Source: a virus | Taxonomy: Duplodnaviria > Heunggongvirae > Uroviricota > Caudoviricetes | Length of the DNA: 38,644 nucleotides | Reading direction: 5' to 3' (one strand) | Virus record (IMG/VR): IMGVR_UViG_2850756110_000011 | Shown here: positions 1 to 38,644 of the stretch, piece by piece | Position numbering within the stretch: position 1 is the first letter of the stretch | Layout of the letters: each line of letters begins with the position of its first letter | Notes under the pieces: model-generated | Databases searched by the model: none | Seen by the model: the letters and a program-made list of their open reading frames with translations, nothing else | Told to the model about the DNA's origin: nothing | Translations under genes and position numbers: made by a program

Positions 1-17927: not shown

Positions 17928-18962
17928 TTAAGTAGCTAGTTTATAACTATCAAATTTAACAATGTTATCACTTACCAATTTATTTATTTCCATCATTCTT
18001 TTTTGTAACGGTATTAACTCGTTACGTACAAACACCAGGCTCGCCTTCTCCACATCCCCAAACCCCCCGACATTATTAGGCATAATCCCCATCATTTGCG
18101 GTGGCACACGATGCGCCGCCATCATGTCATCCCGGCTCACGTTCTTGATGTTCAGAAACTCATCCTTCGCCGCGACTTCTGACAACGGGATGATCTGAAG
18201 CCCGTCCTTTTTGCCGTTAGGCGAGTACATAAACAGATTGCGGAAGTTACCTGGTCCTTTGGCGCTTTTCATCGCATTGCGGAGGTTGTTCACATCCTCC
18301 TGGTTTTGCGCGGCATCGGTCATGTACATGATGAAGCCTGCATGACTGCCGTTAATGTAATACTATCGGCGGAACAGCGTGGCGGACTCGTTGAGCAGGG
18401 CTGACGGAATGGCAGAAAGGTAACCTGGCAGGCCGTAGATCTCTTGGTTGATGTCCGGTTCCATCAGATGAAAGATGCTTCCTTTCGTGAACTGATACGG
18501 CTGCGTGGTCATGCCGTATTGCACAAACCAGTAGGTATCCAGGTCTAATCCGCGTCGGGTGTATTTTGCCAGAGCAGGCTCAAGAGCGATGACCTCTCCG
18601 AACCGGTTTGTGCGTTTCTCCAGGTAAGCGTTACCAAATACCAGATAATCCTGCACAAAACGTGAAAAAGCCTGCTGGCTGAGCAGCGGGTGAGGGATGT
18701 AGGTACTGATCAGAATGTTGCATTTCACCGCAATTGGTGAACTGTGATGCACGGCGGCGCGGAAGGTGCGCGCCAGTCCGTCAAAACTCACTGGCGGCTC
18801 ATACCAGCGATCTGTCTGTACGCATTCCACATAGTCCAGTAGTTCACGGCGGTCCAGAACCGGAACGGGATCGCCGAAGCTGAATGCTTCGGCTGAAGTC
18901 TGGTTTTTATGCTGGGTCTGTTTCGTCGCCGCAGCGCGGTTCTTCTTACTCTTTCCCATCAA
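17928..18962 (-). pseudogene. P2 gpQ-like portal protein with an in-frame TAG stop (18363-18365) after codon 199
   Basis: Two ORF calls (18363-18962 and 17928-18329) are in the same frame: ...SATLFRR*YYINGSHAGFIMYMTDAAQNQ... Confidence 0.8.
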
Positions 18963-20725
18963 AAAATCTCCACAATATTGCTGGTATTGGCGGACTCGCC
19001 CTGCAGCGGTTCGTTAAACAGTGCGTGCATTGTTGCCCAGGCCAGATCGGCATGGCTGGCTTCTTCGCTGCGGCTGGCTTCATAGGTCGGGCGGTTGCCG
19101 CTGGCGGTGGTGGCGCGACGGATTGCCATGAATGACTGCGCAATGTCGGTGTGCCCGGCGTCAAACTCAAGACGGCGGTGGCTGATAATGTCGTAGGCCT
19201 TGAGTACCAGGGCGTTTTTAACGTTGGGGTTGTAGACAAACTCCCGGACGGCAGGAAAAAACGCTTTCACGTTCTCGTAAACCCCGTGACCAACGCCGGT
19301 TGAGTCGATGCCGATATAGGTCACGTTGTACTGTTCAGTCAGTTTTTTGATGGCGTAAGCCTGGGCGCGAAAGTCCATTCCGCGCCACTGGTGACGCTCA
19401 AGAATGCGGAACTTACCGCCTGGCACGGCTGGCGGTGCCACCACCACGCATCCGGCGCTGTCGCCGTTCTGCGTACCTTTTGCCGGGTCATAACCGATCC
19501 ACACTTCGCGCCAGCCAAACGGGCGCAGGGCCAGTGCATGAAAGTCGGTCCAGACTTCCCAGCTGTCCACCATGCACGCCTGCAATTCGCTGAGCGGGAA
19601 CACGGACGCGAGATCGTCCACGAACTCGCACATCAGCAGGTTCTGGTATTCGTCAGGGCTGTACTCCATGCGCAACTGGTCAAGGTCGAACAGGTTACAG
19701 GCGCCGCGCACCGCATCTTCCACGGTGACTATCTGGCGGTATTGCCCGTCTGCGCACAGCAGGCCGGGGGCCAGATTGCTGTGGGACAGGTCGATGTCCA
19801 CCTTGTCAGCTTTGTTGCGCCCACGGTTGAACAGCGCACCGGACCAGAACGGATAAGCACTGTGGGTCAGACTGGATGGTGTGGAAAAATAGGTCTGCCG
19901 CCATTTCTTGTGAATAGCCATACCAGAAGCCACTTTGCGTAGCTCCTGAAATTTCGGTATCCAGAAATATTCATCCAGATACAGGTTACCGTGATAACTC
20001 TGGGCAGTGCGGGCATTGGTGCCGAGGAAATACAGTGTGGCCCCGTTGGGAAGCACCATCGGATCGCCTTTCAGCTCCACCTCCACTTCTTTGGCAAAGT
20101 CGATGATGTACTGTTTGAAGACGTGGGCCTGTGCCTTACTGGCAGAAAGGAAAATCTGGTTACGTCCGGTAAGCAGGGCGTCAATCAGGGCTTCACGGGC
20201 AAAATAGAAGGTCGCGCCGATCTGGCGTGACTTCAGCAGGTTGCGGATGCGGTTGGTTTTTCCGGCTTCCCACCAGTGGCGCTGGTAGTTGAACATGGAG
20301 GAATGGAAATTTTTTTCCAGCTTCTCAATCTGGTCATCGGTGAAAACATTCTTTTCAGGCTGACGGCGTGGGCCTTTGTTGCGGTTGGCGACGTTAGGGT
20401 TTAAGTCGGCTTCGTTGCCGCCATTGTTAAACTTGCCGATCCGCGCGTGGCGCTCAGACTGGCGCGCCAGCAGGTCAATATCTTTGAAATCTTTCCCTTC
20501 TTTGTGCTCCTTCATGATGAGCTGGCAGTAGCGTGCGGCGGTGGTGAGCTGCATCTGATCCAGAGGCCCATAGTCACCCCACTTGTCGCGTTTTTTCCAG
20601 CTGTAAACGGTTGCAACTTTCTCGCCCAGCATTTCAGCAATGCGGGCTACGCGGTATCCCTGAAAGTACAGCAGCATGGCCTGCCGACGGGGATCGAGAT
20701 CTGCGGGTGTCAGTGTGGTGTTCAT
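18959..20725 (-). CDS. terminase large (ATPase) subunit, P2 gpP-like
   Basis: 588 aa, P2 gpP-sized; adjacent to and overlapping the portal gene start. Confidence 0.9.
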   Translation of the reverse strand: MNTTLTPADLDPRRQAMLLYFQGYRVARIAEMLGEKVATVYSWKKRDKWGDYGPLDQMQLTTAARYCQLIMKEHKEGKDFKDIDLLARQSERHARIGKFNNGGNEADLNPNVANRNKGPRRQPEKNVFTDDQIEKLEKNFHSSMFNYQRHWWEAGKTNRIRNLLKSRQIGATFYFAREALIDALLTGRNQIFLSASKAQAHVFKQYIIDFAKEVEVELKGDPMVLPNGATLYFLGTNARTAQSYHGNLYLDEYFWIPKFQELRKVASGMAIHKKWRQTYFSTPSSLTHSAYPFWSGALFNRGRNKADKVDIDLSHSNLAPGLLCADGQYRQIVTVEDAVRGACNLFDLDQLRMEYSPDEYQNLLMCEFVDDLASVFPLSELQACMVDSWEVWTDFHALALRPFGWREVWIGYDPAKGTQNGDSAGCVVVAPPAVPGGKFRILERHQWRGMDFRAQAYAIKKLTEQYNVTYIGIDSTGVGHGVYENVKAFFPAVREFVYNPNVKNALVLKAYDIISHRRLEFDAGHTDIAQSFMAIRRATTASGNRPTYEASRSEEASHADLAWATMHALFNEPLQGESANTSNIVEIF

Positions 20726-20771
20726 GGCACAAACCTACAGCCTTGAATGAAGGCTTTCCCCGCCTGCGGTT

Positions 20772-20789
20772 TGTGTGGTTGTCGGTACA
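20772..20789. promoter_or_regulatory. P2-type late promoter activator site (TGT-N12-ACA dyad) in the divergent P/O intergenic region
   Basis: TGTGTGGTTGTCGGTACA read directly; Ogr-family activators recognise TGT-N12-ACA upstream of P2 late promoters (established knowledge). Confidence 0.45.
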
Positions 20790-20867
20790 AATACCGCGCA
20801 TTGTTTCACTGCCCCTATCACCGCAACCATAAGGCTCCAGTAAGTTTTTTCTAACGGAGCACGGCTC

Positions 20868-21701
20868 ATGACAGTGAAAGCAAAGCGTTTTCGCATCGGG
20901 GTGGAAGGTGCCACCACCGACGGACGCGAAATCCAGCGTGAATGGCTGGAACAGATGGCAGCCAGCTATAACCCGGCGGTGTATACCGCGCTGATTAACC
21001 TTGAGCACATCAAGTCTTATCTGCCGGACAGCACCTTTAACCGCTACGGCAAGGTGACGGCGCTGTTTGCTGAAGAAATCACGGAAGGTCCGCTGGCAGG
21101 CAAGATGGCGCTGTATGCTGACGTTGAGCCAACGGAGTCCCTGGTGGAACTGGTGAAAAAAGGCCAGAAATTATTCACCTCTATGGAAGTCAGCCCGAAG
21201 TTCGCTGATACGGGCAAAGCCTACCTGGTCGGCCTGGCTGCCACTGATGACCCTGCCAGTCTGGGCACTGAAATGCTGACATTCAGCGCCAGTGCAGCCC
21301 ATAACCCGCTGGCAAACCGCAAGCAGAATCCCGCCAATCTCTTTACCGCCGCAGAGGAAACGGTGATCGAACTGGAAGAAGTCCAGGACGACAAACCGTC
21401 CCTGTTTGCCCGCGTCACGGCGCTGTTTACCAAAAAAGAGCAGTCCGATGACGCCCGGTTCTCTGATGTGCATAAGGCCGTGGAGCTGGTCGCCACTGAG
21501 CAGCAGAACCTGAGCGCACGCACCGAAAAATCCCTGTCTGAGCAGGAAGAACGCCTGTCTGAGCTGGAGACTGCCCTGCAGGCACAGCAAACCGCCTTTA
21601 ACGAACTGGTGGACAAGCTGAGTCATGAAGACAGCCGCCAGGACTACCGCCAGCGTGCAACAGGCGGTAACGCCCCCGCTGACACTCTGACCAATTGCTG
21701 A
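20868..21701 (+). CDS. capsid scaffolding protein, P2 gpO-like
   Basis: 277 aa; position and size between terminase and major capsid. Confidence 0.85.
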   Translation: MTVKAKRFRIGVEGATTDGREIQREWLEQMAASYNPAVYTALINLEHIKSYLPDSTFNRYGKVTALFAEEITEGPLAGKMALYADVEPTESLVELVKKGQKLFTSMEVSPKFADTGKAYLVGLAATDDPASLGTEMLTFSASAAHNPLANRKQNPANLFTAAEETVIELEEVQDDKPSLFARVTALFTKKEQSDDARFSDVHKAVELVATEQQNLSARTEKSLSEQEERLSELETALQAQQTAFNELVDKLSHEDSRQDYRQRATGGNAPADTLTNC

Positions 21702-21717
21702 TGGAGCACAAAACCTG

Positions 21718-22776
21718 ATGAAGAAGAATACCCGCTTTGCTTTTAACGCTTACCTGCAGCAACTGGCGCGTCTGAACGGTGTGGCAGTTGAAGAACTGTC
21801 CAGCAAGTTCACCGTAGAGCCGTCCGTGCAGCAGACGCTGGAAGACCAGATCCAGCAGTCCGCCGCTTTCCTGACTCTGATTAACGTCACGCCAGTGACT
21901 GAGCAGTCCGGTCAGCTGCTGGGGTTGGGAGTTGGCAGCACCATTGCCGGAACCACTGATACCACTGCGAAAGAGCGTGAACCTGTCGATCCGACGCTGA
22001 TGGTCGATGTGGAATATAAATGCGAGCAGACCAACTTTGACACGGTGCTGACCTACGCGAAGCTGGACCTGTGGGCGAAGTTTCAGGATTTTCAGGTGCG
22101 TATCCGTGACGCCATCGTGAAACGTCAGGCACTGGACCGCATCATGATCGGCTTTAATGGCGTGAAGCGTGCGAAAACCTCCAACCGTAGCGAAAACCCG
22201 CTGCTGCAGGATGTGAATAAAGGCTGGCTGCAGAAAATCCGTGAGGATGCACCGGATCACGTCATGGGCAGCACCACCACGGGCGGTGAAACCACACCGG
22301 GCGCAGTGAAAGTCGGGAAAGGTGGCGAATATGCCAACCTGGACGCCGTGGTGATGGATGCCGTCAATGAGCTTATCGACGTGGTCTACCAGGACGATGA
22401 CGATCTGGTGGTGATTTGCGGTCGTGAACTGCTGTCTGACAAGTATTTCCCGCTGGTCAACAAAGAGCAGGAAAACAGTGAAAAACTGGCTGCCGATATG
22501 ATCATCAGTCAGAAACGCATGGGTGGCCTGCAGGCCGTGCGTGCGCCGTTCTTCCCGCCGAATGCGCTGCTGATCACCCGTCTGGATAACCTGTCCATCT
22601 ACTGGCAGGAAGACACCCGCCGCCGTTCAGTTATCGACAACCCGAAACGTGACCGGATTGAAAACTTTGAATCCGTTAACGAAGCCTATGTGGTTGAGGA
22701 CTACCGCTGCGCCGCACTGGTGGAAAACATCCAGATTAGTGATTTCAGCGCCGCCGCAGCCGAAACCGGAGCGTAA
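21718..22776 (+). CDS. major capsid protein, P2 gpN-like
   Basis: 352 aa, P2 gpN-sized, following scaffold. Confidence 0.9.
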   Translation: MKKNTRFAFNAYLQQLARLNGVAVEELSSKFTVEPSVQQTLEDQIQQSAAFLTLINVTPVTEQSGQLLGLGVGSTIAGTTDTTAKEREPVDPTLMVDVEYKCEQTNFDTVLTYAKLDLWAKFQDFQVRIRDAIVKRQALDRIMIGFNGVKRAKTSNRSENPLLQDVNKGWLQKIREDAPDHVMGSTTTGGETTPGAVKVGKGGEYANLDAVVMDAVNELIDVVYQDDDDLVVICGRELLSDKYFPLVNKEQENSEKLAADMIISQKRMGGLQAVRAPFFPPNALLITRLDNLSIYWQEDTRRRSVIDNPKRDRIENFESVNEAYVVEDYRCAALVENIQISDFSAAAAETGA

Positions 22777-22779
22777 TCC

Positions 22780-23430
22780 ATGAGCCTGAGTCCCGCACGG
22801 CAGCATCGCCTGCGCGTTCAGGCTGAACAGGCCGCCCGTGAGGGTGGCAGTGTTCGCCACGCATCGGGCTATGACCTGATGCTGCTGCAACTGGCGGAAG
22901 ACCGCCGCCGTCTCAAGGGCGTTCAGTCCACGGTCAAAAAAGCGGAAATCAAAGTGGAGCTGCTGCCGAAGTACGCCGCCTGGGCGGAGGGTGTCCTGGC
23001 TGCCGGAGGCGCTCAACAGGATGACGTGCTGATGTACGTGATGTTGTGGCGCATTGATGCCGGAGATTATGCCGGGGCGCTGGAGATCTGGCGTCATGCC
23101 CTGCGTCATGGATGGGTGATGCCGCTGGGCAACCGCAACGTGCAGACCGTGCTGACAGAGGAAATGGCAGATGCAGCGCAGAGCGCAATGCTTGCCGCCA
23201 CCGGCTTTGATGCCGATCTGTTGCTGCAGACGCTGGAGCTGACAGACGGTCTGGATATGCCGGACCAGTCACGGGCACGTCTGCATAAAGCGATTGGCGC
23301 GGTCCTGAGTGAAAGCAATCCGGCTTCCGCCCTTAATCATCTCAACCATGCGTTACAGCTCGATCCCCGCTGTGGCGTGAAAAAAGACAAACAGCAGCTG
23401 GAGCGCAGACTGCGCAATGACAGCCGCTGA
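22780..23430 (+). CDS. terminase small (endonuclease) subunit, P2 gpM-like
   Basis: 216 aa; ...DDVLMYVMLWRIDAGDYAGALEIWRHALRHGW... resembles my recollection of P2 gpM. Confidence 0.8.
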   Translation: MSLSPARQHRLRVQAEQAAREGGSVRHASGYDLMLLQLAEDRRRLKGVQSTVKKAEIKVELLPKYAAWAEGVLAAGGAQQDDVLMYVMLWRIDAGDYAGALEIWRHALRHGWVMPLGNRNVQTVLTEEMADAAQSAMLAATGFDADLLLQTLELTDGLDMPDQSRARLHKAIGAVLSESNPASALNHLNHALQLDPRCGVKKDKQQLERRLRNDSR

Positions 23431-23525
23431 CAGAACGTGCCCCCGCGCACGGGCGGCACGGGGTGGCGAAAGGCACAGCCACATCAAAACCCCGTCCACC
23501 GCCCTTTATTTCAGGAGAAAGCAGC

Positions 23526-23972
23526 ATGAAGTTTGTTGCGCCAGAACAGGCACCGGAACAGGCGGAAATCATTAGAAATACGCCGTTCTGGCCTGATGTG
23601 GACCTGTCGGAGTTTCGCAGTGTCATGCGCACTGACGGCACGGTGACGCAGCCGCGTTTAAAGTAGGTTGCACTGTCGGCAATTTCGGAGGTTAACGCAG
23701 AGCTGTATGAATTTCGCAGACGCCAGCAGATGCTGGGGTATGCGTCGGAACAGCTGGACGGGAAAAGTGAGCGCATTCAGCACTATTTCAACGCGGTTTA
23801 CTGCTGGGCTCGCGCCATGCTCAACGAACGTTTCCAGGACTATGACGCCACGGCATCCGGTGCGAAGCGGGGCGAAGAACTGGCGGAAGCAAGCGGTGAT
23901 TTGTGGCGTGACGCCCGCTGGGCCATCAGCCGGGTGCAGGACGCGCCGCACTGCACAGTGGAGCTTATCTGA
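23526..23972 (+). pseudogene. head completion/stabilisation protein, P2 gpL-like, with an in-frame TAG stop (23664-23666) after codon 46
   Basis: MKFVAPEQ...TQPRLK*VALSAISEVNAELYEFRRRQQMLGYASEQ...; both ORF calls share one frame; RBS CAGGAGAAAGCAGCATG. Confidence 0.7.
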
Positions 23973-24175
23973 TGAAAGTGCGTGCGCATCAGTATGACAC
24001 GGTGGACGCGCTTTGCTGGCGTCATTACGGGCGCACGCAGGGTGTCACGGAGCAGGTACTGAAGGCAAATCCGGGGCTTGCCGAATACGGCCCCTTTGTA
24101 CCTCACGGGCTGCAGGTGGAGCTGCCGGACATTCCGACCACCACCACCGTGCAGACCGTCCAGCTATGGGACTGA
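23972..24175 (+). CDS. tail protein, P2 gpX-like
   Basis: 67 aa; position between L and lysis genes. Confidence 0.7.
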   Translation: MKVRAHQYDTVDALCWRHYGRTQGVTEQVLKANPGLAEYGPFVPHGLQVELPDIPTTTTVQTVQLWD

Positions 24176-24178
24176 ATT

Positions 24179-24394
24179 ATGACGCTTGAGCGAATCAGCG
24201 CCTTTATCACGTATTGCATCGCCGTCGTGCTGGCCTGGCTGGGCGATTTGTCCATCAAGGATGCCTCAACGCTGGGCGGCCTGATGATTGGTGTGCTGAT
24301 GCTGGCTATCAACTGGTACTACAAACACAAAGCCTACCAGCTTCTGCGCGACGGGCAGATCTCGCGGGAGGACTATGAATCCATCAATCGTTAA
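24179..24394 (+). CDS. holin (small two-TMD membrane protein)
   Basis: 71 aa with two hydrophobic segments and charged C-terminus; immediately upstream of and overlapping the endolysin. Confidence 0.65.
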   Translation: MTLERISAFITYCIAVVLAWLGDLSIKDASTLGGLMIGVLMLAINWYYKHKAYQLLRDGQISREDYESINR

Positions 24395-24887
24395 ACGCTG
24401 CCTTGTCGGGGCCGTGCTGGCTATTGCTGCCACGCTGCCGGGTTTTCAGCAGCTTCACACCTCCGTGGAGGGACTGAAACTGATTGCCGATTACGAAGGT
24501 TGTCGTCTGCAGCCGTATCAGTGCAGCGCGGGTGTCTGGACCGACGGTATTGGTAATACGTCGGGCGTCATTCCCGGCAAAACCATTACGGAGCGACAGG
24601 CAGCAGAAGGGCTGATCTCCAACGTGCTGCGTGTGGAGCGGGCGCTTGAAAGGTGTGTGAAGCAACAGCCGCCGCAGAAGGTGTATGACGCTGCGGTGTC
24701 GTTTGCCTTCAACGTGGGTACGGGCAATGCCTGCAGTTCCACGCTGGTGAAATTGCTCAATCAGCGGCGCTGGGCGGATGCGTGCCGACAGTTGCCGCGC
24801 TGGGTTTATGTGAAAGGTGTTTTTAATCAGGGGCTGGATAACCGCCGTGCGCGGGAGATGGCCTGGTGTTTACAGGGAGCAAACTGA
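24375..24887 (+). CDS. endolysin, lysozyme-type with N-terminal signal-anchor (SAR-like) segment
   Basis: N-terminal hydrophobic LVGAVLAIAATLPGF, then ...GLKLIADYEGCRLQPYQCSAGVWTDGIGNT... lysozyme-like core. Confidence 0.85.
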   Translation: MNPSIVKRCLVGAVLAIAATLPGFQQLHTSVEGLKLIADYEGCRLQPYQCSAGVWTDGIGNTSGVIPGKTITERQAAEGLISNVLRVERALERCVKQQPPQKVYDAAVSFAFNVGTGNACSSTLVKLLNQRRWADACRQLPRWVYVKGVFNQGLDNRRAREMAWCLQGAN

Positions 24888-24888
24888 A

Positions 24889-25266
24889 ATGAAAAAGAAA
24901 TTAATCAGCGGGCTGTTTCTGATGTTATGGATGGCGCTGTTAATCGCAGCAATAGTGTATCCGCAGGGGATTTTTCCGGTACTGGCAGCGTCCGGCGTTT
25001 GGGTAGCCTGTTTACTGACATGGGCGGTAATTCCGGTAGCACTGGCTTCGTTAATTAAGAATGGCCCGCTCTGGCAGGAGTTGAGGGCATCTTTACTGAA
25101 GACAATTACCCGAAAAGAAAACGTATTTATCAGCTGGGTGATACGATTGCTGATTGTCGTCAGTCTCGCCTGGACGGGGTGGGCCATTACCCTGGTCTTT
25201 TATCTGCTGACCGTTATTGCCTTCTGGATCACCCGTAATCAGATGGCGCAACAGGTAGCCGCATGA
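24889..25266 (+). CDS. lysis-associated membrane protein (LysA-like, about 4 TMD)
   Basis: MKKKLISGLFLMLWMALLIAAIVYPQGIFPVLAASGVWVACLLTW...; internal start of the 149-aa ORF call. Confidence 0.55.
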   Translation: MKKKLISGLFLMLWMALLIAAIVYPQGIFPVLAASGVWVACLLTWAVIPVALASLIKNGPLWQELRASLLKTITRKENVFISWVIRLLIVVSLAWTGWAITLVFYLLTVIAFWITRNQMAQQVAA

Positions 25267-25691
25267 ACCGGTTGCTGCTGGTTGTGCTGGCGTTATTATT
25301 GGCGGCGCTGGGCTGGCAGACGTGGCGGCTGGCTGATGCCAGCCAGACCATCAGCACGCAGGCAGACGAGCTGCAGAGCAAAAGCCAGGCACTGGCAAAG
25401 AGCAACAGCCAGCTTATCAGCCTGTCCATTCTGACTGAAACCAATAACCGGGAGCAGGCGCGGCTCTATGCCGAAGCAGAACAGACCAGTGTACTGCTGA
25501 GACAACGACAACGCCGGATTGAGGAACTGAAACGTGAGAACGAGGATTTACGTCGCTGGGCTGATACTCCTTTGCCTGCTGACATTATCCGGCTGCGGGA
25601 ACGTCCGGCACTCACCGGAGGTGCAGCTTACCGTCAGTGGTTGTCCGCGAGTGACGCCGTGTCGGCTGGAGCAGGCAGCGCCGCGCACTAA
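25263..25691 (+). CDS. i-spanin (Rz/LysB-like)
   Basis: N-terminal TMD then coiled-coil rich sequence; overlaps preceding gene stop. Confidence 0.65.
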   Translation: MNRLLLVVLALLLAALGWQTWRLADASQTISTQADELQSKSQALAKSNSQLISLSILTETNNREQARLYAEAEQTSVLLRQRQRRIEELKRENEDLRRWADTPLPADIIRLRERPALTGGAAYRQWLSASDAVSAGAGSAAH

Positions 25692-25824
25692 CGGTGATCT
25701 GAATGCGTTGCTGGATGAAACGGAGGCCGCCTGGGCGGTCTGTGCAGACAAAGTGGACATGATTATTGCGTGTCAGGAGCGAAATAGTGAACAAACCACA
25801 ATCCCTGCGCCACGCCCTCAATAA
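25534..25824 (+). CDS. o-spanin (Rz1/LysC-like lipoprotein) in an alternative frame overlapping the i-spanin
   Basis: Signal peptide with lipobox LTLSGC, proline-rich; embedded/overlapping arrangement typical of spanin pairs. Confidence 0.5.
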   Translation: MRTRIYVAGLILLCLLTLSGCGNVRHSPEVQLTVSGCPRVTPCRLEQAAPRTNGDLNALLDETEAAWAVCADKVDMIIACQERNSEQTTIPAPRPQ

Positions 25825-26218
25825 AGCAGTGCCTTATGTCCGTAATAACCCGGACAAACTGCATCTGTTTGTGGATAACGGTTCGCTGGTTGCCTCCGGG
25901 GCTAGCTCCATGTCATGGGAGTACCGCTACACCCTGAACGTGGTGATTGAAGATTTCAGCGGCGACCAGAATCTGCTGATGGCCCCGGTTTTGCTGTGGC
26001 TGCGGGATAACCAGCCCGATGCGATCAATAACCCGGCGTTACGGGAAAAGCTATTCACCTTTGAGGTGGATATTCTGCGCAACGATGTCTGTGATATCAG
26101 CCTTAACCTGCAACTGACGGAGCGTGTGCTGGTCAGCACTGACGGCAGTGTGTCGAACGTTGAAGCGGTAGCGGAACCTGATGAACCTGAAGAAATGTGG
26201 ACGGTGAAACGTGGCTGA
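25787..26218 (+). CDS. tail completion protein, P2 gpR-like (GTG start)
   Basis: VNKPQSLRHALNKAVPYVRNNPDKLHLFVDNGS... with RBS AGGAG 7 nt upstream. Confidence 0.7.
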   Translation: MNKPQSLRHALNKAVPYVRNNPDKLHLFVDNGSLVASGASSMSWEYRYTLNVVIEDFSGDQNLLMAPVLLWLRDNQPDAINNPALREKLFTFEVDILRNDVCDISLNLQLTERVLVSTDGSVSNVEAVAEPDEPEEMWTVKRG

Positions 26219-26612
26219 ATTGCAGAAGGTGGACGACTGGCTGAGTGCATTATTGGCGAATCTGGAGCCAGCCGCAAGAAGCCGCATGATGCGCCAGCTG
26301 GCGCAGGAACTGCGCCGGACACAGCAGCAGAACATCAGGATGCAGCGCAATCCAGATGGCAGCAGTTATGAGCCGCGCAGGGTAACAGCACGCAGCAAAA
26401 AGGGGCGCATCAAACGTCAGATGTTTACAAAGCTGCGCACCACAAAATACCTGAAAACTGCAGCCAGCGCCGATTCTGCCAGCGTACAGTTTGAAGGTAG
26501 GGTGCAGCGCATTGCCCGTATTCACCATTACGGCTTGAGTGATCGCGTCAGTCGAAAAGGTATTTATACCATCTATGCGAAAAGGCAGTTATTAGGTTTT
26601 AATGTCCGGTAA
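26211..26612 (+). pseudogene. tail completion protein, P2 gpS-like, 3' end truncated by IS1 copy 2
   Basis: ORF runs into the IS1 left end at 26608 and terminates on IS1-encoded codons. Confidence 0.7.
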
Positions 26613-26662
26613 TGCTGCCAACTTACTGATTTAGTGTATGATGGTGATTTTAAGGTGCTTGC

Positions 26663-26938
26663 GTGGCTTCCATTTCCATCAGATGTCCTTCCTGCTCCGC
26701 TATTGAAGGCGTGGTGCGTAACGGCAAAAGCACTGCCGGACATCAGCGCTATCTCTGCTCTCATTGCCGTAAAACATGGCAACTACAGTTCACTTACACC
26801 GCCTCTCAGCCCGGTACGCACCAGAAAATCATTGATATGGCCATGAATGGCGTCGGATGTCGCGCCAGTGCACGCATTATGGGCGTTGGCCTCAACACGG
26901 TTTTACGTCACTTAAAAAACTCAGGCCGCAGTCGGTAA
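26663..26938 (+). CDS. insA: IS1 InsA
   Basis: [40 protein letters not shown]... Confidence 0.9.
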
Positions 26939-27360
26939 CCTCGCGCATACAACCGGGCAGTGATGTGATTGTCTGCGCTGAAATGGACGAACAGTGGGGC
27001 TACGTCGGTGCTAAATCACGTCAGCGCTGGCTGTTTTACGCGTATGACAGGATACGGAGGACGGTTGTGGCGCACGTCTTCGGTGAACGCACTCTGGCCA
27101 CACTGGAGCGTCTTCTGAGCCTGCTGTCGGCCTTTGAGGTCGTGGTATGGATGACGGATGGCTGGCCGCTGTATGAATCACGCCTGAAGGGAAAGCTGCA
27201 CGTTATCAGCAAGCGTTACACTCAGCGCATTGAGCGACATAATCTGAATCTGAGACAACATCTGGCAAGGCTGGGACGGAAGTCACTGTCGTTCTCAAAA
27301 TCGGTGGAGCTGCATGACAAGGTCATCGGGCATTATCTGAACATAAAACACTATCAGTAA
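26937..27360 (+). CDS. insB: IS1 InsB' frame (expressed as InsAB' by -1 frameshift)
   Basis: ...[28 protein letters not shown]...[40 protein letters not shown]. Confidence 0.8.
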
Positions 27361-27370
27361 GTTGGCAGCA

Positions 27371-27907
27371 TTACCATGCAGCCCTCACAATATAGTTAAA
27401 AGCGACATTTCGTGGGCGTGTTTCATTCGCACCTGCAGGTTTAGTCGTTGCCGCAACAACACCACCCTCTGTAATAGCCGGGTTGGGAATTGGGTAATTA
27501 TCGAAGTCAATGGCCGGAGACAGGGGCGTGATTTGTTTTAAAATCGTGGTGCCTGTAAAACTTTCCAGAGTCTGGTCGTTAGTTCGTGAAGTCCAGATTC
27601 CCCAATAGTGGTTATGACTGACAATCGCACCGTCCTGAAGCGTTAATAATCCCCTTCCGTTATCCACTCCACGTCCGTCATCCCAGCCACGAATAAACTC
27701 ACCGCGTAAATCAGGCAATTTATTTGTCGGGTAAGCCTTTGCCAGTTCCGGGTATTCTTCAGCAGAAAAAGCCGCACCATTGCATTTCAGCCAGCCTGTC
27801 GGCGGAGTGGCTGAAGGCCACGGAACAGGCACACCAACAGGTAATGCAGAGCCTTCTCCCAAACCAACGTTTAAGAAAATGCAGAGATAATGGCTAACTG
27901 GCATCAT
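27371..27907 (-). CDS. phage tail-fibre variable C-terminal segment with tail-collar domain; orphan alternative segment of an invertible tail-fibre locus (5' limit arbitrary)
   Basis: ...PVGVPVPWPSATPPTGWLKCNGAAFSAEEYPELAKAY...LPDLRGEFIRGWDDGRG...ETRPRNVAFNYIVRAAW; stop codon partly supplied by the IS1 end. Confidence 0.7.
   Translation of the reverse strand: MMPVSHYLCIFLNVGLGEGSALPVGVPVPWPSATPPTGWLKCNGAAFSAEEYPELAKAYPTNKLPDLRGEFIRGWDDGRGVDNGRGLLTLQDGAIVSHNHYWGIWTSRTNDQTLESFTGTTILKQITPLSPAIDFDNYPIPNPAITEGGVVAATTKPAGANETRPRNVAFNYIVRAAW
27854..27879. other. gix/hix-like recombination site for the adjacent invertase
   Basis: TTCTCCCAAACCAACGTTTAAGAAAA resembles my recollection of the 26-bp gix/hix sites (TTCCTGTAAACCGAGGTTTTGGATAA). 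Confidence 0.5.
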
Positions 27908-27934
27908 CCCCGGTTTTTATTCAGGGGATTGATC

Positions 27935-28501
27935 ATGCTTATTGGCTATGTACGCGTGTCAACAAATGACCAGAACACCGATTTGCAACGTAATGCACTG
28001 AACTGCGCGGGATGTGAGCGGATTTTTGAGGATAAAATCAGTGGCACTAAGCCCGACAGACCGGGGCTTAAAAAACTGCTCAGGACACTATCGGCAGGAG
28101 ACACGCTGGTTGTCTGGAAGCTGGACAGACTGGGACGCAGTATGCGGCATCTTGTTACGCTGATAGAAGAGTTGCGCCAGCGTGGTGTGAATTTCCGAAG
28201 CCTGACTGACAGTATTGATACCAGTACCCCAATGGGCCGTTTCTTTTTTCACGTCATGGGGGCTCTGGCTGAAATGGAACGTGAACTGATAGTTGAACGT
28301 ACCAGAGCAGGGCTGGCTGCAGCTCGTGCCAAAGGCAGAGTAGGTGGACTCCGTCCTAAGTTGACCACCGAACAGTGGGCACAGATTGGACGTTTACTCG
28401 AGGCCGGAGAATCAAGACAGCGTATTGCACTGATTTTTGATGTGGGCGTTTCTACCATTTATAGAAAATTTCCGGCGAATGAGAGCAATGAATCGCCCTG
28501 A
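27935..28501 (+). CDS. serine recombinase, DNA invertase of the Gin/Hin/Pin/Cin family
   Basis: MLIGYVRVSTNDQNTDLQRNAL...RLGRSMRHLVTLIEEL...GVSTIYRKF; catalytic Ser in the YVRVST motif, C-terminal HTH. Confidence 0.9.
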   Translation: MLIGYVRVSTNDQNTDLQRNALNCAGCERIFEDKISGTKPDRPGLKKLLRTLSAGDTLVVWKLDRLGRSMRHLVTLIEELRQRGVNFRSLTDSIDTSTPMGRFFFHVMGALAEMERELIVERTRAGLAAARAKGRVGGLRPKLTTEQWAQIGRLLEAGESRQRIALIFDVGVSTIYRKFPANESNESP

Positions 28502-28549
28502 GTCAGTATTATTTTGATTTTTCCTGTAAGCGGACAAATACCGTCATTT

Positions 28550-28567
28550 TGTGTGAATAACGACACA
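28550..28567. promoter_or_regulatory. P2-type late promoter activator site (TGT-N12-ACA) upstream of the sheath gene
   Basis: TGTGTGAATAACGACACA read directly, about 75 bp upstream of the FI start. Confidence 0.45.
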
Positions 28568-28643
28568 ACTGCGCTTAGCTGTTTGTCAGGCACAATCACT
28601 TCAACATAGGGCGAAGCCTAATCCAATCAGGAGGTTCGCCACT

Positions 28644-29816
28644 ATGGCTCAGGATTACCACCACGGGGTGCGCGTTGTTGAAGTCAACGAAGGCACCCGA
28701 TCCATTACCACGGTGAGCACCGCCATCGTGGGTATGGTCTGCACGGGCGATGATGCCGATGCAAAAATGTTTCCTCTTAATAAACCTGTGCTGATCACTG
28801 ATGTGCTGACCGCCAGCGGTAAAGCGGGTGAGTCTGGCACGCTGGCCCGTTCGCTGGATGCCATCGCTGACCAGGCAAAACCCGTGACCGTTGTTGTGCG
28901 TGTGCCGCAGGGTGAAACGGAAGAAGAAACCACAACCAATATCATTGGCGCAGTGACCGCCGAGGGTAAAAAAACAGGTATGAAAGCCCTGTTATCTGCC
29001 CAGTCACAGCTCGGCGTTAAACCGCGCATTCTCGGCGTGCCAGGTCACGACACGAAGGCGGTAGCTACTGAGTTGCTGAGCGTGGCGCAAAGCCTGCGTG
29101 GATTTGCTTACCTGTCAGCGTATGGTTGCAAGACGGTGCAGGAAGCAATCACTTACCGTGAAAACTTCAGTCAGCGTGAAGGAATGCTGATCTGGCCCGA
29201 CTTTACTGGCTGGGACACGGTGCTGAATGCCGAAGCAACGGCTTATGCCACCGCCCGTGCGCTCGGTCTGCGCGCTAAAATTGATGAGCAGACCGGATGG
29301 CACAAAAGCCTGTCCAACGTGGGCGTGAACGGTGTCACCGGAATTTCTGCTGATGTGTTCTGGGATCTGCAGAACCCGGCAACCGATGCAGGTCTGCTTA
29401 ACCAGAACGATATCACCACGCTTATCCGCAAAGACGGTTTCCGCTTCTGGGGTTCCCGCTGTCTGAGCGATGATCCGCTCTTTGCCTTCGAAAACTACAC
29501 CCGCACGGCGCAGGTGCTGATGGACACGATGGCAGAAGCGCACATGTGGGCGGTGGACAAACCGCTGAACCCGTCGCTGGCCCGCGACATTATCGAAGGT
29601 ATCCGCGCCAAAATGCGTAGCCTGGTCAGTCAGGGCTATCTCATTGGTGGTGATTGCTGGCTGGACGAGTCGGTGAACGATAAAGACACGCTGAAAGCCG
29701 GGAAACTCACCATCGATTACGACTACACGCCAGTGCCGCCACTTGAAAACCTGATGCTGCGTCAGCGCATCACCGATCAGTACCTGGTGAATTTCTCCAG
29801 CCAGGTCAGCGCGTAA
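28644..29816 (+). CDS. contractile tail sheath protein, P2 gpFI-like
   Basis: 390 aa, P2 FI-sized, followed by tube gene. Confidence 0.9.
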
Positions 29817-29825
29817 GGGGACAAC

Positions 29826-30341
29826 ATGGCTTTACCACGCAAATTAAAACACCTGAACCTGTTTAACGACGGGAACAACTGGCAGGGGATCGTTGAGTCG
29901 CTGACGCTGCCGAAATTCACCCGCAAATATGAGAAGTATCGCGGCGGCGGTATGCCCGGAGCGGTGGATGTGGATCTGGGACTGGATGACAGTGCACTGG
30001 ATACAGAATTTTCCATTGGTGGTACTGAACTGCTGCTGTTTAAGCAGATGGGCAAAGCCACGGTGGATGGCATCCAGCTGCGCTTTACCGGCTCTATTCA
30101 GCGTGATGATACCGGGGAAGTGCAGGCCGTGGAGCTTGTGGTGCGTGGACGTCACAAAGAAGTAGATTCCGGCGAGTGGAAGACGGGCGAAAGCAACACT
30201 ACCAAAGTGACCAGTACCAACAGCTACGCGAAGCTGACCATCAATGGTGAGGTGCTCTATGAAGTGGACCTGATCAACATGGTGGAAATTGTGGACGGTG
30301 TGGACCTGATGGAAGCGCACCGCAACGCCCTCGGCCTCTGA
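29826..30341 (+). CDS. tail tube protein, P2 gpFII-like
   Basis: 171 aa. Confidence 0.9.
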   Translation: MALPRKLKHLNLFNDGNNWQGIVESLTLPKFTRKYEKYRGGGMPGAVDVDLGLDDSALDTEFSIGGTELLLFKQMGKATVDGIQLRFTGSIQRDDTGEVQAVELVVRGRHKEVDSGEWKTGESNTTKVTSTNSYAKLTINGEVLYEVDLINMVEIVDGVDLMEAHRNALGL

Positions 30342-30395
30342 TGTATCTGAACGGCGCGGAATGCCGCGCCAGAACCTAATTTACAGGACAACAAA

Positions 30396-30698
30396 ATGAG
30401 CGATAAGCAGACTGAAAAGACCATTCAACTGGATACTCCCATCATGCGCGGTAAAACAGAAATTACCGAAATTGTGTTGCGTAAACCGCAGTCCGGTGCG
30501 CTGCGCGGCACACGCCTGCAGGCCATTATGGATATGGATGTGAACGCGATGATGACCGTGATCCCCCGCATCTCCAGTCCGGCACTGACTGCACAGGAAA
30601 TTGCAGAGATGGACCCGGCAGATCTCACTGCCATGTCGGTTGAGGTTGTCACTTTTTTGTTGAAGAAGTCGGTGCTTGCCGGTTTACCGACAGCCTGA
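30396..30698 (+). CDS. tail assembly chaperone, P2 gpE-like
   Basis: 100 aa ending ...VVTFLLKKSVLAGLPTA; contains slippery TTTTTTG. Confidence 0.8.
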   Translation: MSDKQTEKTIQLDTPIMRGKTEITEIVLRKPQSGALRGTRLQAIMDMDVNAMMTVIPRISSPALTAQEIAEMDPADLTAMSVEVVTFLLKKSVLAGLPTA

Positions 30699-30832
30699 CG
30701 GTTGACGATCTGGTGGCTGATATCGCCACCATCTTTCACTGGCCGCCATCCGTTACTGACGTTATGCCGCTGACCGAAGTGCTGGAATGGCGGGATAAAG
30801 CGATTCAGAGAAGCGGGGCCAGCCATGAGTGA
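30396..30832 (+). CDS. tail assembly chaperone extended form (gpE+E'-like) by programmed -1 frameshift at TTTTTTG (30653-30659)
   Basis: -1 frame after the heptamer is open for 58 codons (FFVEEVGACRFTDSLTVDDLVADIATIFHWPP...WRDKAIQRSGASHE) and ends overlapping the tape-measure start. Confidence 0.6.
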
Positions 30833-33800
30833 CAATAACCTGCGTCTGCAGGTGATTCTTAATGCGGTTGACAAACTCACCCGCCCATTTCGATCCGCGC
30901 AGGCCAGTTCAAGAGAACTGGCTGCTGCTGTCAAAAAATCCCGCGATGCAATAAAGCAGCTTGATCAGGCCGGGAGCAGTCTGGACAGCTTCCGAAAGCT
31001 GCAGGCAGAAAATCAGAAATTAGGCGACAGGCTGAACTATGCCCGCCAGCGTGCAAATTTGCTCAGTCAGGAACTGGGAGCGATGGGGCCGCCTTCGCAA
31101 CGTCAGGTTGTTGCTCTGGGCCGTCAACGGCTGGCTGTTCAGCGCCTGGAAGAACGCCAGAAAAAGCTGCAGCAGCAGACGGCGCTTGTGCGTGCAGAAC
31201 TTTATCGTGCTGGTATTTCAGCTAATGATGGCGCCAGTGCGACGGCCCGCATTACCCGTGAAACGATGCGTTATAACAGGCAGCTTTCTGAGCAGGAAGC
31301 GAGGTTACGACGTGTCGGGGAGCAACAGCGAAAAATGCACGCCGCCCGGGGGCTTACGCCAGGCGTCTTGAGGTAAGGGATCGTATTGCAGGTGCCGGAG
31401 CCACCACCACGGCTGCAGGGCTGGCAATGGGCGCACCAGTGATGGCGGCAGTAAAAAGCTATACCAGCATGGAAGATGCCATGAAAGGTGTGGCAAAGCA
31501 GGTCAATGGTCTGCGTGACGATAATGGCAACCGCACTGCGCGTTTTTACGAAATGCAGGGTGCCATCAAGGCTGCCAGCGAACAGTTGCCGATGGAAAAC
31601 GGTGCTGTGGACTTCGCCGCACTGGTTGAAGGTGGTGCGCGCATGAACGTCGCAAACCCTGACGACAGCTGGGAAGACCAGAAACGTGACCTGCTGGCCT
31701 TCGCCAGCACGGCGGCAAAGGCGGCAACAGCCTTTGAACTGCCAGCGGATGAACTGTCAGAAAGTCTGGGGAAAATCGCCCAGCTCTACAAAATCCCTAC
31801 CCGCAATATTGAGCAGCTCGGTGATGCGCTGAACTATCTGGATGATAACGCCATGTCGAAAGGGGCGGACATCATTGATGTCATGCAACGCCTGGGCGGT
31901 GTGGCTGACCGTCTGGATTATCGTAAAGCGGCGGCGCTGGGTTCCACCTTCCTGACACTCGGCGCTGCGCCTGAGGTTGCAGCCAGTGCAGCAAACGCGA
32001 TGGTGCGTGAATTGTCCATTGCCACCATGCAAAGCAAGAGTTTCTTTGAAGGGATGAATCTGCTGAAACTCAATCCAGAAGTGATTGAAAAGCAGATGAC
32101 GAAGGATGCGATGGGAACTATCCAGCGGGTGCTGGAGAAGGTGAATGCGCTGCCACAGGATAAGCGCCTGTCTGCCATGACCATGTTGTTTGGTAAAGAG
32201 TTTGGCGATGACGCAGCGAAACTGGCAAACAACCTGCCGGAACTTCAGCGCCAGTTAAAACTGACTGCGGGCAATGATGCGCTCGGTTCCATGCAGAAAG
32301 AATCCGACATCAACAAGGATTCACTTTCTGCTCAGTGGTTGCTGGTCAAAACCGGAGCACAGAACACCTTCAGCAGCCTGGGGGAAACGCTGCGCCAGCC
32401 GCTGATGGATATTCTGTACACGGTGAAAAGCGTCACGGGGGCGTTGCGTCGCTGGGTGGAAGCTAACCCGGAACTGACGGGCACTCTGATGAAAGTAGCC
32501 GCTGTGGTAGCTGCCGTTACCGTGGGCCTCGGCACCTTAGAGGTGGCGCTGGCTGCAGTGCTGGGGCCGCTGGCAGTCATCCGTCTGGGATTCTCTGTGC
32601 TGGGTATCAAAACGTTACCTTCCGTTACGGCAGCAGTAACCCGAACCAGCAACGCGTTGTCCTGGCTGGCTGGCGCACCACTGGCACTGCTGCGACGCGG
32701 GCTTGCTTCATCGGGCAACGCTGCAGGTTTACTTACTGCGCCGTTGTCGTCTTTGCGCCGCACGGCATCACTGACGGGAAATGTCCTGAAAACTGTAGCA
32801 GGTGCGCCGGTTGCACTTTTGCGGGTCTGGATTATCCGGTTTACGTGCGGTTGCTGTGATGTTTATGAATCCACTGGCGGTACTACGCGGCGGACTGGCT
32901 GCCACAGGCACGGTGCTGCGTATGCTCGCATCCGGTCCACTGGCGATGCTGCGCGTTGCCCTGTATGCCGTCTCTGGTCTGTTAGGTGCTCTGCTCAGTC
33001 TGATAGGTCTTGTGGTTACTGCACTGGCGGGTGTGGCGCTGGTTGTCTGGAAATACTGGCAGCCCATCACCACATTTCTCGGTGGCGTGGTGGAAGGATT
33101 CAAAGCGGCGGCAGGTCCTGTCAGTGCCGCGTTCGAACCGCTTAAGCCTGTGTTCCAGTGGATTGGCGACAAAGTACAGGCGCTGTGGGGCTGGTTTACT
33201 GATCTGCTGACGCCCGTTAAGTCGACCTCTGCCGAACTGCAGAGTGCAGCGGCAATGGGGCGACGATTCGGGGAGGCTCTGGCGGAAGGGCTGAATATGG
33301 TCATGCATCCGCTGGACTCCCTGAAATCCGGCGTTTCCTGGTTGCTGGAGAAACTTGGCATTGTCAGTAAAGAGGCCGCAAAGGCGAAACTGCCGGAAAG
33401 CGTGACGCGTCAGCAACCTGCGACGGTGAATGCAGACGGTAAAGTGATGATGCCATCGGGTGGTTTTCCGTCATGGGGATATGGCTTTGCGGGGATGTAT
33501 GACAGCGGCGGGTATATCCCGCGCGGGCAGTTTGGCATCGTCGGTGAAAACGGGCCGGAAATTGTTAACGGCCCGGCAAATGTGACCAGCCGGAGAAATA
33601 CAGCTGCACTGGCTGCCGTTGTTGCCGGAATGATGGGTGTTGCTGCTACGCCAGCAGAGCTTCCACCGTTGCACCCTTTGGCACTTCCCGCGAAAGGCGG
33701 TGAAGCGATGGTGAGTCGTGCAGCCACTGTGCCGCCCGTTCAACGGATTGAGGCACCGATGCAGATCATCATTCAAACGCAGCCAGGACAAAGTGCGCAG

Positions 33801-33902
33801 GATATTGCGCGGAAGGTGGCCCGCCAGCTTGATGAACGTGAACGCAGGCTGAAGGCAAAAGCCAGGAGTAACTACAGCGATCAGGGGGGATACGACGCAT
33901 GA
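30825..33902 (+). pseudogene. tail tape measure protein (gpT-like), split into three ORFs by a -1 frameshift near 31330 and a +1 frameshift near 32820
   Basis: ORFs 30825-31376, 31427-33145 and 32802-33902 are each tape-measure-like (coiled coil, then GAPLALLR-type repeats); frames differ by -1 then +1. Confidence 0.8.
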
Positions 33903-34384
33903 TGATGGTGCTGGGATTGTACGTGTTTATGCTGCGCACCGTGCCGTATCAGGAGCTGCAGTATCAACGCAGCTGGCGACATGCGGCAAACAGCCGGGTA
34001 AACCGACGCCCGTCAACGCAGTTTCTGGGACCGGACAACGACATGCTGACGCTTTCTGGTGTTCTTATGCCGGAGGTAACGGGCGGCAGGCTGTCGTTGC
34101 TGGCTCTGGAGCAGATGGCAGAACAGGGAAAAGCATGGCCCCTGATTGAAGGCAGCGGCACGATTTACGGCATGTATGTGATTGAGGGACTGAATCAGAC
34201 TAAAACGGAGTTTTTCCGCGACGGTATGCCGCGCCGGATTGAGTTCACCCTGTCGCTAAAACGCGTGGATGAATCCCTGTCCGATATGTTCGGTGATCTC
34301 AGTGCGCAACTGAATAATCTGCAGGGAACGGCAACATCTGCCTTAAGCGATATCAGTAAAACGGTGGGAGGGCTGCTGTCGTGA
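33899..34384 (+). CDS. tail protein, P2 gpU-like
   Basis: 161 aa, overlapping stop/start with T and D. Confidence 0.85.
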   Translation: MMMVLGLYVFMLRTVPYQELQYQRSWRHAANSRVNRRPSTQFLGPDNDMLTLSGVLMPEVTGGRLSLLALEQMAEQGKAWPLIEGSGTIYGMYVIEGLNQTKTEFFRDGMPRRIEFTLSLKRVDESLSDMFGDLSAQLNNLQGTATSALSDISKTVGGLLS

Positions 34385-35481
34385 ATTTCAGCTCTGAACT
34401 GCTTAACAAAGGCAACAAAACTCCGGCATTCAGCATCAGTATTGAAGGCAGGGATATCACCACTGTGCTGGACAACCGCCTGATGGGGCTGACGCTGACG
34501 GATAACCGGGGCTTTGAGGCGGACCAGCTTGATCTGGAGCTGGACGACGCCGATGGAAAAATCGTGCTGCCGCGCCGTGGGGCTGTCATTACGCTGGCGC
34601 TGGGCTGGAAGGGACAGCCGCTTTTCCCGAAAGGGGCATTCACGGTGGACGAGATTGAACACACTGGCGCACCGGATCGCCTGACTATCCGGGCGCGAAG
34701 TGCTGATTTTCGTGAAACGCTGAATACCCGCCGTGAAAAGTCGTGGCACAAGACCACCGTTGGGGAAGTGGTGAAGGAAATAGCTGCGCGGCACAAACTG
34801 AAGATGGCATTGGGTGAAGACTTGTCGGATAAACTCGTGGAGCATATAGACCAGACTAATGAGAGTGACGGCAGTTTTTTGATGCGGCTGGCGCGCCAGT
34901 ACGGTGCTATTGCGTCGGTGAAAAATGGCAATCTGTTATTCATCCGGCAGGGGCAGGGTAAAAGCGCCAGCGGTAAACCACTACCGGTGATCACTATCAC
35001 ACGCAAGGACGGCGACAGTCACCGCTTTACCCTGGCAGATCGCGGAGCTTACACGGGCGTCATTGCCAGCTGGTTGCATACCCGCGAACCCGCGAAGAAA
35101 GAAAGCACCACTGTGAAGCGTAAGCGCAGGACTAAGAAGCAGAAGAAAGAGCCGGAAGCGAAGCAGGGCGATTACCTGGTGGGTACGGATGAAAACGTGC
35201 TGGTACTTAATCGCACTTATGCCAACCGGAGCAACGCCGAACGGGCAGCGAAAATGCAGTGGGAACGCCTGCAACGCGGCGTTGCATCATTCTCGCTACA
35301 ACTGGCGGAAGGGCGGGCAGATCTCTACACAGAAATGCCTGTGAAGGTCAGTGGCTTTAAACAGCCGATAGATGATGCGGAATGGACCATTACGACTCTG
35401 ACGCATACTGTCAGCCCGGATAACGGTTTTACGACCAGTCTGGAGCTTGAAGTGAGGATTGATGATTTCGAAATGGAATGA
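34381..35481 (+). CDS. tail protein, P2 gpD-like
   Basis: 366 aa, P2 gpD-sized. Confidence 0.9.
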   Translation: MNFSSELLNKGNKTPAFSISIEGRDITTVLDNRLMGLTLTDNRGFEADQLDLELDDADGKIVLPRRGAVITLALGWKGQPLFPKGAFTVDEIEHTGAPDRLTIRARSADFRETLNTRREKSWHKTTVGEVVKEIAARHKLKMALGEDLSDKLVEHIDQTNESDGSFLMRLARQYGAIASVKNGNLLFIRQGQGKSASGKPLPVITITRKDGDSHRFTLADRGAYTGVIASWLHTREPAKKESTTVKRKRRTKKQKKEPEAKQGDYLVGTDENVLVLNRTYANRSNAERAAKMQWERLQRGVASFSLQLAEGRADLYTEMPVKVSGFKQPIDDAEWTITTLTHTVSPDNGFTTSLELEVRIDDFEME

Positions 35482-35571
35482 TTCTTCGCAATGGAGAACT
35501 TTTAAGTTTGCAAAATGGAATAATGCGGTATCATTATTGTGAATTTAGCAAAAATGGGGAGAACTCGAAAA

Positions 35572-35790
35572 ATGATGATTTGCCCACTGTGTGGAAGTGC
35601 CGCCCATACTCGCAGCAGTTTTCAGGTATCTTCATTGACCAAAGAGCGTTACAACCAGTGCCAGAACATTAACTGCAGCCATACTTTTGTTACCCATGAA
35701 ACTTTTGTTCGTTCGATTGCAACGCCAAAAGAGTCAAATCCGGTTCAGCCGCATCCAATGAAATCAGGACAGGTGGCGCTCTCTCTTTGA
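35572..35790 (+). CDS. ogr: Ogr-family zinc-finger late transcription activator
   Basis: MMICPLCGSAAHTRSS...KERYNQCQNINCSHTF... (C-x2-C...C-x4-C) resembles my recollection of P2 Ogr. Confidence 0.8.
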   Translation: MMICPLCGSAAHTRSSFQVSSLTKERYNQCQNINCSHTFVTHETFVRSIATPKESNPVQPHPMKSGQVALSL

Positions 35791-35868
35791 CGCTGCCGCC
35801 ATTTTGTCGCCATCGTTAAAAAACAGTGCTTCTAACATCATGATTTTAAAAGGCATAAATTTCAGACA

Positions 35869-35914
35869 ACAAAAAACCCATCAACCTTGAACCGAAATGG
35901 CGGGGTTGATGGGC
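35869..35914 (-). terminator. Rho-independent terminator candidate for ybjL (stem CCCATCAACC/GGTTGATGGG, U-tract on the minus strand)
   Basis: Read directly: AAAAAACCCATCAACC...GGTTGATGGG on the plus strand. Confidence 0.45.
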
Positions 35915-36025
35915 TCCACAAAATGGGGACATCAAAGAAAAGCAGTGGCACTAATTAAGACTGATGCCCTGCGGAAAAGTTCTGCGGTTGTGCAAAAAAA
36001 TTTCATTTTCAGGGCAACTTCAGTT

Positions 36026-37711
36026 TTATCCTAATCCTGGCCATACCATGACGATGATTGTCCCTGCCAGCGTCAGCAGGACGTTGGCGATTGCGTAGGT
36101 GCCCGCATAGCCCAGCGCAGGGATGTTACTGCGAGCTGTATCACTGATGATCTCCATTGCCGGCGCGCAGGTGCGTGCGCCCATCATTGCGCCGAACAAC
36201 AGTGCGCGGTTCATTCGCAATACATAAGCACCGAACAAGAAACAGATAACCACGGGCACAAGACTGACAATTAATCCGGCAATCAACATCTGACCGCCAA
36301 TCGCGGCCAGGCCGTTATTAATACCGCTACCGGCGCTCAGACCAACGCCTGCCATAAACACCATCAAGCCGAACTCTTTCACCATGCTTAATGCACCTTG
36401 CGGAATGTAACCGAAGGTCGGGTGGTTAGCACGCATAAAGCCCAGCATAATTCCGGCGAATAACAACCCGGCAGCGTTCCCCATGCCGAAACTGAATGTG
36501 CTGAACTGGAAGGTGATCATCCCGATCATCAGCCCAATAACAAAGAAGGCGCAAAATGCCAGCAGGTCAGTGACCTGGCTGTGAATCGAGATAAAGCCGA
36601 TGCGATCGGCAATGGTTTTTACGCGACGGGCATCACCGCTGACTTGTAAAACGTCACCTTTGTTAAGCACGACGTTGTCATCTATCGGCATCTCAATCTG
36701 GCTACGAATGACGCGGTTAAGGAAGCAACCGTGATCGGTCAACTTCAGTTGTGCGAGACGTTTACCTACAGCGTTATGGTTTTTAACGACCACTTCTTCA
36801 GTGACGATACGCATGTCGAGAAGGTCACGATCGAAAACTTCTTTACCGTTACGGAAGCTGGGATCGAGTCGGGCATGGGCGTCGGGATAGCCTACCAACG
36901 CTATTTCATCGCCCATTTGTAGCACGGCATCACCGTCTGGATTTGCCAGAATCCCGTTACGTCGAATACGTTCAATGTAGCAGCCGGTTTGTCGATAAAT
37001 ACCCAGTTCACGCAGATTTTTGCCGTCGGTCCAGGCCACCAGCTCCGGGCCGACGCGATAGGCGCGGATCACCGGTAAATAAACCTTACGGTTGGCATCA
37101 GTGTCCAGGCCACGTTCGCGGGCGATTTGCTGGGCGCTGGTCTGTAAGTCCTGATGCTGCAATTTCGGCAAGTAACGCGCACCAACAATCAAACTCACCA
37201 GACCGATTAAATAGGTTAAGGCATACCCGAGGCTCAGATTATCCAGTGCCAGTGAGAGCTGCCTGCTTTCCATGCCGGAATGACGCAGTGTATCGCCAGC
37301 ACCGACCAGAACCGGTGTCGACGTCATAGAGCCTGCTAACATACCGGCCGTCAGGCCAATATCCCAGCCAAACAGCTTACCTAACCCTAAGGCGATCACC
37401 AGCGCACTGCCAACCATCACCAGTGCTAACATTAGGTAATTTTTCCCATCGCGAAAAAAAATGGAAAAAAAGTTCGGTCCGGCTTCGACCCCGACGCAGA
37501 AAATAAACAGCATAAAGCCAAGATTAAGCGCATCGGTGTTAATGCTGAAATGTTGTTGGCCTAATAACAGCGATACGACTAAAACGCCAATGGAATTACC
37601 CAGTTGGATCGAACCAAGTCGTAACTTTCCGAGACATAGCCCAAGCGCGAGGACCACAAATAATAACAGAATGTAATTCCCATTTAACAATTCGGCGACG
37701 TTTATATTCAC
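36026..37711 (-). CDS. ybjL: putative AAE-family transporter YbjL (chromosomal)
   Basis: 561 aa, [34 protein letters not shown]..., matches my recollection of E. coli YbjL. Confidence 0.9.
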
Positions 37712-37980
37712 GGAGGCTAACTTCTTGTTTACTAGTAAGCTGTTGAAAGAAATGGTAATTTACGATAATGTTTTTTACCAGAATTCAGGGCGCAGATTCA
37801 TTCAGCGCACCTAAACGATAGTAAAGTAACAATGTATTTTACTAGTGTAATCACATTAGGTATCAACGGCTATATGAATTGCGTTGGCCTATATTAGCAT
37901 GGAATGCGAAGCGGCTTTATCTTACTGAACGCCACACTGGCGAAAAATGTGTTCGATAGACGCAGTGTCAGGAGGAACGA

Positions 37981-38514
37981 GTGAAACATAAACAACGTTG
38001 GGCAGGGGCAATCTGCTGTTTTGTCCTCTTCATTGTGGTGTGCCTTTTTCTGGCGACGTACATGAAAGGCGCTTTTCGGGCTGCCGGGCATCCTGAAATC
38101 GGCTTGCTGTTTTTCATTCTTCCTGGAGCAGTTGCCAGTTTCTTTTCACAGCGTAGAGAAGTCCTGAAACCTCTATTTGGCGCAATGCTGGCGGCACCCT
38201 GTTCAATGCTCATTATGCGGCTGTTTTTTTCACCGACGCGCTCATTCTGGCAAGAGCTGGCATGGTTACTAAGCGCGGTGTTCTGGTGTGCGCTGGGGCA
38301 CTGTGTTTCTTATTTATCAGTAGTTTGTTTAAACCACAGCACAGAAAAAATCAGTAAAGCCCTCAACGCGAGGGCTTGTCAGACGATCAGGCGTCCAGAT
38401 TTTCTTTCACCCATGCAGCAAAATCGGTATAGCCGCCGATATGTTGCTGATCGACAAAAATCTGCGGCACGGTTTCTACGGGTTTACCTGCCTTTTGTGG
38501 TAGATCTTCTTTAG
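37981..38514 (+). CDS. ybjM: inner membrane protein YbjM homologue; ORF as read is 177 codons and runs antisense into grxA, suggesting a frameshift relative to the roughly 125-aa form I recall
   Basis: MKHKQRWAGAICCFVLFIVVCLFLATYMKGAFRAAGHPEIGLLFF...; an alternative frame ends ...FISSLFKPQHRKNQ* at 38355-38357 before a stem-loop. Confidence 0.6.
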   Translation: MKHKQRWAGAICCFVLFIVVCLFLATYMKGAFRAAGHPEIGLLFFILPGAVASFFSQRREVLKPLFGAMLAAPCSMLIMRLFFSPTRSFWQELAWLLSAVFWCALGHCVSYLSVVCLNHSTEKISKALNARACQTIRRPDFLSPMQQNRYSRRYVADRQKSAARFLRVYLPFVVDLL

Positions 38515-38644
38515 TGATCCCTTCCGCACGAATATCTACATACTGATACTGAAAATCATCGCGTTCATTGCTCAATTTCTCAGCCAGATCTTTTGCACGC
38601 ACACAGTAAGGGCAACCCGAACGACCAAAAATAACGGTTTGCAT
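38387..38644 (-). CDS. grxA: glutaredoxin 1
   Basis: 85 aa, MQTVIFGRSGCPYCVRAKDLAEKL... with CPYC active site. Confidence 0.9.
   Translation of the reverse strand: MQTVIFGRSGCPYCVRAKDLAEKLSNERDDFQYQYVDIRAEGITKEDLPQKAGKPVETVPQIFVDQQHIGGYTDFAAWVKENLDA

Follow-up and report, generated by a model that had tools for sequence, protein, structure and literature searches.

The portal protein of phage P2, gpQ (AAD03268.1), is encoded by a gene of 344 codons that lies directly downstream of the terminase gene P, overlaps it by one base and diverges from genes O, N, M and L, which specify the scaffold, the capsid protein, the small terminase and the head-completion protein, respectively. Members of the gpQ family typically have an open frame of about 341-355 codons. 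Amber codons in P2 gene Q are also known from classical laboratory mutants, in which they would make head assembly conditionally defective. The interval between gpA and gpQ is a defence hotspot in P2-like phages (PMC9122126). Prophages described as 'grounded' are vertically inherited remnants under IS-driven and mutational decay (PMC6379469). In DLP12, e14, Rac and Qin, mobility was lost through point mutations, insertions of IS elements and deletions; these prophages are passed on vertically and keep some of their cargo intact (PMC6379469). The closest E. coli match to the locus described here is a prophage of E. coli UPEC-245U/190328 (NZ_CP049845.1), hereafter referred to as L001, in which all genes are annotated as complete.

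Here, we analysed a stretch of DNA of 38,644 nucleotides, hereafter referred to as the window, which contains a P2-type prophage with an in-frame amber codon in its portal gene. This codon is very probably a genuine, inherited nonsense mutation of Lys199 (AAG to TAG), which belongs to the ordinary decay of a P2-like (Peduovirus-type) prophage in an IS-rich Shigella background. The type of feature is ordinary and already annotated, namely pseudogenisation in a cryptic prophage. The allele differs from the laboratory Q ambers of P2 in being natural, widespread in Shigella isolates and accompanied by many other lesions. In its point mutations, IS insertions, deletions and intact cargo, the window prophage is similar to DLP12, e14, Rac and Qin; it differs from them in being P2-type and younger, and because most of its late genes are still recognisable, the order of its lesions can be read.

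The portal gene and its immediate neighbour comprise the following features.

17928..18959, minus strand: portal pseudogene, homologue of P2 gpQ, 343 codons, from the ATG at 18959 to the TAA at 17928-17930
18363..18365, minus strand: amber codon TAG at portal codon 199, formerly AAG (Lys) as judged from relatives, by one A to T change on the coding strand at 18365
18366..18959, minus strand: 5' fragment of the portal gene, 198 codons, the sole part expected to be translated
17928..18362, minus strand: 3' remainder of the portal gene, 144 codons and the stop, which contains an open reading frame of 133 amino acids from the ATG at 18329
18959..20725, minus strand: terminase ATPase gene, homologue of gpP, 588 codons, open reading frame intact, with five non-synonymous changes and one synonymous change relative to L001

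Positions 18363-18365 read CTA on the plus strand and TAG on the minus strand. Between 18965 and 17925, the minus strand translates as a single frame whose sole internal stop is this codon (...NESATLFRR*YYINGSHAGF...). An earlier note on this DNA, made from the sequence alone, had placed an in-frame TAG inside a portal gene at exactly these coordinates and had described two portal-like open reading frames in the same frame with only the TAG between them; both statements agree with what we found, the two pieces in the list of open reading frames being 18363..18962 and 17928..18329, both on the minus strand. The strand of the gene was left unstated there. The arrangement is that of P2: the portal gene (343 codons, compared with 344) is directly downstream of the terminase gene, with a one-base overlap, and the P-Q pair diverges from O-N-M-L. 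The product has 61% amino-acid identity to P2 gpQ and differs from it by the stop in place of Lys199 and by two missense changes that are specific to its lineage, T84I (18709) and E331D (17967). When the lysine is restored, the protein matches the Phage_portal family PF04860 with 62 bits over residues 95-324, whereas the 5' fragment and the 3' fragment, scored separately, fall short of the cut-off of 39.1, with 16.1 and 33.5 bits. A sequence search of the restored protein against PDB chains gave no hits at E <= 0.01, so residue 199 was located by the span of the Pfam domain, in the middle of which it lies. The frame typical of the family is thus broken at codon 199, and 17928..18959 is a pseudogene, a non-functional member of the P2-type portal family. 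Re-initiation at the ATG at 18329 was considered and rejected, as a reading of the window sequence by eye, without scoring, revealed no convincing Shine-Dalgarno sequence upstream of it; we also know of no precedent for a split portal.

Codon 199 was compared with that of related portal genes. By megablast, 1,243 E. coli records match the portal gene. L001 is the closest, with 4 differences in 1035 bases (99.6% identity), and a second match, L002, differs from the window at 25 bases (97.6% identity); both have AAG. The panel of relatives consisted of 81 sequences, 80 from IMG/VR and P2 itself. AAG, within the conserved motif LFRRKYY, is found in 79 of the 81, down to P2 gpQ at 61% identity, and TAG is found in the other two, both of which are contigs 99% identical to the window. 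Since L001, L002 and 79 of the 81 relatives have AAG, the ancestral codon, as read from these sequences, is a lysine codon that a single A to T transversion turned into a stop. This comparison with P2-like portal genes, which the earlier note had proposed as a check, also bears out its remark that one base change would restore the frame. The TAG allele was absent from the complete E. coli genomes, among which the sole record with at least 99% identity has AAG. A 40-mer spanning the TAG had no exact match when searched against one genome per GTDB species, perhaps because GTDB counts Shigella within E. coli and the allele is missing from the representative; this result therefore carries no weight.

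The earlier note had offered two readings of the stop, pseudogenisation of an essential morphogenetic gene or a sequencing artefact, and had allowed that two separate genes might be normal at this position. An artefact would mean that the true genome has a sense codon at 18363-18365, and a single-base substitution is a plausible type of error. However, the assembly collection has the exact 198-residue product ending at the TAG in 1377 index blocks and on at least 1000 contigs, which come from many independent projects and include finished chromosomes; the TAG is also present in two IMG/VR contigs, and the change is a base substitution rather than an indel in a homopolymer. The finished chromosomes with this product include CP000036.1, which we take to be Shigella boydii Sb227, and a CP0267xx/CP0268xx series. 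Sequencing error is therefore excluded as a general explanation. The TAG is real and present in independent assemblies, and a sense codon in the true genome is hardly credible. Pseudogenisation is the reading that stands, in view of the ancestral AAG, of the other essential genes that are broken and of the relaxed selection described below. The source names attached to the truncated product are Shigella and S. flexneri. Some public records do annotate the two pieces as separate proteins, the 5' fragment as 'Phage-related capsid packaging protein, Shigella' and the C-terminal open reading frame as 'capsid portal protein [Shigella dysenteriae]', which could be taken to mean that two genes are the normal arrangement. 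Against this, 79 of the 81 relatives have one continuous open reading frame of 341-355 codons, the E. coli matches listed have one continuous 'phage portal protein', and the PF04860 domain spans the stop. The chance that two genes are normal here is practically nil. A laboratory lysogen of a P2 Q amber mutant was also considered as the source and rejected: many natural Shigella assemblies carry the allele, and it is accompanied by IS-mediated decay. The chromosome CP026834.1 (L008) differs from the window by 3 bases in 17.9 kb, and the rare E331D allele is common to the window, L008 and an S. dysenteriae record; the source of the window is therefore most probably a nearby strain of the S. dysenteriae type.

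The gene order around the portal is that of P2-type phages, and the window is collinear with L001 over 13530-26607 and 27854-33728, about 19 kb in all, with 99.6-99.8% DNA identity. The two prophages also have the same junction with ybjL/ybjM/grxA and the same AAA-ATPase/HNH cargo. The window differs from L001 by amber codons in the portal gene and in gene L, by IS66 and IS1 insertions with deletions, and by frameshifts in the tape-measure gene. These lesions are located as follows.

11092..13529, plus strand: IS66-family element in gene A, with open reading frames at 11160-11561, 11558-11905 and 11954-13492
13530..14427, plus strand: 3' fragment of the replication endonuclease gene A, truncated at 13530 by the IS66-family element
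23526..23972, plus strand: head-completion gene, homologue of gpL, with an amber codon (CAG to TAG) at codon 47, 23664-23666, and an in-frame 18-bp deletion at about 23745
26608..27375, no strand assigned: IS1 copy, which replaces about 4.6 kb of L001 and trims the 3' end of gene S
30825..33902, plus strand: tape-measure gene, in three open reading frames, with a 1-bp deletion at about 31347 (in a run of five G) and a 1-bp insertion at about 32823

At the IS1 site, a DUF5677 gene, the baseplate genes V, W, J and I and most of the fibre gene H have been lost relative to L001. A 492-bp 3' piece of gene H (27376-27867) adjoins the IS1 copy and is inverted relative to L001, and a gene for a Gin/Cin-type invertase (about 27935-28501) adjoins this piece in turn. 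The region looks like an invertible fibre segment that has been flipped and partly deleted. Three other finished genomes likewise have the middle piece of the tape-measure gene, 572 amino acids in length, among their called products. Compared with P2, the window prophage would, from its gene content, lack the capacity to replicate and to build tails.

The substitutions in the portal and terminase genes differ in kind from those between intact relatives. On the window lineage, the ratio of non-synonymous (including nonsense) to synonymous changes in P and Q together is 8:2, whereas between L001 and L002, in which both genes are intact, it is 6:84 (Fisher p = 6.4e-7). For all late genes, the comparison of the window with L001 gives 18:8, against 9:101 for P, Q and O between L001 and L002 (Fisher p = 3e-10). 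This is the signature of virion genes that are outside purifying selection.

To order the lesions, ten loci from finished genomes, L003 to L012, were compared with the window. As the truncated product served to retrieve these loci, the shared TAG is true by construction, and only the uneven spread of the other lesions among them is informative. They fall into two groups. Group A is composed of the window, L003, L007, L008, L009 and L011, and has the amber codon and the 18-bp deletion in gene L, both confined to this sublineage of the amber-portal carriers, the IS66 element in gene A and four additional missense changes in P. Group B is composed of L004, L005, L006, L010 and L012 and has substitutions of its own; full-length L (154 amino acids) and A (804 amino acids) are called in most of its members. 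With L002 as outgroup, the changes common to both groups are G342A in P, the synonymous K6K, T84I and K199* in Q, two intergenic sites and one synonymous site in the ATPase gene. Because the carriers split into one sublineage with intact L and A and another in which these genes are broken, the portal amber would be older than the lesions in L and A. We infer that it probably predates most of the other lesions and is among the oldest, and it is plausible that it was the early event that immobilised, or 'grounded', the prophage. Downstream of the TAG, L005, L009 and L011 carry further indels, a loss of 1 bp in a run of six G at 18068 and one of 4 bp at 17986-17989, within an AAAT repeat, which fit a 3' part that has ceased to be read, errors of long-read assembly at homopolymers being an alternative. 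The scaffold gene O of L007 has a 21-bp insertion at the window equivalent of about 21565. Both the portal 3' indels and the insertion in O could represent either continuing decay or long-read homopolymer errors, and several of the indels scored as decay lie in short homopolymers of long-read assemblies and could likewise be assembly errors.

The proposed course of events is as follows. K199* would have arisen once, in the progenitor of one group of Shigella strains, and would have been inherited vertically since then. Translation of the P-Q message would end after residue 198 of gpQ, and the C-terminal 144 residues, which include the best-conserved half of the portal domain, would not be made. 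From the role of the portal, no dodecameric portal vertex would form, procapsid assembly and DNA packaging would fail, and no DNA-filled heads would be produced; portal function is in all likelihood lost. A phage that could not spread would leave its morphogenetic genes under relaxed selection, and further lesions, specific to each sublineage, would then accumulate. For annotation, this means that the two 'portal' open reading frames should be merged as one pseudogene and the prophage scored as defective, which affects predictions of prophage content and inducibility in Shigella. Beyond annotation the finding matters little; the locus is a neat case of a prophage that decays step by step and whose lesions can be put in order.

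A full-length portal might still be made if the TAG were read through, by a suppressor tRNA of the host or the phage, by programmed readthrough or by reassignment of the codon. The 144 codons beyond the TAG remain in frame in the window, the only two prophage genes with an in-frame nonsense codon, the portal gene and L, both have TAG, and TAG is unused as a normal stop: the approximately 30 prophage genes checked in 14581-35481 all end with TGA or TAA, although this usage is statistically unremarkable. The fact that both are amber carries no signal, because AAG and CAG reach a stop in one change only as TAG and the identity of the codon was forced by the ancestral one. Terminator usage is likewise uninformative for TAG recoding, and recoding is rejected by the homologues: the TAG is unconserved, with AAG in 79 of the 81 relatives and TAG only in near-identical Shigella-type copies. 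The window, over its 38.6 kb, contains no tRNA gene, and the context of the stop is UAG-U. UAG followed by U is an efficient termination context in E. coli. Frameshifts are found downstream of the TAG in other strains, and readthrough could not rescue a prophage that has lost genes for replication, baseplate and fibre. We consider production of a full-length portal highly improbable. It could also be supposed that the 198-residue fragment, or the pair of fragments, has been domesticated, for example as a decoy that disturbs the building of heads by superinfecting P2-like phages or P4 satellites. The fragment is identical over very many Shigella contigs, the upstream terminase frame in the same operon is still open, and the adjoining defence genes are conserved. 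However, recent common descent explains the identity, which is at least 99.6% over the whole region, the fragment has the lineage-specific change T84I, and the ratio of non-synonymous to synonymous changes in the operon is neutral-like. Domestication is very unlikely, and inherited nonsense mutation followed by ordinary decay remains the preferred reading.

The defence genes mentioned above consist of a pair located between gpA and gpQ.

15306-16955, plus strand: AAA_21/AAA_15 ATPase, candidate defence gene, one member of a PADLOC PDC-M01A/B pair, Septu-like
16957-17820, plus strand: HNH-type partner, candidate defence gene, the other member of the PADLOC PDC-M01A/B pair, Septu-like

The pair (15306..17820) is intact in the window. 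It matches PDC-M01A/B with E values of 3e-55 and 1e-33, and there is a weaker match to PtuA of Septu. On the Shigella lineage the pair has 0 non-synonymous and 3 synonymous changes, compared with 8:2 in P and Q (p of about 0.035, hypergeometric, calculated by hand), which suggests that the defence cargo is still under selection. The ATPase gene of L005 has a 1-bp deletion. These observations hint that defence cargo in the hotspot between gpA and gpQ may outlive the phage that brought it. A more specific scenario, in which the amber was the founding lesion that locked a PDC-M01-bearing prophage in the ancestor of a large Shigella clade, selection for the defence cargo then preserved the remnant as its virion genes decayed, and the 198-residue stump might interfere with P2- or P4-type elements, seems unlikely to us.

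To the left of 13530 there is a Rac-like lambdoid remnant (ydaT-type gene, HTH repressor, Rha/Ash protein), followed by a dense pile of IS elements. The pile, within 1-13529, consists of an IS3-family element, two IS66-family elements, two IS110-family elements (ISSso6-like) and IS1 fragments, and such density is usual in Shigella. Neither the 5' half of P2 gene A nor the early region is present in the window, and their absence implies a rearrangement mediated by IS elements. The right end of the prophage adjoins ybjL/ybjM/grxA. In L001, the prophage is located between rcdA/ybjJ and ybjL/ybjM/grxA, and the rcdA/ybjJ flank is also present in the sister locus L012.

Follow-up and report, generated by a model that had tools for sequence, protein, structure and literature searches.

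Amber mutants of gene L are classical laboratory mutants of bacteriophage P2. In these mutants, a premature TAG codon abolishes the adaptor between the filled head and the tail. [quoted passage not shown] This protein is added after DNA packaging and before tail attachment (PMC7552001). In this study, we analyzed a stretch of DNA of 38,644 nucleotides (IMG/VR virus record IMGVR_UViG_2850756110_000011; the whole stretch is called the window), which contains a P2-like prophage whose gene L is interrupted by an in-frame TAG codon. The window gene L belongs to the same family as P2 gene L (E=7e-43, whole profile) and occupies the same place between the terminase M and tail X genes. As in the P2 laboratory mutants, the premature TAG would remove the adaptor. 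Unlike those mutants, the window allele is natural, is fixed in an Elveevirus-type chromosomal remnant (approximately 95% DNA identity to phage Cartapus) and is not a conditional-lethal allele propagated on a suppressor host. Moreover, the window gene L, unlike the P2 ambers, also carries an 18-bp deletion.

Some in-frame stop codons in bacteria are conserved under dN/dS values below 1, and readthrough has been proposed for many of them (Belinky et al. 2021, PMC7918605). The window gene shares with these conserved stops, and with TAG-recoded phages, an in-frame stop within an otherwise open and recognizable gene. In contrast to them, the window stop is confined to one clone, the few changes downstream give no sign of purifying selection, the window contains no suppressor tRNA gene, and the residues replaced by TAG are Lys and Gln. 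Cryptic prophages of Shigella, which decay by the action of insertion sequences, have more in common with the window prophage: the loss of the integrase, repressor and baseplate modules, insertions of IS1, IS66, IS110 and IS3, nonsense and frameshift lesions, vertical inheritance and a neutral ratio of non-synonymous to synonymous changes (N:S). Nothing material differs between the two, and the window is a textbook instance of this decay; the additional point is that the order of the lesions can be read from sister lineages.

Gene L is one gene split by an amber codon

In the preliminary description of the window, the TAG codon was reported as the only interruption of a head-completion gene, and it was proposed to check whether the gene is one ORF in relatives. 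Of 5,426 complete E. coli genomes, that of UPEC-245U (NZ_CP049845.1) contains the nearest intact relative, a prophage with 99.6-99.8% identity. The features of gene L are as follows.

23526..23972, + strand: gene L (head completion / head-to-tail adaptor, PF05926), now an apparent pseudogene; a single Phage_GPL domain spans the stop
23664..23666, + strand: amber codon, Gln47 (CAG) > TAG, C>T at 23664; CAG in UPEC-245U and Cartapus, Q in 14/14 full-length homologues
23745..23746, + strand: breakpoint of an in-frame 18-bp deletion, which costs six residues (SLAEVP/LAEVPA); 2-bp CG microhomology

The gene L frame (149 codons), whose translation begins with MKFVAPEQ, contains a single internal TAG at codon 47, ahead of the terminal TGA. 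When Gln was placed at the stop, the read-through protein matched PF05926 (Phage_GPL) with 146.4 bits (cutoff 27) over positions 1-139 of the 139 positions in the profile. The 46-aa N-terminal piece corresponds to profile positions 1-31, and the 80-aa C-terminal piece, which is the ATG-initiated ORF at 23730-23972, corresponds to positions 65-139. Because both halves fall within one Pfam domain, the locus is one gene split by a stop codon and not two small genes. The relatives compared likewise carry a single gene. In UPEC-245U, the orthologue is a 154-aa "head completion/stabilization protein" flanked by the genes for the terminase endonuclease subunit and for tail protein X, and in phage Cartapus (Peduoviridae, Elveevirus) gene L is also a single ORF with CAG at codon 47. 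The gene order terminase M - L - tail X is common to Cartapus, UPEC-245U and all Shigella loci examined. A megablast search matched the region in 989 E. coli records, and L was annotated as one gene in all matches listed. Base-by-base comparison with UPEC-245U and Cartapus gave CAG as the ancestral state of codon 47, from which the window TAG differs by C>T. The in-frame TAG in the head-completion gene was thus confirmed, both by translation and by the CAG codon in relatives.

The TAG is indeed the only interruption of the frame, but it is not the only lesion of gene L, because the 18-bp in-frame deletion lies downstream of it. This deletion was missed in the preliminary description. The residues that it removes are near-invariant: the sequence is LAEVPA in 13 of the 14 homologues and LAEVSA in the remaining one. 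A functional gpL is expected to be encoded by an uninterrupted ORF, and the window gene has the stop at codon 47 plus the six-residue deletion. Since the match to the family profile and the position in the operon are kept but the ORF is interrupted, the window gene L appears to be a pseudogene of the PF05926 family and not a functional member. In public records, the two halves are listed as separate "capsid completion" proteins of 46 and 80 aa. Gene L of this locus should be annotated as a pseudogene, and the element is best regarded as a remnant that cannot be induced; the significance beyond annotation is small.

The lesions of gene L are identical in fourteen Shigella assemblies

The exact 80-aa L fragment was indexed in 317 blocks of an assembly collection, and ten of these places were read (L007-L016). 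In all ten, L is split into 46 and 80 aa, the portal protein is split into 198 and 133 aa, and an IS1 element directly follows a 133-aa tail protein S. Nucleotide comparison of these ten places with the window showed no difference at 23664, at 18365 (the portal stop) or at the junction of the 18-bp deletion. Together with four further loci (L018, L022, L024 and L027), which were read in the course of the portal analysis described below, the TAG, the 18-bp deletion and the IS1 junction are identical in 14/14 window-type Shigella assemblies. These comprise complete genomes, draft assemblies and Logan assemblies of the runs ERR5982242 and ERR6005886. Exact L fragments are present on 286 contigs (80-aa piece) and 300 contigs (46-aa piece), and the organisms named are Shigella boydii and Shigella dysenteriae (including strain CDC 74-1112); these names were taken from the annotations of protein-cluster members. 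The window's variant of the 133-aa C-terminal portal piece is recorded only from Shigella dysenteriae. The window therefore most probably comes from S. dysenteriae, and this origin also accounts for the lack of an exact match among the complete E. coli genomes. An exact 41-mer of the TAG allele had no match in a one-genome-per-species collection, in which Shigella is represented by other genomes. The independent assemblies, including those from Illumina runs, all agree on the TAG.

A stop at codon 47 is absent from the E. coli prophages, Cartapus, the 14/14 full-length homologues and the Sb227-type Shigella loci. The 18-bp deletion accompanies the L amber in 14/14 window-type loci and is absent from the Sb227-type loci, which encode a 154-aa L.

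The portal amber precedes the L amber

A second amber codon is present in the portal gene, as the preliminary description had noted.

17928..18959, - strand: portal gene Q, pseudogene (198-aa and 133-aa pieces); the intact orthologue in UPEC-245U has 343 aa
18363..18365, - strand: portal amber, Lys199 (AAG) > TAG; A>T transversion on the coding strand; present in all 20 Shigella loci read

This companion amber is real and is the sole internal stop of its gene (18365-18363 on the - strand, within 17928-18959). The 198-aa N-terminal portal fragment was found in 1,377 index blocks and on at least 1000 contigs, with names that include Shigella flexneri and "n=5 Tax=Shigella". Ten places with this fragment were read. 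Four are of the window type (L018, L022, L024 and L027), and six are of the Sb227 type (L019, L020, L021, L023, L025 and L026). L019 is CP000036.1, which we take to be the genome of S. boydii Sb227. The six Sb227-type loci possess the portal amber, yet they have CAG at codon 47, a 154-aa L and a 147-aa S. Furthermore, gpA has its full length of 804 aa in L019, L020, L023 and L026, the four Sb227-type loci where it was called. The IS1 element in the Sb227-type loci lies approximately 70 bp further downstream than in the window, which possibly reflects an IS1-adjacent deletion that started from a shared IS1 copy.

The lesions are therefore nested: the portal amber is found in 20/20 loci, the L amber in a subset of 14, and further lesions are strain-specific. 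Because the Sb227-type loci have the portal amber together with an intact L, the L amber is later and occurred in an already defective prophage. Later, the window sub-lineage acquired two lesions in L (the amber and the 18-bp deletion), the IS1 junction by which S is shortened, an IS66-family insertion in gpA and five terminase substitutions. Decay is ongoing; for example, independent extra nonsense mutations are present in the portal gene of L014 (GAG122>TAG) and in the terminase gene of L013 (TGG43>TGA). The two ambers of the window share no mechanism because they differ in mutation type (A>T versus C>T), in the amino acid replaced and in age. A common mutational cause was considered and rejected, because one amber arose by a C>T transition and the other by an A>T transversion, and the two lie on different branches. 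The order of the lesions, in which the portal amber is older than the L amber, the 18-bp deletion and the shifted IS1 junction, could provide lineage markers within the Shigella boydii/dysenteriae group.

Lesions in the other parts of the prophage

The prophage extends from position 13530 rightwards and adjoins ybjL, at the rcdA/ybjL locus. The sequence to the left of 13530 is not homologous to the intact UPEC-245U prophage. The parts of the element outside the portal gene and gene L are as follows.

13530..14427, + strand: what is left of the 3' end of replication gene A; an IS66-family element interrupts the gene at 13530, where homology starts
18959..23430, terminase P on the - strand: terminase P, scaffold O, capsid N and terminase M; frames open, with several derived non-synonymous changes
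23972..26218, + strand: X, holin, endolysin, LysA, LysB/LysC and R, downstream of L; all frames open
26211..26607, + strand: tail gene S, with the last 47 bp lost at the IS1 junction; 133 aa versus 147 aa in UPEC-245U and Sb227-type loci
26608..27375, + strand: complete IS1 of 768 bp with both terminal inverted repeats; replaces approximately 4.6 kb (a DUF5677 cargo gene, V, W, J, I and most of H)
27376..27870, - strand: 3' part of tail-fibre gene H, inverted (inverted alignment, - strand Collar domain); an invertible segment in flipped orientation, adjoining a Gin/Cin-type invertase gene
30825..33902, + strand: tape-measure gene T with two 1-bp frameshifts, G6>G5 at 31348 and G2>G3 at 32823

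The transposase of the IS66-family element is encoded at 11954-13492, and in L018 the 5' part of gpA is found beyond the IS66 element. The int, C repressor and dam genes are absent from the element. The sheath, tube, U, D and ogr genes are open, as are the genes so marked in the list.

The IS1-associated deletion of tail genes, which had been proposed from the window alone, is borne out by the comparison: the IS1 has both inverted repeats, and approximately 4.6 kb are missing between the 3' end of S and the interior of H. The two frameshifts reported for the tape-measure gene are both present in T, although one of them needs a reservation. G6>G5 at 31348 is absent from L007, L008, L009 and L013, and it may be a late change or an assembly error. 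L009, L011 and L013 lack G2>G3 at 32823; this second change is found in older draft assemblies as well and is probably real. The earlier view that the prophage is defective holds regardless of L. The element has lost int, the repressor gene, dam and the start of gpA (the 5' part), the deletion at IS1 took away V, W, J, I and most of H, and the portal gene and T, like L, are broken. As far as can be judged from its gene content, the element should be unable to excise, replicate or build virions.

Two observations on individual genes may be added. In terminase P (18959-20725, - strand), the changes on the branch of the window sub-lineage are D457Y, I139N, H41Y, the synonymous S267S and the unpolarised E82D, and G342A is also present in the Sb227-type loci; changes are more closely spaced in this gene than in the rest of the prophage, but its frame has stayed open. 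The 3' piece of H at 27376-27870 lies beside the invertase gene (27890-28456), and its two alignments overlap by 17 bp at 27854-27870. This overlap is likely the crossover site of the invertible segment. Because the retained piece of H is inverted, the Gin/Cin-type segment was in the flipped state when the IS1 deletion occurred, and it was frozen by that deletion.

Cargo cassette between the DinI-like gene and the portal gene

The preliminary description stated that the ORFs of a defence cassette remain intact.

15306..17820, + strand: AAA ATPase (549 aa) and HNH endonuclease (287 aa), intact; PADLOC PDC-M01 A/B (E=3e-55 and 1e-33), with weaker Septu PtuA matches

These ORFs are intact. The cassette sits between a DinI-like gene and the portal gene, and it is kept in nearly all Shigella carriers and in UPEC-245U. 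In its position and family matches, it is like the cargo hotspots of the P2 family that carry anti-phage systems (Septu-like ATPase and HNH; PDC-M01). Compared with those hotspots, the window cassette is a database candidate for defence and simply a neighbour of the L amber. The intactness is weak evidence of selection, because most of the other late genes are open too and the N:S values do not differ significantly. Between lineages, N:S was 1:4 for the cassette versus 18:8 for the late genes (Fisher p=0.06); within Shigella, it was 4:4 versus 34:19 (p=0.46). We considered the intact cassette as a sign of selection and rejected this idea because neither contrast was significant.

Substitutions on the window lineage are neutral-looking

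Differences between the window and UPEC-245U were polarised with Cartapus as an outgroup. In the phage coding sequence, the window lineage has 18 non-synonymous changes (including the two nonsense mutations) and 8 synonymous changes; this ratio of 2.25, which is based on small counts (26 coding substitutions) and has low power, compares with 2.42 expected without selection from the observed mutation spectrum. The substitutions on the window lineage are consistent with relaxed selection and are neutral-looking. The chance of a nonsense outcome is 4.7% per coding substitution, so that 1.2 nonsense mutations are expected from 26 substitutions and two were seen (P(>=2)=0.34).

The preliminary description had judged the fact that both stops are amber to be notable but not statistically strong, and the calculation agrees with this. 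TAG accounts for 52% of the possible nonsense outcomes, and the probability that both of two nonsense mutations are amber is 0.27, within chance. When the two extra nonsense events from other strains are included, there are three ambers and one opal, as expected. Two ambers are unremarkable because the CAG-rich coding sequence makes TAG the most common nonsense outcome, and two ambers in one prophage need no special explanation.

Origin of the amber codon in gene L

The L TAG is very probably a spontaneous C>T nonsense mutation that was fixed by drift in a vertically inherited and already dead P2-like prophage. In the proposed course of events, the C>T change (CAG Gln47 to TAG) would have arisen in an Elveevirus-type prophage (Peduoviridae) of the Shigella dysenteriae/boydii lineage. 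Translation of L would end after 46 residues, most of the helical adaptor and the portal-clip-binding C-terminal region would be lost, and no functional head-completion protein would be made. Because a 46-residue product is without almost all of the adaptor and the clip-binding region, we infer that the allele is null, with drift as the presumable cause of its fixation. A portal protein truncated at residue 198 would likewise be without its clip. The decay began with the portal amber, in a step common to the Sb227-type strains. In the window sub-lineage, L was then hit by the amber and by the 18-bp deletion, S was cut at the IS1 junction, IS66 inserted in gpA, and the terminase gene gained several non-synonymous changes. 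Within this sub-lineage, the tape-measure frameshifts, and in other strains further nonsense mutations, followed. In the data examined, we found no evidence that contradicts this explanation by neutral decay. The TAG in L is an ordinary and already annotated case of pseudogene decay in a Shigella cryptic prophage.

The amber in L might instead have been fixed for the benefit of the host, either by polarity in the late O-N-M-L-X-Y-K operon, which would lower the expression of holin, endolysin and spanin, or by halting wasteful particle assembly in a remnant that is retained for the defence cassette. Polar effects of amber mutations in the P2 late operons are classical, and the lysis genes directly 3' of L (23972-25691) are still open. 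The PDC-M01 cassette is intact in most strains, with one non-synonymous and four synonymous changes relative to UPEC-245U, and the remnant has persisted through the diversification of Shigella. However, portal function was already lost when the L amber occurred, and in the Sb227-type strains these lysis genes are retained beside an intact L; the L stop is therefore not needed to tolerate the remnant. With gpA disrupted, the activation of late genes is probably crippled in any case, the number and type of the nonsense mutations match the neutral expectation, and the contrast between the cassette and the late genes is not significant (p values above). We consider such adaptive inactivation improbable. 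There is also little likelihood that Rho-dependent polarity from the L amber damps the downstream lysis genes and that the allele was fixed since it makes a cassette-bearing remnant safe; if this were true, the locus would be a small case of stepwise domestication by nonsense polarity.

Other explanations concern the reading of the codon itself. If a host amber suppressor or natural readthrough allowed some decoding of TAG, L would be down-regulated and not dead. The frame 3' of the L TAG is open up to the native stop codon, and such decoding would accord with the general claim of conserved in-frame stops with dN/dS below 1 (PMC7918605). In the window, no tRNA gene was found, so that a suppressor tRNA borne by the element was ruled out, and the stop is confined to one Shigella sub-lineage. 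Downstream of the L stop, there are one synonymous change, one non-synonymous change and the 18-bp deletion, which removes six codons for invariant residues; the portal gene has two non-synonymous changes and indels 3' of its stop. The counts are small for both genes, and the changes 3' of both stops, mostly non-synonymous or indels, tend to speak against constraint. In addition, one amber took the place of Lys and the other that of Gln, and the partners that gpL needs (portal, baseplate and tail fibre) are destroyed. A suppressor encoded by the host would not rescue the prophage because the baseplate, the tail fibre, the integrase and an intact replication gene are missing. Readthrough of the type described in PMC7918605 does not appear to be supported in L, and functional readthrough or suppression is very unlikely. 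A sequencing or assembly error, with CAG as the true codon, is extremely unlikely. Some related complete assemblies (L012 and L014) do contain many single-base homopolymer indels, but the lesion in L is a substitution and not a homopolymer indel, 14 independent assemblies made with different technologies are identical, and exact fragments are present on about 290-300 contigs. Because the same lesions occur in 14/14 assemblies and the 80-aa fragment on 286 contigs, the L TAG can be regarded as real and not as a sequencing error.

The probability is practically negligible that the TAG reflects an alternative code (TAG = Gln, as in recoded phages) or a laboratory amber (am) allele, engineered or selected. 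The change CAG>TAG fits TAG = Gln, and none of the 19 intact genes that were checked uses TAG as a terminator. The usage of TAG terminators in E. coli is approximately 8%. With this usage, zero TAG among 19 terminators is expected approximately one time in five; the result could hint at avoidance of TAG, but it is not unusual. Against an alternative code, there are only two in-frame TAG codons in approximately 22 kb, they show no pattern of replacement of one amino acid, the window encodes no suppressor tRNA, and the host, an enterobacterium, uses the standard code. Recoding of TAG to Gln was ruled out because the portal amber replaces Lys and because the L stop is not conserved. A laboratory allele is hard to reconcile with a chromosomal remnant that is carried widely in natural clinical lineages.

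Other features of the window

In the host gene ybjM (37981-38514), there is a 1-bp deletion (G5>G4 at 38295) relative to UPEC-245U, which changes the ORF from 125 to 177 aa. This is either a host pseudogene or a homopolymer error. A nest of insertion sequences occupies 3680-13530. It contains IS66-family tnpC genes at 4563-6155 and 11954-13492, IS110-family transposase genes at 6448-7575 (- strand) and 9651-10826 (+ strand), an IS3-family rve ORF at 7777-8595 and a partial IS1 at 8920-9568. Positions 1-3400 of the window are a fragment of an unrelated lambdoid/Rac-like prophage. The ORFs in this fragment encode a YdaT-toxin-family protein (548-970, - strand), an HTH_3 repressor-like protein (1258-1665) and a protein with a Rha/Ash domain (2458-3282).

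Follow-up and report, generated by a model that had tools for sequence, protein, structure and literature searches.

IS1-promoted adjacent deletions were reportedly described by Reif and Saedler in 1975 in the gal region of Escherichia coli, and deletions of this kind are explained as intramolecular replicative transposition of the element. IS1 prefers AT-rich targets. In P2-like phages, the switch that alternates tail-fibre segments is comparable to the G segment and Gin of phage Mu, the C segment and Cin of P1 and the P segment and Pin of e14. Adjacent deletions and recombination between IS copies are both accepted causes of IS copies that lack target duplications (PMC11708052). The chromosomes of Shigella carry 229-348 IS copies, amongst which IS1 is the most abundant (PMC7373316).

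Here we describe an IS1-associated loss of 5,984 bp from an already defective P2-like prophage of Shigella. The prophage lies in a 38.6-kb stretch of DNA (IMGVR_UViG_2850756110_000011), which was analysed in full and is referred to below as the window.

Results

The window carries the remnant of a P2-like prophage

Judged by its gene content and order, the window holds a P2-like (Peduoviridae) prophage integrated beside ybjL in a Shigella chromosome, and represents a remnant and not a complete member of the family. The head genes, the lysis genes, R, a shortened S (S') and FI-FII-E-T-U-D-ogr are all present in order, with 95-99.9% identity to relatives. The late-gene synteny of the Peduoviridae is nevertheless incomplete, as its V-W-J-I-H-G module is absent.

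Other lesions are visible elsewhere in the prophage. In L, codon 47 is a nonsense codon and 18 bp have been deleted; T is broken up into three ORFs here but is intact in some sister genomes. At 13530, inside gene A, an IS66-family element interrupts the early region; it is part of a nest of IS elements of about 10 kb. A second, partial IS1 is found at 8920-9568, in the same orientation as the complete copy at 26608-27375.

A block of 5,984 bp is missing between the two ends of an IS1

The closest intact relative is a prophage of E. coli UPEC-245U (L004, NZ_CP049845.1), which is 99.6-99.9% identical to the window on both flanks. Window positions 16549-26607 correspond to 1-10077 of L004 (99.56% identity) and positions 27854-31390 to 16540-20077 (99.86% identity), while positions 27376-27870 correspond to 15189-14695 on the opposite strand (99.6% identity), because the invertible segment of L004 sits in the other orientation. 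L004 was flipped in silico between its crossover sites (14686-14711 and 16540-16565), after which window 27376-31390 aligned in one piece to 16062-20077 with 99.85% identity. The two arms end at 10077 and resume at 16062, and the gap is thus 10078-16061, exactly 5,984 bp. Against the flipped L004 the alignment breaks at 26607/26608 and 27375/27376, which are the exact ends of an IS1; as expected of an IS-adjacent deletion, both breakpoints coincide with IS ends and the DNA is uninterrupted in a near-identical reference. At the time of the deletion, the invertible segment lay in the opposite orientation to that seen in L004.

According to the RefSeq annotation of L004, the missing DNA starts with the final 47 bp of S and a DUF5677 moron on the minus strand, followed by V, W, J, I and the constant part of H, in which the left crossover site lies. 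It also takes in the variable H segment that is not retained and both tail-fibre assembly genes (G and G'). Searches for V, W, J, I, the constant part of H and G found none of them anywhere in the 38.6-kb window. The DUF5677 moron gave no match with PADLOC.

A preliminary description of the locus, made from the sequence alone, had proposed an IS1-associated deletion of the V-W-J-I-H-G block, to be checked against intact P2-like prophages. Both the deletion, with its junctions at the IS ends, and the absence of V-W-J-I-H-G were confirmed by the alignment, but the lost block proved larger than claimed and takes in, in addition, 47 bp of S, DUF5677, the second assembly gene, one variable H segment and the left crossover site. 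The idea was to be abandoned, according to the same description, if related intact phages were naturally without genes separating S from the tail-fibre/invertase region. We examined Escherichia phage 500465-1, three E. coli prophages and a sister copy in Shigella boydii, and the S-to-invertase genes are present in every one of them, in the order S-(moron)-V-W-J-I-H-G-G'-Hv'-invertase-FI. An intact prophage is also found at the same ybjL site in NZ_AP023286.1 (L002).

The DUF5677 gene served as a marker for the block. Among the 26 contigs read, the full-length protein lies beside an intact S in all ten places shown, and in nine of these V-W-J-I-H follow S and DUF5677. These data bear on whether the block was moved and not lost, through an IS1-mediated inversion or transposition of DUF5677-V-W-J-I-H-G to another part of the chromosome, where it would show a junction of IS1 with AATCTATTGAG. 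IS elements have rearranged the genomes of Shigella heavily (PMC7373316), and the search for the block covered the window and, indirectly, the DUF5677 marker. Relocation is nonetheless very unlikely. The block is absent from the window, none of the ten places with DUF5677 beside S came from an assembly in which the junction was seen, and the Shigella-named DUF5677 forms listed are those of S. boydii, which belong to the undeleted sister prophage. Moreover, an inversion would leave two inverted IS1 copies, whereas the other IS1 of the window is direct and truncated.

The IS1 element is complete and lacks a target duplication

The features around the two junctions are collected in Table 1.

Table 1. 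Coordinates of the IS1 copy and of the features on either side of it in the window
Feature	Position	Strand	Remarks
Truncated gpS (tail completion / virion morphogenesis), native part	26211-26607	+	TIGR01635
Left 9-bp flank TTAATGTCC	26599-26607	.	No repeat on right side
Complete IS1 (IS1F type), 768 bp	26608-27375	+	Terminal repeats, insA/insB frames, InsAB' profile match
IS1 left terminal inverted repeat GGTAATGCTGCCAACTTACTGAT	26608-26630	+	
insA, 91 aa, GTG start	26663-26938	+	
insB reading frame, 167 aa ORF	26857-27360	+	Open
Programmed -1 frameshift motif TTAAAAAAC (A6C), insA to insB'	26912-26920	+	
IS1 right terminal inverted repeat	27353-27375	-	Same as left repeat over 23 bp
Right 9-bp flank ATGCAGCCC	27376-27384	.	
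Orphan alternative tail-fibre variable segment Hv' (Collar domain)	27376-27907	-	177/177 codons kept
hix/gix-like crossover site, 26 bp, TTCTCCCAAACCAACGTTTAAGAAAA	27854-27879	+	Last one left in window
Serine DNA invertase, 188 aa	27935-28501	+	Full-length ORF, no internal stop

Membership of the IS1 family was judged by a length of about 768 bp, terminal inverted repeats of about 23 bp and insA/insB' joined by a -1 frameshift at A6C, and the element at 26608-27375 agrees with the family in its length, its terminal repeats and its frameshifted InsAB'. The terminal inverted repeats match perfectly across 23 bp. InsAB' (232 aa), reconstructed via the frameshift, has zero internal stops and scored 243.5 bits against NCBIfam NF033558 'IS1 family transposase', an equivalog profile with a cut-off of 100 bits. 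The whole element is 99.2% identical to the one annotated IS1F in LC567836.

The right repeat reads GCTGCC where GACTCC is usual. No exact match to the terminal 70 bp of the element was present among 71,211 IS1 matches in complete E. coli genomes; the closest records are two plasmids with one differing position each, and the one examined has the same right-repeat variant as the window IS1. A right end identical to the left over 23 bp is a mildly unusual detail, rare among E. coli IS1 copies.

A simple insertion of IS1 is marked by a target duplication of 9 bp (occasionally 8-10 bp), and no 9-bp duplication surrounds the copy at 26608-27375. The flanks TTAATGTCC and ATGCAGCCC are identical at only four of nine positions and hence do not represent a target duplication. 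Flanks of this kind are to be expected following a deletion or recombination between IS copies, and they were not counted against the identification of the element as IS1.

The left junction truncates gpS and the right junction orphans a tail-fibre segment

At the left junction, the called gpS ORF (26211-26612) consists of 132 native codons followed by an Arg codon and a stop codon contributed by IS1, while the intact allele has 147 codons. The P2 gpS family is described by the profiles TIGR01635 and PF05069, and the ORF scored 113 bits against TIGR01635 (cut-off 37.65 bits) over profile positions 2-128 of 144 only, as a C-terminally truncated member of the family. The DNA within 50 bp of this junction on either side has a GC content of 28%, in contrast to 40% at the right junction.

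At the right junction, the IS abuts the native stop codon of the kept variable segment, Hv', whose first base is represented by its complement at 27376. The called Hv' ORF runs from 27371 to 27907 on the minus strand, with one Trp codon and a stop codon supplied by IS1, and its product matches the Pfam Collar domain with 58 bits. Its counterpart in intact relatives is a 177-codon 'phage tail protein' beside the invertase, and the segment aligns with 9001-9532 of L002 and with 15189-14695 of L004, the latter being the 3' end of the expressed H gene there. The constant part of H, with which Hv' would be fused, is gone from the window. The junctions therefore bear out the remaining points of the preliminary description, which had an IS1 without target duplication cutting gpS short on one side and abutting the C-terminus of a tail-fibre variable segment on the other; the whole of Hv' is in fact kept, with its stop codon at the IS1.

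In relatives the crossover sites are 26-27 nt long and form an inverted pair about 1.83-1.85 kb apart. The partner site, which lies inside H, had no match anywhere in the 38.6-kb window. A switch of the Hin/Gin/Cin type consists of an invertase and two inverted sites around alternative segments, and here only one site is left, so the invertible segment is frozen. The invertase has no invertible substrate left in cis. Its product in a 100% identical locus (L010) matches the Pfam families Resolvase and HTH_7, its counterparts in relatives are annotated as DNA invertase or recombinase, and beyond it the window continues in order with FI, FII, E, T, U, D, ogr and chromosomal ybjL. The window prophage can neither form particles nor invert.

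We also considered whether the invertase had itself mediated the deletion. This was rejected because the right breakpoint at 27376 lies 478 bp away from the crossover site at 27854.

The junction pair is fixed in a Shigella lineage

Over a length of 20.4 kb, the window and CP026805.1 show 100% identity. The S::IS1 fusion protein occurs on 267 contigs and is named by NCBI as Shigella dysenteriae or MULTISPECIES Shigella, and the Hv'+Trp protein is named MULTISPECIES Shigella. The contigs with this fusion are mostly short ones that stop at the IS, or, in the case of Hv'+Trp, were read for the other junction, but both junctions were found together on every long contig read for either fusion protein. 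The IS1 occupies the same two junctions in 8/8 long assemblies fetched, with 0-1 nucleotide differences within the IS; six of these are single-record CP-series accessions of 4.6-4.8 Mb, and there is also a 240-kb contig. The junction was found in none of the complete E. coli genomes and in none of the deposited phages, and the exact left junction had no match among GTDB species-representative genomes. Because identical junctions occur in eight independent assemblies, the pair is not an assembly artefact, and it represents one old event that has been fixed in a Shigella lineage.

These results also dispose of the idea that nothing was deleted, either because the lineage is naturally without genes between S and the invertase or because an assembly collapsed across IS1 copies. 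Such a reading is scarcely credible given that the block is present in all intact relatives, including those of 99.6-99.9% identity, that gpS is visibly truncated, and that the eight assemblies agree.

A sister prophage in S. boydii retains the block

Two proteins were predicted from the sequence, a 147-aa gpS and a 337-aa DUF5677::IS1 fusion, and both were then found, under the name Shigella boydii. The intact 147-aa gpS of S. boydii is the window's own allele. In S. boydii CP026766.1 (L042) the left part of the prophage reads AAA-ATPase, HNH, portal, P ... R, intact S, IS1 and DUF5677', and the right part continues with V, W, J, I, H, G, G', Hv', invertase and FI, so that the block is kept. 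The DNA of this sister prophage is 99.5-99.9% identical to that of the window. Draft genomes of S. boydii have the invertible segment in both orientations (L024 vs L025).

The IS1 of the sister prophage is a simple insertion in the 3' end of DUF5677, flanked by a perfect 9-bp duplication, CAATTGAGT. As this copy duplicated its target, the IS type normally does so, and the missing duplication in the window is therefore meaningful. The left ends of the two IS1 copies are separated by 70 bp, and the left junction of the window is 61 bp from the right end of the sister IS1. The two copies have the same orientation and differ at four of 768 positions, three of which cluster in the right terminal repeat (CAG vs AGT, IS positions 759-761). 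From its right end the sister IS1 could be taken for a different isoform, a view that is weakened by the full comparison with its 4/768 differences.

The sister prophage also allows the deletion to be placed in time. The portal gene of the window has a nonsense mutation at codon 199 and no indel, leaving pieces of 133 and 198 aa, and the portal of the S. boydii sister shows the same split into 133 and 198 aa. This common lesion indicates that both prophages descend from one already defective ancestor, and thus the phage was not inactivated by the 6-kb loss. As the nonsense mutation in the portal gene preceded the deletion, the latter is a matter of neutral decay, not of domestication. Lineage-specific lesions on top of shared ones are what neutral decay predicts.

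In view of this shared ancestry, the window IS1 might be the S. boydii CAATTGAGT insertion itself, following two adjacent deletions, one reaching 70 bp to the left into S and the other about 5.9 kb to the right. The copies do share their orientation, with left ends only 70 bp apart, their 4/768 differences are close to the level at which the prophage DNA around them has diverged, and the portal nonsense mutation points to a common prophage ancestor. However, the cluster in the right repeat, with three of the four differences, resembles a different donor copy and not point mutation, two separate deletions would be required, and the IS1 would have to predate the split of the lineages. We thus regard a common origin of the two IS1 copies as unlikely.

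Discussion

The route we prefer, and to which we give an even chance, is an adjacent deletion driven by a single IS1, with the junction in S as the primary insertion. IS1 would first have entered S at its AT-rich 3' end, duplicating 9 bp of the target in the normal way, and such a simple insertion would read S' joined to IS1 and, on the other side, IS1 joined to TTAATGTCC-AATCTATTG. In a second step, transposase-driven intramolecular replicative transposition would have joined the right IS end to the G'/Hv' boundary, in the manner of a classical 'adjacent deletion'. The intervening DNA and the right-hand copy of the duplication would then have left as a non-replicating circle, with the IS staying behind. 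The deletion has removed the baseplate and tail-fibre genes and orphaned the invertase and one variable segment. A single IS with the S site struck first is favoured because the junction in S is AT-rich, because independent IS1 hits lie nearby and because fewer events are needed. The independent insertions in the region of S and the S-V spacer are those of S. boydii and of E. coli strain 64, the latter in the S-V spacer. The base composition and these neighbouring hits suggest that the S junction is the older of the two. Among the contigs read, no genome had IS1 at one junction only together with a duplication.

A less probable explanation, though one that retains considerable weight, is that S, in its 3' end, and the G'/Hv' boundary each received an independent IS1 insertion of the same orientation, and that RecA-dependent recombination between the two copies deleted the 6-kb interval. 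The surviving hybrid IS1 would take its left flank from one insertion and its right flank from the other, and the end product, one IS with exact ends and unrelated 9-bp flanks, would be identical to that observed. There is no shortage of partners for such an exchange, with hundreds of IS copies per Shigella chromosome and IS1 the most numerous (PMC7373316), and recombination between IS copies figures among the frequent causes given for the lack of duplications (PMC11708052). The region has, in addition, been struck by IS1 repeatedly, and the window contains the partial copy of the same orientation at 8920-9568. Against this, three events within 6 kb would be required, two insertions and a recombination, and the contigs read included no genome that had one of the insertions by itself or the two together. 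The IS1 also shows no obvious chimeric pattern, an argument that is weak as it concerns 3-4 variable sites only. Since the routes through one IS and through two lead to the same end product, one IS with unrelated flanks, the sequence cannot separate them.

Duplication-free IS movement has been proposed (PMC11708052), and it is conceivable, although improbable, that an IS1 with symmetric ends inserted and deleted in one step without duplicating its target, and that the orphan invertase may be active in trans on other segments. If true, a one-step event of this kind would replace the two steps of insertion and adjacent deletion set out above for the preferred route.

By whichever route, the locus is a textbook IS1-associated deletion and an instance of ordinary IS-driven decay that is already visible in public annotations. 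The deletion accounts for the inability of this prophage to make tails, and also for the odd lengths with which hundreds of Shigella assemblies annotate gpS and the 'phage tail protein' of 178 aa. The pair of junctions, S'::IS1 and IS1::Hv', is clean and fixed in the lineage, and could be used as a phylogenetic marker. Together, the S. boydii sister and the window lineage form a natural before-and-after pair for the study of prophage decay.

In its gene order the window prophage resembles Escherichia phage 500465-1 (Wadgaonvirus, Peduoviridae), which has Q P O N M L X holin lysozyme lysA lysB/C R S ... FI FII E E' T U D ogr, and it shares with prophages of this type a serine invertase beside a minus-strand alternative variable segment of H, with a 26-bp hix/gix-like site. 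In contrast to them, however, the window is without V, W, J, I, the constant part of H, both assembly genes and the second crossover site, its portal, L and T genes are pseudogenes, and its early region is severed by an IS66-family element.

The locus can likewise be compared with the IS-driven degradation of Shigella genomes (PMC7373316). The host is a Shigella, IS1 is the dominant expanded IS, and IS insertions occur here together with a deletion flanked by an IS and with pseudogenes formed by point mutation, a pattern that is fixed in a lineage. While that study covers chromosomal metabolic genes and population dynamics, the present case concerns a cryptic prophage, and no adaptive meaning is evident.

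Finally, the window differs from the classical IS1 adjacent deletions in that its event is a natural and fixed one, known only as an end product, and in that its IS1 copy has an uncommon right repeat, identical to the left. In all other respects compared it is like them, as the IS is retained, the deletion starts from the exact end of the IS, there is no duplication and several kb have been lost.

Order of events in the decay of the prophage

The portal gene Q is interrupted by a nonsense codon at position 199, introduced without an indel, which divides it into two ORFs of 133 and 199 aa in the window. An identical split of Q was found in L042, the S. boydii sister prophage that has not undergone the IS1-associated deletion, and this shared lesion shows that the prophage was already defective before the deletion took place.

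Other lesions were found in head-completion gene L and tape-measure gene T. Gene L carries a stop at codon 47 together with an 18-bp deletion, while in the S. boydii sister it is intact (154 aa), and the L lesion is therefore specific to the lineage of the window. In the window, gene T survives as three separate ORFs of 183, 572 and 366 aa; two sister Shigella loci (L007 and L012) retain an intact T of 1025 aa, and in other sister Shigella loci the gene is broken at places different from those in the window. Thus decay went on after the deletion.

The serine invertase ORF remains intact in the window, but it is accompanied by a single surviving crossover site of 26 bp, so that the switch is frozen. 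Draft S. boydii genomes show the sister prophage in both orientations of the segment, which implies that the invertase is active there.

IS1 insertions and a separate large deletion in related prophages

Related prophages carry independent IS1 insertions in or beside the 3' end of S or in the S-V spacer. In S. boydii the insertion has duplicated 9 bp, CAATTGAGT, and cuts off the final codons of DUF5677. The site is AT-rich and looks like a recurrent target of IS1.

The right terminal repeat of the window's IS1 reads GGTAATGCTGCC, like its left repeat, the usual right repeat being GGTAATGACTCC, as in E. coli copies, in the element annotated IS1F and in the S. boydii copy. Complete E. coli genomes gave 71,211 IS1 matches, none of which reproduces the terminal 70 bp of the window's IS1 exactly. 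The nearest records were two plasmids, each different at one position, and the one of them that was inspected has the right-repeat variant of the window.

A second remnant of the same P2-like prophage type also lies at ybjL (L039). The genes from V to the greater part of D are missing there, DUF5677 is fused directly to a fragment of gpD, and further gaps occur in the head and early regions. Its large deletion is distinct from, and independent of, that of the window.

Features of the window and of related prophages
Feature	Location	Strand	Details
Lambdoid-type fragments	window 548-3282		YdaT-like protein, cI-type HTH repressor, Rha/Ash-family regulator
Insertion-sequence nest	window 3400-13529		~10 kb
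IS3-family element, split	window 3406-3714; 7777-8595		orfA; orfB
IS66-family elements, two	window about 3766-6155; 11160-13492		
1,530-bp copies, two	window 6178-7706; 9567-11096		mutually inverted
Partial IS1	window 8920-9568		IS positions 1-649
Prophage early region	window 13530-15300		
Two-gene cassette	window 15306-17820	+	gene 1, AAA_21/AAA_15 ATPase, 549 aa, ORF intact; gene 2, HNH endonuclease by annotation in relatives, 293 aa, ORF intact
Portal gene Q	window 17928-18962	-	
Gene L	window 23526-23972	+	
IS1 right terminal repeat	window 27353-27375		
Serine invertase ORF and crossover site	window 27854-28501		
Gene T	window 30825-33902	+	
IS1 insertion, L042	10459-11244		S. boydii CP026766.1
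IS1 insertion, L003	7132-7899		E. coli strain 64
Second remnant, L039	2188-4467		GCA_965182615.1, CBCYKJ010000002.1

Left end, early region and ATPase/HNH cassette

Pieces of an unrelated lambdoid-type prophage occupy the left end of the window, followed by the nest of insertion sequences. The matching record annotates a pair of IS110-like ISSso6 elements, which probably correspond to the inverted 1,530-bp copies. One of these copies cuts off the partial IS1.

The prophage early region stops within replication gene A at 13530, where the breakpoint adjoins an IS66-family element. The integrase, the repressor and the remainder of A are absent from the window and are present in an E. coli relative (L005). 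The two-gene cassette, which separates the replication region from the portal gene, gives hits to PDC-M01, a candidate defence system in PADLOC (A, 185 bits; B, 115 bits), and weaker ones to Septu PtuA.

Follow-up and report, generated by a model that had tools for sequence, protein, structure and literature searches.

The window analysed here is a stretch of 38,644 bp that holds a P2-like prophage adjoining ybjL (36026-37711, minus strand). At the locus of interest, the gene for a Pin/Gin-type serine DNA invertase of 188 aa (27935-28501, plus strand) lies beside a single 26-bp Din-family crossover site (27854-27879). The site in turn falls within a 178-aa ORF (27371-27907, minus strand, from the ORF list) that is annotated as a ‘phage tail protein’ and contains a spare, inverted variable segment of the kind that encodes the C-terminal part of a tail fibre, StfE-like and of the tail-collar type (27376-27853, minus strand). 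The segment abuts a 768-bp IS1 element (26608-27375), whose left end cuts the P2 tail completion gene S (26211-26607, plus strand). On the other side of the invertase gene lies the tail sheath gene FI (28644-29816, plus strand), identified by its Pfam sheath match and 98.7% identical to FI of the prophage at the same chromosomal position in Escherichia coli ATCC 8739. Since FI follows downstream, the right side of the arrangement is in its native P2-like position.

The identity of the enzyme rests on Pfam domains (Resolvase, E 2.8e-53; HTH_7, E 1.3e-13), on a match to the Mu Gin structures 3uj3 and 4m6f over residues 1-184 (E 2.5e-91), on residue alignment and on blastp identities of 98% to the invertase of the ATCC 8739 P2-like prophage, 85% to that of pro483, 85% to e14 PinE and 74% to Mu Gin. 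It has the build of the Din family, an N-terminal catalytic domain with a nucleophilic serine (Ser9) and a C-terminal HTH domain; a further ORF call, starting at 27890, is an upstream extension of the same invertase ORF. The hallmarks of Fis- and enhancer-dependent invertases are basic helix-B residues at Hin positions 47, 48 and 51 and the Fis-contact residues R154 and L155 of Hin (PMC3798978). In Gin numbering, which is Hin numbering minus 1 and is used throughout for the window enzyme, these correspond to K46, K47 and R50 and to R153 and L154. All five, together with Ser9, are present in the window invertase and in 74 of 74 relatives, which puts the enzyme in the invertase subclass. A resolvase was considered and ruled out on the same residues and on the much weaker match to gamma-delta resolvase (E 5e-33) than to Gin.

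The enhancer itself would be expected within the first ~150 bp of the invertase gene, and a Fis-dependent recombinational enhancer is predicted in the 5′ part of the gene, at 27935-28100, from its position in the Hin, Gin and Pin systems. The Hin enhancer is separated by about 100 bp from one hix site (PMC3798978). Third-codon-position identity over the first 60 nt of the window gene reaches 0.80-0.85 against pro483 and pinE and 0.60 against gin, falling to 0.2-0.5 further 3′, so that conservation is raised over the first 60-120 nt. This raised conservation at synonymous sites is consistent with the putative enhancer.

The crossover site, TTCTCCCAAACC AA CGTTTAAGAAAA, is composed of two 12-bp imperfect inverted half-sites about a 2-bp core, which in the Din family is AA or GA. 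The AA core lies at 27866-27867, between a left half (27854-27865) that faces the segment and a right half that faces the fixed side with the invertase. The 26-bp sequence occurs once in the window, with none expected from 100 shuffles. When aligned to known sites it proves to be of pix type, sharing 25/26 bases both with the invertase-proximal pix site of e14, as read from MG1655, and with the published pixR sequence (PMC3241671 Table 3). Only 17/26 bases are shared with Mu gix, whose sequence was checked against the G-segment boundaries annotated in the Mu record, and the gix core is GA. The single difference from pixR is an A for T at 27874. Decay of the site was considered as its cause and ruled out: about 20 relatives with an intact switch and its partner site have the same variant, and the change is thus a polymorphism. 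The site covers the codons for ...FLNVGLGE, which form the joint between constant and variable parts; in relatives, the tail-fibre gene H reads ...LTYLGLGEAAK..., with the same LGLGE joint where the constant part meets the variable part.

An initial annotation of this DNA had described a Gin/Hin-family invertase next to a gix-like site lying within the 5′ portion of a tail-fibre variable segment in antisense, the layout found at the invertase-proximal border of the Mu G and e14 P segments. The domain matches, the Gin structure match and the identities to PinE and Gin bear out the enzyme, the site does fall at 27854-27879 inside the ORF of 27371-27907, and the layout is the one described, with a gap between site and invertase start of 55 bp in the window and 54 bp in both e14 and Mu. 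That the site is a crossover site also stands; the label ‘gix-like’ has been dropped in favour of pix-type on the counts and cores given above.

The antisense ORF has a Pfam Phage Tail Collar match (E 9e-16). In blastp comparisons its variable segment is 97-98% identical to the inverted segments of ATCC 8739 and pro483 and 58% identical to e14 StfE, with no detectable similarity to Mu S′. Upstream of the site on the coding strand, a fixed-side leader of nine codons (27880-27907, minus strand), with ATGs at 27907 and 27904, opens the ORF; comparison of the leaders of the window, ATCC 8739, pro483 and e14 makes it the counterpart of the e14 stfE start. At its other end the ORF is chimeric. The TAA stop codon of the segment has been broken by IS1, and the frame therefore now runs into IS1 bases and ends ...VRAAW before a stop at 27371. 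A working tail-fibre switch holds alternative variable parts with their cognate chaperones, to be joined to a constant part; the window has one variable part only.

A second crossover site was sought in the window in four ways. The exact site, with up to three mismatches allowed, was found only at 27854-27879; a half-site scoring scan scored only that position; and a rule based on the segment-side half-site, which recovers the partners in relatives, again returned only 27854-27879. A degenerate Din consensus, with up to three mismatches, gave five other matches in the window against 5.1 expected. Paired inverted sites on one molecule are thus missing from these 38.6 kb of chromosome, the extent of the search, in agreement with the initial annotation, which had held the partner site to be absent and had treated a second inverted site together with a constant tail-fibre 5′ region nearby, or an enzyme of the resolvase type with no associated inversion site, as grounds for abandoning its reading; the window holds neither such a site nor such a region, and the enzyme belongs with the invertases.

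Two sites are the norm for this family of switches. Eighty related loci were taken from viral contigs, and sites were counted in the 56 that have at least 3 kb upstream of the invertase. One proximal site and one inverted partner, 1.6-1.9 kb upstream, were found in 46/56. The rest comprised three loci with three sites, six with a single site at the strict threshold and one with none. Among the six single-site loci, one (L005) is an exact copy of the window arrangement and four others have diverged partners that appear at a looser threshold. Two relatives are aberrant in other ways: L030 has a hybrid proximal site, and in L033 the block from V to H is inverted.

The IS1 element accounts for what is missing. 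It was identified by Pfam matches to InsA and the IS1 transposase (insA, 26663-26938; insB′, 26857-27360) and by 23-bp terminal inverted repeats that are 100% complementary (26608-26630 and 27353-27375). Simple insertion of IS1 yields a target duplication of 8-9 bp. Here the 9-mers on the two sides, TTAATGTCC and ATGCAGCCC, are not the same, and no target has been duplicated; the element is not a simple insertion and instead marks a deletion junction. To its left, gene S retains a Pfam match (Phage_tail_S, E 3.4e-36) with some 130-132 of 154 codons left, tblastn aligning the remnant to residues 1-130 of the 154-aa S protein of ATCC 8739. To its right, alignment to the intact phage restarts within the variable segment's stop codon, at 27376. 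Compared with the ATCC 8739 relative about 6.6 kb is missing, or about 5.1 kb if the ancestor did not have the cargo gene of that prophage. Tblastn of the ATCC 8739 cargo ATPase, V, W, J, I, H, tfa and tfaE found no match in the window, so the loss of the constant part and assembly genes that the initial annotation had noted is confirmed. The IS1 deletion is the reason that the tail-fibre joining partner, the chaperones and the baseplate genes are absent from the window.

The surroundings allow the gap to be placed within a known gene order. The late genes of P2-like phages (Peduoviridae) run Q-P / O-N-M-L-X-lysis-R-S-V-W-J-I-H-G-FI-FII-E-T-U-D-ogr. The window has X, holin, lysozyme, LysB, R, S, FI, FII, E, T, U, D and ogr in that order, and the tested genes missing from it are those from V through G; P2-family capsid, portal, GpR, GpU and sheath were also identified. 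The intact relative in ATCC 8739 (locus L001) occupies the same ogr-ybjL site. Its order is X, holin, lysozyme, LysB/C, R, S, a cargo P-loop ATPase, V, W, J, I, H and tfa, followed by an inverted tfaE, an inverted variable segment, the invertase, FI, FII, E, T, U, D and ogr, and its inverted crossover sites are at L001 7624-7649, inside H, and at 9479-9504. The window is colinear with it up to S residue 130 and again from the variable segment onward, at 78-100% identity (tblastn), a range also put at 92-100% for protein identity on the two flanks. The prophage is damaged elsewhere too, in ways that vary among strains. Its portal gene, Q, is split; two frameshifts interrupt the tape-measure gene T, which several sister records have intact (1025 aa); and at about 13530 an IS66 element cuts off the early region.

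The deletion itself does not vary. Proteins identical to the invertase and to the chimeric 178-aa product are recorded from Shigella, with S. dysenteriae named, and the arrangement was found in Shigella assemblies by exact-protein look-up. Eight independent records, complete chromosomes of 4.3-4.8 Mb included, have in common both IS1 junctions, the single site and an identical invertase, and over the locus they agree at 1279-1280 of 1280 bases. CP026840.1 and CP026828.1 are examples of chromosomes with the identical locus. The collection has 46 blocks in which precisely this chimeric protein, with its ...AAW ending, is recorded. An exact 37-mer across the IS1 junction had no match in 185,579 species-representative genomes, and by megablast none of 5,426 complete E. 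coli genomes spans the junction. Because the junctions are shared by the eight records and absent from those complete E. coli and representative genomes, the deletion is real and old enough to have become fixed in a Shigella lineage. A search of the literature on Shigella invertases and IS1 found no publication on this particular relic.

The locus is very probably the invertase-proximal half of a Pin/e14-type invertible tail-fibre (host-range) switch, belonging to a P2-like prophage beside ybjL in the Shigella chromosome, the rest of which was lost through an IS1-associated deletion that left the switch locked and non-functional. In the ancestor, dimers of the invertase would have bound two inverted 26-bp pix sites, one inside H at the ...LGLGE... 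joint and the other 55 bp upstream of the invertase gene, and would have been brought into a synapse with a Fis-bound enhancer in the 5′ part of that gene. Inversion of the ~1.9-kb segment would then have swapped the receptor-binding C-terminus of H together with its cognate chaperone. Two sites and an enhancer are required for the Hin, Gin and Pin invertasome (PMC3798978), and both P2-like prophages and e14 have been seen to undergo such inversions (PMC4272514).

The ~6.6-kb deletion may have arisen by adjacent deletion from IS1 or by recombination between two IS1 copies. It would have taken the 3′ end of S, then V, W, J and I, all of H, distal site included, and the two chaperone genes; its other end lies within the stop codon of the spare segment. 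With one site left, an intramolecular synapse, and hence an invertasome in cis, cannot form; with a single site and a segment that has no joining partner, the switch is permanently locked and without function. The element cannot make tails, the constant part, chaperone and baseplate genes being gone. What the locus lacks of a working switch is the pairing of sites and the constant part with its chaperones; the enzyme has, in addition, lost one conserved feature, an arginine of the DNA-binding arm, probably at a later time.

This arginine is one of two positions at which the relic invertase carries a private substitution, S40P and R139L. Position 40 is proline in 1/74 relatives. Position 139 is arginine in 73/74 relatives, glycine in one and leucine in none, and the leucine codon of the window (CTC at 28349-28351) is CGC in relatives. 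In alignments L139 takes the place of the Gly-Arg arm arginine of Gin and gamma-delta resolvase and, by the numbering offset, of Arg140 of Hin (1hcr alignment), so that the window has G138-L139 where Hin has the minor-groove pair G139-R140. The work of Feng, Johnson and Dickerson in 1994 and of Hughes et al. in 1992 is said to have placed Hin Arg140 in the minor groove and to have found it required for site binding. Judged by the sequence, R139L probably damages the invertase, although an arginine immediately after it (Arg140 of the window enzyme) might partly replace the one lost. The ORF is still of full length, with catalytic Ser9 and the Fis/enhancer-contact residues retained. R139L is consistent with relaxed selection after the switch broke; as a single event in a single lineage, its association with the deletion carries no statistical weight.

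One alternative is that the invertase is still active in trans, on Din-type segments elsewhere in the Shigella chromosome such as those of a prophage resembling e14 or Mu; the locus would then be an orphan enzyme gene with a present-day function and not a fossil. Members of the Din family can complement each other, and the orphan PinQ of the cryptic prophage Qin inverts the P segment of e14 and blocks adsorption of phage T2 (PMC12529663). The invertase ORF is also intact in 8/8 records, with Ser9, K46, K47, R50, R153 and L154 conserved. However, the arginine that is all but universal among relatives has been replaced, no target is known and none lies in the window, and an intact ORF of 188 codons is not unexpected in a recent relic. 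Trans action is accordingly judged improbable. A broader form of the idea, that the invertase and possibly the 178-aa ORF have been retained for a host function, for instance trans action on the Din-type sites of another prophage, is judged quite improbable. If it were true, R139L might shift the site preference of the enzyme rather than abolish its activity, and the case would resemble that of PinQ, where inversion of the e14 P segment yields a receptor-masking chimera.

A lone site could also have its partner outside the window, in which case the pair would bring about a large inversion of the chromosome, or some other rearrangement, instead of switching tail fibres. The two aberrant relatives, L030 and L033, show rearrangements at hybrid or quasi-sites, and the enhancer can work over kilobases (PMC3798978). 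Against this, the eight records all have the same local arrangement, with alternative orientations not seen in any of them, there is no candidate partner up to 27 kb upstream or 10 kb downstream of the site, and the enzyme that would have to act carries R139L. A distant partner seems highly unlikely.

The relic could act without recombination if the 178-aa ORF were expressed alone as a free tail-fibre tip, for example one that masks a surface receptor and so excludes other phages. The initial annotation had stated that the locked switch cannot express this segment. Fusion to a constant part is indeed impossible, but the ORF still stands open from an ATG of its own at 27907, on the fixed side of the site, and the silence of the segment is at most presumed. 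Relatives and e14 stfE also have the leader with this ATG. The homologous ORF of e14 has been claimed to be expressed, and a chimera that starts with the stfE leader is reported to block T2 adsorption (PMC12529663). Other features of the ORF make its expression doubtful. There is no convincing Shine-Dalgarno spacing before the ATG. A scan of 27300-28700 for promoters and terminators gave matches at chance level only, with no promoter-like match upstream on the minus strand. The cognate chaperone gene is deleted, and e14 stfE is marked as a pseudogene in RefSeq. The leader, moreover, is only nine codons long, and an open frame over that length could easily be due to chance. A free tip has, on balance, a very low probability. 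An artefact of assembly, by collapse at the IS1 repeat, is effectively excluded: IS1 is highly repeated in Shigella and repeats are prone to misassembly, but both IS1 junctions are identical in the eight independent records, among them complete chromosomes.

The importance of a locked Pin-type switch of this kind is slight beyond its correct annotation. It provides an example of how IS1 expansion in Shigella dismantles prophages, and of how a decayed phase-variable switch can leave an ‘orphan’ recombinase and a ‘phage tail protein’ ORF that annotation pipelines treat as intact genes. It also cautions that a Pin-like recombinase does not in every case signify an active inversion system. As the junctions are identical in all eight records examined, the locus could be used as a lineage marker. 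Given the precedent of PinQ for trans action by an orphan invertase, the R139L enzyme would be a cheap test case, though one with a low prior probability of activity.

Among the known systems, Mu G/Gin (gixL/gixR, S/U, S′/U′) is of the same mechanism class and has the same layout on the invertase-proximal side, but its gix sites have a GA core and match the window site weakly, and its S′ segment lies beyond the reach of blastp from the window segment. The relic is distinct from the PinB/B-segment system of Shigella, since the published bix sites of PinB are gix-like with a GA core. PinQ of Qin and PinR of Rac are, like the window enzyme, encoded by serine invertase genes in defective prophages that have no complete segment of their own. 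PinQ, which is 38% identical to PinE, acts in trans on e14 with a phenotype (PMC12529663); the window enzyme, in contrast, carries R139L and has no known trans activity.

The P segment of e14 in E. coli K-12 (stfP-tfaP / tfaE-stfE, pixL/pixR, PinE) shares with the window the succession of antisense variable segment, site, gap of ~54-55 bp and invertase, and the first ~80 and last ~18 residues of StfE are nearly identical to those of the window segment, the central part being different. In e14, however, the two sites are both present, as are the two variable parts and the two chaperones, and the segment still inverts (PMC4272514, PMC12529663), whereas the window has only the proximal site and one variable part. 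The host elements differ as well, e14 being lambdoid and the window prophage P2-like.

There is a close likeness to the switches of the P2-like (Peduovirus) prophages of ATCC 8739 and pro483, which are of the same family and, in ATCC 8739, occupy the same insertion site. Their proximal sites match the window site at 25-26 of 26 positions, and in all of them the switch lies between H/G and FI. They retain the distal site in H, the constant part, two chaperones and the baseplate genes, all of which the window has lost, and the window alone has R139L. Phase-variable inversions of P2-like prophages have been shown experimentally in EPEC (PMC4272514). The pix-type variant of the switch is common in P2-like prophages, and it is to this group that the locus belongs. 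It is best classed as a degenerate example of an established kind of switch, an ordinary genomic fossil.

The decay of the P2-like prophage extends to genes beyond the stranded switch. The tape-measure gene T (window 30825-33902) is a pseudogene carrying two frameshifts, at ~31340 and ~32825, and its three pieces, aligned to T of the ATCC 8739 prophage (1025 aa), correspond to residues 1-175, 172-667 and 668-1025; a 1025-aa T is still intact in several of the sister Shigella records. The portal gene Q (17928-18962, minus strand) is likewise split, into two open reading frames that match different parts of a single portal model, TIGR01540, with 17928-18329 matching at model positions 184-311 and 18363-18962 at positions 1-171. 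At its left edge the prophage is truncated within the early region, at ~13530, and the adjoining DNA (3400-13530) is densely stacked with insertion sequences. These comprise two IS66-family elements (~3406-6155 and 11160-13492), two IS110-family transposase genes inverted with respect to each other (6448-7575 on the minus strand and 9651-10826 on the plus strand), and an open reading frame with an IS3-family integrase core (7777-8595). Farther out, window 548-3282 is a remnant of a second prophage, of lambdoid type, with a YdaT-like reading frame (548-970, minus strand), an HTH_3 repressor-like reading frame (1258-1665) and one with a Rha/Ash domain (2458-3282).

The prophage also carries candidate defence cargo. 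Two genes at 15306-17820 together match PDC-M01, a candidate defence system in PADLOC: one hits PDC-M01A, a PtuA-like AAA ATPase (E 3e-55), and the second hits PDC-M01B (E 1e-33). The pair occupies the position of the old/tin cargo of P2, between a remnant of replication gene A on one side and the portal gene on the other. In the intact relative in E. coli ATCC 8739 (L001), S and V are separated by a cargo gene, at L001 2526-4037, whose annotation is a Sll1717-family P-loop ATPase. Its position lies inside the interval that is deleted from the window.

At the right end of IS1, a sigma-70-like match (9/12) at window 27362-27391 on the plus strand is directed towards the invertase gene, with the -35 hexamer within the IS1 end and the -10 hexamer outside it, in flanking sequence. 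Such matches occur around this position at chance frequency, however, with three found against 1.6 expected.

In some related viral loci the crossover sites depart from the usual inverted pair. Hybrid sites are present in two loci, L030 (4920-4945) and L033 (161-186 and 4920-4945), and in each the segment-side half has been swapped out, with the central dinucleotide as the exact breakpoint. L033 further has the entire block from V to the constant part of H in the opposite orientation with respect to S and the invertase. These arrangements look as if the invertase had acted aberrantly on secondary sites and rearranged the DNA there; that would be another route to breakage of the switch. A different departure is seen in L029, L054 and L066, where three pix-type sites, rather than two, lie upstream of the invertase, implying that these switches have several segments and more than two variants of the tail fibre. 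In this they resemble the P2-like prophage locus with three repeats reported in EPEC (PMC4272514).

Follow-up and report, generated by a model that had tools for sequence, protein, structure and literature searches.

The tape-measure gene of a P2-like prophage remnant in the window (the whole stretch of DNA that was analysed, 38,644 nucleotides) is interrupted by two single-base indels of opposite sign and probably different origin: a +1 (site 2) that is a real, inherited frameshift and a −1 (site 1) that is most likely an error of the source assembly. The joint account, one inherited frameshift and one assembly under-call within a dead P2-like Shigella prophage, is given a probability of about 0.8; the positions of the indels, their alleles, the spread of these alleles over assemblies and the stop codons after each shift were observed directly. 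Under this account, the genome itself would contain a single frameshift in the tape-measure gene, an extra G that would stem from an ancestor of this Shigella lineage and would truncate the protein after 667 native residues, yielding a product of 773 aa; the truncation would represent neutral decay in a prophage already disabled by an IS1 deletion, an IS insertion and nonsense mutations. The missing G of site 1, on the other hand, would be a consensus under-call of a G/C homopolymer in the window's assembly that is not present in the organism, and the same kind of error would account for the shift in ybjM and the C-run shift in the dicC-like gene.

Table 1. Positions of the tape-measure gene, its indels and related features in the window.
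Feature	Position	Strand	Remark
Cro gene (dicC-like), C5 run	1088..1092	-	C6 in same-lineage assemblies (window-private −1)
IS1 copy	26608..27375	.	replaces the gpS end, a DUF5677 gene, baseplate genes V-W-J-I and most of fibre gene H
Tail-assembly chaperone genes gpE / gpE'	30396..30832	+	intact TTTTTTG slippery site at 30653-30659
Tape-measure gene, P2 gpT type	30825..33902	+	pseudogene in P2-like prophage remnant; 99.7% nt colinear with intact 1025-aa WP_112048226.1
ORF1, 183 aa	30825..31376	+	tape-measure residues 1-176, then 7 out-of-frame codons and stop
Site 1	31348..31352	+	G5 versus G6 in relatives (−1); most likely homopolymer under-call of the source assembly
ORF2, 572 aa	31427..33145	+	residues ~202-667 in shifted frame; 106 out-of-frame residues after site 2
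Site 2	32823..32825	+	GGG versus GG in intact genes (+1); real lineage-inherited frameshift, truncates the protein
Tape-measure C-terminal third	32826..33902	+	residues 668-1025 (protein mapping)
ybjM, G4 run	38295..38298	+	G5 in same-lineage assemblies (window-private −1)

The intact tape-measure genes of relatives comprise 3078 nt and are exactly spanned by the region given in Table 1, which follows directly on the gpE/E' chaperone pair and precedes gpU/gpD within the sheath-tube tail module; the gene order (sheath, tube, gpE, gpE', T, gpU, gpD, ogr) is the same as in the relatives. Known P2-like tape measures, e.g. those of Escherichia phage 500465-1 (Wadgaonvirus, Peduoviridae; YP_009949239.1) and of an E. 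coli prophage (WP_112048226.1), agree with the window's gene in length, gene order and the presence of PF10145 at nucleotide identities of 94.8-99.7%. In contrast to these gpT genes, the reading frame in the window is broken, by one real +1 that leaves 667 native residues and, in the deposited sequence, by an additional −1. Instead of a single uninterrupted ORF of ~1025 codons, the ORF listing contained three forward ORFs over the 3078 nt, as the initial annotation had described: 30825-31376 and 32802-33902, both in frame 0, and 31427-33145 in frame 2. Protein mapping placed residues 1-176 at 30825-31352, residues 176-667 at 31349-32824 and residues 668-1025 at 32826-33899. The third ORF (366 aa) is a mechanical one that begins with a GTG at 32802; residues 668-1025 are untranslated in the true sequence. 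The statement that all three ORFs are tape-measure-like was borne out by their colinearity with the intact gene but not by domain content: the Pfam search matched PF10145 (PhageMin_Tail) in the middle ORF alone (68.5 bits, cutoff 33.2; the intact relative matches likewise), with no such match in ORF1 and ORF3.

When aligned globally with NZ_CP049845, which has the closest intact gene (99.7% identity), the window's gene showed 8 differences, two of them indels separated by 1476 nt; the comparison with intact tape-measure genes that had been proposed as a check returned exactly one −1 and one +1. At site 1 the window reads CCCGGGGGC, with G5 at 31348-31352 where NZ_CP049845 has G6. At site 2 it reads GCGGGTC, one G more than the GG of NZ_CP049845, and this position falls inside the interval (32815-32830) in which the initial annotation had located a +1 shift. 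The −1 shift had been assigned to an A-run at about 31330-31336, which proved wrong in both position and base: the A5 run at 31331-31335 is the same in every relative and was discarded as shift site, the missing base being found 13 nt downstream in the G-run.

The extra G of site 2 is a real, inherited pseudogenising mutation, since NCTC, Logan and 2012 draft assemblies all carry it. As same-lineage comparators served L015 (NCTC assembly GCA_900618175.1) and L016 (Logan assembly SRR5018263, with 21 further similar contigs); GGG is common to both of them and to L009, L011, L012 and L013, and GG is present in L005-L008 and L010. As is characteristic of a frameshift pseudogene, the insertion is found in independent assemblies and is absent from other lineages and from all E. 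coli: none of 5,426 complete RefSeq E. coli genomes contained GGG at this site, all 658 matches showing GG. An exact look-up in a large protein collection placed the 773-aa product, in which the intact N-terminus (G6) is fused to the site-2 tail (667 native plus 106 out-of-frame residues), on more than 200 contigs (164 + 28 + others; NCBI and Logan), the carriers including S. boydii and a 2012 draft of S. dysenteriae 225-75; the 572-aa ORF2 was located by exact-sequence look-up on a handful of NCBI contigs. Correction of site 1 does not restore the tape-measure product, which the +G still cuts to 773 aa.

The distribution of the site 1 allele was of a different kind. Over 12.5 kb the window is 100% identical to L011 (CP026805.1, GCA_002949415.1). 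Compared with the window, L015 (17,822 nt) and L016 (11,301 nt) showed 0 substitutions and exactly two gaps each, namely the sixth G at site 1 and the fifth G in the ybjM run; both encode the 773-aa truncated tape measure together with an intact 125-aa YbjM. The comparison with independent assemblies suggested by the initial annotation accordingly had a split outcome: the NCTC and Logan assemblies reproduced the GGG of site 2 but not the G5 of site 1, for which both have G6. Among the 5,426 complete RefSeq E. coli genomes G5 did not occur at site 1, all 34 matches being G6. The 183-aa ORF1, which corresponds in the exact look-up to WP_134800733.1 (Shigella dysenteriae), was found on 13 chromosome-sized contigs (>1 Mb); of the G5 chromosome-sized contigs among the matches listed, 9 of 9 belonged to one batch (CP0267xx-CP0268xx). 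It was also present on one larger Logan contig (ERR14938997) that is error-ridden, with T6 and G5 deletions and a T insertion besides. Furthermore, G5 at site 1 is found on both site-2 backgrounds, GG (L005-L008, L010) as well as GGG (L009, L011-L013). All four combinations of the alleles of the two sites exist, so that simple inheritance of site 1 is ruled out in favor of recurrence or recurrent error; the assumption that both indels were inherited was therefore rejected for this site, the clonal assemblies having G6. Taken together, a single-base change in a long homopolymer (G6 to G5) that is absent from the same-clone assemblies L015 and L016 is most likely a homopolymer under-call and, judged from these sequence comparisons, is probably not present in the organism.

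The surrounding sequence and the source batch displayed the same class of change. Over ~29.4 kb (positions 1-3969 and 13167-38644), the window differed from the NCTC assembly by 2 substitutions and 3 single-base deletions, the latter all in G/C runs with a true length of 5-6; two of the five true G/C 6-mers of the window were affected. Compared with the window, sister assemblies of the batch had lost a further 1-6 single bases per 12.5 kb, always within G or C runs 3-6 bases long, and genes for sheath, tube, gpD, resolvase, IS66 transposase and rimK were split as a result. Outside the complete chromosomes of a single submission batch, the indels of site 1, of ybjM and one of those in the dicC-like gene were hardly encountered; the same error class thus recurs elsewhere in the source assembly (ybjM G-run, dicC C-run) and throughout the batch. 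Deletion-only changes restricted to G/C homopolymers are the typical appearance of long-read consensus errors, which create spurious frameshifted "pseudogenes". The sequencing platform of the batch was inferred; a literature search for its accessions found nothing useful on the technology. The window shares with such errors the single-base G/C-run deletions, their absence from independent assemblies of the same clone and their sporadic occurrence between sister assemblies; it differs in that the affected tracts are also natural slippage sites. The initial annotation had left the choice between real decay and homopolymer sequencing error, and one of each appears to be present: site 2 is real, site 1 most likely erroneous.

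The shifted appearance of ybjM, likewise pointed out at the outset, results from one G missing in the run at 38295-38298. The exact frameshifted YbjM of the window occurred only on five contigs, all >1 Mb, and 2 of 2 among the matches listed were from the same batch; its deletion is most likely a G/C-homopolymer under-call as well. An identical ybjM G-run frameshift exists on a haplotype without the prophage (H27; 58 contigs, including Logan and ENA assemblies), where it looks genuine. The view that this shift is always artefactual was hence dismissed, and because of this seemingly real shift in a prophage-free lineage the argument for the window's ybjM rests on the clonal comparison. Homopolymer contractions also arise in nature.

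In the dicC-like Cro gene (minus strand, ~954-1180), comparison with intact 75-aa versions confirmed that a pair of the compensating type exists, consisting of an inserted T at 1135 (CAAGC to CAATGC, outside a homopolymer) and a missing C in the C5 run. Along 3969 nt, the same-lineage assemblies L022 (NCTC) and L029 (CP026834) had 0 substitutions relative to the window, the only gap being C6 for C5; the +T is common to both and missing in other lineages. In this gene, too, a real +1 thus stands beside a private −1 that falls in a G/C 6-mer and is most likely an under-call; the gene is not functionally restored because a stop lies between its two indels. The suspicion of systematic indel errors raised by the initial annotation therefore applies to ybjM and to one of the two dicC-like indels; the other, the +T, is real.

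With regard to the tape-measure gene, the claim that the net frame is restored after ~1.5 kb is correct in the formal sense that a −1 and a +1 lie 1476 nt apart. However, the frame is not functionally restored, because a frame-0 stop (31374-31376) follows within 8 codons after site 1; the sequence as written gives no read-through product, since the original frame meets this stop. As a meaningful compensating pair the two shifts did not hold up: one is real and the other a probable error, each is followed by stops, and their apparent compensation is a coincidence and not a biological feature. The −1/+1 pairing is not statistically remarkable either. Three of the five true G/C 6-mers in the window lie in the tape-measure and dicC-like genes, so that the chance of one error in each of these two genes is ~0.2, and the objection that errors would improbably strike just the two genes with real frameshifts was rejected on this ground. 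The pairs only look compensating, since the real lesions add a base (+1) and errors of this class remove one every time (−1); indeed, any gene with a real +1 will seem compensated when it is hit by an error class that consists of deletions only.

A functional arrangement, in which either recoding is programmed or the compensated frameshift leads to a full-length protein whose middle 492 residues are recoded, would agree with the regained net frame and with three ORFs that jointly cover the whole gene. The chance of it is nevertheless practically negligible, and it was ruled out by the stops after each shift and the single ORF of the relatives: translation in frame 0 ends at a stop 8 codons downstream of site 1, only the shifted frame gives native tape-measure sequence for the middle segment, and the relatives all possess one 1025-aa ORF. 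A slippery heptamer was present at neither site, and a two-frame layout with a slippery site conserved in relatives, the mark of a programmed frameshift, was not found; moreover, the baseplate and fibre genes are deleted, so that a tail could not be built. The only programmed frameshift expected nearby is that of gpE/gpE', corresponding to the −1 frameshift of P2 E / E+E' and located directly upstream with its slippery site intact, where a frameshift is expected biology; it concerns a different gene and is unrelated to the tape-measure indels, which lack a slippery site and are not conserved in relatives. An intact tape-measure gene in the organism, with both indels introduced by sequencing or assembly, might be supposed from the evident homopolymer errors of the source assembly, but this reading is very improbable and was rejected. 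The insertion of site 2 lies in a GG dinucleotide and not in a long homopolymer, it was reproduced in the NCTC, Logan and 2012 draft assemblies and on the contigs of the protein look-up (>200), and it is absent from the batch assemblies L005-L008 and L010, which belong to other lineages; it follows the lineage and not the platform.

The opposite reading, according to which both indels are real, is unlikely. It assumes that after the ancestral +G had killed the gene, this strain and some relatives lost a G by replication slippage in the course of neutral decay; G6 tracts are natural slippage hot spots, the change would have been unopposed by selection in a gene that was already a pseudogene, another lineage has a seemingly real contraction of the same ybjM G-run, and G5 at site 1 recurs on several backgrounds. 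Against it stand the assemblies with 0 substitutions over 11-18 kb that have G6, and the fact that the three indels private to the window all remove a base from the longest G/C runs, as opposed to 2 substitutions in ~29 kb. In addition, within the lineage the G5 and ybjM alleles turn up solely on chromosome-sized contigs, among the matches listed all of one batch, and on none of the lineage's short contigs; in that batch, numerous other deletions in G/C runs affect genes that are otherwise conserved. That the site 1 deletion is a true private mutation of this strain has a similarly small probability. Four Logan contigs from a phage lineage with 96% identity moreover show G5 at site 1 and at a second G6 tract (33884-33889); still less likely is the notion that these tracts are hypermutable slippage sites in P2-type tape-measure genes, with real and recurrent G5 alleles. 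An under-called G at site 1 beside an inherited extra G at site 2 is hence the preferred reading.

The genomic context agrees with the loss of selection on the gene. The P2-like (Peduoviridae) prophage remnant has its insertion site beside ybjL in the chromosome of a Shigella of the S. dysenteriae/boydii group. Its tail module is already non-functional, as shown by the replacement of tail genes by IS1 (Table 1), and the remaining segment of fibre gene H is inverted. An IS66-family element interrupts gpA at 13530, and IS elements are densely packed to the left of this gene; the types in the region are IS1, IS66-family, IS110/ISSso6 and IS3-family. In-frame stops interrupt both the portal gene and gpL, and gpL additionally has an 18-nt deletion; both nonsense codons, the IS1 deletion and the truncated gpA, which together point to relaxed selection, are common to the NCTC assembly. 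Because the prophage was already dead through the IS1 deletion, the IS insertion and the nonsense mutations, the real tape-measure frameshift is ordinary neutral decay. Decay of prophages and genes by IS expansion and pseudogene accumulation is established for Shigella, and the remnant shows the like in its IS-dense region, the IS1-mediated tail-gene deletion, the nonsense codons of portal and gpL and a tape-measure frameshift that S. dysenteriae/boydii assemblies have in common; compared with known Shigella prophage decay there is nothing unusual, the remnant being a typical example.

In consequence, the case is of an already known kind, ordinary Shigella prophage decay overlaid by what is most likely a routine assembly artefact, and is of little biological significance, as nothing departs from known prophage decay or known assembly artefacts. 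Its lesson concerns the annotation of the source assembly: where a single base is missing from a G/C run of 5-6, pseudogenisation is not to be concluded, which covers ybjM and, in the tape-measure and dicC-like genes, the second, "compensating" shift; the non-homopolymer insertions are the true lesions.

In-frame nonsense codons interrupt both the portal gene and the head-completion gene gpL, the latter of which has additionally lost 18 nt in frame at 23745; the independent NCTC assembly has all three lesions too, so they are real (see the table for the positions of the features). Among the tail genes, DUF5677, V, W, J and I are missing, as are the end of gpS and the 5' part of H; the IS1 copy stands in their place. 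The 495-bp fibre-gene segment that adjoins the element (27376-27870) has the opposite orientation to its counterpart in the E. coli prophage, and the presence of the invertase gene nearby is consistent with an inversion of this segment. The insertion-sequence cluster, which stands between the lambdoid remnant and the truncated gpA, includes two IS66-family elements and two IS110/ISSso6-like transposases as well as IS3-family fragments and others; the other half of gpA is located just past the IS66 element in some sister assemblies. Upstream of the tape-measure gene, the slippery site TTTTTTG of the tail-chaperone pair, which serves the conserved programmed -1 frameshift, is intact, and gpE' overlaps the tape-measure gene start by 8 nt.

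Features of the prophage and its flanks (window coordinates)
Feature	Position	Strand	Remark
Lambdoid remnant	340-3300		YdaT, Cro, CI-like
dicC-like Cro gene	954-1180	-	Two single-base indels
Dense insertion-sequence cluster	3400-13530		Left of truncated gpA of P2-like prophage
Two-gene cargo	15306-17817	+	Between DinI-like gene and portal gene
Portal gene	17931-18959	-	In-frame stop after codon 198
gpL	23526-23972	+	In-frame stop at codon 47
IS1 copy, 768 bp	26608-27375		In place of ~4.6 kb of tail genes
Invertase gene	27935-28498		Neighbour of inverted fibre-gene segment
gpE/gpE' tail-chaperone pair	30396-30832	+	Slippery site 30653-30659
ybjM	37981-38514	+	Frameshifted; G-run 38295-38298

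The cargo is of low GC content (32-35%) and encodes an AAA ATPase (549 aa) and an HNH endonuclease (287 aa) that match PDC-M01 A/B, a candidate defence system in PADLOC (E values of 3e-55 and 1e-33), and, more weakly, PtuA of Septu. Both genes are intact, with 99.8-100% identity to the E. coli prophage copies, whereas the structural genes that flank them are decayed.

The dicC-like gene mirrors the tape-measure gene in combining one real +1 with one window-private G/C-run contraction: the +T at 1135, a non-homopolymer insertion common to the same-lineage assemblies, is a real lesion, and the contraction from C6 to C5 (1088-1092) is private to the window. The ybjM frameshift is due to a G5 run that is one G short, and the product reads on into grxA (177 versus normally 125 aa). 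Within the window's lineage this deletion is confined to a few chromosome assemblies; the identical frameshift is present in 58 contigs of a prophage-free lineage, where it appears to be genuine. Many single-base G/C-run deletions occur in sister complete-genome assemblies that share one accession batch with the window's source (L013, CP026825.1; L012, CP026842.1; L010, CP026840.1; L035-L037), splitting the genes for sheath, tube, gpD, resolvase, IS66 transposase and rimK; the pseudogene counts of these assemblies are likely inflated.
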